Below, one piece after another: positions 1 to 64,000 of a DNA stretch of 64,000 bases. The position numbers and the translations under genes are program-made. The number at the start of each line of letters is the position of its first letter. The stretch's first letter is position 1. The notes under the pieces were generated by a model, which was not told where the DNA came from, did not search any database, and saw only the letters and a program-made list of their open reading frames with translations. The DNA comes from Adineta vaga (taxonomy: Eukaryota; Animalia; Rotifera): NCBI GenBank assembly GCA_021613535.1, contig CP075497.1, positions 7,998,001 to 8,062,000 on the forward strand, read 5' to 3'.

Positions 1-2726
1 AAAGAAGAAAAAAAACCATTATGAAATAGAAGAATTAAACTTTCGCTTCTTACGTTCGAGCATCAATTAAAACAATTAAATTATCTCGAGCAGATACTAA
101 TAAATAATTATCACCTGGCGAATAAGTGACACTATTTAATGGAATATTCTATTCAAATAAAAGATTATTCTTTTTTCATTAAAAACAAAAAAAAAGAAAT
201 TTCTTCTTACTTGTAATTCACCAAAATCTAAATTTGAACCTAATGTCCAACTATCAGCAAATACTAAAAAGAATAAAGAAACGTCATTTCTATTTTTGAA
301 ACACTCAAATCGAATGTCATACTTTGAGATGTACTTGTTTCAGTCGGTAATCCATGCCATACTTTAATAGAACCAATACTATCAACCGATGCTAAACGTG
401 TACCATCTGGATTGAATGATAGACTGCTAATATATCCTAAGTGATCAGCCATTGTTCGAATTACCTAGAAGAAAAATGTATCTAATTGAGAATAAAGAAG
501 AAAAAAAACTAAATAAATTTACGTGTCCATGTTTTTTGTCAATGTTCCATATACGAATCAATTTATCATAACCAGCAGTGACAATAATATTTCCAACAAA
601 TGGATGAAAACGAACACAATAAACATAACTTGGATGTGCTAATGATCTCCATGGTTTTCGTTCAGTTTGTTCGAAATTCCAAATTCTAAAAGAAATCAAA
701 TAACACTGAGATCTCACTGATTATTTGATTGAAATTGAATCTTACTTGACAGATGAATCAGCTGATGCTGATGCTAAATAACAATCCGATCGACTCCAAT
801 CTAAATCATAAATCATTTGTAAATGTCCAGTAAATACAGCGACACGTTGTCCACGTGGAATCTAAATAAGATGATTTTGTACAAGAGAGAGTAACACGTT
901 GAAGAAATAAATATACTTCAAAAACAGAAATTAAATTATTCTGTTGTAATTTATTCACTTCTGCACAAGCCAAAAAATATCCATTGTGTGAAAAACGTAT
1001 TGCTGAACAACCACGATCACTTGTATTTAATGAAAGTAAAGATTCAGTAGGAATTTTACATTTTGAATTTGGTAATTTTTGCCATCGTGGTGGTAATTGT
1101 GCAACACGTTGCAATGGACCCATCATTTCATTATTTAAATCCATTTGTTGAGTTTCTGTGAGATGATTTGTTGAACCATCTGGATTATGTCTATTTGAAG
1201 AGAAAAGAGACAAGAATAGTTCTCTTCAATGAAATCAGTTTTATTTTACTCTGCAAGGTCACGTTTTATTTGTTGATATTCATTTCGCATTTGTTCGATA
1301 CCACCATCTAATGCTGATCGAATACCTGGATTAAAATGATTTGGAATATTCAATGGTTTGATCGTCACATAAAGTGTTGAAGGATATTTTATACGAGACA
1401 TATGATTATACCATAGGATAACCTTAAGAAAATGAAAAATCAATCAAAATAGATTTCTTTCTGTTATGATTTATTTACATCAGGTGTTAATGCAGAACCA
1501 CGAAGTTGTTCAATTGGTTGCCAAAGTTGTAAACGAATCATTCGTTCAGTATTAAGTGTATTTCGTGCACCAATTACCTAATTGATAAGTATATTTCATT
1601 ACGGAGAACAATGTACTAAGTTAATTTACTTTTAAAAATGCCCATGCAATTGGAAATGTATTTGATAAATCATTAATATTCTGTTGATTAGTAACAAATT
1701 CTAAAATCTACAAAAATAATTCATCATTTCAATTGACTAGATTTCAATTTGAATATATACTTCAAAGAAAATACAAATATTCTGTTGTTGAGCTACAGTA
1801 AAATGTGTATATTCTTCATTGATAATTAACATTTGTTCCCATGATGGAATAGTTGAACTAATTGAAAATAATTTATTTGAAAATCTTCAAAAAATATAGT
1901 TTACCGATTGGCATGAAAATCATAAGGTTGTGTAGATATAGCTGGAATATGATCTGTTGTTGCTTGTTCATTTTGAATATGATAACGAAGGACTAAACGA
2001 TTTCTATATGAAATGAGAAAACAAAAGATTGTTAATTGTAAATATTCTTAGTATTAATCGTTCAACATACGGATCAGTTTTTCGTACATATGACCTTGTA
2101 CTAAGATCAACTAAATGAACGCGTATAAATGGATGTCGAAGTCGTAAATCTGTTCTTAAACGATCTGTTCGATGAATAACAATTCCTAAGATTTTATCTC
2201 GTCCATGATCAATCGTTGTTTCTGTTTCGGAATGTGCACCTTTCGATGTTGTACGTCGTTGTCGACGACGACTTCCACTTCGTTTTCTTTCTGTCATTTC
2301 AATATCTTCGCCTTCACGTGCTTTGAATGTTTTCTTTTTTCGTGTTGGTTTCGTTTCATGTTCTATCGTAACACTTGTTGAATTATCCAACGGAGGTAAA
2401 TCTGGACTTTTTGGTGATAATCTACGTTGACGATGAGACGTTGGTGGTCGTAAATGACCATCTGGAACTGAAAAATCATGCAATAGAATTCACAATTAAA
2501 TCATCTTAGGAAAATAACCTTCACGTTTCGTTTCATCACCACTTGTTGTTCCTGAATTCGTTCGAATTTGACGACGAGCACGTCGTGCTCGTGACATTGT
2601 TTCATCTTTAATCAATCGTTCGTTATGACTATGATATTCAATTCCACTATCATGCTAGATAAAAATAAATAGATTATTTTCGATTTTGTCTTCATTTTCC
2701 TAACATACCGAGTCAGATTTGATCAT
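1..2726 (-). CDS. AHI1: Jouberin/AHI1 (ciliary transition-zone WD40 protein), multi-exon, 3' end runs off the window
   Basis: Exon ORFs give ILGIVIHRTDRLRTDLRLRHPFIRVHLVD (AHI1 C2-like region), then WD40 repeats: GCSAIRFSHNGYFLACA, HPSYVYCVRFHP...VTAGYDKLIRIW, HLGYISSLSFNPDGTRLASVDSIGSIKVW. Start ATG at 2726 lies in an 18-nt first exon (MIKSDS|gtatg). Confidence 0.85.
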
Positions 2727-2813
2727 CTTTACGTTATTCTATTCTTCTTCTTCTGTATAATCCTTTAAAACTCTTTTTTATTTCTCATCATTGACAATGA
2801 ACGACAGAACAAT

Positions 2814-2826
2814 GTTTCTAAGCAAC
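2814..2826. promoter_or_regulatory. RFX X-box-like site upstream of AHI1
   Basis: GTTTCTAAGCAAC (reverse complement GTTGCTTAGAAAC), about 90 bp upstream of the AHI1 ATG. It fits the RFX palindromic consensus typical of ciliary genes. Confidence 0.6.
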
Positions 2827-2872
2827 ATCATATATTTATTCTTTTTTTTTTCATTCCTTCTAAACAACAATC

Positions 2873-3790
2873 TCAGATGTCTCTAGACAACAGATATCGA
2901 AGAATTTGTGAAAGTGCAGCTATTGCAACACTTGTTCGATGACTAAGACAATCATGAGACATTTGCATTTCTTCACGTTTATTCATATGAGTAATCGTAT
3001 CATTTCCATAACAACCTTCTTGAGGATGTTGCCAATCAATGATTGTTTGAAACCAATTCTTATTTTGAAAAAATTCTTTCCATCCAACTAAACCACCAAT
3101 AGCAATTTGTTCCATAAATAAATCACGATCTCTTTCTTGAAAATGTTCATTAGCAATCCGATGACTTTCTCTTAACATTTTCGCAATTAATCGATGTTCA
3201 TTCATAGATGATAATCGATGATGAAAACATTGAGATTTCTTTGCAATTATTGAATAAAGTATTTGATGAGTAAGTGAATATCGACATGCATATGGATCAC
3301 TCATCAGTTTCATACACGAGTTTGTTTCATTACATTTTGTATACATTAATGCATGAAGACATTGATCCGAATGTTTTTCAATAAATGGTGATGATGAACA
3401 ATTATCGTCAATATTCATTTCATTTCTATGTTGATGATAGTGAAATGGTACAATGTTTGAATACATATTCGACTTTAAAAGAAATGATACTTGTGTATAA
3501 TAATCAGGTTGACGTTCACGAACGGATTCAAGTATTTTCCAAGTAACATATTCACTTAAATTGACGAGATCTTTTATGGATTTACAATGTTTACACATTG
3601 TATATGATCGTAATTGATCAGCAGCCATACGTGTCCCAATACCTGCATCGAGATTGACTTCATTTATATGTAGAGAAAAGAAATTTAAAGCTCGTGTTAA
3701 TGTCTGAATAATTTGGTCAGTCAATACTGGTTGACCAGATAGAAAAGATGGAATAATTGTTAAGATTAGAGAGAAATGTAAGATTAACAT
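2873..3790 (-). CDS. Secreted UPF0764/C16orf89-like protein (intronless)
   Basis: Signal peptide MLILHFSLILTIIPSFLSG; family motifs YSLTHQILY, DLFMEQI, WQHPQEGCYG and CLSHRTSVAIAAL. Confidence 0.8.
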   Translation of the reverse strand: MLILHFSLILTIIPSFLSGQPVLTDQIIQTLTRALNFFSLHINEVNLDAGIGTRMAADQLRSYTMCKHCKSIKDLVNLSEYVTWKILESVRERQPDYYTQVSFLLKSNMYSNIVPFHYHQHRNEMNIDDNCSSSPFIEKHSDQCLHALMYTKCNETNSCMKLMSDPYACRYSLTHQILYSIIAKKSQCFHHRLSSMNEHRLIAKMLRESHRIANEHFQERDRDLFMEQIAIGGLVGWKEFFQNKNWFQTIIDWQHPQEGCYGNDTITHMNKREEMQMSHDCLSHRTSVAIAALSQILRYLLSRDI

Positions 3791-4050
3791 CCTATCTATT
3801 TCATTGATGATGAAGTAATGTTGATGAGAAAACAAAAATGTATCTCTATGGATTTCTTCAGATTATTATTATTATTCATAAGCTCATTTTGTAGGCGATG
3901 AAAAGAATCATTTCTTTCTTTAATTAAAACTCATCAAAAAGGAAAGAAATCATAATCTCGCTTTTCTTTTTTTCTTCTGCTATATTCTCAATTATCTATG
4001 CTAAATCATATTCATCCGGTGCTGGTAAATAGTCTATCAATGATCGTTTT

Positions 4051-4690
4051 TCATAAATATAAACAAATGCCACTAATATAAATGTATAAAAATCAGCCAA
4101 AACGAGTAAAATACTATAAAAAAACAAAAGATCAATTTACCATTTAATCTTTTGATCAAAAAATCTTTCTTTACCTAATAAATGGAATTAATTGAATCAA
4201 TTCAATCAATAATTTAACTTTCATACATGACATATCAACAAGATATTGTTCATTGGTATTTTCATGTAAACATATACATTGTTTCGTATTAAAATTCATA
4301 TTTAAAATATCTCGTGAACAATAATTAAAGAAATGTTGAATTTCAATCGATTGATATTTTGGAAGATGAATTACATTTAAAATATACCATAGATTTGAAC
4401 ATAGATGTAAGAATAATGTTAACAAAAATGGATAAAGAAAGACAAATGAATCTCGACGAAAACCACTAGATAAATGTTTAAAATAAATAAAATAAATCAA
4501 GTTTTTCGTTATCATACCTGATAAAGAAAAGACAAATGAAAATAGCTTGAATGATAATTAAAAATGGAAGATGTTGCCAATGTAAATTCAATAATGGATT
4601 GGATGTTAATATTGCTATAGTGAATTGTGCGCATGTACCAAGAAGAATATAAGCAAAGGATAATGTTAAAAGAAAAACAGCAGTAGTCAT
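4051..4690 (-). CDS. Uncharacterised four-transmembrane protein (~175 aa, 3 exons)
   Basis: Exons 4690-4518, 4465-4175 and 4114-4051 join in frame via GT-AG introns. Four hydrophobic segments, with a Cys-containing loop between TM3 and TM4. Confidence 0.6.
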
Positions 4691-5473
4691 TTGTTGAATA
4701 AAGAGAAGAGAAATCAGAAGAAGAAGAAAACGGAAGTTTGATTTGAGAAATCAAGTTATTTTTGTGAGAAGTTTTACTTGACAGAGAATAAGCTAAAAAC
4801 AGATATTGAGATTCTCTGATAGCGGGAATTTTTTCTTTTTTTTTCTTGTAATAGAAACTATGAATTGTAATCAGAAAAGATTCTGTTTCATGAATAAACA
4901 CAGATACACTGTGATTGTATGACAAGGTTAATTCATTTCGTAATAAATTTAATAAATCATTTGATTGATTTCTTTCAACGAATAAATAATTCTCTATTGG
5001 GAAAAAAAAGAACATCATTGCACCTCTACTCTTTGATCTAATCAAAAGATTACAAAATCGATCAAATCTTCTTCCCAAAGCAGAAAAAAAATGAATCACT
5101 GATATGTCATAATCATGACCAACAAAACTTGTTGTAATCTATTAAAATAAAACATCCTTCCGGCGAATCAAGCACTTAAGACATTTTTTGTCAGAAAAGC
5201 ACGACATTAAATCTATGTATAATGTCTACTTCTTTGCTGTTTTCTTTTTTGTTCATTGTTAATGGTTTGTTACTTAGTCGTTGTCTATCTTCATTGTCTA
5301 AAAGATAATTATTAACATCGAAGAGTGTCTCTTGTGAGTAAAGCAAAGTGTTGATTGAGGCACGCATCAGTAATTCTTCTTTCCATCATCTTCAATTACT
5401 ATCATTATTGTTTCTATTGTCCTTCTTTCGACAAGTATTTGACTGATACAATGTTCAGATTTACATTAGTTGT

Positions 5474-7104
5474 TTATTTTGATACATAACGATTATAAAT
5501 ATCTCGTGTTAGTGCATCTCCTTGTGATGAATGTGTTGCTGATGTTAATTGAAGAGGTTTCAATCGTTGAGTTGCAAGATATTTTTCACGATTTTTCGCT
5601 GATAAACCTGATAATTTCTTGTATTCATTCCAAAGTTCATTGACAACTTCACTTGTTAATAGATCACTAATATTTTCTGATATTAATCTTAGAATTAAAA
5701 CTCCATCAGCTGATAAATAATCAAAAATAAATCGTTTAACTAACATTTGCCGTTTAAATCGTTCTGTTTTTGAATATAAATTTAAATAATTCGCAACATA
5801 AGCATAATTAAAGTGACTAAAATTACTTCGAATAATTGTTAATAGAAGACTATTGAAATTTATAATCGTTAAAAAAACTAACCAAAACCAAATAATCGTA
5901 AAAATCTTCTCATTAAATACATTCATTGGTAATAAACATTGAACCTATGAAAACAAAAAATGATCATCATTTTCTCTTTTTACAAAACAAACGATTTTAC
6001 TGTATAAAGTGTTGGTTGACCAATTTTAATAATATTGAAATCACAATAGACACTTAATGGAAATATTCGTGTACCAATCACGTATTCTCCTCGCCGAAAA
6101 TTATCAATCACTTCTAATCCATAGAGAGAAGAATTTTTTGTTAATAACGTATTTAAACAGAATAATTGTAATGAGGAATTAATGAGAAAAAGTATTTTAA
6201 CAATAACAAATAGATTAGCAAGATAATATCCATGAACGGCATTACCCGTTGCAAAAAGAAATGGCATACAAAATATATGAAAAAATTTCATTACAGACGA
6301 AGGATTTGCTGTTGTATTCGATGAATTTGATGCACCACCAGGTTCAGTGGTAGTCATTCGATTGAAATCATGTTGTTTTGAACGAGCTAAAAGATTTAAC
6401 ATTGTTGTTATATGTTGAACTTTATATCGACTTGTTCGATAATCGAATTTCGGTGATAAACAATGTTGTATATTGATTCCACAACGAGAACTAAAACCAC
6501 TCCAAATCAAACGTGGAATGAGAAATAAAAGTGATTGTAGAGCAAGTAAAATTGGAATCCATTGATAATAATATATTGAACGACGACGACGTATATGTGC
6601 ATCATTTAATGTTGGAATTGATTCATTCATTGACATATAATAAGTATTTGTTACATAACAATAATGTCGAGTATATGAAACAAAATTACCTAGAAAGATA
6701 ATAATAATACATTGGAATAGAATGTCATGTTAGTTCAATCTATTTGTTTAATGAGAATACGATTTATCAATATTTTATGTGTTATCGTCTATTCTTTGTT
6801 TCAAAATGATCATTTGTAAATCTTTCAATGAATACAAAAGGATATTTGATTTGATTACATGAACGTTTTTATTTGATTAAATTCGGAATGAAAAATGATA
6901 ATCTTTACCTGTGAATTCACCTGGTGTCCAACATATGATTAAATCTGATATGAATAAACGTGAAGCGAGAATAGCAGAAAATATAAGTAATACAAAAACT
7001 GTATGACGATGATTGAGTCGATTACATGCATCATCATCAGGACAACCAAAAAAGGACACACGAAGATGTTTTAGTTCAGTTAAACGATGAACGACTTCAG
7101 TCAT
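5474..7104 (-). CDS. Innexin (invertebrate gap-junction protein)
   Basis: DDDACNRLNHRHT, ICWTPGEFT..YC, the YYQWIP signature, FPLSVYCDF, QCLLPMNVFNEKIF..IWFW and YLSADGVLILRLI. Confidence 0.95.
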
Positions 7105-7996
7105 TTAATGGAAAAATATAGATTTGAATATCTTGTTAAAATTTAACTTTGAATATTTTAATAAATACGATAAGAATAGTTTTTGAATGAATTACTGTTG
7201 ATTATAGATCATCTCGACACGATTATATATGTGCAATGAGTATGCTATCTATTTTATTTTTCTTCTTTTTCGTTCTTTCTCTCTCTCTCTCTGTCTGTCT
7301 CTGTTCCTCTTTCTTTCTTCTTTATGACAAAAGACAGAATGATGTTCTAGAGAGAAACAAAAGAATCGGGAGAGAGAAAGAAATGTTTAATCTCGAGTTA
7401 TTTACAATTACTTCCTTTTTTTTGTCCATCAGGTATTGATTAACAGATGAGAATGTCTCCAATCAAAAGAATTGCTGCTGTTCACTAACAATCACCTAGA
7501 GCCATGGATACTCTTTAAGATATATCCTTTATAAATGATGCTTTCATATCGTTATTTCTTTGTATATCTATTTCAATGTCTACGAGGTCGAGAAACAGAC
7601 ATTGACACATTTGATACAACAAAAAGATTTCTCCTTGTCGTTTGTATTCTAATCTATTAGAATAACATTCCGTTCAGAGAATGCATTCATGTCTTTCCCA
7701 AAAGCATGTCTATTAGTTCACTGGTTGTCTGAAAAAAGGCTTGAGAGATGGAAGGATGTTCTCTATTGTGTTATATTCATTATTATCTGAACATCGATGA
7801 TGGTGTTAGCGCATGAACACACACATACATGCAAGAGAAAGAAAGAAAAATATTGATGACCTCATGGAGAATGTGATTGTGATTTGTTCGCAAAAACAAT
7901 TTCCGTCGATTCAATTACAAGGTCGTCATCATACTGAATGTCTGGATTTTATTCACTGAAGAAACAACGAAAAATAAAAATGACAATAAGAGAACT

Positions 7997-10631
7997 TCAT
8001 AGAGCAATATTTGGTTCAGCAACAGGCATGTTAATCACAGCGGAGATTAATGGAGCAGTTGAATCACGTCGACAAACAAATACCTAAAAGAATGAATTGT
8101 TCAAGTGAATATAGTCTCGGAAATGGCTCGTTACTTTAATGACATCCGATATAACTTTGTCGGTAATGCAAGTAACAAATGTACAGAAACCATATTCAAT
8201 ACCACTGATAAGAATCGGAATCTGTAAGAAGAAGAAGAAGAAATAATTGTTGTTTTCATATTTATTTATTCAAGTATTCTTGAATAGACATAATCAAACC
8301 TCGATATAGTTAGGAGAAAGATTGTAAATATTCTCATCATATGTAAATGATAGAAATAGATCGATGATTGGTGTGAATATTGTCGATGAATTATTTTGAA
8401 GTTTAACAGTTAATTTAAATCGTGGACCAAGTCCATGAACTTCTGCATTGATACGTATAGCTTCGGTTTTCGTTTTGGCAACAGGATTTAAACCAGATTC
8501 AACAGATTTAAGAAATTCTTTACCAGTTAATAGTTTTAAACGAATTAAATCTTGGTGAAATATTCGATACATATCTAAATAAGAAAGAGAAAAATTAACA
8601 TTTGATTCAATTTTGTTAATTTACTTTCAGCTTGTTCTTTTTCACGTAATGTTTGATCAACATAAAGTTTTGTCCGTTTTGGAACATCAATTTTCACTTG
8701 TTGTTCTTTCGGAGGACCATGAAGAGTATCATTTTCTTCGAATGTAGCTGTACGTTTAAGAATTTTGATAATAATTCCACCATCTATATGATAAAATAAT
8801 CAAATAAAAGCATTCGATTTTTTTTCAATCATTTACTTTTTGTAATCATGACTAATGTTGCATCTTCACGTCCTAATTTACCAAACTTCATTGCATAAAT
8901 ATTTTCTTCAACTTGAATAACATCAACAAGAAATTTATCTTTATATAAATGTATTTCATTATTTGTTAATGCAACAGCCACAGCTTGAAAACCTTTCGGA
9001 CGATAATCAATTTGACACATAGCAGTGATTGAAGCTGGTAATATATGTTTCCAATAGCGTTTACCCTTTTCAGAAATTCAAATGAAAGTCAATTTTAGAT
9101 TTTCTTTTTCTTTAAATATACTTTAGTTGTATAACAATGTAAAGATGAATCCATACATCCAACAATAATATTTTTACCAAAACGTTCTAGACCAACAGCT
9201 ATGGAATTTAAATAAATAGCATTTCGTGGTGTTTCATTTCCTCTAAAAGTTGATAAATTCAACTAACTTTTTCTCTTAATAAAATCTTTTATTTACCTTC
9301 GAAAGAGATAGATATATCCATTTCGACAAGTAGCCAATATTCGAAATTCAACATCATAGACACCGGATACATCGAGAAACGTTGGTGTCGAAGGACAAGT
9401 CATCTAAAAAACATTATGAAAAATTGAATTAATCGATATATATATATATATATTCGTTTTTTTTACCGTTGCAAGAATTGTAAATGCTTCTGCTTCAATA
9501 ATATAAATATGTTGATCTTCAGTACCAATTACAAGACAATTCAATGCATCTTCATCAGCTGAATTTTTATTCAATTTTTTCATACATGTTACACAACTCT
9601 AGAAGTTAAACACAATAAAAAATAATATATGATTTTGATGAAATGAAATATTCTCTTCAATTACTTGTCGTTTTAATTCAATGTTTTTATAATGCTCAAC
9701 GAATTGAAATGCTTCATTACTATTTGTCATTTGTAGAAATCTTTGAAAATTTTGAAATAAATCAATTAGAAGAAAAAAATAATGTGATTGAAATTTACGT
9801 AAGTGATCGATATGTGAGAGGAATAATTCCAGCACGATGAAGATCATTGAGAACATCTTGCATTGCTCGAATATCTATATTTCCCTAAGAAAATAAAAAT
9901 CAATTATTTTAAATCTTTCTTAATTCTCGACAAACAAACCTCACGAGCTTTATGCCAAACGTCTTTTTCTACTTGAGCAATTTCCATTTGAGGTAATACA
10001 AATTTATAATAAGGACGTAATGATTTAAAAAGAAATACTGCCGAACCCGATGCTACTGCGAGAGCTAAACACAATCCATCACACACATATACATATATAC
10101 ATATCTATATTTTAGAAGAAAAATATGACTCTTACCTGGAATCCTCGGTTGAAGATTATCCATATAGCAAGCGACAACAGCACATGGTATGTCGGAGAGA
10201 TTATTTTCTTTCAATAACGAAAAATCTAAATAAATATTGTTGAAAAAAAAAGTATCAGTTCAATAGAATAAAATTTACTTTTAAAAACTTTCAATTTCGT
10301 TTGTAATTTGGGCATTAATAAGATATTTCCAAAATCCGCAATGACTAAATTAACCGATCCTTCTGCAAATAGATCTACAAGTTCGATACATGTTCCAACT
10401 GTATTGATTCCGGCAACAAAATCATTATGTGCTGATAGCCATTTACTTTTCGCATCGGAGCTAGAAAAGAAATTGACAAGTGTTGTTTAATTATTCAAAT
10501 GAAAATAAGAGAAGATCGTTTTACGCTGCAGTCGTTGGTCGAACAGTTTGATCATTTTCAGTTTCATTCGTATTTCCAGTTATTTCTTGATATTGTTTTG
10601 AAGCAGATTTATCTCTTTTACTTGATGACAT
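7997..10631 (-). CDS. BBS1: Bardet-Biedl syndrome 1 protein (BBSome), multi-exon
   Basis: [102 protein letters not shown]; ends [12 protein letters not shown]. Confidence 0.95.
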
Positions 10632-10694
10632 AATTATTTTGATTAGTAAAATTCTTTTTTCTTCGTTTCAAAGAGAACGTTGACTGCCATGGAA

Positions 10695-10788
10695 GATGAC
10701 ATGGCAACAATACAGACAGGTAATTCAGAGGTCGCTCATATCGTCGTATCTATAGTAACACAATTAGAGAAGAAAGTTCAATGGTAAC
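10695..10788. promoter_or_regulatory. Three X-box-like (RFX) motifs in the divergent BBS1/CEP152-like promoter
   Basis: GATGACATGGCAAC (10695-10708), GTATCTATAGTAAC (10746-10759, full GTHNYYATRRNAAC match) and GTTCAATGGTAAC (10776-10788). Confidence 0.75.
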
Positions 10789-10995
10789 GAGTCAAAATCG
10801 AGGTTAAAACGAAAGTAATTGATAGAAAATTTGTAATGTTTCGTTTTCTGTTACTCTTCAGACAAAGAAAACAAAATAAAAAAAAAGGAGATTTGTTTTT
10901 TGAGGTTTTATTTTTCATTTGATGTTGATTAATCGTTTTCTTTGATCGTCAATATTGTGCATGTAAATTCGAAAGTAGTTCGTAAGAAATTCAAC

Positions 10996-13900
10996 ATGGA
11001 ATATGATTCGAGTATTAGTATGATGTTACCAGATTCCATTGATCTTGTCGAAAATGATTTCGATAGCGAAGATATTGTTCATGAACAAACAAAACAAAAT
11101 GAAGTAAAAATCTCATTAGATTTTCATGTGCTTCTTTTCAATAATCAAACTTCTTTGTGCCCATTAGATCATTGAATTGATAATGGCTGCTTTTCAAGGA
11201 CATGATGAACCTACAGACGATGATGATGATGATGATTATGACGATGATGATACCGGATCTTTGAGTATATCTCAATCAAGTTATCATAGTACTAATGAGC
11301 AACAAATTCTATATGAGAATATGAATATCGTAGATGAAAATCATGTTTATCAACAGAATGAGTAAGATTATATTGATTGATAAGAAATTTTCATGCAAAA
11401 ATTGGTCTAGTTTATTGTACAAAATCAGAAAAGATTTCATTAACTTAAATAAACAATGTTGAAGTACTTTACTACAGACTTTTAAAATGTTTTTTTCTTA
11501 TGCAAAAATAAAGAAAACTTTCCAAGTGTTTGTTTAACTTCTATGAAATCGATTAAGAGAATAAGTATCGTTTGTATTTAGTTTTTATTGTCGCACGATC
11601 GATGAGATTTTAGGACATTTAACAACTAAGTTCACAAAATATCTAAGCTTGATAAATATAGAATTTCTTTGATATATGAACTAATTCATAGTATTTTGGA
11701 GTGAAATTCGAGAAGGTTTTTAAATATTTGTCAATATGTATGATTGTGAAAATATTATTCTCATAGTTGGTTTTTTGGACTTTGTCTTGAAAAAAAAATG
11801 ATAATGATTTCGACATTCTATTCTAAGTAGTTACTTATTTTTTTAACAAATTTTCTTTTTTTGTGATTAAGATCACTTTGTCGTAATCAACAAATTTTAC
11901 TTTCATCTCCAGTAATCTCAACCAAATCAGTATCTTCGAATCATCACGTAGGTTTGACTTATTTCCATTAATACATTTTATATTTCTCTATCTAATCAAT
12001 GGTACTGCTCAGTCGCCATATGATCAATACTTGAATCAGATAGAAAACAATTCAGTAAAAACAACCACTCTAAATCATTCATCTATCAATACACTTTCAC
12101 CTAATGAACAAGTACAAATTCAGTATCTCTATCATACATCACCAACGAAATTCCTGCATAATGCTGATAATCAATCCAATAAGCTTCGTTTATTATGTAC
12201 TGTAAAAGATCAGAAAGTCAATCAACTTGAAGTTCTCTGTGAAGAATATCGAAAGAAATATGAGAATGAAACACGAACACTTAAATATCAATTGAGTTTA
12301 TCTGAACGTAAGATTTGATCTTTGTTTTCATTGAAAGATATCTTTATTATTTGTTGATTTGATTGATAGAATCTAGATATGAATGTGAAAAACGATATCA
12401 ACAAATTGAAACTACTAAAATACAGGTACTATCGTTAAAGATCCTAATAAATGTTAGATCATTTGTCTTTTCTTTCTATTTGAATAGTTAGAGAAGAAAC
12501 TTTCAGAATCTGAATCATTGATCGGAACTTTAGAACAAAAAGGGAATAAATTACAACTTACACGTTCAAATCAAGATTCCAAGCTGCTCTTATGCACAAC
12601 ACGAGAAAAATATGAAGAAGAAATTTTGTCACTTAATGAAAAATTACAAAATATTCATATGAATCTACAAGAAAAGGTTGATTTAAAACAACAGAAAGAT
12701 GAAATTTCTTTCTTTTTTCTTGTTTATTTTTAGGCTGTTGAAAGTGATGAACTGCGTGCTCAATTAGAACTTGCATACAAGACTAACGATAAAGTAAAAC
12801 GATTAGAATTTGTTTTTGATTTCAAAAATATTTTCTTCAATGAATTTTCAGACTATATTCGAACAAGTGGAAACAATCGCTCATTTAACTGAAGAATTAC
12901 ATAATAGTCAACGTCAATATACTGATTTATTAGCGAAAAATTCTCTCGAATCATCCGCTCATAACGAATCAAAACGACAGTTAACACGCGTAACTGAAGA
13001 TAAAGATAAATTGGAACATAAATGTCAAGAATTGCAGGTATATAACTATTCAGCAACCTTTCTTATACTAACATTTTCGATAATTAGAATATGTCATCAA
13101 TACATTTAATCCTCTTTGAAGTTTGTTAGTATACATAGATATATTTATATTCCATTGACCTTTTCATGACTTTTCTCGGTAAAATTTCGTCAGTTTCATT
13201 TCAAAGTGTTTGTTTGTCATAAACGTTAGGTGTCTCTTTCTAACATTCATGTCTCACTACAAGTGTAAGATAAAAAAGCGACAAAATGCTATGATAACAG
13301 AAAGAGAAAAAGAAAGATTACCACAAAAAGCATAAGACTCAACCATGGTACTCATCACATGGGTAGGTAGTATAATTTGATATTTTTCGAAAAAAAGAGA
13401 AACATTGATTATTATTTTTTTATTTAGTCGGAAATTCGGACATTACGCGAATGTTCTTCGAAGGATGAAGAAGATATTGAAAATGTAATATTTGCTATTC
13501 AATCAATTCCTCTAAAAAATCTAGAGAACAATGAAACAAACAGTTCATTAGATGAAGCAATTATTCATGAAAATATACATTTAAAACAACGTATTGATGA
13601 ATTTGTTTTAAATGAACAACATTTGATTGCATTAAATGAAGATCTTCAACGAAAGATTCAAGGTCGTGAATATAAATCAAACCATCGTGAGCGTAGCGAT
13701 AGTTACAGTAGTACTAGTACTGATGAAACGGTAATAACAAAGAGTACTCCTACGGAACAAATACGAAATTTAACAAATCAAATTGAAAATTACAAAAGAG
13801 AATATGCTGATTTAGAAGAAAAATATGATTATGAAAAACATGAATTACAAACAATGATTGAACAATTACGTGAAGATGTTATTGATTTAGATAAAACGAA

Positions 13901-16900
13901 ACAACTCTACAAAGGTTTGATTTATATTTTTCATTTGAATTATCATTGTTTTTTTCTTTGATTTAGATGTTTGTGAAGAAAAGAATTCTTTAGAAGATAA
14001 ACTACAAACAAAATTTGAATTTGAATTAAAAACTAAACTAGATGATTTATGTCGTATACTTGAAGAAGAATATCAAGATAAATTGACATCTTTTAAAAAT
14101 GATCCAAAGAATTATAATCAAGATTCACAACAACGATTAAAAGAATTAATGACAGAAATCGAACAAATGAAAGTTCAACATGAAAAACAAATCATTGAAT
14201 TAAATAATGAACTCGATCAATTGAAATCGAACGGTAAGTTTCAATTAGTTTCTATAAATATCTGATTGTAATATTTAGACGATGTCAAAACTCGTCTATT
14301 GTATACTGAAAAAGAATTTGAACAATTAAAACAAGATTATTACAATTTAAATATCAAACAAAAAGAATTATTAGATACATGTTCAAATCTTGAAAACGAA
14401 ATTCAATTAATTACTCAACTCAGAGAAGAAAATCGTCATTTGAAACAAACAATTGACAATGAAAACGTAAGAACGATCTCCAGTGATCAAAATGAACATC
14501 AATATAAAGAAGAAATAGAATGTTTACAAACGCGAATCAATGAATATGAAAATGAGATTACAAAATATGAAGGATATCGAATACAATTACAGGATAATCT
14601 TCAAAAATTATCTCAACAACGTGATACATATAAAATTGAATTAAATTTAACAAAAGAATCATTAATAGTTAAAGAAGAAGAATATAATCAATTGAAGCAT
14701 CATTCTGATGAATGTGAGAAAGTTTTACATAACAATCAAGAAAAACTTCAACAATATGAGTTAACTATTCAAGATTTACAAGTACAAATTAAACAGTATG
14801 AATTACAAAGACAAGAAACGAATAAAACACGTTTATCCATCATTCGGGTAAAACATTTTCTAAACCAATAGACAATAAATCTTTTCTTCTATAGGAAAAT
14901 GATTATGAATACAATGATAAAATATCTATTCTCGAAACTGAAAAACGTCAATTAGAACAACGTTTATACGAATCGAATCGTGCACTCGATCTTGCTGATT
15001 CTCATTTACAACAAGAAGTTGAAAAAATTAAACGAAGTCTTGAACAAGAATACAATCGTCAATATGAACTTGATCAAAAACAACATCAACATGAAATTCA
15101 ACAGTTACGACAAGAATTAACGAACGAAATTGAAAAACAACGACTAGTTACTACTTCAATTACTCCAACAAAGACAACAATTCAAGATATTGAAGAAATC
15201 AAAAGAATGTATCGAACAGAAAATGAACGATTATATCGTAAGATCAGAAAAAAGAAACTACTGAATAGTTTTTCTCCAATGATTTATTTTAGATGAAAAT
15301 ATTGAATTAAGTCAACATCAATCAAAATTAATTGAAGATCATCAAAAACAAATGCAAATTATGAAAAAAGAACTCGATGATGGTTATAATAATGTTATCA
15401 ATGAATTTCAACAAGAACAAACACGTCTTCAAACGCGCTATGATCAATTAAAACGACAACTAACTGATGCACAACAAACAATTGAACAATTAAAATCAAA
15501 TTTAAATTTATTAAAAACACGTCATTATGATGGAAAATCAATATTAAGAGAAAATTCTAGTCTTGAATATAGTGACAATAGTCTTAAAAGTCGATTAGAT
15601 AATCTTGTTAAATTACTTGAACAATCGAATGATGCGTAAGGATAATTATATTCTAAAATAACAATAGAAATCGTCTTTTTTGCTTTAATTAGATTAAATC
15701 AAGAACGAGCATTACATACAAAACAAGAATTTGAATATCAACAAACGATATCATCATTACAAAAGAAAATTGCAGATATGATTAAACAACATATCGAATC
15801 CGTTGATGAAATTAAACATGAACTTCATCAAGAACGTTTAAAAAATCAAGAACGTATTGTTATACCAAGGCCAACGAGTGTTCCTGAATTTGCTCATGTA
15901 TTTTAATTCATTCTGTTTGGGATTACTTTTTCACAAAAAAATCATCTTCTATTTATGTTTAGATGAATTTACCAACATATGAGAGAAAACCAGAACAATC
16001 AACAACAAATACAGACCGATTTCGAGGTAACATTCCTATATTAAAAAGAACATCACCATTTATACAACCGAGAGGAAGGTAGAGAAGTTAAACTCATGCT
16101 GCTCTCTTCAGATGCTCATTAAGATTTAGAATATGATTGCTTATGATAAATATTTTATATCAATTTTAGAACTTTTTACCCCTGAAATGATTGCTCTATT
16201 ACGATTTACGTGCAAAATGATTTTTGATCTTCATCAGCGAGGTATTTGTAATAAATTTGCTCGATAATTATTTGATATATACGAATTTTTGTAATGAATT
16301 TCTTTTTGTTGCTAAAGTTATTACGGCACAACCTATGGACAACCTCGAAGTCCAATTAAAAAAACAAATCCAAAATGAATTAATCCGAATTTGCAATTCA
16401 ATGATCAAAGAAATTCGTCGAGATCTTTTTGAAAAAATCACTCGAGTTTTGGCAAGTCAAGGAGTGTATGTTTTTCTCTCTGTTGTTTCATATTTTTTTA
16501 TTCTTTCAAAAAATTCTAGACAAGATACAACAATTGATATGTACATCTTCGAAATAGATCGTTTTCTTTCGCAATTAATACAAGATTGTTCCAATTCTTC
16601 TTCTTCTCCTCCTCCTCCAATAAATTCCACCAATTTATCCGTTCAAGTAGCTCCACCAAAAGTTCAAAATCGTACTGTAATCTACCATTCTTTGCCCAAT
16701 AAACCAAATCCACCAATAAGAAAATCAATTGAATGTCTTTATATGACTCCAACAATGAACAAACAATCTTCATTAGTGACATCCCATGGTCAAAAATTAC
16801 TCAATAATGATTGCCGACCGAAATCAGCATCAACTATATTGATCAATCATAATCGACATTCAATGTCTACAACAAGTTCATCTCCTTATATACCTCGTTT

Positions 16901-17279
16901 TCAACGAACACGACAAAAATATTTCAAACGAAGAACATATAGTAGTGATGATGATCTCATCTCAGATATACAACAAAAAGTAAATTTTAATGCTCAAATG
17001 GATACAAATTCTACTCAACAATCAAATATTCGAGTATTTACAAAACATTATGAACAAAAAACTAGTTCATTACCAGGTTATTCTCGTGTTAAAAGTCGAA
17101 CATCCAATGAATCTAATTTAACATTTCCATCAACCATCACTACACAGAAAAATAACGAAGAAGAACAAGAACCATCATCATCATCAATTCAATCAAATGG
17201 AATCAAGAAATTTGTATTAAATAGTTTAAAATTATTCGTCCCATCGTCTCCCCAACAACAGAAACGAATAGAAAAATAA
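10996..17279 (+). CDS. Large coiled-coil centriolar protein, CEP152/Asterless-like, multi-exon
   Basis: Acidic N-terminus (DFDSEDIVHEQTKQNE..DDDD) and LRLLCTVKDQKVNQLE..ETRTLKYQL resemble the CEP152 N-terminal region. Long Q/E/K heptad exons follow, then an S/P-rich tail. Confidence 0.6.
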
Positions 17280-17900
17280 CAACTCACTTGTACATTTGTA
17301 CTTGTCATTCACTGGATTTGATCATTGTTTTTCTTGTCCTTTCTATTTTCTTAATGATAGATTTCTTATTCATTGTTTTGCAACTTTCGGATATACAATG
17401 ATAGATTGATTTGTCTCATATTGTGTGTTTTCGTTTTATAACTCTATTTTTAACCGGTTCTTTTCTCCTTGATTTTATGTTTATTGTCATTTATAGGTTT
17501 GAATTTCCAAAGCTTCGTTCTCTTTTTTTTACTTGATTTAATCTATTGAAATTACTTCAAATGTCGATCGACAGAATATTTTCTTTGATCTCTCAAGTAA
17601 CGGATCGTATTTGCAAGTTGGTAAATAGCATGCGTAGGATTATATTCTTCGATAAGAATCAATACACGAATGAAAAGAAAAGAAAAAAATTTGATCAAAT
17701 CGTTCAATTATTAATATCACTAGTCATTGTTCATATGTCCGATCAAGAATAGTTATAATTACAACTGTCATTGAATCGTAAAGTTTAAAAATAAATGTAA
17801 AGAAAGTGTTCATGTAGAAAAAAGTATACTTTCTGACTTCTCTAAGAATATGAGACGTATTATCAATCTATTGGATTAATATTTCGCATAAAACACCAGA

Positions 17901-17974
17901 GGTCCCTTAGCTCAGCTGGTTAGAGCGCCGTGCTAATAACGCGGAGGTCATGAGTTCGATCCTCATAGGGACCA
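17901..17974 (+). tRNA. tRNA-Ile, anticodon AAT
   Basis: Acceptor stem GGTCCCT/AGGGACC, D-arm GCTC..GAGC, anticodon arm CCGTG-CT[AAT]AA-CGCGG, T-arm ATGAG-TTCGATC-CTCAT, and a T5 Pol III terminator at 17981-17985. Confidence 0.97.
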
Positions 17975-18375
17975 AATTACTTTTTAAAAAAAAAGAGAAT
18001 CTTTTCTACCGAAAGGAAGTGAAAAAAATGTCCAATGGAAAGTCAGGTAGATTTTAATATCTATTACCTGTATGAAATATTCATTTGATGGCTGATGAAG
18101 AAAAGAAAAACAAACTGTCGCATTTGTTTTATAAAGTAAAAAGATAAACAACACATAGAAAAAGAAAGCGAATACGTGAAGAGAAAAGAAATATAACCAG
18201 GTAAGTCGGTTGTGTATTTATCATTTATCTCGATCGATCCTGAGATTGTGAACGAAAAGTATGTTTTTGTGTTTATGAGTGACAACAAGAACAATAACAA
18301 CAATGAGGAAAAGAATTGGCCTACATAAACGATAAAATGAGAAGAAGAAGAAGAAGAAATGATCAGTATATGAGT

Positions 18376-19489
18376 TTATTTATCCTTTTTTTGATCGTCA
18401 ATCTTGATATTGCTTGGTTTTTTTAATAAATAATTTACGAAAAAGAATTGAAGAAATAAACCAAAATAAATAGCATACATAACAAATGACCAAAATATAT
18501 TCGAATAAGCGACTTCACATGTTGCACCATTTTCCTTATAAACAAACGCTTTATAATTAACAAAACAACCGACAACCATTTGTGATAATTGAAAAAAAGT
18601 TACTGTTACTTGAACCCATTTAGGTATACGATACTGCATAGCGCGCACTGCATAGTATGAATACATCATTGCTAAATAAACAATCAAACAAATCAAGGTT
18701 ATTCAATGATGAAGTTCATTTTCAATTAAATTTACCATGAACTGTATAATTCATGAATACAAACCATCTCCCGCTGGCTGTCCAATCATGATAACTATTC
18801 AAGAAAAAACAAATGAAATATATTAGTTTACAAAAAAGAAAGCATATAATCTTCAAAAGATTTGTTCGTACCTATACCAAGCATAGATTAATACAGTAGC
18901 ATGATGAAACCAATGAAGAAAAATTAATTTCTGTTTTCTTAAGACAATAAATAATGTATCAATTAATTCTGGAACTTTTGATATACAAAATATTGTTATC
19001 CTGCAATCGAACGAATATATTTCATTTAAAAATAAAACATTATCAAACATGAACATACCAATAACCAGTGATTCCATAAATATTACTTCGATCACAAATT
19101 GTATATTGTAAACCTTGTGTACTTAAACTATAAAGCATTTCCGGTAAACAACGTACCATACCAAATATACTAAATATAGCTAAACCTAAATTCCATAAAA
19201 TTAATGGAAAACGAAGTTGAAAACGTTCACGAGATTCCATTAATGATCGACCATAATAGATTAATATAACATAAATTATCGAATAAACAATACTTAACCA
19301 CCACCATTGATTCATCCATGCATAGATATTCTGAGCATAAGTTCTATCGAAAAATTTCAATTCAAATTCAAATACAAATGGATGATGTAAACCATTGGGA
19401 TCACGTATCCAAGGTGTTACACGTAATTGATTTAGATTGAAATATTCACGTAAAAACCGATTATTATATAAAGTTTGAACAGATGCCAT
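18376..19489 (-). CDS. Very-long-chain fatty acid elongase (ELOVL6/ELO-like)
   Basis: [30 protein letters not shown] (HxxHH box), MNYTVH.MMYSYY, Q.SQMVVG, and a C-terminal di-lysine ER motif KKDK. Confidence 0.93.
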
Positions 19490-20180
19490 TCAAAAAAAGA
19501 AGCAAGGAAAGTTATCTAGATAAAATAAATGAGCATTTTTTTTCACTTCGAGGACAACAATAAATTTTCATTCTCTAGAAAGACTCGTTTCTTCTCACTT
19601 CATTTAAAAATTTCATTCATGTGAAACGAACGACTCTCAACTAACAAACACATATATATATATGTATATATGTATATTTTCATCTCAGTATTGAGTTGCT
19701 TCGTGATAAAGAATGAGTAATGTCGTACATCGTCGTTCGAGACAATTATGTCTATAAGATTGACGGAGGCGTGTGCATACGCATGTCTGCCGATGTGAGA
19801 GGAGAACGAAAGAGAAAAAAAACGAGAGAGAGAGAAATGCTTTCAACTAATATGTCATTATATATACAATACAAAATCAATACACATATAACAACAGATT
19901 CCGTATTGATTTCAGACCTTACTTTTTTCTAGTTTACCTTGGTAACTTTAACAGAACGAAAGAGAGAGAGAGAGAAAAAAAAGAGAGAAAAGTATTTGTT
20001 ACTACTAATTTATTGAGTTCTTTTCAAACATTCACACATATGACAACATGTCAAAAAAAAGCAATGGACGGAAATATAACTATTTCATATTACCTATCAT
20101 TCGGTATTGAAGTGGAATTATACAGTAGAAACAAAGAGATAAAAAAACAGCTAAACATAAAATGATTATTTTATTCAGAT

Positions 20181-23100
20181 CTATTCCTGATTTTGTGTTT
20201 TAACTAATTGTTGAATAACTGGTCTATGACCATATGTTTGAATATACTGTTCAAGTTCTTGTTGAAGAAAAGCAATACGTTGTTGTAAATAAACAACTTG
20301 TTGTTTCAAGGAATGAATTGTATTTTCTAAATCAATTCGAACATCATTTGATAGAAGACCTTTTAAATTATTTTCATAAGTTAAACGACATTCAAGTAAT
20401 TCGTGTTTATGTTGTTCGTTTAAATATGATAATTTACGTTCGAGTTGTTCTTTCTTCAATGTTAACGTATTCACATTTTTCTCAAGATTTTTCATACAAG
20501 TATCAAATTGCTGAAAATAGAAATACGAGAAAGTAATTATTCGATTTCTAATTTATTCATTATACATACTGTTTTGACCTCGTTCTTTTCTCGAAAACAT
20601 TGTTCGTTCAAGGCATTTGATTGTTTTTCATAGAATGCTTTAGCTTTATTTTGTTCATCTTTAAATACTTGAATCATTTTCTGTTGATCATTGATGATCG
20701 ATTGTTGTTTTATATTTCGTTCTTCGAATTCATCTTTAGAAAAACAAAACTGAGCTAATCGAAATCTTTGTTGAGTATATCTACAAACCTTCGATCGATT
20801 TCAATTGTTCATGAGTTTTAGATATTAAAACTTCAATTCGTTTTTCATATTCTTCCGATTTTTGAACAGATTGTTTTTCAATCTTTCGAATAAATTGTTC
20901 ATATTCATTAATAATCTATGAAATCAAAAGTAAATGAATTAGAAAATTATCCATCGAGAACAAACCTTTTGTCTTTCATTTTCATGCGCAAGTTTTTTTT
21001 CAACAGTTAATTTATCGATTTGTTGAAGATCCGATTTTAATTTGTCTTCTTGTTTTTCAATTGAGTGTTCATATTTACGTTTGATTTCATCAATTTCTTT
21101 CTGATAATGTGTTCGTAATTTTTCTTCATTTCTAAAGACAATCCTAAGATTATGACTTGAAAATGAAGATAGCATAGAAATACGAACTGTTCTTTCGCTT
21201 GTTCGTATTCAAGTTTAAGTTTATCACAGACTTTGCTATGATCACGATTTAAATTTTCGATCAAATGTTGTTCATTCTGACGTGTCTTATCATTGATTTC
21301 TTGAATCTAAATCAAAAGATGAATTCAATAGAAATTTTCGTAGAAAAATTATCTCTCTCTCATTCACTGCTATCGTTTTCGTAAAAAGTGTCAAGCAAAC
21401 CTTGAAGTCGTATGTATTGTCATTCTCTTTGGTCTACTTTTTCAATGTTCATATTACATGAAGACATTCAATCTACAATTTGATCTTTACAAACTTACTT
21501 TTTCATGAAATTTTTTTTCTAATTCACTTTTGATTTGTGCAAAAGCTCGTTCACTTTTTTCAATTAAATCTCGTTGTTGTGAACAAGTTTCATTAAATTG
21601 TTTGATTTCATAAGTTTTCTGTTTGAATTCATTTTGTAATTGTTCATTATGTTGAATTGTTGATTGAAGTTTTTCATTCAATTGTTTTATATCTTGCTTG
21701 GCTAATTGTAATTTTTTATCATAATCATTTTCATATTGTTGAAGATTTGTTTGATATGTTGTTTGTTGTTCAGTAATTTTTCGTTCAAATAATTTTTGCA
21801 TATCATAGAATTTTTCTGTTATAGCTGATAATTGTTTTTCTAATTCATCGATTGTTTTACTTGCTTTAGTTTTTGTTAAATCATTTTCTTTACGTAATAA
21901 ATCAACACCTGATTCACAACGAAGACGAAGAGATTTTAATTCATTTTCATAACGTTGAACTTGATCAGCATGATCACGATCAGCATGACGAACTTTATTC
22001 ACTAATTCTTGGAGCTGAAATAAATGAATATGTCAAGATCGAAGCACTATCTTACATTACATAACATACAACTGTTCTTATGAAAGATAATAGGTAAAAA
22101 AGAAGAGAGTTCCTTATCATTTCAGTATAAAAAGAAAAAGTTCACTATTCTGATTCTATATTTTGATAAGATGAAATTTCATTCGACGTACATAAAAGTA
22201 CCTAACATCCTTAGTAAGTCATACAATCAATTTGTATTCATTTGAATCTGTAAGAAGAGAAAGTCGCTTACTTGTAATTGTATTTGATCATTCGTTTTAA
22301 CTAATGAATTATTTTCTTCTTCAAGTTTTTGCTTTGATTGTTGTAAACGTTCCATATTTGTACGTAAATCAACCATGCGTTTTTCCATTTCATTGATCGT
22401 TTCATCATGTGTTGATTGTTGAGATTTATAATCATTTTCCATCTTTTTTAAACGCTAAAAAGAGAACATATGAACAAAAGAGTTAGATTTTCTAATGAGA
22501 TCATACTTGATTTGTTTCATCTAGTAAATCTTGATGTGCACGAGCATTTTGTCGACGTATTTCTTGTTTTTCATTCTCATGAAATGATTTGACTTCATAG
22601 ATTTTTCGTTCCATTTCATTTTGTAAATCTTTCAAATGTTCTTGAATAGTCATCTAATGAAAATATGAAGTTTTTTATACGATAAAATAAAATCTCAAAT
22701 CGATTTGTTACTTGTTCAACCTTGATTTGTTGTTTTTGATGTTCAATTTCAAATTTTAAACGTTTATTTTCTTCGTTCATTTGTTCAAGAATCGTTTCTA
22801 ATTGTTTATTTCCATCTTCGAAAGCTTTCAATTTCGTTTCATAACGAATTTTTAATGCTTCTAATTCACTATGTTTGGATTCATTCATTCGTTGAACCGT
22901 TGTATCATATTCTTTTTGCCAAAGAAGACGATGTTCACGAAGACGTGTTTCAAATTGTCGTACAAATGAATCGATTTCATTTGTACTATTTCGCATTGTT
23001 GACGGCAAACGTCGCGATTGATTTGTTGGAGGTAAACCATAATCATTCGACTGTAATGATGAAGCTAAATTTTGTGCTGATAGAGATCGATAAGGTGGTT

Positions 23101-23293
23101 GCGACTGTTGTTGTTGTTGATACTGATTCGTTGTTGTTAAAGATGATGAAGCTGATAGAATTCTTTGAAGAGATTTTAAACTTGTTGGCTTATTATCATC
23201 ATCGAAACTAGCAGATCTTTGTAGATTTGGTGGTGGTTGTTCATCAAGAAGAAATAAACTTTCTTCTTGCTCAGCAATTGGAAATGAACTCAT
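20181..23293 (-). CDS. CEP112: Centrosomal coiled-coil protein CEP112 (CCDC46)-like, multi-exon
   Basis: C-terminal LTYENNLKGLLSNDVRIDLENTIHSLKQQVVYLQQRIAFLQQEL matches the remembered CEP112 C-terminus; the rest is continuous coiled coil. Confidence 0.75.
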
Positions 23294-24610
23294 TTGAACA
23301 AGAGACGAAGAAGAATAAAATGAACACTTATTGAACAATCGAATCAGAATGAAAACTTGTAGACAGACAGACAGATTGGCACTCACATGTAATGCAACCA
23401 CAACGACCAACGACCAACGGAGATTAAATAAACATATGGAGAAATATGCAAATGGAGAATTGCATCATAGATGGCGTTCAATTCTGTAAAACATTCTTTT
23501 TAACAGAGAATTCCATGTAATTTCAACTTCATCAATTAATTGACTATGCCCACTAATTAGATTTTGTTGAAATTCCTTGAAAAAATCGAATAATTTGCTG
23601 TAGGTGAGATAATCGATACAGCTTACATGTACTGTGAAAACAGCATCTTAACAAATGTGAATTAAATATTGACTTTTAACTTTTTCTGTTTGTTTTTATT
23701 AGAAGTGTCTCAAATGTATCAATGGAAACAATTTAAATAAGTTAAAGCCTATTATATCCGTTCGACAAACTACTATAGATTATTTTGACATTGAATGAAA
23801 ATCCAATTTTATCAGAGAAAGAGAGCGAGAACTGCTACAAGTCATATATTCGATGAAAAGAAAAGTTGTAGAGAAAGTGTGATTTCCGATTACATTTTCT
23901 TTCTTTTCTAAGTAATAGAATTAGTTAATAGATACAATAGTTATCATGAATCACACTTTCTACTTTGAGGTATTCCTAATTTTCTTATCGCGTGCGTTTC
24001 TTTATAAAGCAGAGAACTCTTTATCATCTTCGTTATAATCTCGAAAAATGTAAAAATATCGATAAACACCGCGTTTTATGCAAATAAGTTCTTTCACCGC
24101 GACAGTTATTCTTTCATATAAATCATTTGATATATTTTCTTATCTATCATTCATATGAAAATTACCTTATAACGATTATTATCATAAATTATAGAAGACG
24201 ATGAAAGTTTTTGGAACAATTAATTTTTTGCTGAAAAAAGAAGGAGATATCTGTTGATAAACAACAACACTTTATGTTTTTGAAAAACAAATGTGTATTA
24301 TTGTTGCTAGTTGAATCAAATTTGTTAAGTTTTCTCCTTTCTTTTCTTCATGCTGTTCACATCACAATGACAACATTGATGATGAGAAATACACATAGAT
24401 TTCAAGTATACAAAAACATCAACATACCATTTAATAAAATGCAACTGAATTCTCATTCTTTTTCTTTTTCTTCTCAGATTGAAATACAAAACAAAAATAT
24501 TTGCGAAAGTTTTCTTTTATTTTTTCAAATCATCAACTTTGTCGACTGACATTTTTGTGTAAGACAAAGAGAAATTTTGCATTTTTGTTTTTAGATAAAT
24601 CTACTGATTA

Positions 24611-26308
24611 ATGCCGGCAAGACCAACTTCAGGAAAGGCAGGTGGCAAAAAAGATAGTGCTGGAGGTAAAAAAGGCAAAAATAAAGGTGCTAAAGTCGGT
24701 GTTGTTGATCCTCATCAAGAACAAATCGATGGTTTAATACGTGAACGTGAGGAAATTCGTTCAAAATTAAATCTCGTCTGTACAAAAATCATGGAAAATG
24801 TCAATCTCGATGATTATAAAAATGATATTGATATAAGTAAACAACAACCATCGGATATCCCTATTGATATAATCTATTCAATGATTGATCAAATTTGTTA
24901 TTATCGTGTCGCATTTTTAAATCTCTTCCAAGAAACTGATGATAGTGAAAAGATATCTGTTCAGAAAAAAATCACTCAATTATCGCTTGATGATCCTGAT
25001 CTCTTTCGTAAACAATTAACAGCTTATCAGCGATTAACATTTGTCGCACGAGAACGAGATGTTTGGAAAGAAAATGCTTATTTATTACAAGACATGTATA
25101 AAACTATAGGTATGTTAATCAAATAATTTATAAAAAAAAAGAAAAACATTTATCAGGATTCTTATATCATAGAATAATCGAGAATTAATTGATTTCTATT
25201 TCTTGCAGTTGATCAAGTTGAAATGGAAACATTTCAAAAACCGAGCGTTAAAAGTGAAGAAATACTCAAGAGTTCTCGATTGAATTTAGAAGATATTTGT
25301 TTTATATTTTCTCTACCACGTATTCTATCAAGTAAGTATTCGTGTACAATCAAAAACGAAATCGAACTGTTTCGTTTATTAAGTTAATGATGCTCAAAAA
25401 CTACGTACGAAAAAACCATCAAATGACCTACATGATTCAAATACATCTGCCGATCATATCCAACAACAAGAGAATTCTGATGATCCATCATCAAAATCTC
25501 AATTATCCAATCAAAATGAACGTCGAAACCATTCGTCATCGGGTATAAAACGAAGTGTATCATTTGCTGATGATGTTCCTTTACCAAAAGAAAATGATCA
25601 ACTAGATTCTCAACAAAATATTGAACTACCGTCAAATGAACAAATCATCGAAGATAATCTTTCACCAACATCATTGGTAAATTCTTCTACTTTAATTCCT
25701 ATGAATCATCATCGAATTGACGAAAAATTTAATGATAGTGATTATCATTCATTATCTTCTTCATCATTTCATCCGCGCCATCACCAACAACTTGATACAT
25801 CATCACAATCAAAATATAATTTACCATCGAAATATCATCTTCCACCAGCAAGAGATGTTTTAGTGAAAAAAATGGATCCAAATTTACGTATGTTAATTAT
25901 TAAAGAACTTAGTAAAAGTGGTCATGTAGAAAGACCACTTTCACGAATGAGTATGTTTTTATAAAGGCATGTTATTTCATTTTATTTTATTTCGTGTTGC
26001 CTCTTATGTTAGGTTCAACTCGTGGTTTACATAATACACATAGCTTTAATTCTCGTCATCAACAAATCACACATAGTTCATCACCAGAATGGGTTGAATT
26101 AGCACGTTTGGTTGGAATTGATGAGCCCGAAATTGAACATTGGCTATCACAAAATCTTCAATACCCAGCGGGACGAGTTATATCATCCTGGTGCAACTGT
26201 GAATCGAATCAACCAACTGTTGCTGATTTACATTCTCTCGTTACTTCAAATGAATTAAATCGACATGATCTTGGACGCTATATTGAAACAATGTATATTA
26301 TTGAATAA
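24611..26308 (+). CDS. Uncharacterised protein with basic N-terminus, helical domain and C-terminal death domain (4 exons)
   Basis: Exons join by GT-AG introns. The last exon WVELARLVGIDEPEIEHW..PAGRVISSW..PTVADLHSLV..LNRHDLGRYI has a death-domain pattern. Confidence 0.7.
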
Positions 26309-26382
26309 CAAACATTTATAATAATATTAATAATAATAATAACAACAACAAAATTATTTATATTTTTCATGACTAAAGCTGT

Positions 26383-28976
26383 TTATGTAAAGACATTTGT
26401 AAAAGATTCATCATTGAAATGAATAGAAAATTTTTTACTATCATCCATGTAAACTGTTGGATCAGAATGATGACGTCGTTGAGATAAAAATTGACGATTT
26501 TTATCCAGAAATATGAACCACATATGAGTAAGAATACTAGTCGTAAGTACTTGAATAATCACATAAACTAAATGAAAAAGACTAGATAAACAAAAAGGAT
26601 AAGAAGTGTAAATATACTAGTTATTATTATTGCACATGTGGATCGAGTTTGTCCATAGAGATCTACACAAGGTACGAGATCACCTAAACCTATCAGATGA
26701 TTTGTTGTAATAGCAAAATAAGTTAATTCAATTAAAGACCATTGTGGAACATATATATTATGTATAATCAATGTTGGAATTATTATAAAGAAGAAAGTAA
26801 CTAGAAATGTGATGAACAGAGTTGAAAGAAGAAAACTACGAGATTTTGTTGAATAATATGTAATATAACGATTGAGAGCAATTTGGGAAACAGCTTCATA
26901 GAGAATTGGAATTAATCGACGATGTACAATTTGTTGAAGAAATAAAGCGAAAATTAAACCAACTGCAGTATAAAGAATACAAAGAGCTTTTCCATAGGGT
27001 GTTATTAAATTTGTAGTGCCAAAACCTAAGAAATACAATATATGGTCAATGAAGAATTCTACAGATCGAATTATTCAAAAGAGTAGCATCTGTTTTCTTT
27101 CACTAAATGTGAATTTTTTTTCTCAAAGTAAATAACTGTACTTAATAACAGTTTTTTCTTCTTTCTTCTTTTCTCTGTATTATTACAAATAATCAATTTG
27201 ATGATAACATTATTTTTCACGCCTTCTCATTATCATGCTATTTGAAATTGTGAGAATCGAACCATCTGCGATCTGGCGTGATCCATCGTATCTATTGTAT
27301 AAAACAGTGATTTAAACATTAATCTGTATGCTTATTATTTAGCTTTAACATAGTCCCTTTGATATGAAGTCTGTGTCGATCATTGCCATCGCTCTTTTTG
27401 CTCTTGTTGCTTTATGTTCAAGCGCTCCTCTTGCTCAACAACAAGCAGAAGATCAAGCTCGTATTGATATCTACAATGATTTCTTGTCTAATCTTTTCTC
27501 GGGCCTTGTTTCAACAACATTCGGAACAGTCTCAAACTTCCTTAATCAACTCATCGCTGATAATCCATTACAAGTTGGTAAACGTGATGTTGATGGCGAT
27601 TTAGCTGCTCGTATTAGTGCTTTATCATTTCTTTATGATAACATTCTCGCTGAATTCTTCAGTGGTATTGTTACCAACACATTCACCACCGCCACCAATG
27701 CTCTTAACAACTTGATCCAAACTAACCCATTAAATCTTGGCAAACGTGAGGTTGAAGGTGACTTAGCTGCTCGTATTAGTGCTTTATCATTTCTTTATGA
27801 TAACATTCTCGCTGAATTCTTCAGTGGTATTGTTACCAACACATTCACCACCGCCACCAATGCTCTTAACAACTTGATCCAAACTAACCCATTAAATCTT
27901 GGCAAACGTGAGGTTGAAGGTGACTTAGCTGCTCGTATTAGTGCTTTATCATTTCTTTATGATAACATTCTCGCTGAATTCTTCAGCGGTATTGTTACCA
28001 ATACATTCACAACCGCCACCAATGCTCTTAACAACTTGATCCAAACTAACCCATTAAATCTTGGCAAACGTGCTGAACCTATCAACATTAGCATTTTTCA
28101 ATTTCTTTATGACAATGTTGTTGCTGACTTATTTGGTGGTCTTGCTTCAAATACTGCTAACTATCTTCAAAACACACTTAACAATCTTCTTAACAAACCA
28201 TTTGCCAACATTGGTAAACGATCAGTTGAAATTCAACAAGCTCAAACACTTATTGCTCAAACAGTTTCAACACTCATCGCAACATTCAAGACATTCGCTC
28301 AACAAGCTGTTGCTTCATTAAATGATCGACAAAAATTCTCTGAACTTGTCAAGGAAAACATTGCTTTTATCAAAACTACTGTTGCTGCTTTAGCTCAACA
28401 ATTATCTCAACTTATTCCATCAGCAATTGCAACCGAAATCAGCGAAGTTTTAGCTATGCTTCAATCAGTTCTCGTCTTCTGGACAAGTGGTCTTGCTGGT
28501 TCATTAGGTCCAGTTCTTGGTGCTTTTCGTCCTTAAAAAGGTTCAATTTTCTTCTAATATGTGACAGCTAATCATTTCATTTCAAATAAATTTTCAAATT
28601 ATATTCAGAGATTTTGTTTCTTACCAACAGTAGTCAAAAGAGATGTGACAAACAATAAACCTTGTCCATATGTCCATTTAGTAATATTTGTTTTTGAAGA
28701 AGATGAATGCCATAAACCAGTATGAGATTTATCCAAGAAATAATCCACATATGAATATAAATCATGCTCTAAGAAAGAAAGAATATGACTATTCCTTATC
28801 GAAATCATGAGTTTACCTTTCAAACATTGACTATTTCGATTTATAAATTGTTTAATTTGATTACTAACACGTATATGTCGTTTTCTCTCTTCGATAGCAT
28901 TTAATTCATAAAATATCAAAGCACCAAATAGTAAAAAGAGAAAATAACCAAGAAGAAGAGAGGACAATCTTGGCAT
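26383..28976 (-). CDS. Divergent two-pore-domain K+ channel (K2P) paralogue hosting a nested gene
   Basis: TM1 plus cap; P1 WTYGQGLLFVTSLLTTVG|FG is split by intron 28624-27026; TPYGKALCILYTAVG; P2 WSLIELTYFAITTNHLIGLGDLVP; stop at 26383-26385. Confidence 0.8.
27298..27304 (+). promoter_or_regulatory. TATA box of the nested peptide-precursor gene
   Basis: TATAAAA about 60 bp upstream of the ATG at 27364. AATAAA at 28585-28590 lies about 50 nt after the stop. Confidence 0.5.
27364..28536 (+). CDS. Secreted repetitive prepropeptide (five GKR-terminated amphipathic peptides plus a C-terminal helical domain), intronless
   Basis: 390-aa ORF with signal peptide MKSVSIIAIALFALVALCSS, five Gly-Lys-Arg sites and acidic spacers ending in Arg. 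Codon usage (TTC, AAC, ACC, GCT, CTT) is visibly shifted from neighbouring genes. Confidence 0.9.
   Translation: MKSVSIIAIALFALVALCSSAPLAQQQAEDQARIDIYNDFLSNLFSGLVSTTFGTVSNFLNQLIADNPLQVGKRDVDGDLAARISALSFLYDNILAEFFSGIVTNTFTTATNALNNLIQTNPLNLGKREVEGDLAARISALSFLYDNILAEFFSGIVTNTFTTATNALNNLIQTNPLNLGKREVEGDLAARISALSFLYDNILAEFFSGIVTNTFTTATNALNNLIQTNPLNLGKRAEPINISIFQFLYDNVVADLFGGLASNTANYLQNTLNNLLNKPFANIGKRSVEIQQAQTLIAQTVSTLIATFKTFAQQAVASLNDRQKFSELVKENIAFIKTTVAALAQQLSQLIPSAIATEISEVLAMLQSVLVFWTSGLAGSLGPVLGAFRP
27586..28071 (+). repeat. Three tandem 162-bp (54-codon) coding repeats
   Basis: Units 27586-27747, 27748-27909 and 27910-28071 are near-identical, flanked by two diverged units. Confidence 0.97.
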
Positions 28977-29807
28977 ATAAGTAGAATCGATCAGAGACAA
29001 ATCTACAAAACAAAGATTCCAATAGATATCTTTTTACATATTTTACATTTTTCTATATCATTGAAAATGTCTGTTGAGATGCATTCTGTATTTACTTTAT
29101 TAACTTTAATATAAGTACAAAAATTGCATATCTATAGTATAGGCAAGATCTTCAATTATCTAGTTGTTCCTTTCGGTGCAGTGTTGAGTTTTCGTATCAC
29201 TTCACATAACAATGAAAACTAATTCTATAGAAGAATGAATAGGAGAGATATTTTTGTATACCAGCTTATGGTAGAATATTCTCATATACAATCAGATTAC
29301 CTCAGATAACAACTATGAGAACGATACCAAGATGTAGTACTGAGAAAAAAATACATAATAGAGATAAGATGGACTTGCTATATTTTTCATATTCTAACTA
29401 TGACTGGCTACTTAAAAGTGTAGTTTTGCTCATGCATGAACGCAACAAAAAATAATCTTATATGATACTTTCATTCAGAAGATCCCGCTATATATATATA
29501 TATATATATATACAGAATACAGATGAATTTCGTATATTATTATCAACAAAAAGAAAAAGAAAAAGAAAAGACAAATAAGATGAGCTTGATTATTGAAAAA
29601 AAATGTCCATCCTCTTTAAAATATCATTCTATTTATAAGTCATCAAAGCACCAATCAACGAGTAAAATAAAATAAACATTGTAAAAAATAAGAAGCGTTA
29701 ATCATACAAAAAAGAGTATATATGTCATTCAAGATATGTTACAAGATTCATTAGCACCATTGCGCATTTTACTATACTTAATCTCCTTATTCTTTTTTCT
29801 TTTTCAT

Positions 29808-31102
29808 CTAATTGGAATTAAATTCAGGAGTAATATTAGGCTCATTTTTTTCATTTGTTTGTCGACGATATGGATGATTGGATGAAGCATTATGTATACC
29901 ATACGAATGTGATGATGATGAACGTGATAACCATAATAAACCAGATGTTTCATTTGTAGAAATACGTTCATTTTCGTGTTCAACTTCTTTTTCGCTGAGA
30001 AAATATTGAATTAAATGAAGTTCAGGCATTTGAGAAACCATGGCTACAAGTAACATCATTATTGTTACTCCGATCAAGAGATAAACTGAAAAATCAAAAG
30101 CAATTGATAATTAAGTAGAAAAAACGAATATTGAATGTTTACCTGTTAAACAAACTTTATAGAAAAGTCGATTGCGTTGTGTTGGTGAATCGCCGGCGAC
30201 AAGATCTCCAAGACCGATAGTTGTTAAGGAAATAAAACAGAAGTAGAAGGCATCAATAAATGACCAATTATCTTCGAGAAATGTAAATATAATAGAGGGA
30301 ATAATAAATAAGAATATCAATGAAAATAACAAGACTAGAGATAAATGAATAAAACGAATTTTAGATTCAGATCTTCGATCAGACGAAAGTTTACGACGAA
30401 ACCATAAATATGTATCATTAAGTAGGATGAGAAGTTTACGAACAATAACTGAAAGTAATAGTAATGTCATTGGAACACCAAATATTGCATATATAATGCA
30501 AATGATTCGGCCAGTATCTAAATTTAACGATTAAGATTTGATTAAGATTTGAATAGAAAAAAGACAAGAACGAAATACCTGACAATGGACTCACATGTCC
30601 ATATCTAAATAAAGGAAATAATTAGAGAAGAAAAGAAATCATTATTCGTACCCAATTGTAGTTACAACAGTAACCGCAAAGAAGAATGATTGAGCAAATG
30701 ACCAATTATCAACTCTATAAAGAAAATCAATTAATGTCACGTCTAAAATCTCCTAGTTATTCTATTTTCCATTAGAATCTTCGTTTGTTTAAAATTCTTA
30801 CGTAGTAAAATTGGTCCGCGCATCAACTCCATGTTTATTTGCATCAAGTAAAGCAACAATAAACGATTCAAAATCATTTTCTAGAGAAAATAAGTTATTA
30901 AAAATCAATTCTATTGACTCAAACCTTGTACACATGGATATTTGTCAAGAAAATCCTTTCTTGTTTTGAACATTTCATTGATAATACTTTGTTCTGCTGG
31001 TCGTTCAATGGATGAAAATAATTGAGCACCAAGGAACAAATAAATGAGAAAAATGAATGTGAAAAGGAATACATTCAATTTCGTTGTATATCGATTCAAC
31101 AT
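29808..31102 (-). CDS. Two-pore-domain K+ channel, TWIK (KCNK1/6)-like
   Basis: [53 protein letters not shown], and WSFIDAFYFCFISLTTIGLGDLVAG (GLG in P2, as in TWIK channels). Confidence 0.92.
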
Positions 31103-31264
31103 GTTTAAAGTTTTGTTTACAAAGACAAATCTGGAAAAAGGAAAATGGATGTGCATTTTCGATCTTTTATTTCTTCTTCTTATTTTTTGTTTCTTTATGA
31201 TGTTTCAAATGATTTCAACGAACAAATAATAAACAAAACACAAGGAAAAAAAGAATTTTATTGA

Positions 31265-31609
31265 TTATTGTTCGCGCATATCACGTAAACGACGTACAGC
31301 CGAACGAACAGCAGCAGCAGTTGATGTTGAATAAACGTATGCACCACCAGCGACTGTCTTTTGACATGAACGGCATTTCCAAATACCAACACATGAACGT
31401 TTCATATTATCTTTGCCACAAAATGAACATGTGTATTTTGAATGTTGAGTTACTTCCATTTTTTTAACCATTTTACGTAATGATGCACCATATCTAATCA
31501 ACAGAAAATAAATTCAAATAGTAATAGGAAAAAAGATTCCAATTTTCCTTTTTATTTACCGGGTACCATATTTACCAACGATGCCGACTTTTTTGGTTCG
31601 CTTGGCCAT
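31265..31609 (-). CDS. RPL37A: 60S ribosomal protein L37a (eL43), 2 exons
   Basis: [17 protein letters not shown]|[42 protein letters not shown]. Confidence 0.98.
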
Positions 31610-32503
31610 TGATATAGATTAATGAACGAACGGTAAAATGAAATGATGTTCGATCTAAAAAAATAATACAATTGACTATTACATGAAATATCTGTCACTA
31701 ATTCGTTCAATATTTGCAATATCAGAAATAAGCATGCGATACAACAGCAATTCTCTTTACAATGAAATAAGATCGAAATAAACAAATATACTGTTGTCGG
31801 TATAATGCAGTTTAGACAATAACTTTGATAGTAGCGATACTAATAAATAATAATTTCGACCACCACTATGTCGACATGTTAAGTTTATAGATGACACTAA
31901 CAGCCTATGTATAATTTAAAATATTTTCATACTGAAATTGAAAATATCAAATTATATGATGGCATTCGAAAGTGAAAATTTATCGACAGACATACGGATA
32001 CTGAATGGATTATGAAAGAAGTGATTCTTTATTCTTGCTTTGATAGAAAAAAGATGATCAGTTATGTCGCTCTATCTATGTACTAATATAGTGCATAGTA
32101 TTTATCGCTGTCACAAGGATTGCTCAAGCATTTAATGTATTTCAGAACTAAAACTTGCATCTATGTGTAATCTTTAGTATATTCCATGAATATTTCTTCA
32201 CTAAACCTATAGTTACTTGCAATTAAAGTGTTAATTTTCTCATCAAAACCACAGATCATTGTTTTCTAAATATCTTAGTCAATTTTTCTTCACAAATACC
32301 TATAATTTGATTCTATTTCTTCAAAGTCTAATCGAACCAATAGAAAAAGAGTCACTAAAAATCCAATATGACTATCCTTGTAATACCAATTCATTTTAGT
32401 ACATTGTATTATTTTATATAGATTTATTTATTTACTATTTACTCACATTGATTAAACAAAACTATTGTTTGTTTAGTTTGTTTTTCAATTTTAAAAATTT
32501 TAA

Positions 32504-32811
32504 ATGGGTTTCGATCCAGCCGGTAAATGTTTACTTTTTATTATGGTATTTATTTGATTTTTTCAAAAAACAAATCAATTCATTTAATATTCTATATCTA
32601 GGCTGTTCTTTTACCTCCTGTTGCTGTGTATCTTGCTCGAGATAAGGTTTGTTCATGTATGGTTTCTCTCAATATTCTTCTAACACTTCTTGGATGGATA
32701 CCGGGTAAATGTGTTTTTATGATGATTTTCTGATCATTGACATAATTCGTTGTAGGCGTGATTCATGCATTCATTGTCATCTGTTGTTGTTCGGACTATC
32801 AGTCTCATTAA
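32504..32811 (+). CDS. Pmp3/RCI2/YqaE (UPF0057) small membrane proteolipid, 66 aa, 3 exons (absent from the ORF track)
   Basis: Exons 32504-32545, 32602-32704 and 32756-32811 give MGFDPAGKCLLFIMAVLLPPVAVYLARDKVCSCMVSLNILLTLLGWIPGVIHAFIVICCCSDYQSH, with signature motifs LPPxAV and LTLLGWIPGVIHA. Confidence 0.92.
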
Positions 32812-33089
32812 GCTTAGCAATAAGTATAATTTTAATCCAGCATAAAATGAACATTCATCGACTATAGATAATCTTTTTATTCTTGCTTTCTTGATCTTAT
32901 ACTTTATTCGAACAAAAAGAGAACAAGCGAAACTGTTTGATTTATTTCATAAAACGATAAATAAAGTTACATAAGATTCTTTTTTGAATAAAATGAACGA
33001 AAAAGAAGGTTACGGATGAAGTATCTTTCGTTTGACTCTATACATTTTGTTCATCTTCATTTTTCTTTGATAACCATCAAAACAAATTA

Positions 33090-33779
33090 ATGCTTCGAAT
33101 GTTACCTATGTGTAATTCACGGCCACTATGTATGCCGATGAGTTCACCAATCTGTGGACCTGCATCATCAATGGTTCCCATGATGCCAATGGCACCTGCA
33201 CCTATGGTATGTTCACCGAATGTTATGAGTATGTTTTCAACATCAACTTTAATGAGTGAATATGATGCACAAATGTATGGTCGATTTCGACATGTTGAAC
33301 GTGAACATCCACGATATCGTCATGCGCCTTTTGATTGGTATCGTCCACCAAAACAAAATTGTCTGATTATTCATGAAGATGCAGCTGTTGTAACAATGGA
33401 TGGACCTGTACCAATAGGAGATTTTTATCGTCATTATATCTACGGAGATGATTACGATGACTATGATGATGATGATTCAGGAACTTATACATCAGAGGAA
33501 TATGATGATATGGATGTTCCTTCATATGAAGCAAGAAGTGTAGGATATCGACGTTATCCTCAACGAAGTTCTGATTTTGATGATGATGATGATGATGCCG
33601 ATGATATTCATGCACGTTCATCATTAAATGGACGTAATTATTCGACACTGAATCCTAACCGTCGACCTACAACTTTACCAAATACAAATCGACCATCAAA
33701 TTATCGACGAAATCGAACATTAGCTGGTGATGATGATTTTGATGATGCGGCATCTGTAAACAGTACATATGGAAATTAA
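33090..33779 (+). CDS. Uncharacterised intronless low-complexity protein (Met/Pro/Cys-rich N-terminus, Asp/Tyr/Arg-rich C-terminus)
   Basis: 229-aa ATG-initiated ORF with coding-like GC content in an AT-rich background; no family recognised. Confidence 0.7.
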   Translation: MLRMLPMCNSRPLCMPMSSPICGPASSMVPMMPMAPAPMVCSPNVMSMFSTSTLMSEYDAQMYGRFRHVEREHPRYRHAPFDWYRPPKQNCLIIHEDAAVVTMDGPVPIGDFYRHYIYGDDYDDYDDDDSGTYTSEEYDDMDVPSYEARSVGYRRYPQRSSDFDDDDDDADDIHARSSLNGRNYSTLNPNRRPTTLPNTNRPSNYRRNRTLAGDDDFDDAASVNSTYGN

Positions 33780-33877
33780 AAATTCCATTTTCATTCAAAA
33801 CATTTATTTGTTCACATAAGAAAGTTTATTAAAAGTTACAATTTAGAACAAAAAAAGAATATTCAATAGGTTTCATC

Positions 33878-36273
33878 TCATCGAATTCGTTCGAGAGCCA
33901 ATGGTGGTAGTGATAATCGTAATAAATGTTTTTTATTAAGTCCTATATCAATACTTGTTTTTCTTCGTCGATGTACTTCTTGATAGAAATGTTCTCTTGA
34001 TTTTAATGGTCCTCCTCGTAATTGAGGATAATACATGATTGGTAATGAATTATGTTTTCTTTGTATTATTGGATTATGATCATGTCGTTCACAATGAACA
34101 ATTCGTTTCATTGTACGAAAAAATGCTAAACGATATTTACGAGAAAATAAATGATAAAATATTGGATTCACCGTTGAACCGACATAATATAAAATTCCAC
34201 TGATAAAGAAAAAGATGGTAATAGCACGTTGTTGAATAAGAGATAAATGAGAGACATTTATACGACTTGTTAATAAACGTTGAGCATGAAATGGAGCATA
34301 GCAGATGATAAATGCAATAACAACTGCAACTAAAATATTCAGAAGTATTAACAATTTTTTTCGATAAAAAGTCTAATCAGATTTTCTAAAAATAATCTCT
34401 ATGTTTCCTTGAGATAAATGTTAAGACATTCAATTAAGTTGTCAAATACTTTCAGGTGGCTTGCAGTTGACATTTTCTTCTCCTCTTGTATTGAATAACC
34501 TTGTTTGTCTAACATACATTAGTCAAAGACAATCACAATCGGAATCTATTGACACATTTAAAAGTACGATTATTTAATCCGTCAATAAAGATAATTCGTC
34601 ATCGACGATCTTAGAAAAGAGAACTATTCCTAGATGACTACGTCAGTTTTCTCATTTATCTGTCACATGAGAAAAACGTTACCTAAAGACATTTAGTTAG
34701 TTAGTTTATACTGCCGAAAGAGATTATTTTCAAATGAATAATCTTGTTTTTTTTTCTCATTTAACAAGGTTTTTCTGATATCAACTTCTAATTGAAGTTG
34801 TAATAAAACGACTATTTGGAAAAAACTCTATGGTAAAAGATAATTTGTTTGCACAATATAAATAAGAATAACGAGACATTACATTTCAAGCACATTCAAT
34901 ATAACAACTACGTACGTTGCGTACGATACAATTAACCTATTGCCTCCAGTTTTAAAATTTATTAATTTTATCGCTGATCTTTCATCAATGATGCAAAAGT
35001 GTTCTTGAAAATATATTTTGAGTATTATTTTATTTTTCATCGAGTATTTAATTATCTAAGAGAATAAAAAAAGCTTAATATAATCTTTTCTAAGTAGAAA
35101 TCGCCCAACCGTCTGTTGTAAACTTAACAAATTTCGGATTTCTTCCGACATATTTTAATTAAATATCTTTTCAGAAAAGCGTATGTCAAGAACATGTGGT
35201 CAATGTATAAATAAGACTTTAAATGTCAACTAATACTAATAAGAAAATATTTCTTCTTTTCATGATATTAATATACTATGAACTACTTACAAAGCATTTT
35301 AAATGCTGATTTTTTCATTGATTGAATATGTGATGATAATCTTCGAGACGAATTTGAATTATTTCGAAGTAATGATTGTCGACTTTGAAGAGAATTTGTT
35401 GGTAATGTATGGCGAACCATACGAACTCGTTGTCCCAGATGATTTTGATTGAAATCAGTTTCGACTGCACATTTTGAAAAAGTATTTTCTTGTTTTAATG
35501 CATCTTTATCATGTGATAAACCAATATTATATAATCGACGTGCCATTAATGCATATAAAAAGCAAAGTATAAATGCTGGTAAAACGAAAAAGAATATCGT
35601 CGAAATTGAAAAACAAATAATACCGAAAAAACGATAATTCGGATCGAAAAGACATTGAAAATCGACTCTTTTCATCAAAAAAAAATACGGTGTTGAAGAG
35701 AGAATTGCAAAAAACCAGATTAATATTTGAATTTTAATTGCACGTTGAAATGTTAGAACTGATAAATCACGAAGTGGACGACAGACAGCTAAATACCGTT
35801 CGATTGTAAAAGCACTAAAAAGAAAGTAAGAAATTCTCAGGAATGTTTGAAAATTTTGTTTATCCTTTTAACCTAATCGTTAATATCGATACATTTGTGG
35901 ATGTTTCAGCAAGAAGTCCACGTATTTGACAACCAAAACGTTCCCATGGAACTTTAATTGGTAAAAACTAATTAATTACTTCAATAATAGAAATGATTGA
36001 GAATCGAAAAAGGCAACTTACAGAAATTTCGAATGGTAAACTTACAATTAACGGTAGAGTATCACTAATAGCTAAATTAAGTAAATAACAATTAGTTATT
36101 GTTTTCATATCTCGATTAAGTAAAATAATTAAAATAGTTAATAAATTATTGACAAGACCCGCACAAAAGACTGGAATATAGATTGAACCTTGAATAATAC
36201 CGAGTATATTTGTAAAATCATCATCATCATCGAATATTGGTGGATTATTCGTCGTAGAATTAATTAAAACCAT
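33878..36273 (-). CDS. Class A neuropeptide GPCR, neuromedin-U/PRXamide (pyrokinin/capa) receptor-like
   Basis: TITNCYLLNLAISD, AETSTNVSILTI.AFTIERYLAVCRPLR, FIICYAPFHAQRL and YYVGSTVNPIFYHLFSRKYR. Confidence 0.88.
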
Positions 36274-37545
36274 TGTAAAATATAAACCAATAGATTCAAG
36301 AATACTTTTATGAGTTAATTATGAGCAACATCATCTTGTCGTTCTTTTTTTTTCTTCTTCTCCGATAGAAGAATTCTCCTCGAAAGAGAAAAGAAAGAAG
36401 AAAAAAACATACCACAAGAAACCTAGGAAAACTCAATCAGAATAATCAAGAAAAAGAACAAATACTCCTTTCGATAATATATCATTCCATGTCGAACTAA
36501 TGAAGACTTTGGGGTGTAAGAAAGAGAATTATACATGTAGTTCAATAATATATTTCTATTTCTGAGTTTTCATCATCATCATCATCATGAGCTATTCCGT
36601 AGGGTAATTAATGTACCAAATGAACAGAAAAAGATCAAATATATTTATTGGAAATAAACTTGTCATAGATTGAGAAATATCGAATTACTTTTCTAAATTG
36701 ATATATTTATCTATTTTTTTATAAATATAGAAAAGAAAAGTCATGACATATTATTCTCTGAAGTAGAAAAAAAGGAGACAAACTTTTCCCGTAACATTGA
36801 ATTCATTGCTAACGTGTTAACACTATATTTCCGATAGTTTCCAAAAAATAAATGTTACCTGCAAGATTTTTGTTGATATGAGAAATGTTTAAAAAGATAA
36901 TTCTCTTTCAAATAACATAGATTTAGTTTTGAAAGGAAAAATAAATTGAATCTTGAAATAGTTTTCTGAATTGATCTTACAAATAATGACCCGCATTGTC
37001 AAAGACAAATGTCAGATTATTGTGAGGAATAGTTATTAGTAAAAAGACATTATATAATAAATGCATCATATATTTAATTCATTATTATCTATTTGTCACA
37101 AAATCGGTAATGAAGATTAGATATTTTTCATCATTCTTATGTACATTTGAAAAATAATATTGAAAGTGAAGGACAAATTGACGATGCTTTTCCTCCTACA
37201 GTCACCAATAGGAATTAACATAGTATTTCATGATTCTAAAAGCATTCATATATACATCTGATTTTAAAACTGTCAAATGGATTTCATCGTATAAATAATA
37301 ACTGTCTTCTACTGTTTTTTTTGTTCCACATGCGATCATTAGTAAGAAAAATATTTTTGAGAATCGATAAATCAATGTTATACTTTTCTTATATTGAAAA
37401 TGAAAACAATATTGTATTCATTTATGATGAATAGGCTTTGGATTTCTTTTGTTTACGACAGTAATGATTGTCATTTGTAAAGAAAAGGAAGAATACACAC
37501 GCACACACACACACACACACCCTCAAGAACATAAAGAGAATAAAT

Positions 37546-38841
37546 TTAAGCGTATATTGCAGTTAGTTGTTGTTCACCACCAAGGAAAACAATTTTGGGT
37601 TGATAGGATGGTGAATCGGATGTTGTAAATGGTGATGTATCTGTGATTTGATCATCATTCGATGATAAGATTCTTGATGAAAGTTGAATATTATTACGAA
37701 AAACTCCATAAAGAATATTATCGTAATCACTCGATGTCGGAAGATTCGTTTGTTGTCGTCGTTTGTAAACAGGATCAATCGATGGATGATAATGTTTTTT
37801 CCATCGTTGTCGACGTAATATATATAAGCTCACAGCAAGAATAAGAATAATTAGAAAAAGTATCAAAGATGAAACAATAATTGAAATAGTAATAATATCA
37901 AATGACAACAGTTGATGTAATTTACCATTTGTATTTTGACAAATACCATCTATACAAATATATTCTAATGGACATTGAATAAAAGAATCACATTGTTCAT
38001 TCTTTCGACCTTCACAATAAGCTAATCAAATAAAAGTAGAGAAAAACATTGAAATAGAATTTCTTTTACCTCGATTATCATTGATATATTTTTTTATTGC
38101 TAAATCTTTGGGACATGTACATACTGTTGCTGAACGATTTAAATGACACCATTCTAAACATCGAACATGTTTCATTGTACATTGAGTAAGATTTTTCACT
38201 GCATGAATACATATTGAATGTTGATCAGTAGTTAAATATGATTGTAATGGTGAACGACATACACAACGATGTTGTTCAAAATTACATTGATAAATATCTG
38301 ATGGATAACAAAGATTATCTTTGGTACAATAATCATTTAAAGTTGATTCAATTTTAAAATTCACTTGAAATAATTCTTTATCATCTGTACGATAGATTGT
38401 TTTCGTTAAACAATTAATACTTGTTAAATTTCTTAAATATGTTATACCTGTTGATACATACATAATATTTTTATCAGTTAATACTGTTCGAACAAATTCA
38501 CCACGTAATGTTGAAGATGATTCAACCGATGTCCAGTTGAATGATTGATTAGAAATACATTGAATCAAATTTAAATTAAAACGAATGAAAGGTTTTTCCG
38601 AATTATGACGAGTAATAATTTGAACAGGATAAGTTTTTTCATCATTTTTATGTAATGAATATGGTATTGTCATGGTTAATGTTCGATTGTCAATCGTCAT
38701 ATTCGAAGAAATAGATTTAAATGAACAATTCGAGAGAATAATACGCCTATCAGGTGTACAATTGGTAATCTCTCCGTGTCCGACGATGACAGAAACGACA
38801 TATACCATTAGAATGAAATAGAAAATATGATTAGACAGCAT
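37546..38841 (-). CDS. Type I membrane protein with Cys-rich EGF/EB-like modules (2 exons)
   Basis: N-terminal signal-like segment, several Cys clusters (C-x-C patterns), one TM followed by RRQRWKK, and a Tyr-containing cytoplasmic tail. Confidence 0.7.
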
Positions 38842-40714
38842 GCGATCTTAATACTTGTCTATAAATCCACCTAATAGAGTAGAATAGCATTATATATCTA
38901 GTATCTAAAATGAATATCAATAGAAAAGAAAAAAGTCTAATTAGAGAAGAGAACTCAATCGAATATAGAAGAAATTCTACTCATGATCAATGATCATCGG
39001 ACGTGTGTCACTCGTCTATTCTAGTTCATATATACGTTTATACTCACGTACAAGAATTAACAAATCTAATTGTTGTTATGTGCTTTATGAGATAGCTGGA
39101 AATGAACATTATATGACGAGAATTAATAAAGAATGAACGAACTATAGAGATATGTTAATAGAAGCTATTCAACATTCTTCTAAACTATCTATTAATCCAA
39201 ACAATATAGATGGAAAAGAAGACATAGAAATGTTTTATGTTAAACAATAGAACGACATACATATTAAATGTCCTTGCTTATGGACGAAAGCAGACCACCT
39301 ACTGTAAATTACAGATGGACAATTTCACTATATCGCATGTATTCTTTTTTTCTTTCTTCCTTCCTTATTCTATCTGTTTGCTTGTGTTCGTCATTTATCT
39401 AGTATAGAGAAAATACTATAGCGAAAGAAATGAGTATACATACATTTGGTTACATCATATTCTTCTGAAAAAAAAGCAAATAAATTATCATGCTCTTTCT
39501 CATTCTCTTGAATATCAAGTAAATAATATGTTAGTCTAACATCGAATATCTGTTTCTCGATATTTATATTTGGACATATTCTTACCTTGATTGAACGTTT
39601 TCTTTGAGAAGAAAGAAAAAGAATTTGCGGATCGATACTATCGTATTCTCATATTGACACAATTAGTTCTTATTACATTTTGTTTCTTTTCTAGTCAACA
39701 AATACATTAGCTATCCATCAAATCATTTCTTAATAATAAAAAAAGAAAAGTTGTTGACTTTACGCTTGCTATCTCTCTACTTCTCGTGACGGTGTAAATG
39801 ATTATATAATATAAGCTAATTCTCTCTCTCTCTCGCTCGCTTTCTGTGTCATAGAACTACCATTAGTGATCTAACAAACGTTTCTCTTCTTTTTCACTCA
39901 TGTATATAACGAGGGAAAGTTTGCAATGACCTTGTAATGGTCTTCTCTACAGAGTCATTCAGAAGTATCTATTGTTCTATCTTCCAGAAAATGCATTCAT
40001 GACATCATGACAATTGTCAAGTGTAGTATGATTTCTTGAATCGTTCTTTCTCTCTCTCTCGTTTCTCATCATTTTATATATGATTGAAGATGATGACCTC
40101 GACAAACATATCGATAGATAGATATATATGTAAAAACGAATAGAATGTCTTCAGTAACAATCGATTGATGGATGAACGGAAACAAGTTATTCCTTTCTAT
40201 TATTTATTTCTAATTTCGGACTTCCGATAGTCATCGAGATGATCGACGAGCATAACAAAATAGCATCGAACAATTTTTTTTTCCCACTGATAGAGAAAGA
40301 GCATTCTCTGATCGAGTAGAATAGGAAATCTTGCATAAGAATTTAATCAATTTCACATCGAACGTTCATGTATAAATAATAGACAAATGATTTTTTCTTG
40401 TCAAAATTAAATGAATGGATAATATTTCAATATTGAAAACGATTATGATCAGATTTAATCGTTCGCTTTGTCTAATAGTTCAATTGATTAGATAAGAATA
40501 AAGCTAACTCTCATTATTCTTGACTACGATTAATAATTATTCATTTCATGATGAAACAAACTTTCGATAATGGATTATCAATATTTAATGATAAGATCAT
40601 TTAGTCCTTGAAAGAAACTATATAGGCAAATGTCAATTTGATTCTGTACGTAGTTGAGTTGTGTGGCATTTTAATCATATTACAGTCATGCATAAATGAA
40701 GAATGTACTCAACG

Positions 40715-40739
40715 TATATATATATATATATATATATAT
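40715..40739. repeat. (TA)n microsatellite
   Basis: About 12 TA units. Similar short tracts occur near 29488-29512 (TA) and 37494-37520 (CA). Confidence 0.9.
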
Positions 40740-41413
40740 GTACTATATCAATATAGTTAGTGTTTGATTGATATCTACTTATCCAAGAAAATATTCGCTT
40801 ATTTTGATACAATGATTAATTCAATCATAGATTAATTTCTCGTTGGATAATACTAATCGAATGAATTCTCATAATAATCATTACATAATTAGAATAGCTT
40901 GAATTCTTCTATATAAGAGAAAAGAATGAAAATGTTCATAAACTGTAACAATTCTTTTCTGTACTTATCTTAAGTGAAATGACTTCATAATAAAGTGAAA
41001 ATGTATGAGTGATTTATAATCAAAAGTATACTTCTCACAAAATACTTGACATGATCGCTCTTTTTTTCTCTCTTCTTTATTGATTCAATCATCTTCTCAT
41101 CAAGGTTAAATCAAAATATAAAAATCCATTAGATAAAATCCATTTCTTTCCTCTATTACACAATAGACTTCCTGATAGCTATCGATACTGATAATTACTT
41201 TCTTTTTTCTTCTATTCATTTCAATTGATTGAGCTTGAATAGCTGATTTTCTAATGATGATTATTATTATGTTAGTATTTTCTAAATAAGACATGCTTAC
41301 ACATTATACATTTAACATTAGGAGAGAAAACAAAAGTAAAACTGAGCAAAGGGATTATATAAATAAACACCGGAAGTCAATGACAATAAAAATATATGTA
41401 TTTTTTTTTAATA

Positions 41414-44400
41414 TTAATAAGTAAACAATTCAGGATAATTAAAATTATTATGATGTGGTTTAGATTTTTCACTTGTGGTTGGTGTTAAATTCTTTGGTGT
41501 TGTTCCATTCTGTATGGGTATTGATGGTGTTGATGTAACTGGTAAATTTTCTTTCGATAAATAAAGAACATTCAATAATTGTCCTATTCTTTGATCAACT
41601 TGACGTTGTCTTTCATTCACACGAGATTTCAATTCTTCAAATGGTTTTGTACGAAACTCTTCAATTAAACGTCGTTTTTCATCATGACGATCTCGAGTAG
41701 ATTCATTTGTATTAAATACATCTCGTATTGTTTGAAAAGATATATCTTCAACATAATTATCGTTCTAGAAAAAAAGCCAAACGAAGTCTATCTTTTAAAA
41801 ATCTCTTTTGTTTTTCTTTATCATACACTGAATGTTGCACGAGTATCTGTTTCACTAATTATTGAACCATCTGTTTCTGAATCTTCATAGGTTTCACCAC
41901 CACTCTTTTCAATTTCTAAAAAGAAGAAAGAAATTCAATGGATTCTTCGTTTTTTTTTTCTTTTGACTTTATCGGTATGATTATCTTTAAGAATAGATAA
42001 ATGTTTTTTTTTCATTTCCAACGATTACTTGGTAAAGAAAGAAAAGCGAGAAAATTTTCTATATCATAGAAGAAAAAAAATAAGACTTTTTGCCACGGAC
42101 GTGTTTGCTTTTATTTAGCCATACAGTACGGAGAAGATTAAATTCTAGAGATATTATTCGAGAAAAAAAAAGAATTTCTTTTTCTTGTTCTTCGTATTTT
42201 TTTCTTCATTCCATCAAGATTTTTGTTGTTTCAGCTCACTTCTCTTTCCTACTGTGAAGACATACAAAACAACATTGACGATCAAGTTTATATGACAACG
42301 AGATCAGAAAAGGAGAAACGGATTATATCTATTCAGGAATGGCTTTTCTTCAATTATATCTCTTAGCGATTATTGGTTTTATTGGAATTATCTTCAATTG
42401 GCTTCTTATTCTAGCTATACAACGAAAAATTTATCATTATCAACATTCAAATCGAATATCAAGTCCAATTGTAACGAAATCATTACTTCGTACACAATCA
42501 TCCCTAACTGGACATAGTGTGCACCCACCATTGTTACCGTCTGTTCGTTCATCGGTATCAATGTTTGATAAATTTATTCTAGCTTTTTTAATTAATGATA
42601 TCTTTGTATGTAATTTCTTATTACCACTACGTGTACTAGATATTGTACAAGGTTTACCTTGCGGTTTTCTTTGTTTTATTTTGAAATTTTTCGAAAAATT
42701 AACAACAATTATTGAATTGATCATTATTAATCTGCTTCTTATTACTACTTTAATCTTCTTCTGGAAAAAACGTCTATTAACGACAAAATTATGGATTATC
42801 TTAATTCTATGTATAATACCAATTTTAGGTAGTTGTTTAATTACAGCGTTAACTTACATTGATGTCGAGGAATATGAACAAAAGAATCGTCCACCAACAT
42901 GCAAACAAACATATATGTATATTAATCTTACAACTGAAAAGAATTGCAATAGTTTTTGTTGTTTAATTACTTATGTTTCTATATTTATAAATTTTATTTT
43001 ACTTATTAAAACCAGACATGCCATTCAAATCTATCAACAAAAAACACTGAAAAGTTTGACTGAAGCTGTAATAACACCACTACCGAAAAGTGATACAAAT
43101 CTATTTGACCAAGTAGAATAAATTCAATCTCTCGATTATTTTCAGTATGAAAACGATGTTTTTCTTTCTTCTAGACTTCGAATGAATCAAATTATCGTCG
43201 TTCCATGTTTTATTCAATTTCAATTCCAACTGATTCTCTCGCACCGAATGCAACTCCACCACCATTACGTCGTTCATCTCAAGCAATCGATTATCTAACT
43301 TATCTTACTGTCATTGAAAATAGTCGTACACTTGTTCGTTCGACATGTTTAATCTTAATTATCTATCTTATCGTTCACATTCCGTATTGGTTAGCGGAAT
43401 TTTCTTCAAATGAATTCTCCTCACAATTAAAAGATCTCTTTTTTCTTTGTCATATTTTCAAACCATTCTGTTATCTATTAACGAATGAAAAATATCGTCA
43501 TCATGTTTGGGCGATCTTGAAATGTGAAACTTTTCGAATGTTGCCGAATCTTCTTCGACGAAAATCTCGTGTTCTTACATTAAATAATAATAATCTTACC
43601 TAATGGTTCAGGACGGAATTCTCGATCAAATCTTGATGTATCATATCCAGATGTATCTAACGCATTAACAACTGTTTCTTGAGAGAATAAACATTCTTTT
43701 GGAATACGATATGATATTGTTTCATCAAGTGTCGAATTAAATGCATTTGCAGGTAATAAATATGGTGCACGCAGTTCACGAAGACGAACAACCTGGACAA
43801 AAAGAGAAGAAAAAACAAACAAAAGAATGCTATTTGTTTGTTTTGACAAATATATTGGTATATTAAATCAACAAAAAAACACCGGAGAACTATATATAAA
43901 TGCCGGAAATTTGATTCGAGCTTTGAAAATAGGAGATAATGTTTTTTTCCCCATAGGTTAGAAACTAATCAAGCATCTATTACGGAAATAACTGGGAAAA
44001 GAGGTCATTTTGTTTTCAAGTCAGAAAAATATATTGTTAGTCATTAGTCTTTTACTTACTTCATCAACATGATGGGAAAATGATCTGATGTCATTTAATT
44101 TTGACATTAAATTGAAATAGGCAGCAATTAAAGCATGAATACTATGATGATTAATGCGTGATAATTTTCTCTGCGAGATTTGTTGAAGATTACCATTAGA
44201 ATCAGACAGTTTTGTTATAGTTGACTAAATAAACAAAAAATTTATGAAGAAAATGATTTTCTTTTTTTGATTTACTTGAATTTCAAAACAAAAATGAATT
44301 ACATCGACGAGAACATCTTTATCTCCACCTTCGAGTGTTACTAAAGTCATTAAACAATAAATGGCATGAAAGATATCTTTGGTATTATTATCCATTAAAA

Positions 44401-47175
44401 TTGATTGATAAAGTTGTGAAAGAAATTGACGACCAAACTAAAAATGAATTCAATTTCTTCAACGAAAACAAAACTCATCTTAGATATGTTCTATACCTTT
44501 TTCATAAATGCAATATCAAATAGACGAGATGTTTTTGTTTCTGTTGGTAATTCAAGTTGAGATATATCTTTAGGTAATCTAAATGTATAGGCAATTTGAG
44601 TAAAACGTTTTATTCAATTAGTTTTGTTTTGATTGAATACTCAATCGGTTTTATGCTTGATGATTTGCATATTATTTTATTCTATTTTTAATCTTCTGAT
44701 AAAGAAGATATCCAATAATAATAGAATCAACATCGCAAAGTACGATAAAGTTAATAAATCGTATATTAGCGATGGTTGATCATGATCAAGAACAGATTGA
44801 GTCAATATACATTCAGAAGTGAGGAATATTTCTCTCTTTGTCTGCAAATGTCAAATATTTATCTCAGTACATAAGATAGACAAGTGAATTGTTTTTTTTC
44901 CCTTTACTCAAACGTAATGTACTAATTGATACATTTTATGTTAGAAGCTTACTTTATTTTACGTAATTTAGCTCCATATTGTCTTCGATCAACTAATGAT
45001 TGAAGAATTTCCACGACAATTAATCGAATGTCTGGCTCAGGTGCACTCATCATTTTAAGTAATGGATCGAAAAGTTGATGAGGAAATGTTGTTTGAGTTG
45101 ATGTTTCTCGACGATGAACAGTTTGATACGTTGCCGCAACCTAAAATGAACATATTTCAAATTCAATCTTTTCGTAGCACACACACACAAACACACAGAG
45201 CGAAATCTCAATCATTCGATATATACATATAAGAGCAATGAGCTTAAAAAAACGAACTTTTTAAATTCATAATTTTTCGTTATCTAATATTCATAGATGA
45301 TGCAAGAGAAAGATAATTTCTAATCAACATACTTTTTGAACAGTTTTGAGTAGAAGTAATTGAAGTTGTAAGTTTACTGTTCTGTAAAGGAAAAGCAATA
45401 GATTATTTTATTTTTTGAAACAAAACAAACTTTGAATCTTTTGTTGTGTCTTCATAACCTTGATTTAATGATGGTAACGATGTGACAATAAATTGCATAA
45501 TTTCCATCATTTGAAAATCGGGCAATTTTTCTGCAAAATCTCCTATACCATTTATAACAGCTGTTTGAAATTCATTTTCATCTTGATTATTTGTTGATGA
45601 ATTTCGATTTCGTGAACTTTGATTTTGAAAGGATTTCTTTAAAAATTTCAATAGACGAGATATGCCCGTAAACATTGTTGATCCTAATTAAAATATTAGC
45701 TTTTCATTGTAGATATTCGATCGAATCAATTTACCAGCTCCTGTATTAGCAGCAGCAAAAACCATACAATCTTGAATAACATTCATAATTGATGTTTTTA
45801 TATATGCTGTATCATCTTGATCAAAATGCTTTTCCAAATGACCAAGAAGTAATTCAATCACTAAATAACTATTATGATGCTAAACAAAAGAAAAAGAATA
45901 ATATCGAAAACTTAATGATGAATAAATCCAATTACTTTGATAGAATTCATTATCCCAGAAAAAATATATTTTGGAAAATCTACAGGAATCCATTTTGCAT
46001 GATTATCTAAATGTCTGGAAAAAGAAATTCATTGCATAAAAGAAAGAAGTCATTTCATATTTTAATCTACGTAAGAATTGGTTGTACACAAGCAGTTATA
46101 TTGTTTAGATGAGCTCGACAGAAGAGATCACGTAAAACAATTTCAGCTAAAACAGCTGGATTTTCATTAGCAATTGATGTTCCACGTTCAATTAATTCAA
46201 TTTGTTCAGGTGTTGCACTTCCAGTAACATAATCTTGTGATGATGTCGGTGTCATACTTTAAATAAACAAAGAAATTAAAGGTAGTTTTATTTGAATGAA
46301 ATCATACGGAGTAGATTGTCGATCTGGTTCTCGAACTTCCATATTGAAAACAATTGATGGAACGATTTTATCCATATGTTTCCAAACATCATTTTGTAAT
46401 TCATCATTAGCAGTTTTTCGAATAAGTGCATGATGACCACGAAGACCAAGACATCGAAATCTAATGAAAATGACACTCATGTAATTGAATTTCATCAAAT
46501 TGTAATCTTCATTTTACTTTGTTCTATTACTTTCACTATTATTATGGCAAAGTTCTGTAAATCGATCAACGAAAAATTCATAATTTCGTTGATAATTTGG
46601 TGCTTCTTCTCGAATTTCACAAAAGGATTCAAACTAAACAAGAAAACAAAAGCTACAATTCCTATCTTTGCATTTCTACAACAAACATACTGAAGAAACG
46701 GCATGTTCAGTTAATTCTAAATCATTTTTTTCTTCTAATACAAGACGTAATGCATCTAAGTAATGATCAACAAATGTATTCAATTGTTGATAGCATGATT
46801 TCATTGTATCATTCATTGCTTTTATTCCAAGAATAACATAACTAAATTCGAAACATAAAACAAACTTTCTTTCTTTGTTATTGAAAATCTTACGGTTTAT
46901 TTCGATGTCGTAAATATCGAGCCACTTTTTCAGCCATATAACGAAATGATTTATCCAATTTTTCCGGTTTGAGAACTGCATAAAAACGTAATCGTTCAAG
47001 ATTGTTTTTATCAAGACCATGCTAAAGCAAATACGTAAGAATCACTCTGCATTGACTTTTCTTTTATCAACTGATTTACTTGTGGATTTTGTGGAAAAAC
47101 ATTGTTAACTAATCGTTTATATCGTGGTACCAGATAACAACCACAACAAAAGCAATTATTGCAATATTCCGACAT
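41414..47175 (-). CDS. EFR3: EFR3 (PI4KA plasma-membrane anchor), multi-exon
   Basis: N-terminal Cys cluster plus PRYKRLVNNVFP; LERLRFYAVLKPEKLDK; ALIRKTANDELQNDVW..HMDKIVPSIVFNM; FAEKLPDFQMMEIMQFI; ends FNYPELFTY*. Confidence 0.93.
42339..43603 (+). CDS. Highly divergent rhodopsin-like 7TM receptor nested antisense in an EFR3 intron (2 exons)
   Basis: TM1 GFIGIIFN, TM2 FILAFLINDIFVC..LP, TM3-top Cys (CGFLC), TM6 IVHIPYW, TM7 KPFCY..NEKYR. Intron 43113-43174 joins in phase 0. Confidence 0.75.
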
Positions 47176-48147
47176 TATTAATAGAGGATCTAAATAATAT
47201 TTATCCTATAAATAGAAATTAAAAGTTGTTCTCCATTTCATAGCGAACGAAAGAAAAAATCATAATGGAAAATGATGAAAATGCCACGAGCGAAAAAAAA
47301 CATTTATTTTGGTATTCAATCATCATTCTTTCGTTTTTCCACGCTTCACACATTGTCGAAAGAAACAAAATTGAAAGCGTGCGCAATGAAGTTACAGGGA
47401 ACAAATGTATTGGCTGATTGTAGCCTATGAAGTAAATGCAAGAAGAGAAAGGAAGGAAAGAAGTGTTTATTAATAGGCCAAAGGATTTGCCCATTGAACA
47501 GTAGAAAGAAGATGACGCTAATAGTTATATAGTTACACGTTACATACATGAAGACAAAATATATGTATATAGAAATTTGATAAATGCTTCGTAAACAGCA
47601 AAATCTAATAAAAAAATATCGTTATCTTGACTTTATTCAATAAGTTATAATAAATATGTATCATTTCTCGATATAGGTTCGATTTGAAGACTGTGTTGTT
47701 TATATACATAAGGAATATCTAGAAAATCTCATTGTATCAAAATAACTATCTTTTTATACTAAAGGAAAGAATGATAGTAGCAAACAGCATACAAAAGTGA
47801 CATCACTATGGCAAATCTGTATCACCTGTATCATTACTCTTTCCGTTTTATAATGTACCTATAACTAAACATGTTCTTTTTTTTCTCGCTTTTTTCACCA
47901 TTTCATGAGAAAAATCGATTAAATGTCTGTATGTGTATCTGAACAGTTTTGACAATATTTATTCTGTTTGCATCCTTGTTTTACGCAATGATGACAATCA
48001 AAACAACACTCAATACAATGTAAATTTTGTAAAAAAATAAAATAAATATTTAGATCAGTTTCTATTTAATAGTTTCTGTCATAAAATGATCAGTTTAAAC
48101 TGAGTTCTATTCAATCTTTTCGTGTCACAAGAAAATATTTTATTTAT

Positions 48148-49861
48148 TCACCAAACATCTTCAACAGGCAATGAGGATCGAATTTGAACCATTTTTACAT
48201 CATTTTCTTTTTGTACATCATTTCGATTATCAATTGTTTGAATAGTAACAACACTATTAACAGATACAGATTTAAATGGATAAAGTTCTCGTTGAAATTC
48301 GATATAATCATGAGTATATTCATTAAATTGATCAAAATCAATTCCTTGCATTTCTCCATCTTCACTTGTACGTAGTGCTAAACCAGGTATTCTATCCATA
48401 ATCAATAATAAAATCAAAGTTATAATAAAACTCCAAGCAAAACCAGCACCTAAAATACGCATGGTTACATACAAAAGAAACTTATTCATTTGTCAAATAC
48501 AAATCTCTCTTACATGCAAGTGCTAATTGATATGCCATTTGTATCCAATTTCCATCTAGCCATCCACCTGCAATAGTCACTTGATCAAGTGCAGGAATGT
48601 ATTTTTGAGCAAATATACCGGTTAATAAACATCCAACAAAACCTCCGACACCATGCTGTGCAAAGATATCGAATGCATCATCAATTTTGAAAAGAGTTTT
48701 TATTTTACGACCAAAATACACACATACACTGCCAACAAAACCAATAGCAAGGGAAGCCGGTGGCCCAACGAAACCAGAAGCAGGTGTAATACAAACTAAT
48801 CCAGCCATGGCACCCATACAGAATCCAAACGTTGTAAATTTATATCTTGGTTTTAATAAGAAATAGTCCAGCATACACCAAGTCGATCCACCTACGCAAG
48901 CTGCTAAATTCGTTACAACACATGCTAGAACAGCACGACTGCTAATAGCTAATCCACTACCACCATTGAAACCAAACCAACCAAACCAAGATAAAGCAGT
49001 ACCAATAAATATATTATTGATATTATGTGGTCGACTTTGTTCAATATGAGTTACCGGTTGGCGCTTACCAAGCACTAGGCTATAAACAAGCGCTGATGTG
49101 CCTGCAGCGATATGAACGGGTGTACCACCAGCAAAATCTAACGAACCAAGAATAAATGCCCATCCATTAGGTGACCAAGTCCAATATGCTACGAAATTAT
49201 AGACTAATGTACACCAAAGAAATACAAAGACAATTGTTGGCCATATACGACCCCTTTCAGAAACAGCCCCTACGACGACTAAAATTAATGAAAAAGAAAT
49301 TTGTATAATATTACTTTTTATTCATTGAAATTTATATACTTGTCGTTGCTGTTGCAGCAAACATTAGTTCGAAGATACAAAAAGCAATATCAGGTATTGC
49401 TAGTGAACCAAGAGCAGGCCCATCAAGAACATTGATTGATGCAACATGTGCGAAGTTACCTATAAATCGTGACCCAGACATACTAAATGTTAATGAATAA
49501 CCAATTAGAAACCACTAAAATAGAAGAAAAGGAAGCTTTCATAAAATATATATATATATATTAATTCAAGTAATAAAAAATAGACGAACTTGAACAGAAG
49601 TCACCGCCATCGCCATTAGACTTAACCATAATAGTGACAAAGCACTTTTACGTTTTGTCATACCCGAATAGAACAAACCAATACCAGGTATCATAATCCA
49701 AATCATTGCTGTCGCTACTAATATCCATGTTAAACTAGCAGTATCGACTACAAACATGTAAAGAATAACAAATGAATCAATTATTCATTGAATGAAATAT
49801 AATGCTTAATTTTCACTTTAGAAACTAAAAAGCACTTAAATTATTAACACTCACATCTCAT
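48148..49861 (-). CDS. Ammonium transporter, Mep/Amt2 (fungal-like) type, 5 exons
   Basis: PGIGLFYSG, DFAGGTPVH (His1), LGKR, RPHN, WFGWFGFNGGS, GLVCITPASG, DDAFDIFAQHGVGG (His2). A 7-nt first coding exon ATGAGAT|gtgagt at 49861-49855 gives MRFDTASLTW. Confidence 0.95.
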
Positions 49862-52800
49862 GTATACGTTTCAACTGAAATAGACGTCAAAAGGAAAATT
49901 ATATATTGTCGTTGTCGAATACAAGCATGATATAATCGATAACTATGCTACTATTTTTTCAATATCAATATTAAAGAAAACAACAACGACAACATCTGAT
50001 GTTGTACTATGAAGGTTTAATTCAATTTCGAATTTTTTCTAATTGATTTCAAAGAAATTTACAACATATTGACAAAACATATATCAACAACTTACCAGTC
50101 ATAAACGTTCTACTCTCTAAAATAGGAAAATGTAAAAGCTCATTATCACATTAATATCAAATCAGAAGAAAAAAATAAAGATTATGGCGAAGTAAAATTT
50201 ATGTCAAAACCTGTTCTTATTCATAAATAGATGTACCTTAGTAACATTGTCAAAGACATACTTATATCACTTCGAATCTGCTGGAGAAACTCAAAGTACT
50301 AAATGAATATTGATATTGCCTTCATAGTTATAACTATGTTCAATATTCGACCTTCAATTTGAATATGTATCATTTCGGGTAGAAGGAAAAATACGCTTGC
50401 AAACGAATCGAAATTATACTGGTTGAGAAACGTATATCTGATAGATATTTTAGCCGTTGTATATATTTATAGAAACTATCGCATACGTAATTTATTCACA
50501 TCAATTTATTAATTTCATCGAAATCATCGAAACGTAAAAGTGCATTGTCATCTAAGAAGATTGTTTTTCTTCCGCTTATGTCGAAAACTAATGGCAATAT
50601 TTGTAAAAATCTAACTTTATATTAGAATCGAATATCCCTCGAATAGGAAACCTAGATAACAGGATTTATATGAAAACTTTATGTTGCGATCTACATCACA
50701 ATAATAAGTCGCATCCTATCAATTTTGTTATCTAATTGATTCATTAAACAACGCAAATGATTAGTTACGAATGTTTTTCTTCCTTTGACCTGATATAATT
50801 ATCTAATGAACAAACGTCTTCATTTCCTCGATATGAAAATAGATTTCGAAATATGAACGCGTTCAGTAGCATACTTCACGGTCAAATGCTTATGTTTAAA
50901 TAAAAAATCCTTCTTTCTCTTTCTCTCTATTTATCTTCTGATGCATAATGTTGAACTAATTTCTTTTTCGAATAAAATTGCTCACAAAGATATTCAATTG
51001 AAAAAGACGCTTAATACTCATTCTATGTGAACCTGTTCTAATGAGCAGCTGTACTCATTGAAACTTCTGTATGACACGATAGAATCCACCTATAATCAAC
51101 TCTTTTTTTTGGCACAGAAAAATGCTTTATATCCGATTAAAAATTCATCATGTAGAGCATGACTATATGTAAGTCGATTATTCAAGACAATCATTTGTCA
51201 ATGTCAATCAATTTTAGAACACTTATTTAACTATTATAATTTGAACAAGATTCTCCGCACATTTTCATTAATTTAGAAAGAAAAATTTCATTTACTTAGA
51301 TCAGCATATACTTACAATTTTGTCGTCAAAATAAATCTGTTATTTCTTGCTGCCAAAAACAAGCTGAAATGAAAGCCAATGAATAAACGTTTGAATGTCA
51401 AAAATATCAAGAAAAAAATCTTGAATTATTGAATATTTTGTAGCACGCACTAGTAATATGGATCTAAGAATAAAAGAATAAATATTTAAATATCTGATTC
51501 TACCAACTTGGTTATCTTGAACTTATTCAAATAAAGACTACAAAGTATCCGACAAAACTAAATAAATTATAAGAAAAAAGTACTTTTCTTCAGATGCAAC
51601 CTAACTACTGTAATTATACATAGAACGATATTTTTTCTTTTCGTCTAAAACAATAATAAACTATTAAAAAGTTTCAGTGCGGAAGAGACTGACAGATGCA
51701 ACTGAATTTAAAACACATTTAAAAGACGAGAGAATATGATGTAGGTGTTAAACGGAAAACAACTAACGTCATCAATTTAGTAAAGAAACTCTTTTAGGAG
51801 AATATAAATTCCTATCTAAGAGCATAATCGTTTGAAATCTATCAAATCAAATAGTTCTAAAGTGATTTTTAGTTCAGTGATACTTGAATTATTTTCGCAA
51901 AACAGATAACTTGTTTCTAAATGTCAATTTGGTGCTTAAATTCATCATTTACTAAAACTGATTTTTTAATTTTTGAAAGAACCACTCAAGAAAATCAGTT
52001 TTTTTTTGGAAAATAAAAATTCAGTTTGAATGGAAAGGAAGCTTTTAGTGAATTTCTTTTGACAGGTATATTCTAGAAAATACTTCTGTGGGTCACAATG
52101 CAAATTGATGCTTTCATAAAAAAAAGTCATTTGCAGTAAGTTATACTCTCTACTGTATAACCTGTACTAACATCGTACTAAGTGCCTTTTATATTTTTAT
52201 GTTCTCTTTCTGAACATTCATAGTCAAGAACTCTTTATGAATAGATTCGATCATATCACATTAGAAAGTATCTGTAAAAACTTCTTCGTCGAGATAAAGA
52301 GTATTTGTATTTCATTCTGACTTAATTATGAAATAGGTACATATTCATTAGAGAAAAGTTACAAATTTCGCACTAAAATCTAACGAAAACATCTGCTATC
52401 TTCCGCTATTTTGTCTATACGAAAACTGAAATTGGATGTTCTATAGAGAAGATCGATTTCTATTTTATAATTGTCTGTATATAATCTATTGTTAACGGAA
52501 AATTACCTTATTATTTGTTCTTTTCAACTATCGTTTAGTATTTACTTAGAGTTCTATCATAATATTATCTAAATCGAGATTGTTGTAGAGGATAATTTTT
52601 TTTCGAATATTTCACATCGACAAGACTTTTGAAATACGCGTTTACACACATAGTCGGAAATCACGACTACGAGCTGAAAAATTCTATTAGAATTTTGTCG
52701 TAAATCTGATTATGCTAATGCCTAATATAAGAAATTAAATGAAAGACATAACGCAATTAAGTAGATAATTTTATTGTTGTTTAACAAAAAGATGAAATCA

Positions 52801-54007
52801 TGAAAAACGTAATATATGTCATTTTCTTTGATCTTTATTTCAAGGATAATAACCAAAGTTTCTAGGGAATTGCATGTTTCATATGAAAACAATCCGACAA
52901 TCTATAATAACTTCGATATTTACCTGTTCTCAAAAATGTTCCATTGTTAATAATGTCTGTTATAAAGTAGTGACAATATACTGAAGAAATTTCGAAATAA
53001 AAAAACTTTATTAATATAAACGTATAAATGATGAATATTTGTATGACTTTATAGAGTGTAAAAGTTGGTAGCTATGATGTGTTTTTCTTCTACATTTGAT
53101 GAAAGCTTTTGAAAGAAATCCATTATGAATAGATTCTATAAGCATAATAGCTCGTTCTATATTTTGATTCAGTTAAATGATTATCTACTAGACTAAATGT
53201 ATCAAATAAAAGATAAAGCTGTTAACGATTTCAATCAGGAAACAATGACGTCAAAAAAGACTTTCTTTAGCCATTGTTTTTTTCTAACGATATATTCTCT
53301 TTTATATATGTATACAATGACAAACCGATTAGCCTCTCCCTTTTCTTCTGCTTTGTGTTATTACAGTTTGTTTATTTCATTGATGGATTACATCTTCTAA
53401 GAAAAGATAAAAACATCAGATGATACATTGACTTTGACAACTACAGAACAGATTTCCTACGAAGTATTTAAAACAATTTGAAAAGATTGTTAACTTTGTT
53501 CAAGTTTAGTATAGTATATAACAGAATGAAAATAGACATGGAAGGAAACAATTTAACGTCATATTATCGACAAGTATCTGTATGAAAGCAGGTCAAATCA
53601 TTCTTTTTAAGAAAGTTCCTCAATTAAAATATGATTTGTTGACATTTCCTAATAAACATTCTAACACATAAGTTTTATTATTGCCTTTCCAAGGATCGTA
53701 TTTAATTGTACGATTCCTTTGAATCTATGTTGATCATTATAATTACTGAAAGCTACTTAAAAAGTTGTTTTTTCAATTTAAATATTTGTCTTAATAAATC
53801 TTTAAATATATATATCTTGCGATTGTTTTATTATAATGATGTTTTGAAGTGCACCGTATTACAAATATAAAAAAAATGATGTGAGTGTATAAGAGCAAAA
53901 GAAATGAAAAAAGGTGAACGAGCTAAATCTAGAAAAGTAATGATTAGTAGAATTGACGTTCTTTTTCATTACATTGTCAAAAACGAAATTATTTTTTTTT
54001 TATTATT

Positions 54008-55416
54008 TTAATCTCGTTTTTTAACTTCAAGTCCTTTTACTTGTCCATCATTATTTAGTTCTTTTTTTGTACTGATCATTGCTGTTGTTGCTGTAAGTGG
54101 TGTAAGAGCAGCTGGGATCACTGTTACTTGCTGCTGAGCTGAAGTATTGATTGCACCTGATGTTGTTGAAGCTGCAGTTGCTCTTCGATATGCATCCGAC
54201 TAAATCGAAAAACGTGAAGAAATTCAATGAAATATTCATACAATCTATTTACCACTGTTTCTGACCAACTATTAAATAAAATACCGGATGAAATATTTTC
54301 GAATGGCATTAATGGATCATACTGTTTGAAGAATATCGTAACAACGCGTACGTAAATGAACATTGAAGCAACACATAAATAAACTAATTCACGTTCAAAT
54401 TGAATGATTTGAACATGTTCTAATACGAAGATTATTGCAGAAATAAAACTTGCTTTTGTTGCACTAAAACAAAGATAAATTCTTCGAATTTTTGATCGAA
54501 TAGATGTTTTTATTACTACTACTAGTATTGAAATAATACTATGTATTACACTTTTCTTTTACACTGATTTATTCCTTTCACTATGACCTTATCATTTTCT
54601 GAAGTTCGAATAATTTTATTATTATAATTCTTAATGTTTATCAGATATTGTTTGCAATTCTATTGGTTTGTTTGATGTACTTTCTCAATCAGTAACGTAT
54701 GATTAAATAATTGAATTAGTCGAAAATATAATTTAATCAAATACTTACAAAGATGGAAAAAGAAATTCTGTTTGTGTAGGTAACCAAACACCTCGAAAAA
54801 ATCGATCGATTGAAGACATTAATGATCCTCCACAACCTAAATTCATCAATAGAATAATTGCGAAATATTTGTTTTTCTCTCTTACCTTTAATAGCTCCAA
54901 TTAGGACAACAATGAGATATCCATCGGGATAAATAGCTAATGTTGAATGAACTCCTTCGAAAACTTTTTTTGTTCGTTGTATTTCTTTTGCAACACCGAC
55001 AAGAATTCGAATTGGTACAAATCGTAATAAACGTGCTACAAGATCCAATGGTGAATAAAAGACAAGATACCAACAAACAGTAGCAAGTAACAGATGCTGA
55101 TGATGTACAAAATCTTTTATTGGACTTTCACCAAGTAGAAAATTTGATAAAATTGAACCAGAAAAACATACTAACATTGTCGATAACCAACATGATAAAG
55201 GATGACGACGTGTAAAATTTTGAGTACCTAAATAAGCATTTCCAAAATTCTTAATTGGTTGTAAATAAGATTCGTTGAATGTTTACCTGATTGATGTTGT
55301 TGTATGTCATCGCGAACTTGTAAGGCTGTTAGTAGATAATGACAAGTATCGAAAACAGGATACATTCGTAAATGCGCCAACTGAGAACCAACATCGATTA
55401 AGACTTCTTTATTCAT
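54008..55416 (-). CDS. Trimeric intracellular cation channel (TRIC/TMEM38)
   Basis: LRMYPVFDTCHY, FTRRHPLSCWLSTMLVCFSGSILSNFLLGESPI, WYLVFYSPLD, KEIQRTKKVFEGV and IGAIKG. Confidence 0.93.
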
Positions 55417-56426
55417 TTTGAATTCTTTTGTACACGTGTCACCGGCTCATGTAATTACGAAGAGAAAATGAAAAGAAAAATCAACTTATATCTAAAAACA
55501 AATGAACGATATATTATTAATGAACTAATAGGAAAAGAAAGTAATCGACAACTGTTCACTTTAATTATCGAAATCATTTGGGAAAAGTTGACTGTGCCTA
55601 GACAAGAATGTTAATGACCATATGTTTTAATATTACAACAGGGAAAGAGATAATCATTTCGAGGAAATAACGTATTGAAATACACATAGATGTTTTTCTT
55701 AGAACGGCATAAAATGATTGTAGATGATGGCGAGGGTGAAACGCAATGGAAATGTTTGAGTAAAGACTATTGATTTAGCTTCCTTTATATGCAAGATAGA
55801 TTGTCAAAGTCGTTGTTTTCTCGTTGAGGAAAAAGTAGTCGTTGAATATTCGGCTAAAATTTCTCTACACGCCTGGCTAAAAGTCATCCATGCGTTTACC
55901 GAATATGAACAAATAATTTGTCAGTTCTGTCCTTGTTTCAGCAGCACAAAACTGAGAGGTGTCTATTGGTTATCATCGTTGCATTTCCTGACGTATGTTA
56001 GTAGCTACCATCATTATCTTTCTTCTGCCTGAGTACAGTGATCATTGGTATTGTATAAAGAAAAGAAGAAGAAAAAGAAAAAGAAACGCCGAGACAGACA
56101 AAATGAAGAAATAAACAGAAGATGAAGGAAGGAAAGAATTTTCTTCGTATACTTATATTGCCGTTGTTGGTGATAAAAGAAAAAAAAACCACAGAAAAAC
56201 AACAAGATGATATATATGTGTATAACGAGAGAATTATTGTGGCTTCGATAAATGGTAAGCAGAAAGACAGAGTGACAAGAAACACAGATGCACAATCAAT
56301 GAATACATATACATATATATAGAACCGGAAGGCATTACAATAGAAAGGACAAAAAAAAAACGAAGCATCTCATATTACTCAATAACTGTCCATAGAGAAG
56401 AACATCTCGAGTTTTTCTTTTACTTT

Positions 56427-59400
56427 TCAAAGAAGATATTTTTTATTCATAAATGAATTGATACTTGGAAGTGTATTTGTTTCAATTAGATCATCATCAT
56501 AATGAAAGATAGTTGTTGCTGGAGGTGAGATAATATCTTCTTGTTTAAATAATGAATTCGTTAAATTTATTGAATTACTTATCGATGGAAGTACACTTCG
56601 CATTTGATATGTTAAAACATCAACATTGATATCCTGTAAATCTTGTGGATGACGTTTGAAAGTTGTTGATGAGTCAGACTATAATAATGGATTGTTAATC
56701 GTTTTTGTTTTTTCGATAGAGAATTTCTTACGATTGTTGTTGGTTCAATTAAAGAATTGGATTCTGATTGTTGAACAACAATTTCATCAGTTTTGGATTG
56801 TTGTAGTTTCTTGGGTGGTCGTCCAACAGGTCGTTTTAGACCATTCGGAACTACCGATGAATTCCGGCGACGTGTTGTTTTATTCATTGATGATGTATTC
56901 GAACTATCGTCATTTGATGACCATGTTTGATGACAATTATATGAAACAAGATTTGATGAATCTGAACAACAAAAGACACAAATTAATTGGAAAGAGATCG
57001 CATTTATAAGAATATGACCATATGTAAGTGATGGGTCATGTGGTGTAAATTGTAGATAACTAGAATCTGTTATTTGTGGCATGAAATCCATCGATGATGA
57101 TGTATTACCAACTTGAAAAGAAAACGAAAATAACAATAATAATTAATGATGAATGTGAACAAAACAGGATATGTTTACATCCAATAGATGGAACAAGAAT
57201 ACTTTTACGTTGATTATCAATGTCATTTTGTTTTGAATATTTTCGTTTTTCTATAGGAAAATAATGATTGGATATACATAGCAAATGTCATATCTATATT
57301 ACTTGATTCAGGAGTATAGAATGGTGAATGTTGTGTATATAATGAATTTTCACTACTAGTTGGATGTTGAACATCATCATTCGAATTCGGATTTACTATA
57401 AAACGATCTTCAGCTGAATTATTTAATTAAACAAAAAAGGTAAAGACACAAGATTTCTATAGTTTAAATTTCCTTAGAATAAAATTATACATATCAAACT
57501 ACTTATTCATCGTTTAATTTACAATTTGATATTCATCGAAATAGATATGTTTAAGTCAACTGTATCTCGTTTTACACTCACCTCCTCCAACCGTATTCGA
57601 ATAAACACCTGTAACTGTAACACCTGAACTACTTCGACCATTTATATCTAATGCACTTTTAAGACCAAGTAAACCATTTCGTGGATCAAATCTTGGGATT
57701 GTACAATTTAGAAAAAGATTTCGTTTGAAATGATCAAATAATGAATGTTTAGAATTTGATTTTGTATTTTCTGAATTAATAAAATCAACGACATCTTCAA
57801 AAACAAAGACAAAAATCGTTTTATATGAACTTTTTTTTTTCTTCCTTATCATACTTTCAGCATGATGAATAATTTCTGTTCGAGGTCCAATATATTGAAA
57901 AGCAGGTCGAGGACCACGATAATTTGGATCCGTTACTTTTGTTATTAAATTGATTGTTGATAAAACATTCGCAATATCATATAATCGTCGAACTTTTGCT
58001 GAAAAAATCGAAAGAAAAATGACTCTATGAATGAAATCAAATTCGAATAACAAATAAATATGCAAAAATGTAATCGAAATTAGTCAAGAATTACTCTTAT
58101 AACGTCCGAATTCAGTTATTTCATTTTTTGAATCACCCAATAAAACTTTAGCCGCAAAGATAATATTGACAATACGATCCTTTTTTTTGTATGATTAGAA
58201 AACATTTTTTATCAACGAAATAAAGACAACAAAATCTCATTTTAGTCAAATTACTTACATCGGATGTAAGAAAAAGCATGAGAAATTTTTGTGCCATTAT
58301 TCCAAGTGCTTTTTCTTCACGTGCAACTAATAACAAAAGAAGCAGAATATATAAATTGTTAGAAGTAGATAACGTTATTTACCTTCATCATTTTCTGACG
58401 ATGAAACATTTTTACCAGTAGAAACGATTTGAATACATTTAAGTGCTTCATTTTGAGTTCCTTGACCTGTATTTAATTGACCAGAAAGAACCATTTGATC
58501 GATTTGTTCACGAATTGAACGAGCAAATTCAACAAAACCAGATTTATATGCTAATGTCTAAAGACAGGAAGTCATCAATTTAGAAAAACTCTACGATAAA
58601 ATCTGAGCAGGAGAAAGTTTCTATGAGTAGAGATATTCAATAATCGATAAAAGAGGAATGTTCACTTTTCAGCAAATTGATACATTGTTGAATGTAAATA
58701 AGATCTAAAGTTCTAATTTTCTAACCTTAAGTTTTGATAATGTGTGACCTAGATTACCAAGTCCATGCCATTGATATTGATTTTTTGCAATACGACTCAT
58801 TGTTTCAACTGATTCAAGTACATTAACAATATCATAGATACGTCTTCGTTTTGTTTCTAAATATTTTCTATATAACATTTTCGTTAATATACATCATAAT
58901 CTTACCAAGTACTCGAGCCATTTTATCCAAACAGATAACAATCATTTCACCCTGTGCATATCGATAGTGAAACGAAAGGATATTTTTAATAAGAAACTCA
59001 ATTTTTCAAAAGAATATAATTGCAAACAAGAAAATTCTACTTACAGGATGAACGTTTGGTGGATACATTGAAATAAATCTAGACGAAATGTACACGACAA
59101 AAAAACATTCTGATATTGAATGCAGTCATTTAATCCTACCTCTGACAGAGTAAACCAAGTGATTTATCTTTTCTTGATTGACCATTATGATTATTATTGA
59201 TTGATTTAGTTGTTGTATCTTGTATGGATGAATTAGAATTATCGATATCACTTGTCGATAGATGATAACTCGTAGTTGATTGATGATCGTATGGTGATGA
59301 ATTAGCTGGTAAATAATAACCAGTTGGTGTAATGATTTGATTATGTTGCCAGAATTGATTATGATCTATGATTGGATCAAATATTGGATGAGATAATGAT

Positions 59401-59799
59401 GAGGAATCAATCAATGAACAACTATTAACAATATTATCTTCATTTTTTATTTGCATTGTATCATTTACATCTAATAAAGAAAAAACTAGAATGAATTTTT
59501 GATCAGATCACATATGTACCAGTCGATTTTCTCCCATCAATACTTTGTGTAATTGTAATTTCTTGTTCAGGCTCACTAATGGTTTTCTTCATACGTTTTT
59601 TTCGTTCTTTTTTCATTGATATTGTTTGTTGTTGGTGTCGTGCTTGATTAACAGCGGATTCAGCATTTGAACTACGAAGTTTTCGTCTATGAGATAGATC
59701 TTCTCGTTGTTGTTTCTTAGTCGATTTTTTTATCAATGAATTTGTTGTTGTTCGTGACGAACGTCGATGATTACCATTTCCAGTTGGATTCACAATCAT
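56427..59799 (-). CDS. Atypical E2F (E2F7/E2F8) with two DNA-binding domains
   Basis: DBD1: [39 protein letters not shown]2: [44 protein letters not shown]. Confidence 0.93.
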
Positions 59800-59913
59800 T
59801 GATACGCTAAAATCTGGAAAAAGAGTTCGTTTATTTTTCTTTTAAAATCTATTCATGTCTTTATTTTTTCTTCTTTTATTGTTAGTTTTTTATTTATCGT
59901 TTTGTAAAAAGAT

Positions 59914-59980
59914 CGGCGCCACGCAAGGAGAAAATATTGATTGATTGGCGCATTCATCAGTCTATCTGATCCCCGCCAAA
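59914..59980. promoter_or_regulatory. Cluster of E2F-like sites upstream of E2F7/8
   Basis: CGGCGCCA (59914-59921), ATTGGCGC (59944-59951) and CCCCGCCAAA (59971-59980; reverse complement TTTGGCGGGG) in otherwise very AT-rich DNA. Confidence 0.6.
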
Positions 59981-60646
59981 CAAACTTACCAGATGATGTT
60001 TTGAATATTGATGAAAATATATTGTCAATACGAAACAATCAATTTTGAAGACGAAATAATACGACGTGATCGTGCACAACGCAAATACTGAACAATTGGC
60101 TAATGAATAATGATACACACAGTCAGTAATCAGACTATTGTCTCATTAACTGATCAAGGCAATAGCACGTGTACAGAAAGAGAAGAAGAGAAAATGAATA
60201 AGAACAAGTTGATTATTAGATTGAATAGAAAGGAATGTTACGAAAATATTTTTCGTTTCCTTTCGTGCTTGACAACAGAAAAGAAAGAAAAATTATAATA
60301 TAATTCAGCATAAATATATGATAAGATAGTTTATGAAAACAATACTAAATTGTAGTTTTAGTATCTCAATGATGATTTTTCTAACAAAATATAACCACGT
60401 GTATAATAGCACATGGTCTTTGTCAGTTAATAAAAAATTGTCTGCTTTTTTGAATTCGAAATTAGATATTTCTGTATGATCATTAGCTGTTGAAAATTTA
60501 GAAAAAACAAAAGAAAAGAAACGTTTTCTTCGATTGATCGGGTGATCTTTGTTTTATGAAAGAAAAGGGACAGATAAAGATCATTTAAATTCTACAAAAA
60601 GAAAAGGATCAAGGAGAAAAAAGCTTTTAAAATGAATTCATTAGAG

Positions 60647-61253
60647 TTAACTTTTAGCTGCTGTTATATTTTGTGTTGTTGAGGATGAAGATGGTTTCCA
60701 ACTTTGTATTTTAGGTGGAACTGTTGAATATGGGACATAAATTTGACTTGTTCCAGTTTTATTTTCAATATGATCAATCATCCATGAGTGTTTTTTTAAT
60801 GGTTTTATTGTTGGTGGTTCATCAGTAATATATTGTAACCAACGATGCCTAAACAATCCGAAATTACAATGATAAATAATGCAATTGGTGAAATGATTAC
60901 CATTCAGGTGGAACTTGACTTGCATCGTAATCGAGACCTACGCGATCAGCATATTTAACCCAACGACTACGACCTAAACAATCAATTTTATATGCAAATA
61001 AAAGGAAATTTTCTAAATCTTACAAACAAAATAACGAGTATTTTGATAATAACGATTTCCATATTTATCGGCGCCAATGAACTGTCCCACTTTTAAATCG
61101 TCATAACTAATTAAATAGTAAATTATAACAAAATGATATGAAATCGAAGAAAAATCTTTACCGATAAAGTGCTAAGATCGTATTTTTAAGTCCGCCATAA
61201 TGACGTGTAATTTTAAACCATTGTCGAACTTTTTCTAAAATTCCGTCTGCCAT
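60647..61253 (-). CDS. NDUFA12: NADH dehydrogenase 1 alpha subcomplex subunit 12
   Basis: [51 protein letters not shown] and YVPYSTVPPKIQSWKP. Confidence 0.95.
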
Positions 61254-61394
61254 TATCTACAAGAAATCTACACATAAGCACAAAAAAAATAGAACAAAAA
61301 ACGGAAGCATTTCGTTTCATTCATTCATTCATTAATCATAGAAAAAGTTATCTAAATATATATATATGTATAAATATTGAAACAAAAAACAAAA

Positions 61395-64000
61395 TTATTT
61401 GGGAATGATAGCTGTTTTTTCCAGGTCATCTGCTAATTTATCAATTGCGCTTTCATCTAAAGAAATGTACATTTAGACAATACATATTTTTTCATTTTTT
61501 TGTAAACAATTTACCTGGATTAGGAATGGTAAATAAGGATGTCCAGAATGGTCGATGAATTTCTTTAATCATTTGAATAGTTCGAACAGATCTTTAGAGA
61601 GAAAGACAGACAGACATTATTCAAACTAATTTTGTCTTTTTATCGAAAGTAACATACACAGCAGCTTGTGGATATTTCGCTGCATTTTCTGAACAACGAA
61701 TCGGCGTATCACCAAGAAGTGCAGCTACACAAGCTGAACCACAAATATTCAATTGATGTAAGCAATAACCTCCCTAAATTAAGATGATTTTCTTTCTTAA
61801 TTAAATCATTCAGATTTGAATACGAACTTCGAGTACTTCCAAAACACGACCATTTGCTAATGAAAGTAACATATGAGTCATTTGAGAATAGGCACAAGCT
61901 GATAGTTTTCCCCAACCCTATGATATTTCAGAAGATTAATTTCATATTAAAATGTATGAGGAAATCTTACAATTCGATCACCTTCAGCTGCATCAAAGCC
62001 GGCACAAACTAATACAAATTCAGGATTGTACTAAAAGTATTCAAAGAATTATTTTCTTAAAATATCAAAAATAAATTCTTGATTTACTTCATAAGCAACT
62101 GGTAAAATAACATGATGAAAAGCATTTATATAATCTGCATCAACAGCTGGTGGATCCTATCGGAAAAAACATTTCTCAATGAACAGTTTTCTTTTTCAAT
62201 AATATCTCAACTTACAAAATTCAACCATCCAATATTAATATTGAATCCCAATCCTTTGTCTTTACCGCTATCATTTGGATGACCTTCATTGGGTGGAAAA
62301 GCATCAGCACAATGTAATGAAATATAAAGCACTCTGAAGAAAATACTAAAATCAAGTTGGCTCGATTAAAATAACAATCTTACCCTGGATCTTCATAAAA
62401 AACATCCTAAAGATAAAATTAAATATTCATCATCAAAATCATCAATGATGAGATACTACAATTCTGTACGAAAAATAGCGCTCGTTCTGAACAGATGAGA
62501 CAACTCATATGGTTGAAAGGACGAATTACGTTTTCCTACATCTCTGCTTTCGAAATTTGCTATAGTCTTAATGTGAATGAAATGCAAAACAAAATGTTTA
62601 CCTTCACTCCATCACCCATATGATAATCAAAGTCAACAATTAAAATTCTGTAAAGAAAAGCGATGTTAAAAATAAAATTTAAACGAAATATTCGTACCGA
62701 CGAAGATTATAATTTTTTTGTAAATATCTTGCACAAATTGCAACATTATTAAAATAACAAAAACCATAATCCATGCCTGAATGTGCATGATGGCCAGGTG
62801 GACGAATAATAGCAAAACCATTTCGTCCCTAAATATACAAATTAACTTTAAAAACAAACAAAATCAATTGAAATATACTATACTTGATCATTCATTATTG
62901 CATCCACCATATTTAAACAAGAACCAGCAGCAAGAAGAGCATTATCAAACACATCCTAATCAATTGAATAACAGGATATTTTCAAAAAGAATAAAAGATA
63001 AGAATATGTGTTAATTACATTTGTGTATTCAACAGAACGTAGTATTCCTTCTCGACTTTGTAATTGTTTTCTAGTTGCTGTTTTCGTCGTTTCCAGATCA
63101 TCATAAAAATCTTTACCATGAACAAGTATTACTTCTTCTCTAGTTGCCATACGACTAGGAATCATTGTACAACGTTTATCAAGACCACGACTTTTCAAAC
63201 CTTTCCATATGGCTACAATTCGACCAGGTCGTTCACAATGATTACTAAAAATAGCATTACAAAAGAAAATATTTCTCCAATTCAATACCTGTTAAAAAAT
63301 TTTTTTTTAATTACCTCACAGTAAATTTTCGCATTAATTCATCATAAACAAGAAGTGTTGCTCTAAAGATTACAAGAGAATATTCCATACAATTCGATTG
63401 GATTTCCAATTTACCCTCTTTCTAATGGTTTTACGTGTGGTGCTATTTCTAATGCACGTTTTATATTTTTCTCAATTTGTTTTGCCTGCTCTTCCGTTCG
63501 TTGTATGACAAGTGTTGGAGTTAAATCGTATTTTGGTGGCCGATTATCATTATTAGCTAATGGATTTAATGCTCTAAAACACATTGCGTTTATTAACGAA
63601 GTGAAATTGAAGAAAAACGCGATTAAACGAACTGTTTTCGTTTTGCTTCTTTGATCCAAACTTCACTTTCTTCCGTTAAATCAACTTTTAATGATTGCCA
63701 ATAATCTTTTAATACATGTTTACAACATGCCACCGTTTTCTTCACACTTTACAGGAAAAAAGAAAACAAATTTCAATTAAAGAAATAACTTGTATTGATA
63801 TTTCATACATCGGATCAGGATTTGTACATGCTTGCAATGGAGAACATGGATCACCAAGTAATGATCGTAATGTCCATGTTGCACTTTCGGCTAATGTATC
63901 AAGACAATAGCCACCCTAATACAAAGAAATCTTGAACATTTTAATCTTTAAATAAAAATCTTACTTCGAGAAGCACCATTACTCTCCCATTAGCTAAACC
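61395..64000 (-). CDS. Class IIb histone deacetylase (HDAC6/10-like), 5' part off the window
   Basis: End of domain 1 ([18 protein letters not shown]). Complete domain 2: [52 protein letters not shown]. Stop after KTAIIPK. Confidence 0.92.

Follow-up and report, generated by a model that had tools for sequence, protein, structure and literature searches.

At positions 27364-28536, on the forward strand of the window (the whole stretch of 64,000 nucleotides of Adineta vaga DNA that was analysed), lies one open reading frame of 390 amino acids plus a stop codon. It is a prepropeptide gene, intronless and TATA-driven, whose product carries five invariant G-K-R sites, and the whole gene sits within an intron of a two-pore-domain (K2P) potassium channel gene on the opposite strand. 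The features of the locus are as follows.

26618-27025, minus strand: K2P exon downstream of the host intron, with the second pore motif GLGD
27026-28624, minus strand: host intron of the K2P gene, placed by an RNA joint in run X6
27298-27304, plus strand: TATA box, TATAAAA, read in the sequence, 30 bp before the 5' end of the cDNA
27328-27363, plus strand: 5' UTR, with transcription start at about 27328 (5' end of an RNA contig of run X8)
27364-28536, plus strand: coding sequence, 390 aa (open reading frame, RNA contigs collinear with the DNA, homologues)
27364-27423, plus strand: signal peptide, aa 1-20, read from the sequence and kept in nearly all full-length homologues
27424-27462, plus strand: pro-piece, aa 21-33 (13 aa), acidic and Gln-rich, with a conserved Arg at its end
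27463-27576, plus strand: peptide type A, 38 aa, predicted by AF2 as one long helix
27577-27585, plus strand: G-K-R site 1
27586-27612, plus strand: acidic spacer 1, 9 aa, Arg at its end
27613-27738, plus strand: peptide type B, copy 1, 42 aa
27739-27747, plus strand: G-K-R site 2
27748-27774, plus strand: acidic spacer 2, Arg at its end
27775-27900, plus strand: peptide type B, copy 2, 42 aa
27901-27909, plus strand: G-K-R site 3
27910-27936, plus strand: acidic spacer 3, Arg at its end
27937-28062, plus strand: peptide type B, copy 3, 42 aa
28063-28071, plus strand: G-K-R site 4
28072-28212, plus strand: peptide type C, 47 aa, with no Arg upstream
28213-28221, plus strand: G-K-R site 5
28222-28533, plus strand: C-terminal tail, 104 aa, a predicted three-helix bundle with a conserved end rich in Gly, Leu and Pro
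28585-28590, plus strand: polyadenylation signal, AATAAA, with RNA contig ends at 28581 and 28603
28625-28768, minus strand: K2P exon upstream of the host intron, ending in TTVG

The translation matches, letter for letter, the 390-residue frame and the unit layout that an earlier note on this DNA had described. The uncut protein would have a mass of about 40 kDa. That note also read the 42-residue unit correctly, both in finding no Cys, Lys or Arg in it and in the positions of its hydrophobic residues. The signal peptide, as judged by reading the sequence, consists of MK, a hydrophobic core of 15 residues and C-S-S, followed by A-P. The three 42-mers are identical in protein sequence and differ at synonymous sites only; at the DNA level, Tandem Repeats Finder reports a 162-bp unit repeated 3.2 times at 27561-28072 with 96% matches. 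All the dibasic sites in the unit region are G-K-R. The public gene model is a chimera in which the signal peptide and the first unit are hidden, and therefore screens based on the proteome would miss the precursor.

The RNA assemblies give an unspliced mRNA of about 27328-28603, so the gene is transcribed and the lack of introns reported earlier agrees with the RNA. The run X8 contig begins at 27328, after loose adapter letters ending in GGG that we take to be the template-switch cDNA oligo, and a transcript-sized environmental contig (L007, an example of those in the family) begins within about 13 nt of the equivalent position. The TATA box that the earlier note had picked out lies 30 bp before the cDNA start. 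Transcription looks abundant, contig depth being a weak measure of it: contig word depth, a poor measure of expression, was 1024-1610 for the peptide gene versus 9-22 for its neighbours in run X1, and 186 versus 22-37 in run X6, and the runs were chosen for holding the peptide gene. Such depths are no valid measure of expression. The codon bias that had been taken as a further sign of high expression is present but only mild (ENC 33.8 and GC3 0.27, versus ENC 34-39.5 and GC3 0.07-0.21 in five neighbouring protein-coding ORFs). Neuropeptide mRNAs can likewise be plentiful in a tiny animal.

Run X6 contains the RNA joint that gives the K2P splice, 27023>28623 (cut +2). Read on the minus strand, the intron is GTAAGA...TCTTAG, and translation across the exon junction, done as a check of the frame, recovers the filter motif TTVGFG. 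The nesting of the peptide gene in the K2P intron is kept across bdelloid genera. Elsewhere in the window, a ribosomal protein gene lies at 31265-31501.

Homologues of the precursor are present in Adineta, Rotaria, Didymodactylos and many environmental contigs. The frame is far beyond chance, because homologues reach E ~1e-223 and the gene is transcribed. A profile search of 1.84 billion representatives returned matches from bdelloids and from taxonomically unplaced eukaryotes, plus one weak match to a frog VWFD protein, which we take as spurious. The unplaced matches include a distant group with the same architecture from eukaryotes with no named taxon; their coding GC spans 0.36-0.59, and therefore they come from more than one source organism. 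One of them ends in ...F-G-K-stop, and an RBR ligase adjoining a distant homologue has Adineta ricciae as its sole named match, at 28% identity. A search with the alignment of the distant homologues gave no further members. Across the family the number of units varies from 2 to 5, changing by whole units, and the three peptide types (A, B and C) are each conserved across genera. The Rotaria genes keep the units and have no tail, a tail-bearing copy in Rotaria is a frame-shifted pseudogene, and the tail has been lost in that genus.

All 216 of the Lys-Arg pairs in 64 family proteins are preceded by Gly, and in the alignment of 12 five-unit homologues G-K-R is invariant at all five sites, which bears out the earlier description of a secreted polyprotein with signals for cleavage and amidation. 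The Arg before the peptide is present in 48 of the 67 units. The units are more constrained than the spacers, with dN/dS values of 0.16 for the peptides, 0.48 for the spacers and 0.37 for the tail; peptide type C has the lowest value (0.087) and type A has 0.19, and the pro-piece evolves fast (about 1.3 on 12 codons). The invariant polar residues of the peptides are D, N, N-T and N-P, and the conserved C-terminus is N-P-L-x-x followed by the predicted amide. The predicted mature peptide is the most constrained part of the precursor, a pattern typical of receptor ligands and the reverse of that of frog and spider defence peptides.

The 189 peptides predicted for the family have a median length of 42 aa and a GRAVY of 0.52. 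Cys is absent from all of them, K and R are missing from 85%, and D/E number 2-3 in most. This supports the earlier opinion that their length, hydrophobicity and lack of basic residues set them apart from typical neuropeptides and from cationic antimicrobial peptides. The amphipathic helix suggested earlier stands in part: the hydrophobic moment peaks at 90-95 degrees with values of 0.30-0.34, which 0.3-1.3% of shuffles reach, but at exactly 100 degrees it falls short of significance. The hydrophobic periodicity of the units is about 3.8-4.0 residues, and with a moment of 0.3 their amphipathicity is only moderate. For the whole precursor AF2 gives a pLDDT of 42 with the units unpacked, each unit being one isolated helix that is broken at N-P-L...GKR plus the spacer; there is no confident packing between units (pLDDT 25-35). 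For the tail, the AF2 pLDDT across 37 tails is 72, with helices at residues 2-31, 36-62 and 68-92. Foldseek against the PDB, an Atlas shape search and VIA wide gave generic three-helix bundles only, with Z up to 11.4, which is below the meaningful level for helical bundles.

We predict that the precursor is processed as follows. The signal peptide would be removed, and in the regulated secretory pathway a subtilisin-like convertase would cut after each Lys-Arg. A carboxypeptidase would then trim K-R, and peptidylglycine alpha-amidating monooxygenase would turn the exposed Gly into a C-terminal amide. The conserved Arg a few residues before F-L-Y-D-N is probably a second, monobasic cut, with which the acidic spacer would be removed. 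This would yield one 38-mer, three identical 42-mers and one 47-mer, with predicted monoisotopic masses of 4188.14, 4587.39 and 5182.68 Da in the amidated form; for forms that still carry the spacer the predicted masses are 5499.82 and 5527.85 Da. The amidated products would be helical, hydrophobic (GRAVY ~0.5), net acidic and essentially without basic residues, and would end in an aliphatic amide. The three-helix tail would also be released and may hold the greasy units in solution or take part in their sorting; Rotaria manages without it. Processing into amidated 38-47-mers is very probable. For Adineta ricciae, amidated peptides have been predicted in a preprint (10.1101/2024.07.20.604414).

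The family is undescribed. Against Pfam, the whole protein (E up to 10) and the 67 separate units (E up to 1) had sub-threshold chance matches only, and neither CRF nor another hormone family was among them. A unit profile found a single chance match, at E 7, among PDB sequences, and an ESM Atlas feature search found only a rotifer cluster (score 0.77). The peptide family is not described in the literature searched on rotifer neuropeptides, on amidated or antimicrobial peptides of bdelloids and on secreted A. vaga proteins, or under three sequence motifs. The earlier note had recognised no named family, and these searches likewise produced no clear match to a described neuropeptide or lipoprotein family.

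Several known systems resemble the precursor in part. FMRFamide-type precursors of invertebrates share with it the signal peptide, the tandem units with a Gly-dibasic site, the acidic spacers, a copy number that differs between species and mature peptides that are more conserved than the spacers. However, FMRFamide-type peptides are typically of 4-20 residues and soluble, whereas those predicted here have 38-47 residues and are hydrophobic, helical and without basic residues; the A. vaga precursor also has a conserved tail of 104 aa that is predicted to fold, and no sequence relation was found. Peptide length, amidation and a weak resemblance at the C-terminus brought two hormone families into consideration, the CRH/DH44/egg-laying-hormone (ELH) group and PDF/cerebrin. 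The CRH group has amidated helices of about 36-46 residues, but its precursors hold one copy with many charged residues, and neither the whole protein nor the 67 units matched a model. PDF/cerebrin, with a PDF of 17-20 aa versus 38-47 aa here, had no Pfam match either. Both were rejected because of the missing model matches and because those families are single-copy and charged. A separate PDF has been reported for rotifers.

Outside the hormones, the precursors of frog skin (magainin, PGLa) and spider venom (latarcins, cupiennin-type) hold several helical peptides with anionic spacers; they are cut after an Arg that follows acidic residues and at dibasic sites, their peptides are frequently amidated, and exocrine cells secrete them in bulk. 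Those peptides are cationic and hypervariable, whereas the A. vaga family is acidic or neutral and strongly conserved, and there is no homology. Rep1 of Ustilago maydis and Ece1 of Candida albicans, the candidalysin precursor, yield Lys-Arg-cut amphipathic peptides of about 30-50 residues, whose action at surfaces or membranes is physical. They are, however, fungal Kex2 substrates without the Gly amidation signal and are unrelated in sequence to the A. vaga precursor; the profile search, with its bdelloid and unplaced eukaryote matches, gives no sign of fungal origin, and the likeness to Rep1, Ece1 and phenol-soluble modulins drawn earlier holds as an analogy but not as homology. Dermcidin-type peptides are long (about 47 residues), net-acidic amphipathic helices secreted in bulk, but dermcidin is single-copy, non-amidated and mammalian, and no sequence similarity to it was found.

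What the peptides do is a matter of competing readings. We lean to secretory cells that would release them in bulk, after which they would bind membranes or lipids or assemble at surfaces under conserved structural constraint. We lean this way because the peptides are long, hydrophobic and mostly without K or R, their moment is significant at 90-95 degrees and no hormone model matches. Such a physical action, as opposed to a classical neurotransmitter-type signal, is a tentative choice that falls short of probable. We nevertheless favour it over a lineage-specific neuropeptide or hormone precursor whose amidated 38-47-mers would come from neurons or endocrine cells and act on specific receptors. 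This latter reading, which we consider somewhat unlikely, has in its favour the classical multi-copy architecture, the constraint on the mature peptides with their invariant polar residues and N-P-L-x-x-amide end, the conservation of all three types between genera and a rotifer neuropeptide repertoire that is poorly known. It fits badly with peptides so long, hydrophobic and free of basic residues (we know of no neuropeptides of this kind in three to five copies per precursor), with the failure to match CRF/DH44, PDF or other hormone models, with the conserved tail that is predicted to fold and, as weak evidence, with the seemingly high transcript abundance.

A role in host defence is improbable. 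In that reading the peptides would be antimicrobial, antifungal or cytolytic, like those of frog skin or spider venom, and would evolve in a conflict with pathogens. Such systems typically have acidic spacers in a multi-copy precursor, cleavage at an Arg that comes after acidic residues, and amidation; the units here are predicted to be helical and amphipathic, and bdelloids are confronted by specialised fungal pathogens (PMC11258130). Yet the peptides lack a cationic face and are acidic overall, whereas magainin, dermaseptin and latarcin have a net positive charge, and their mature sequence in this family is the most conserved part and not hypervariable. Conservation between Adineta and Rotaria is strong, and diversifying selection has left no sign. 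The peptides are under strong purifying selection (the dN/dS of 0.16), which disfavours an arms-race defence peptide and is compatible with a receptor-ligand role. The searched part of the text of a paper on the bdelloid antifungal response also makes no mention of such peptides. Least probable is a secreted helical-repeat protein that stays uncut, apolipoprotein- or LEA-like, with GKR a mere conserved linker. The chain is predicted by AF2 to be helical throughout, its periodicity recalls the repeat helices that bind lipid surfaces, and its tail is conserved. However, the G-K-R pattern, with no other dibasic site among the units, favours cleavage; copy number changes by whole units, one homologue stops at G-K, the tail is lost in Rotaria, and the units are modelled unpacked. 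Nor did any lipoprotein or LEA family match above chance, the best match to exchangeable apolipoproteins being one unit against APOC4 at E 0.14.

Returning to the physical reading, its widest form is speculative and, in our judgment, unlikely: the peptides might be a new animal class of secreted effectors, long, non-basic, conserved amidated helices that bind lipids or surfaces or self-assemble, with a built-in chaperone-like tail. They would belong to a wider bdelloid repertoire of polyprotein-derived helical peptides that work at the body surface or on membranes, for example in drying, adhesion or antifungal defence. Bdelloids are noted for desiccation survival and resistance to fungi.

In conclusion, according to papers on rotifers, very few peptide precursors are known from bdelloids. 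The A. vaga gene defines a well-conserved peptide family of unusual chemistry, namely peptides of about 42 residues that are hydrophobic, acidic and predicted to be amidated, and its masses and coordinates are concrete targets for peptidomics and in situ studies. As hormones, the peptides would make up a multi-copy ligand family of unusual length; if they act physically on membranes or surfaces, they would represent a new type of animal secretion.

Translation of the peptide gene gives a 390-aa ORF, with which the reading in an earlier note, of a secreted polyprotein with five GKR-processed units, agrees residue for residue. The gene lies antisense in an intron of a two-pore-domain potassium channel (K2P) gene.

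Features of the peptide gene and its host intron
27364-28536, + strand: coding ORF, 390 aa, made up in order of the next six elements
20 aa: signal-like N-terminus
13 aa: pro-piece, Arg last
38-mer (type A), then GKR
Three units, each a 9-aa acidic spacer (Arg last), a 42-mer (type B, the same in all three) and GKR
47-mer variant (type C), then GKR
104 aa: tail, C-terminal to the last GKR
27026-28624, - strand: K2P host intron, 1599 nt, bridged by a spliced RNA contig

Since the G+C content of the window is about 30%, a 1.2-kb ORF is unlikely to occur by chance. Tandem Repeats Finder reports a 162-bp tandem repeat (3.2 copies, 96% matches) at 27561-28072, and the three 42-mers differ from each other by three synonymous changes and by no amino acid.

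Four public assemblies were aligned to 25500-30500, and we count them as RNA because neighboring genes show spliced joints in them. One cDNA contig has its 5' end at 27328, after adapter letters whose last three are GGG; we take these letters to be a template-switch oligo. This start falls 30 bp downstream of a TATAAAA at 27298-27304. RNA contigs end at 28581 and 28603, adjoining an AATAAA at 28585-28590, and no splice occurs within the gene in any of the four assemblies. These ends and the lack of an internal splice indicate an unspliced mRNA of about 27328-28603, so the TATA box and absence of introns proposed earlier are borne out. The biased codons proposed along with them are present, but the bias is mild (ENC 33.8, GC3 0.27, versus ENC 34-39.5 and GC3 0.07-0.21 in five neighboring protein-coding ORFs); in the short RPL37A ORF, ENC is 30.7. 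Contig word depth, a poor measure of expression and here taken from runs selected because they contain the gene, was 1024-1610 versus 9-22 for the neighbors in one run and 186 versus 22-37 in a second, which hints at high expression. A single high-depth contig of run X1 (28046-28954) spans the 3' part of the gene, continues past the poly(A) signal into a K2P exon and crosses a 48-nt K2P intron in spliced form; antisense overlap might account for it, as might a K2P transcript left unspliced or a chimera made in assembly.

The NCBI entry for the gene from Adineta vaga, I4U23_029767 (P0005, 570 aa), is 100% identical across units 2-5 and the tail. However, it joins 27613-28536 (+), which encodes these parts, to an unrelated upstream ORF, 24611-25126 (+), which supplies its first ~171 residues. 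The entry is therefore a chimera, contradicted by the cDNA end at 27328, and it conceals the signal peptide and unit 1.

The processing signals are strongly conserved. In 12 homologues with five units, every one of the five GKR sites is kept; Gly precedes every Lys-Arg pair in 64 family proteins (216 of 216), and other dibasic pairs are almost absent from the unit region. The number of units varies from two to five per precursor and changes by whole units. Of 67 aligned units, 48 have an Arg shortly before the core motif; because acidic residues precede it, the sequence makes a monobasic cut plausible here. Convertases, carboxypeptidases and amidating enzymes form an established pathway with which this evidence agrees, and we infer cleavage and amidation themselves. 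AF2 models of the whole precursor have one long helix per unit, broken at N-P-L...GKR and the spacer, with no packing between units (pLDDT 25-35). Comparison of A. vaga with A. ricciae gives dN/dS values of 0.16 (peptides), 0.48 (spacers) and 0.37 (tail).

The 189 distinct predicted peptides have a median length of 42 aa and a mean GRAVY of 0.52. None contains Cys, 85% lack Lys and Arg, most have two or three Asp/Glu, and in 182 the predicted amide falls on Ile, Val or Leu. Because their maximal 19-residue hydropathy is below 1.2, we judge them not to be transmembrane-like. Conserved positions comprise polar residues (Y-D-N, N-T, N-P-L-G) and a hydrophobic stripe. The amphipathic helix claimed earlier holds in moderate form: the hydrophobic moment of the units falls short of significance at exactly 100 degrees but peaks at 90-95 degrees (0.30-0.34, attained by 0.3-1.3% of shuffles), which indicates a period of about 3.8-4.0 residues. 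The tail alone is predicted to be a three-helix bundle (pLDDT 72) with only generic structural matches.

The claim that no named family is involved was upheld. No Pfam family exceeded threshold with the whole protein or 67 separate units, and CRF/DH44, PDF and other hormone models gave nothing with these queries even at lax E-values. PDB sequences gave zero matches, and a literature search, including by sequence motif, found no description of the family. A recent preprint reports ~20 conventional rotifer neuropeptide families, detected with arthropod-based models, and very few bdelloid precursors are known according to a published paper.

A word-indexed search found 49 relatives; those with names are from Adineta ricciae, which has the best ones, and three Rotaria species, and the remainder are JGI and ENA contigs. 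Many of the latter are ~1 kb and transcript-shaped. For example, L007 begins close to where the transcription start would lie and stops 16 nt past an AATAAA. A HMMER profile run exhaustively against 1.84 billion representatives returned 20 proteins and no more, adding a Didymodactylos homologue (P0050) and a distant group: P0059 and P0060 (E ~1e-12), P0063 (1e-6), P0064 (2e-5) and P0065 (8e-4). The distant group shares the precursor architecture, with a signal peptide and units containing D-F-L-x-x-N-x-x-N-P...G-K-R; one member terminates ...F-G-K-stop, and three of the five (P0059, P0060, P0064) have a further helical stretch beyond the last unit. Their loci (L001, L003, L009, L010) differ widely in base composition, with coding GC3 of 0.85 in L003 versus 0.39 in L001, and L009 has introns within units. 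The introns and the range of coding G+C (0.36 to 0.59) indicate that several eukaryotic lineages are represented. About 1.3 kb 3' of the homologue on L001, an ORF at 5807-6046 (+) ends in ...ITSGLAG, resembling the conserved W-T-S-G-L-A-G of the bdelloid tail; it could encode a tail-like piece, either as an exon of its own or as a distinct gene.

Rotaria genes retain two type-A and two type-B units and stop directly after the last GKR, without a tail. In R. sordida, a tail-bearing second copy downstream (L004 7081-7570, +) is a frame-shifted pseudogene with remnants of unit A and the tail and a unit C in which S-K-R replaces G-K-R; P0055, a related degenerate paralogue, has lost every GKR.

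The host intron, within the K2P region 26618-28768 (-), interrupts codons of the first (pore-1) selectivity filter, TTVG/FG, as checked by translation of the junction. The nesting and flanking genes are common to A. ricciae (L005/L006), R. sordida (L004) and an environmental bdelloid contig (L008). Downstream are a tandem K2P paralogue (30111-31156, -) and a ribosomal protein L37a gene (31265-31501, -), in an order common to A. ricciae (L005). The upstream neighbor (25994-26308, +; L004 1707-2069, +) occupies a syntenic position in Adineta and Rotaria. Its C-terminal part carries a conserved block, ...EWVELARL.GIDE.EI.HWLSQNLQYPAGRVIS.WCN..., and in Rotaria it has a faint Death-domain match.

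What the peptides do can be read in two main ways, and the earlier interpretation as a whole is supported in part. We tentatively favor bulk secretion and a physical action, in which the peptides would bind membranes or lipids or assemble at surfaces, because the peptides are long, hydrophobic and without basic residues, the transcript seems abundant and the folded tail could hold the greasy units in solution. A hormone or neuropeptide precursor is the other reading, somewhat less likely; the layout is classical for one, and the mature peptide is the most constrained part, invariant polar residues included. Classical arms-race antimicrobial peptides are improbable, given the acidic charge and low dN/dS, and the GKR statistics make an unprocessed repeat protein very improbable indeed.

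In conclusion, the gene has the layout of a multi-copy amidated prepropeptide, a known kind. The novelty lies in the peptides and the tail, which form an undescribed family within amidated polyprotein precursors, and by the base composition and introns of its distant members this family extends beyond the bdelloids, into other eukaryotes.
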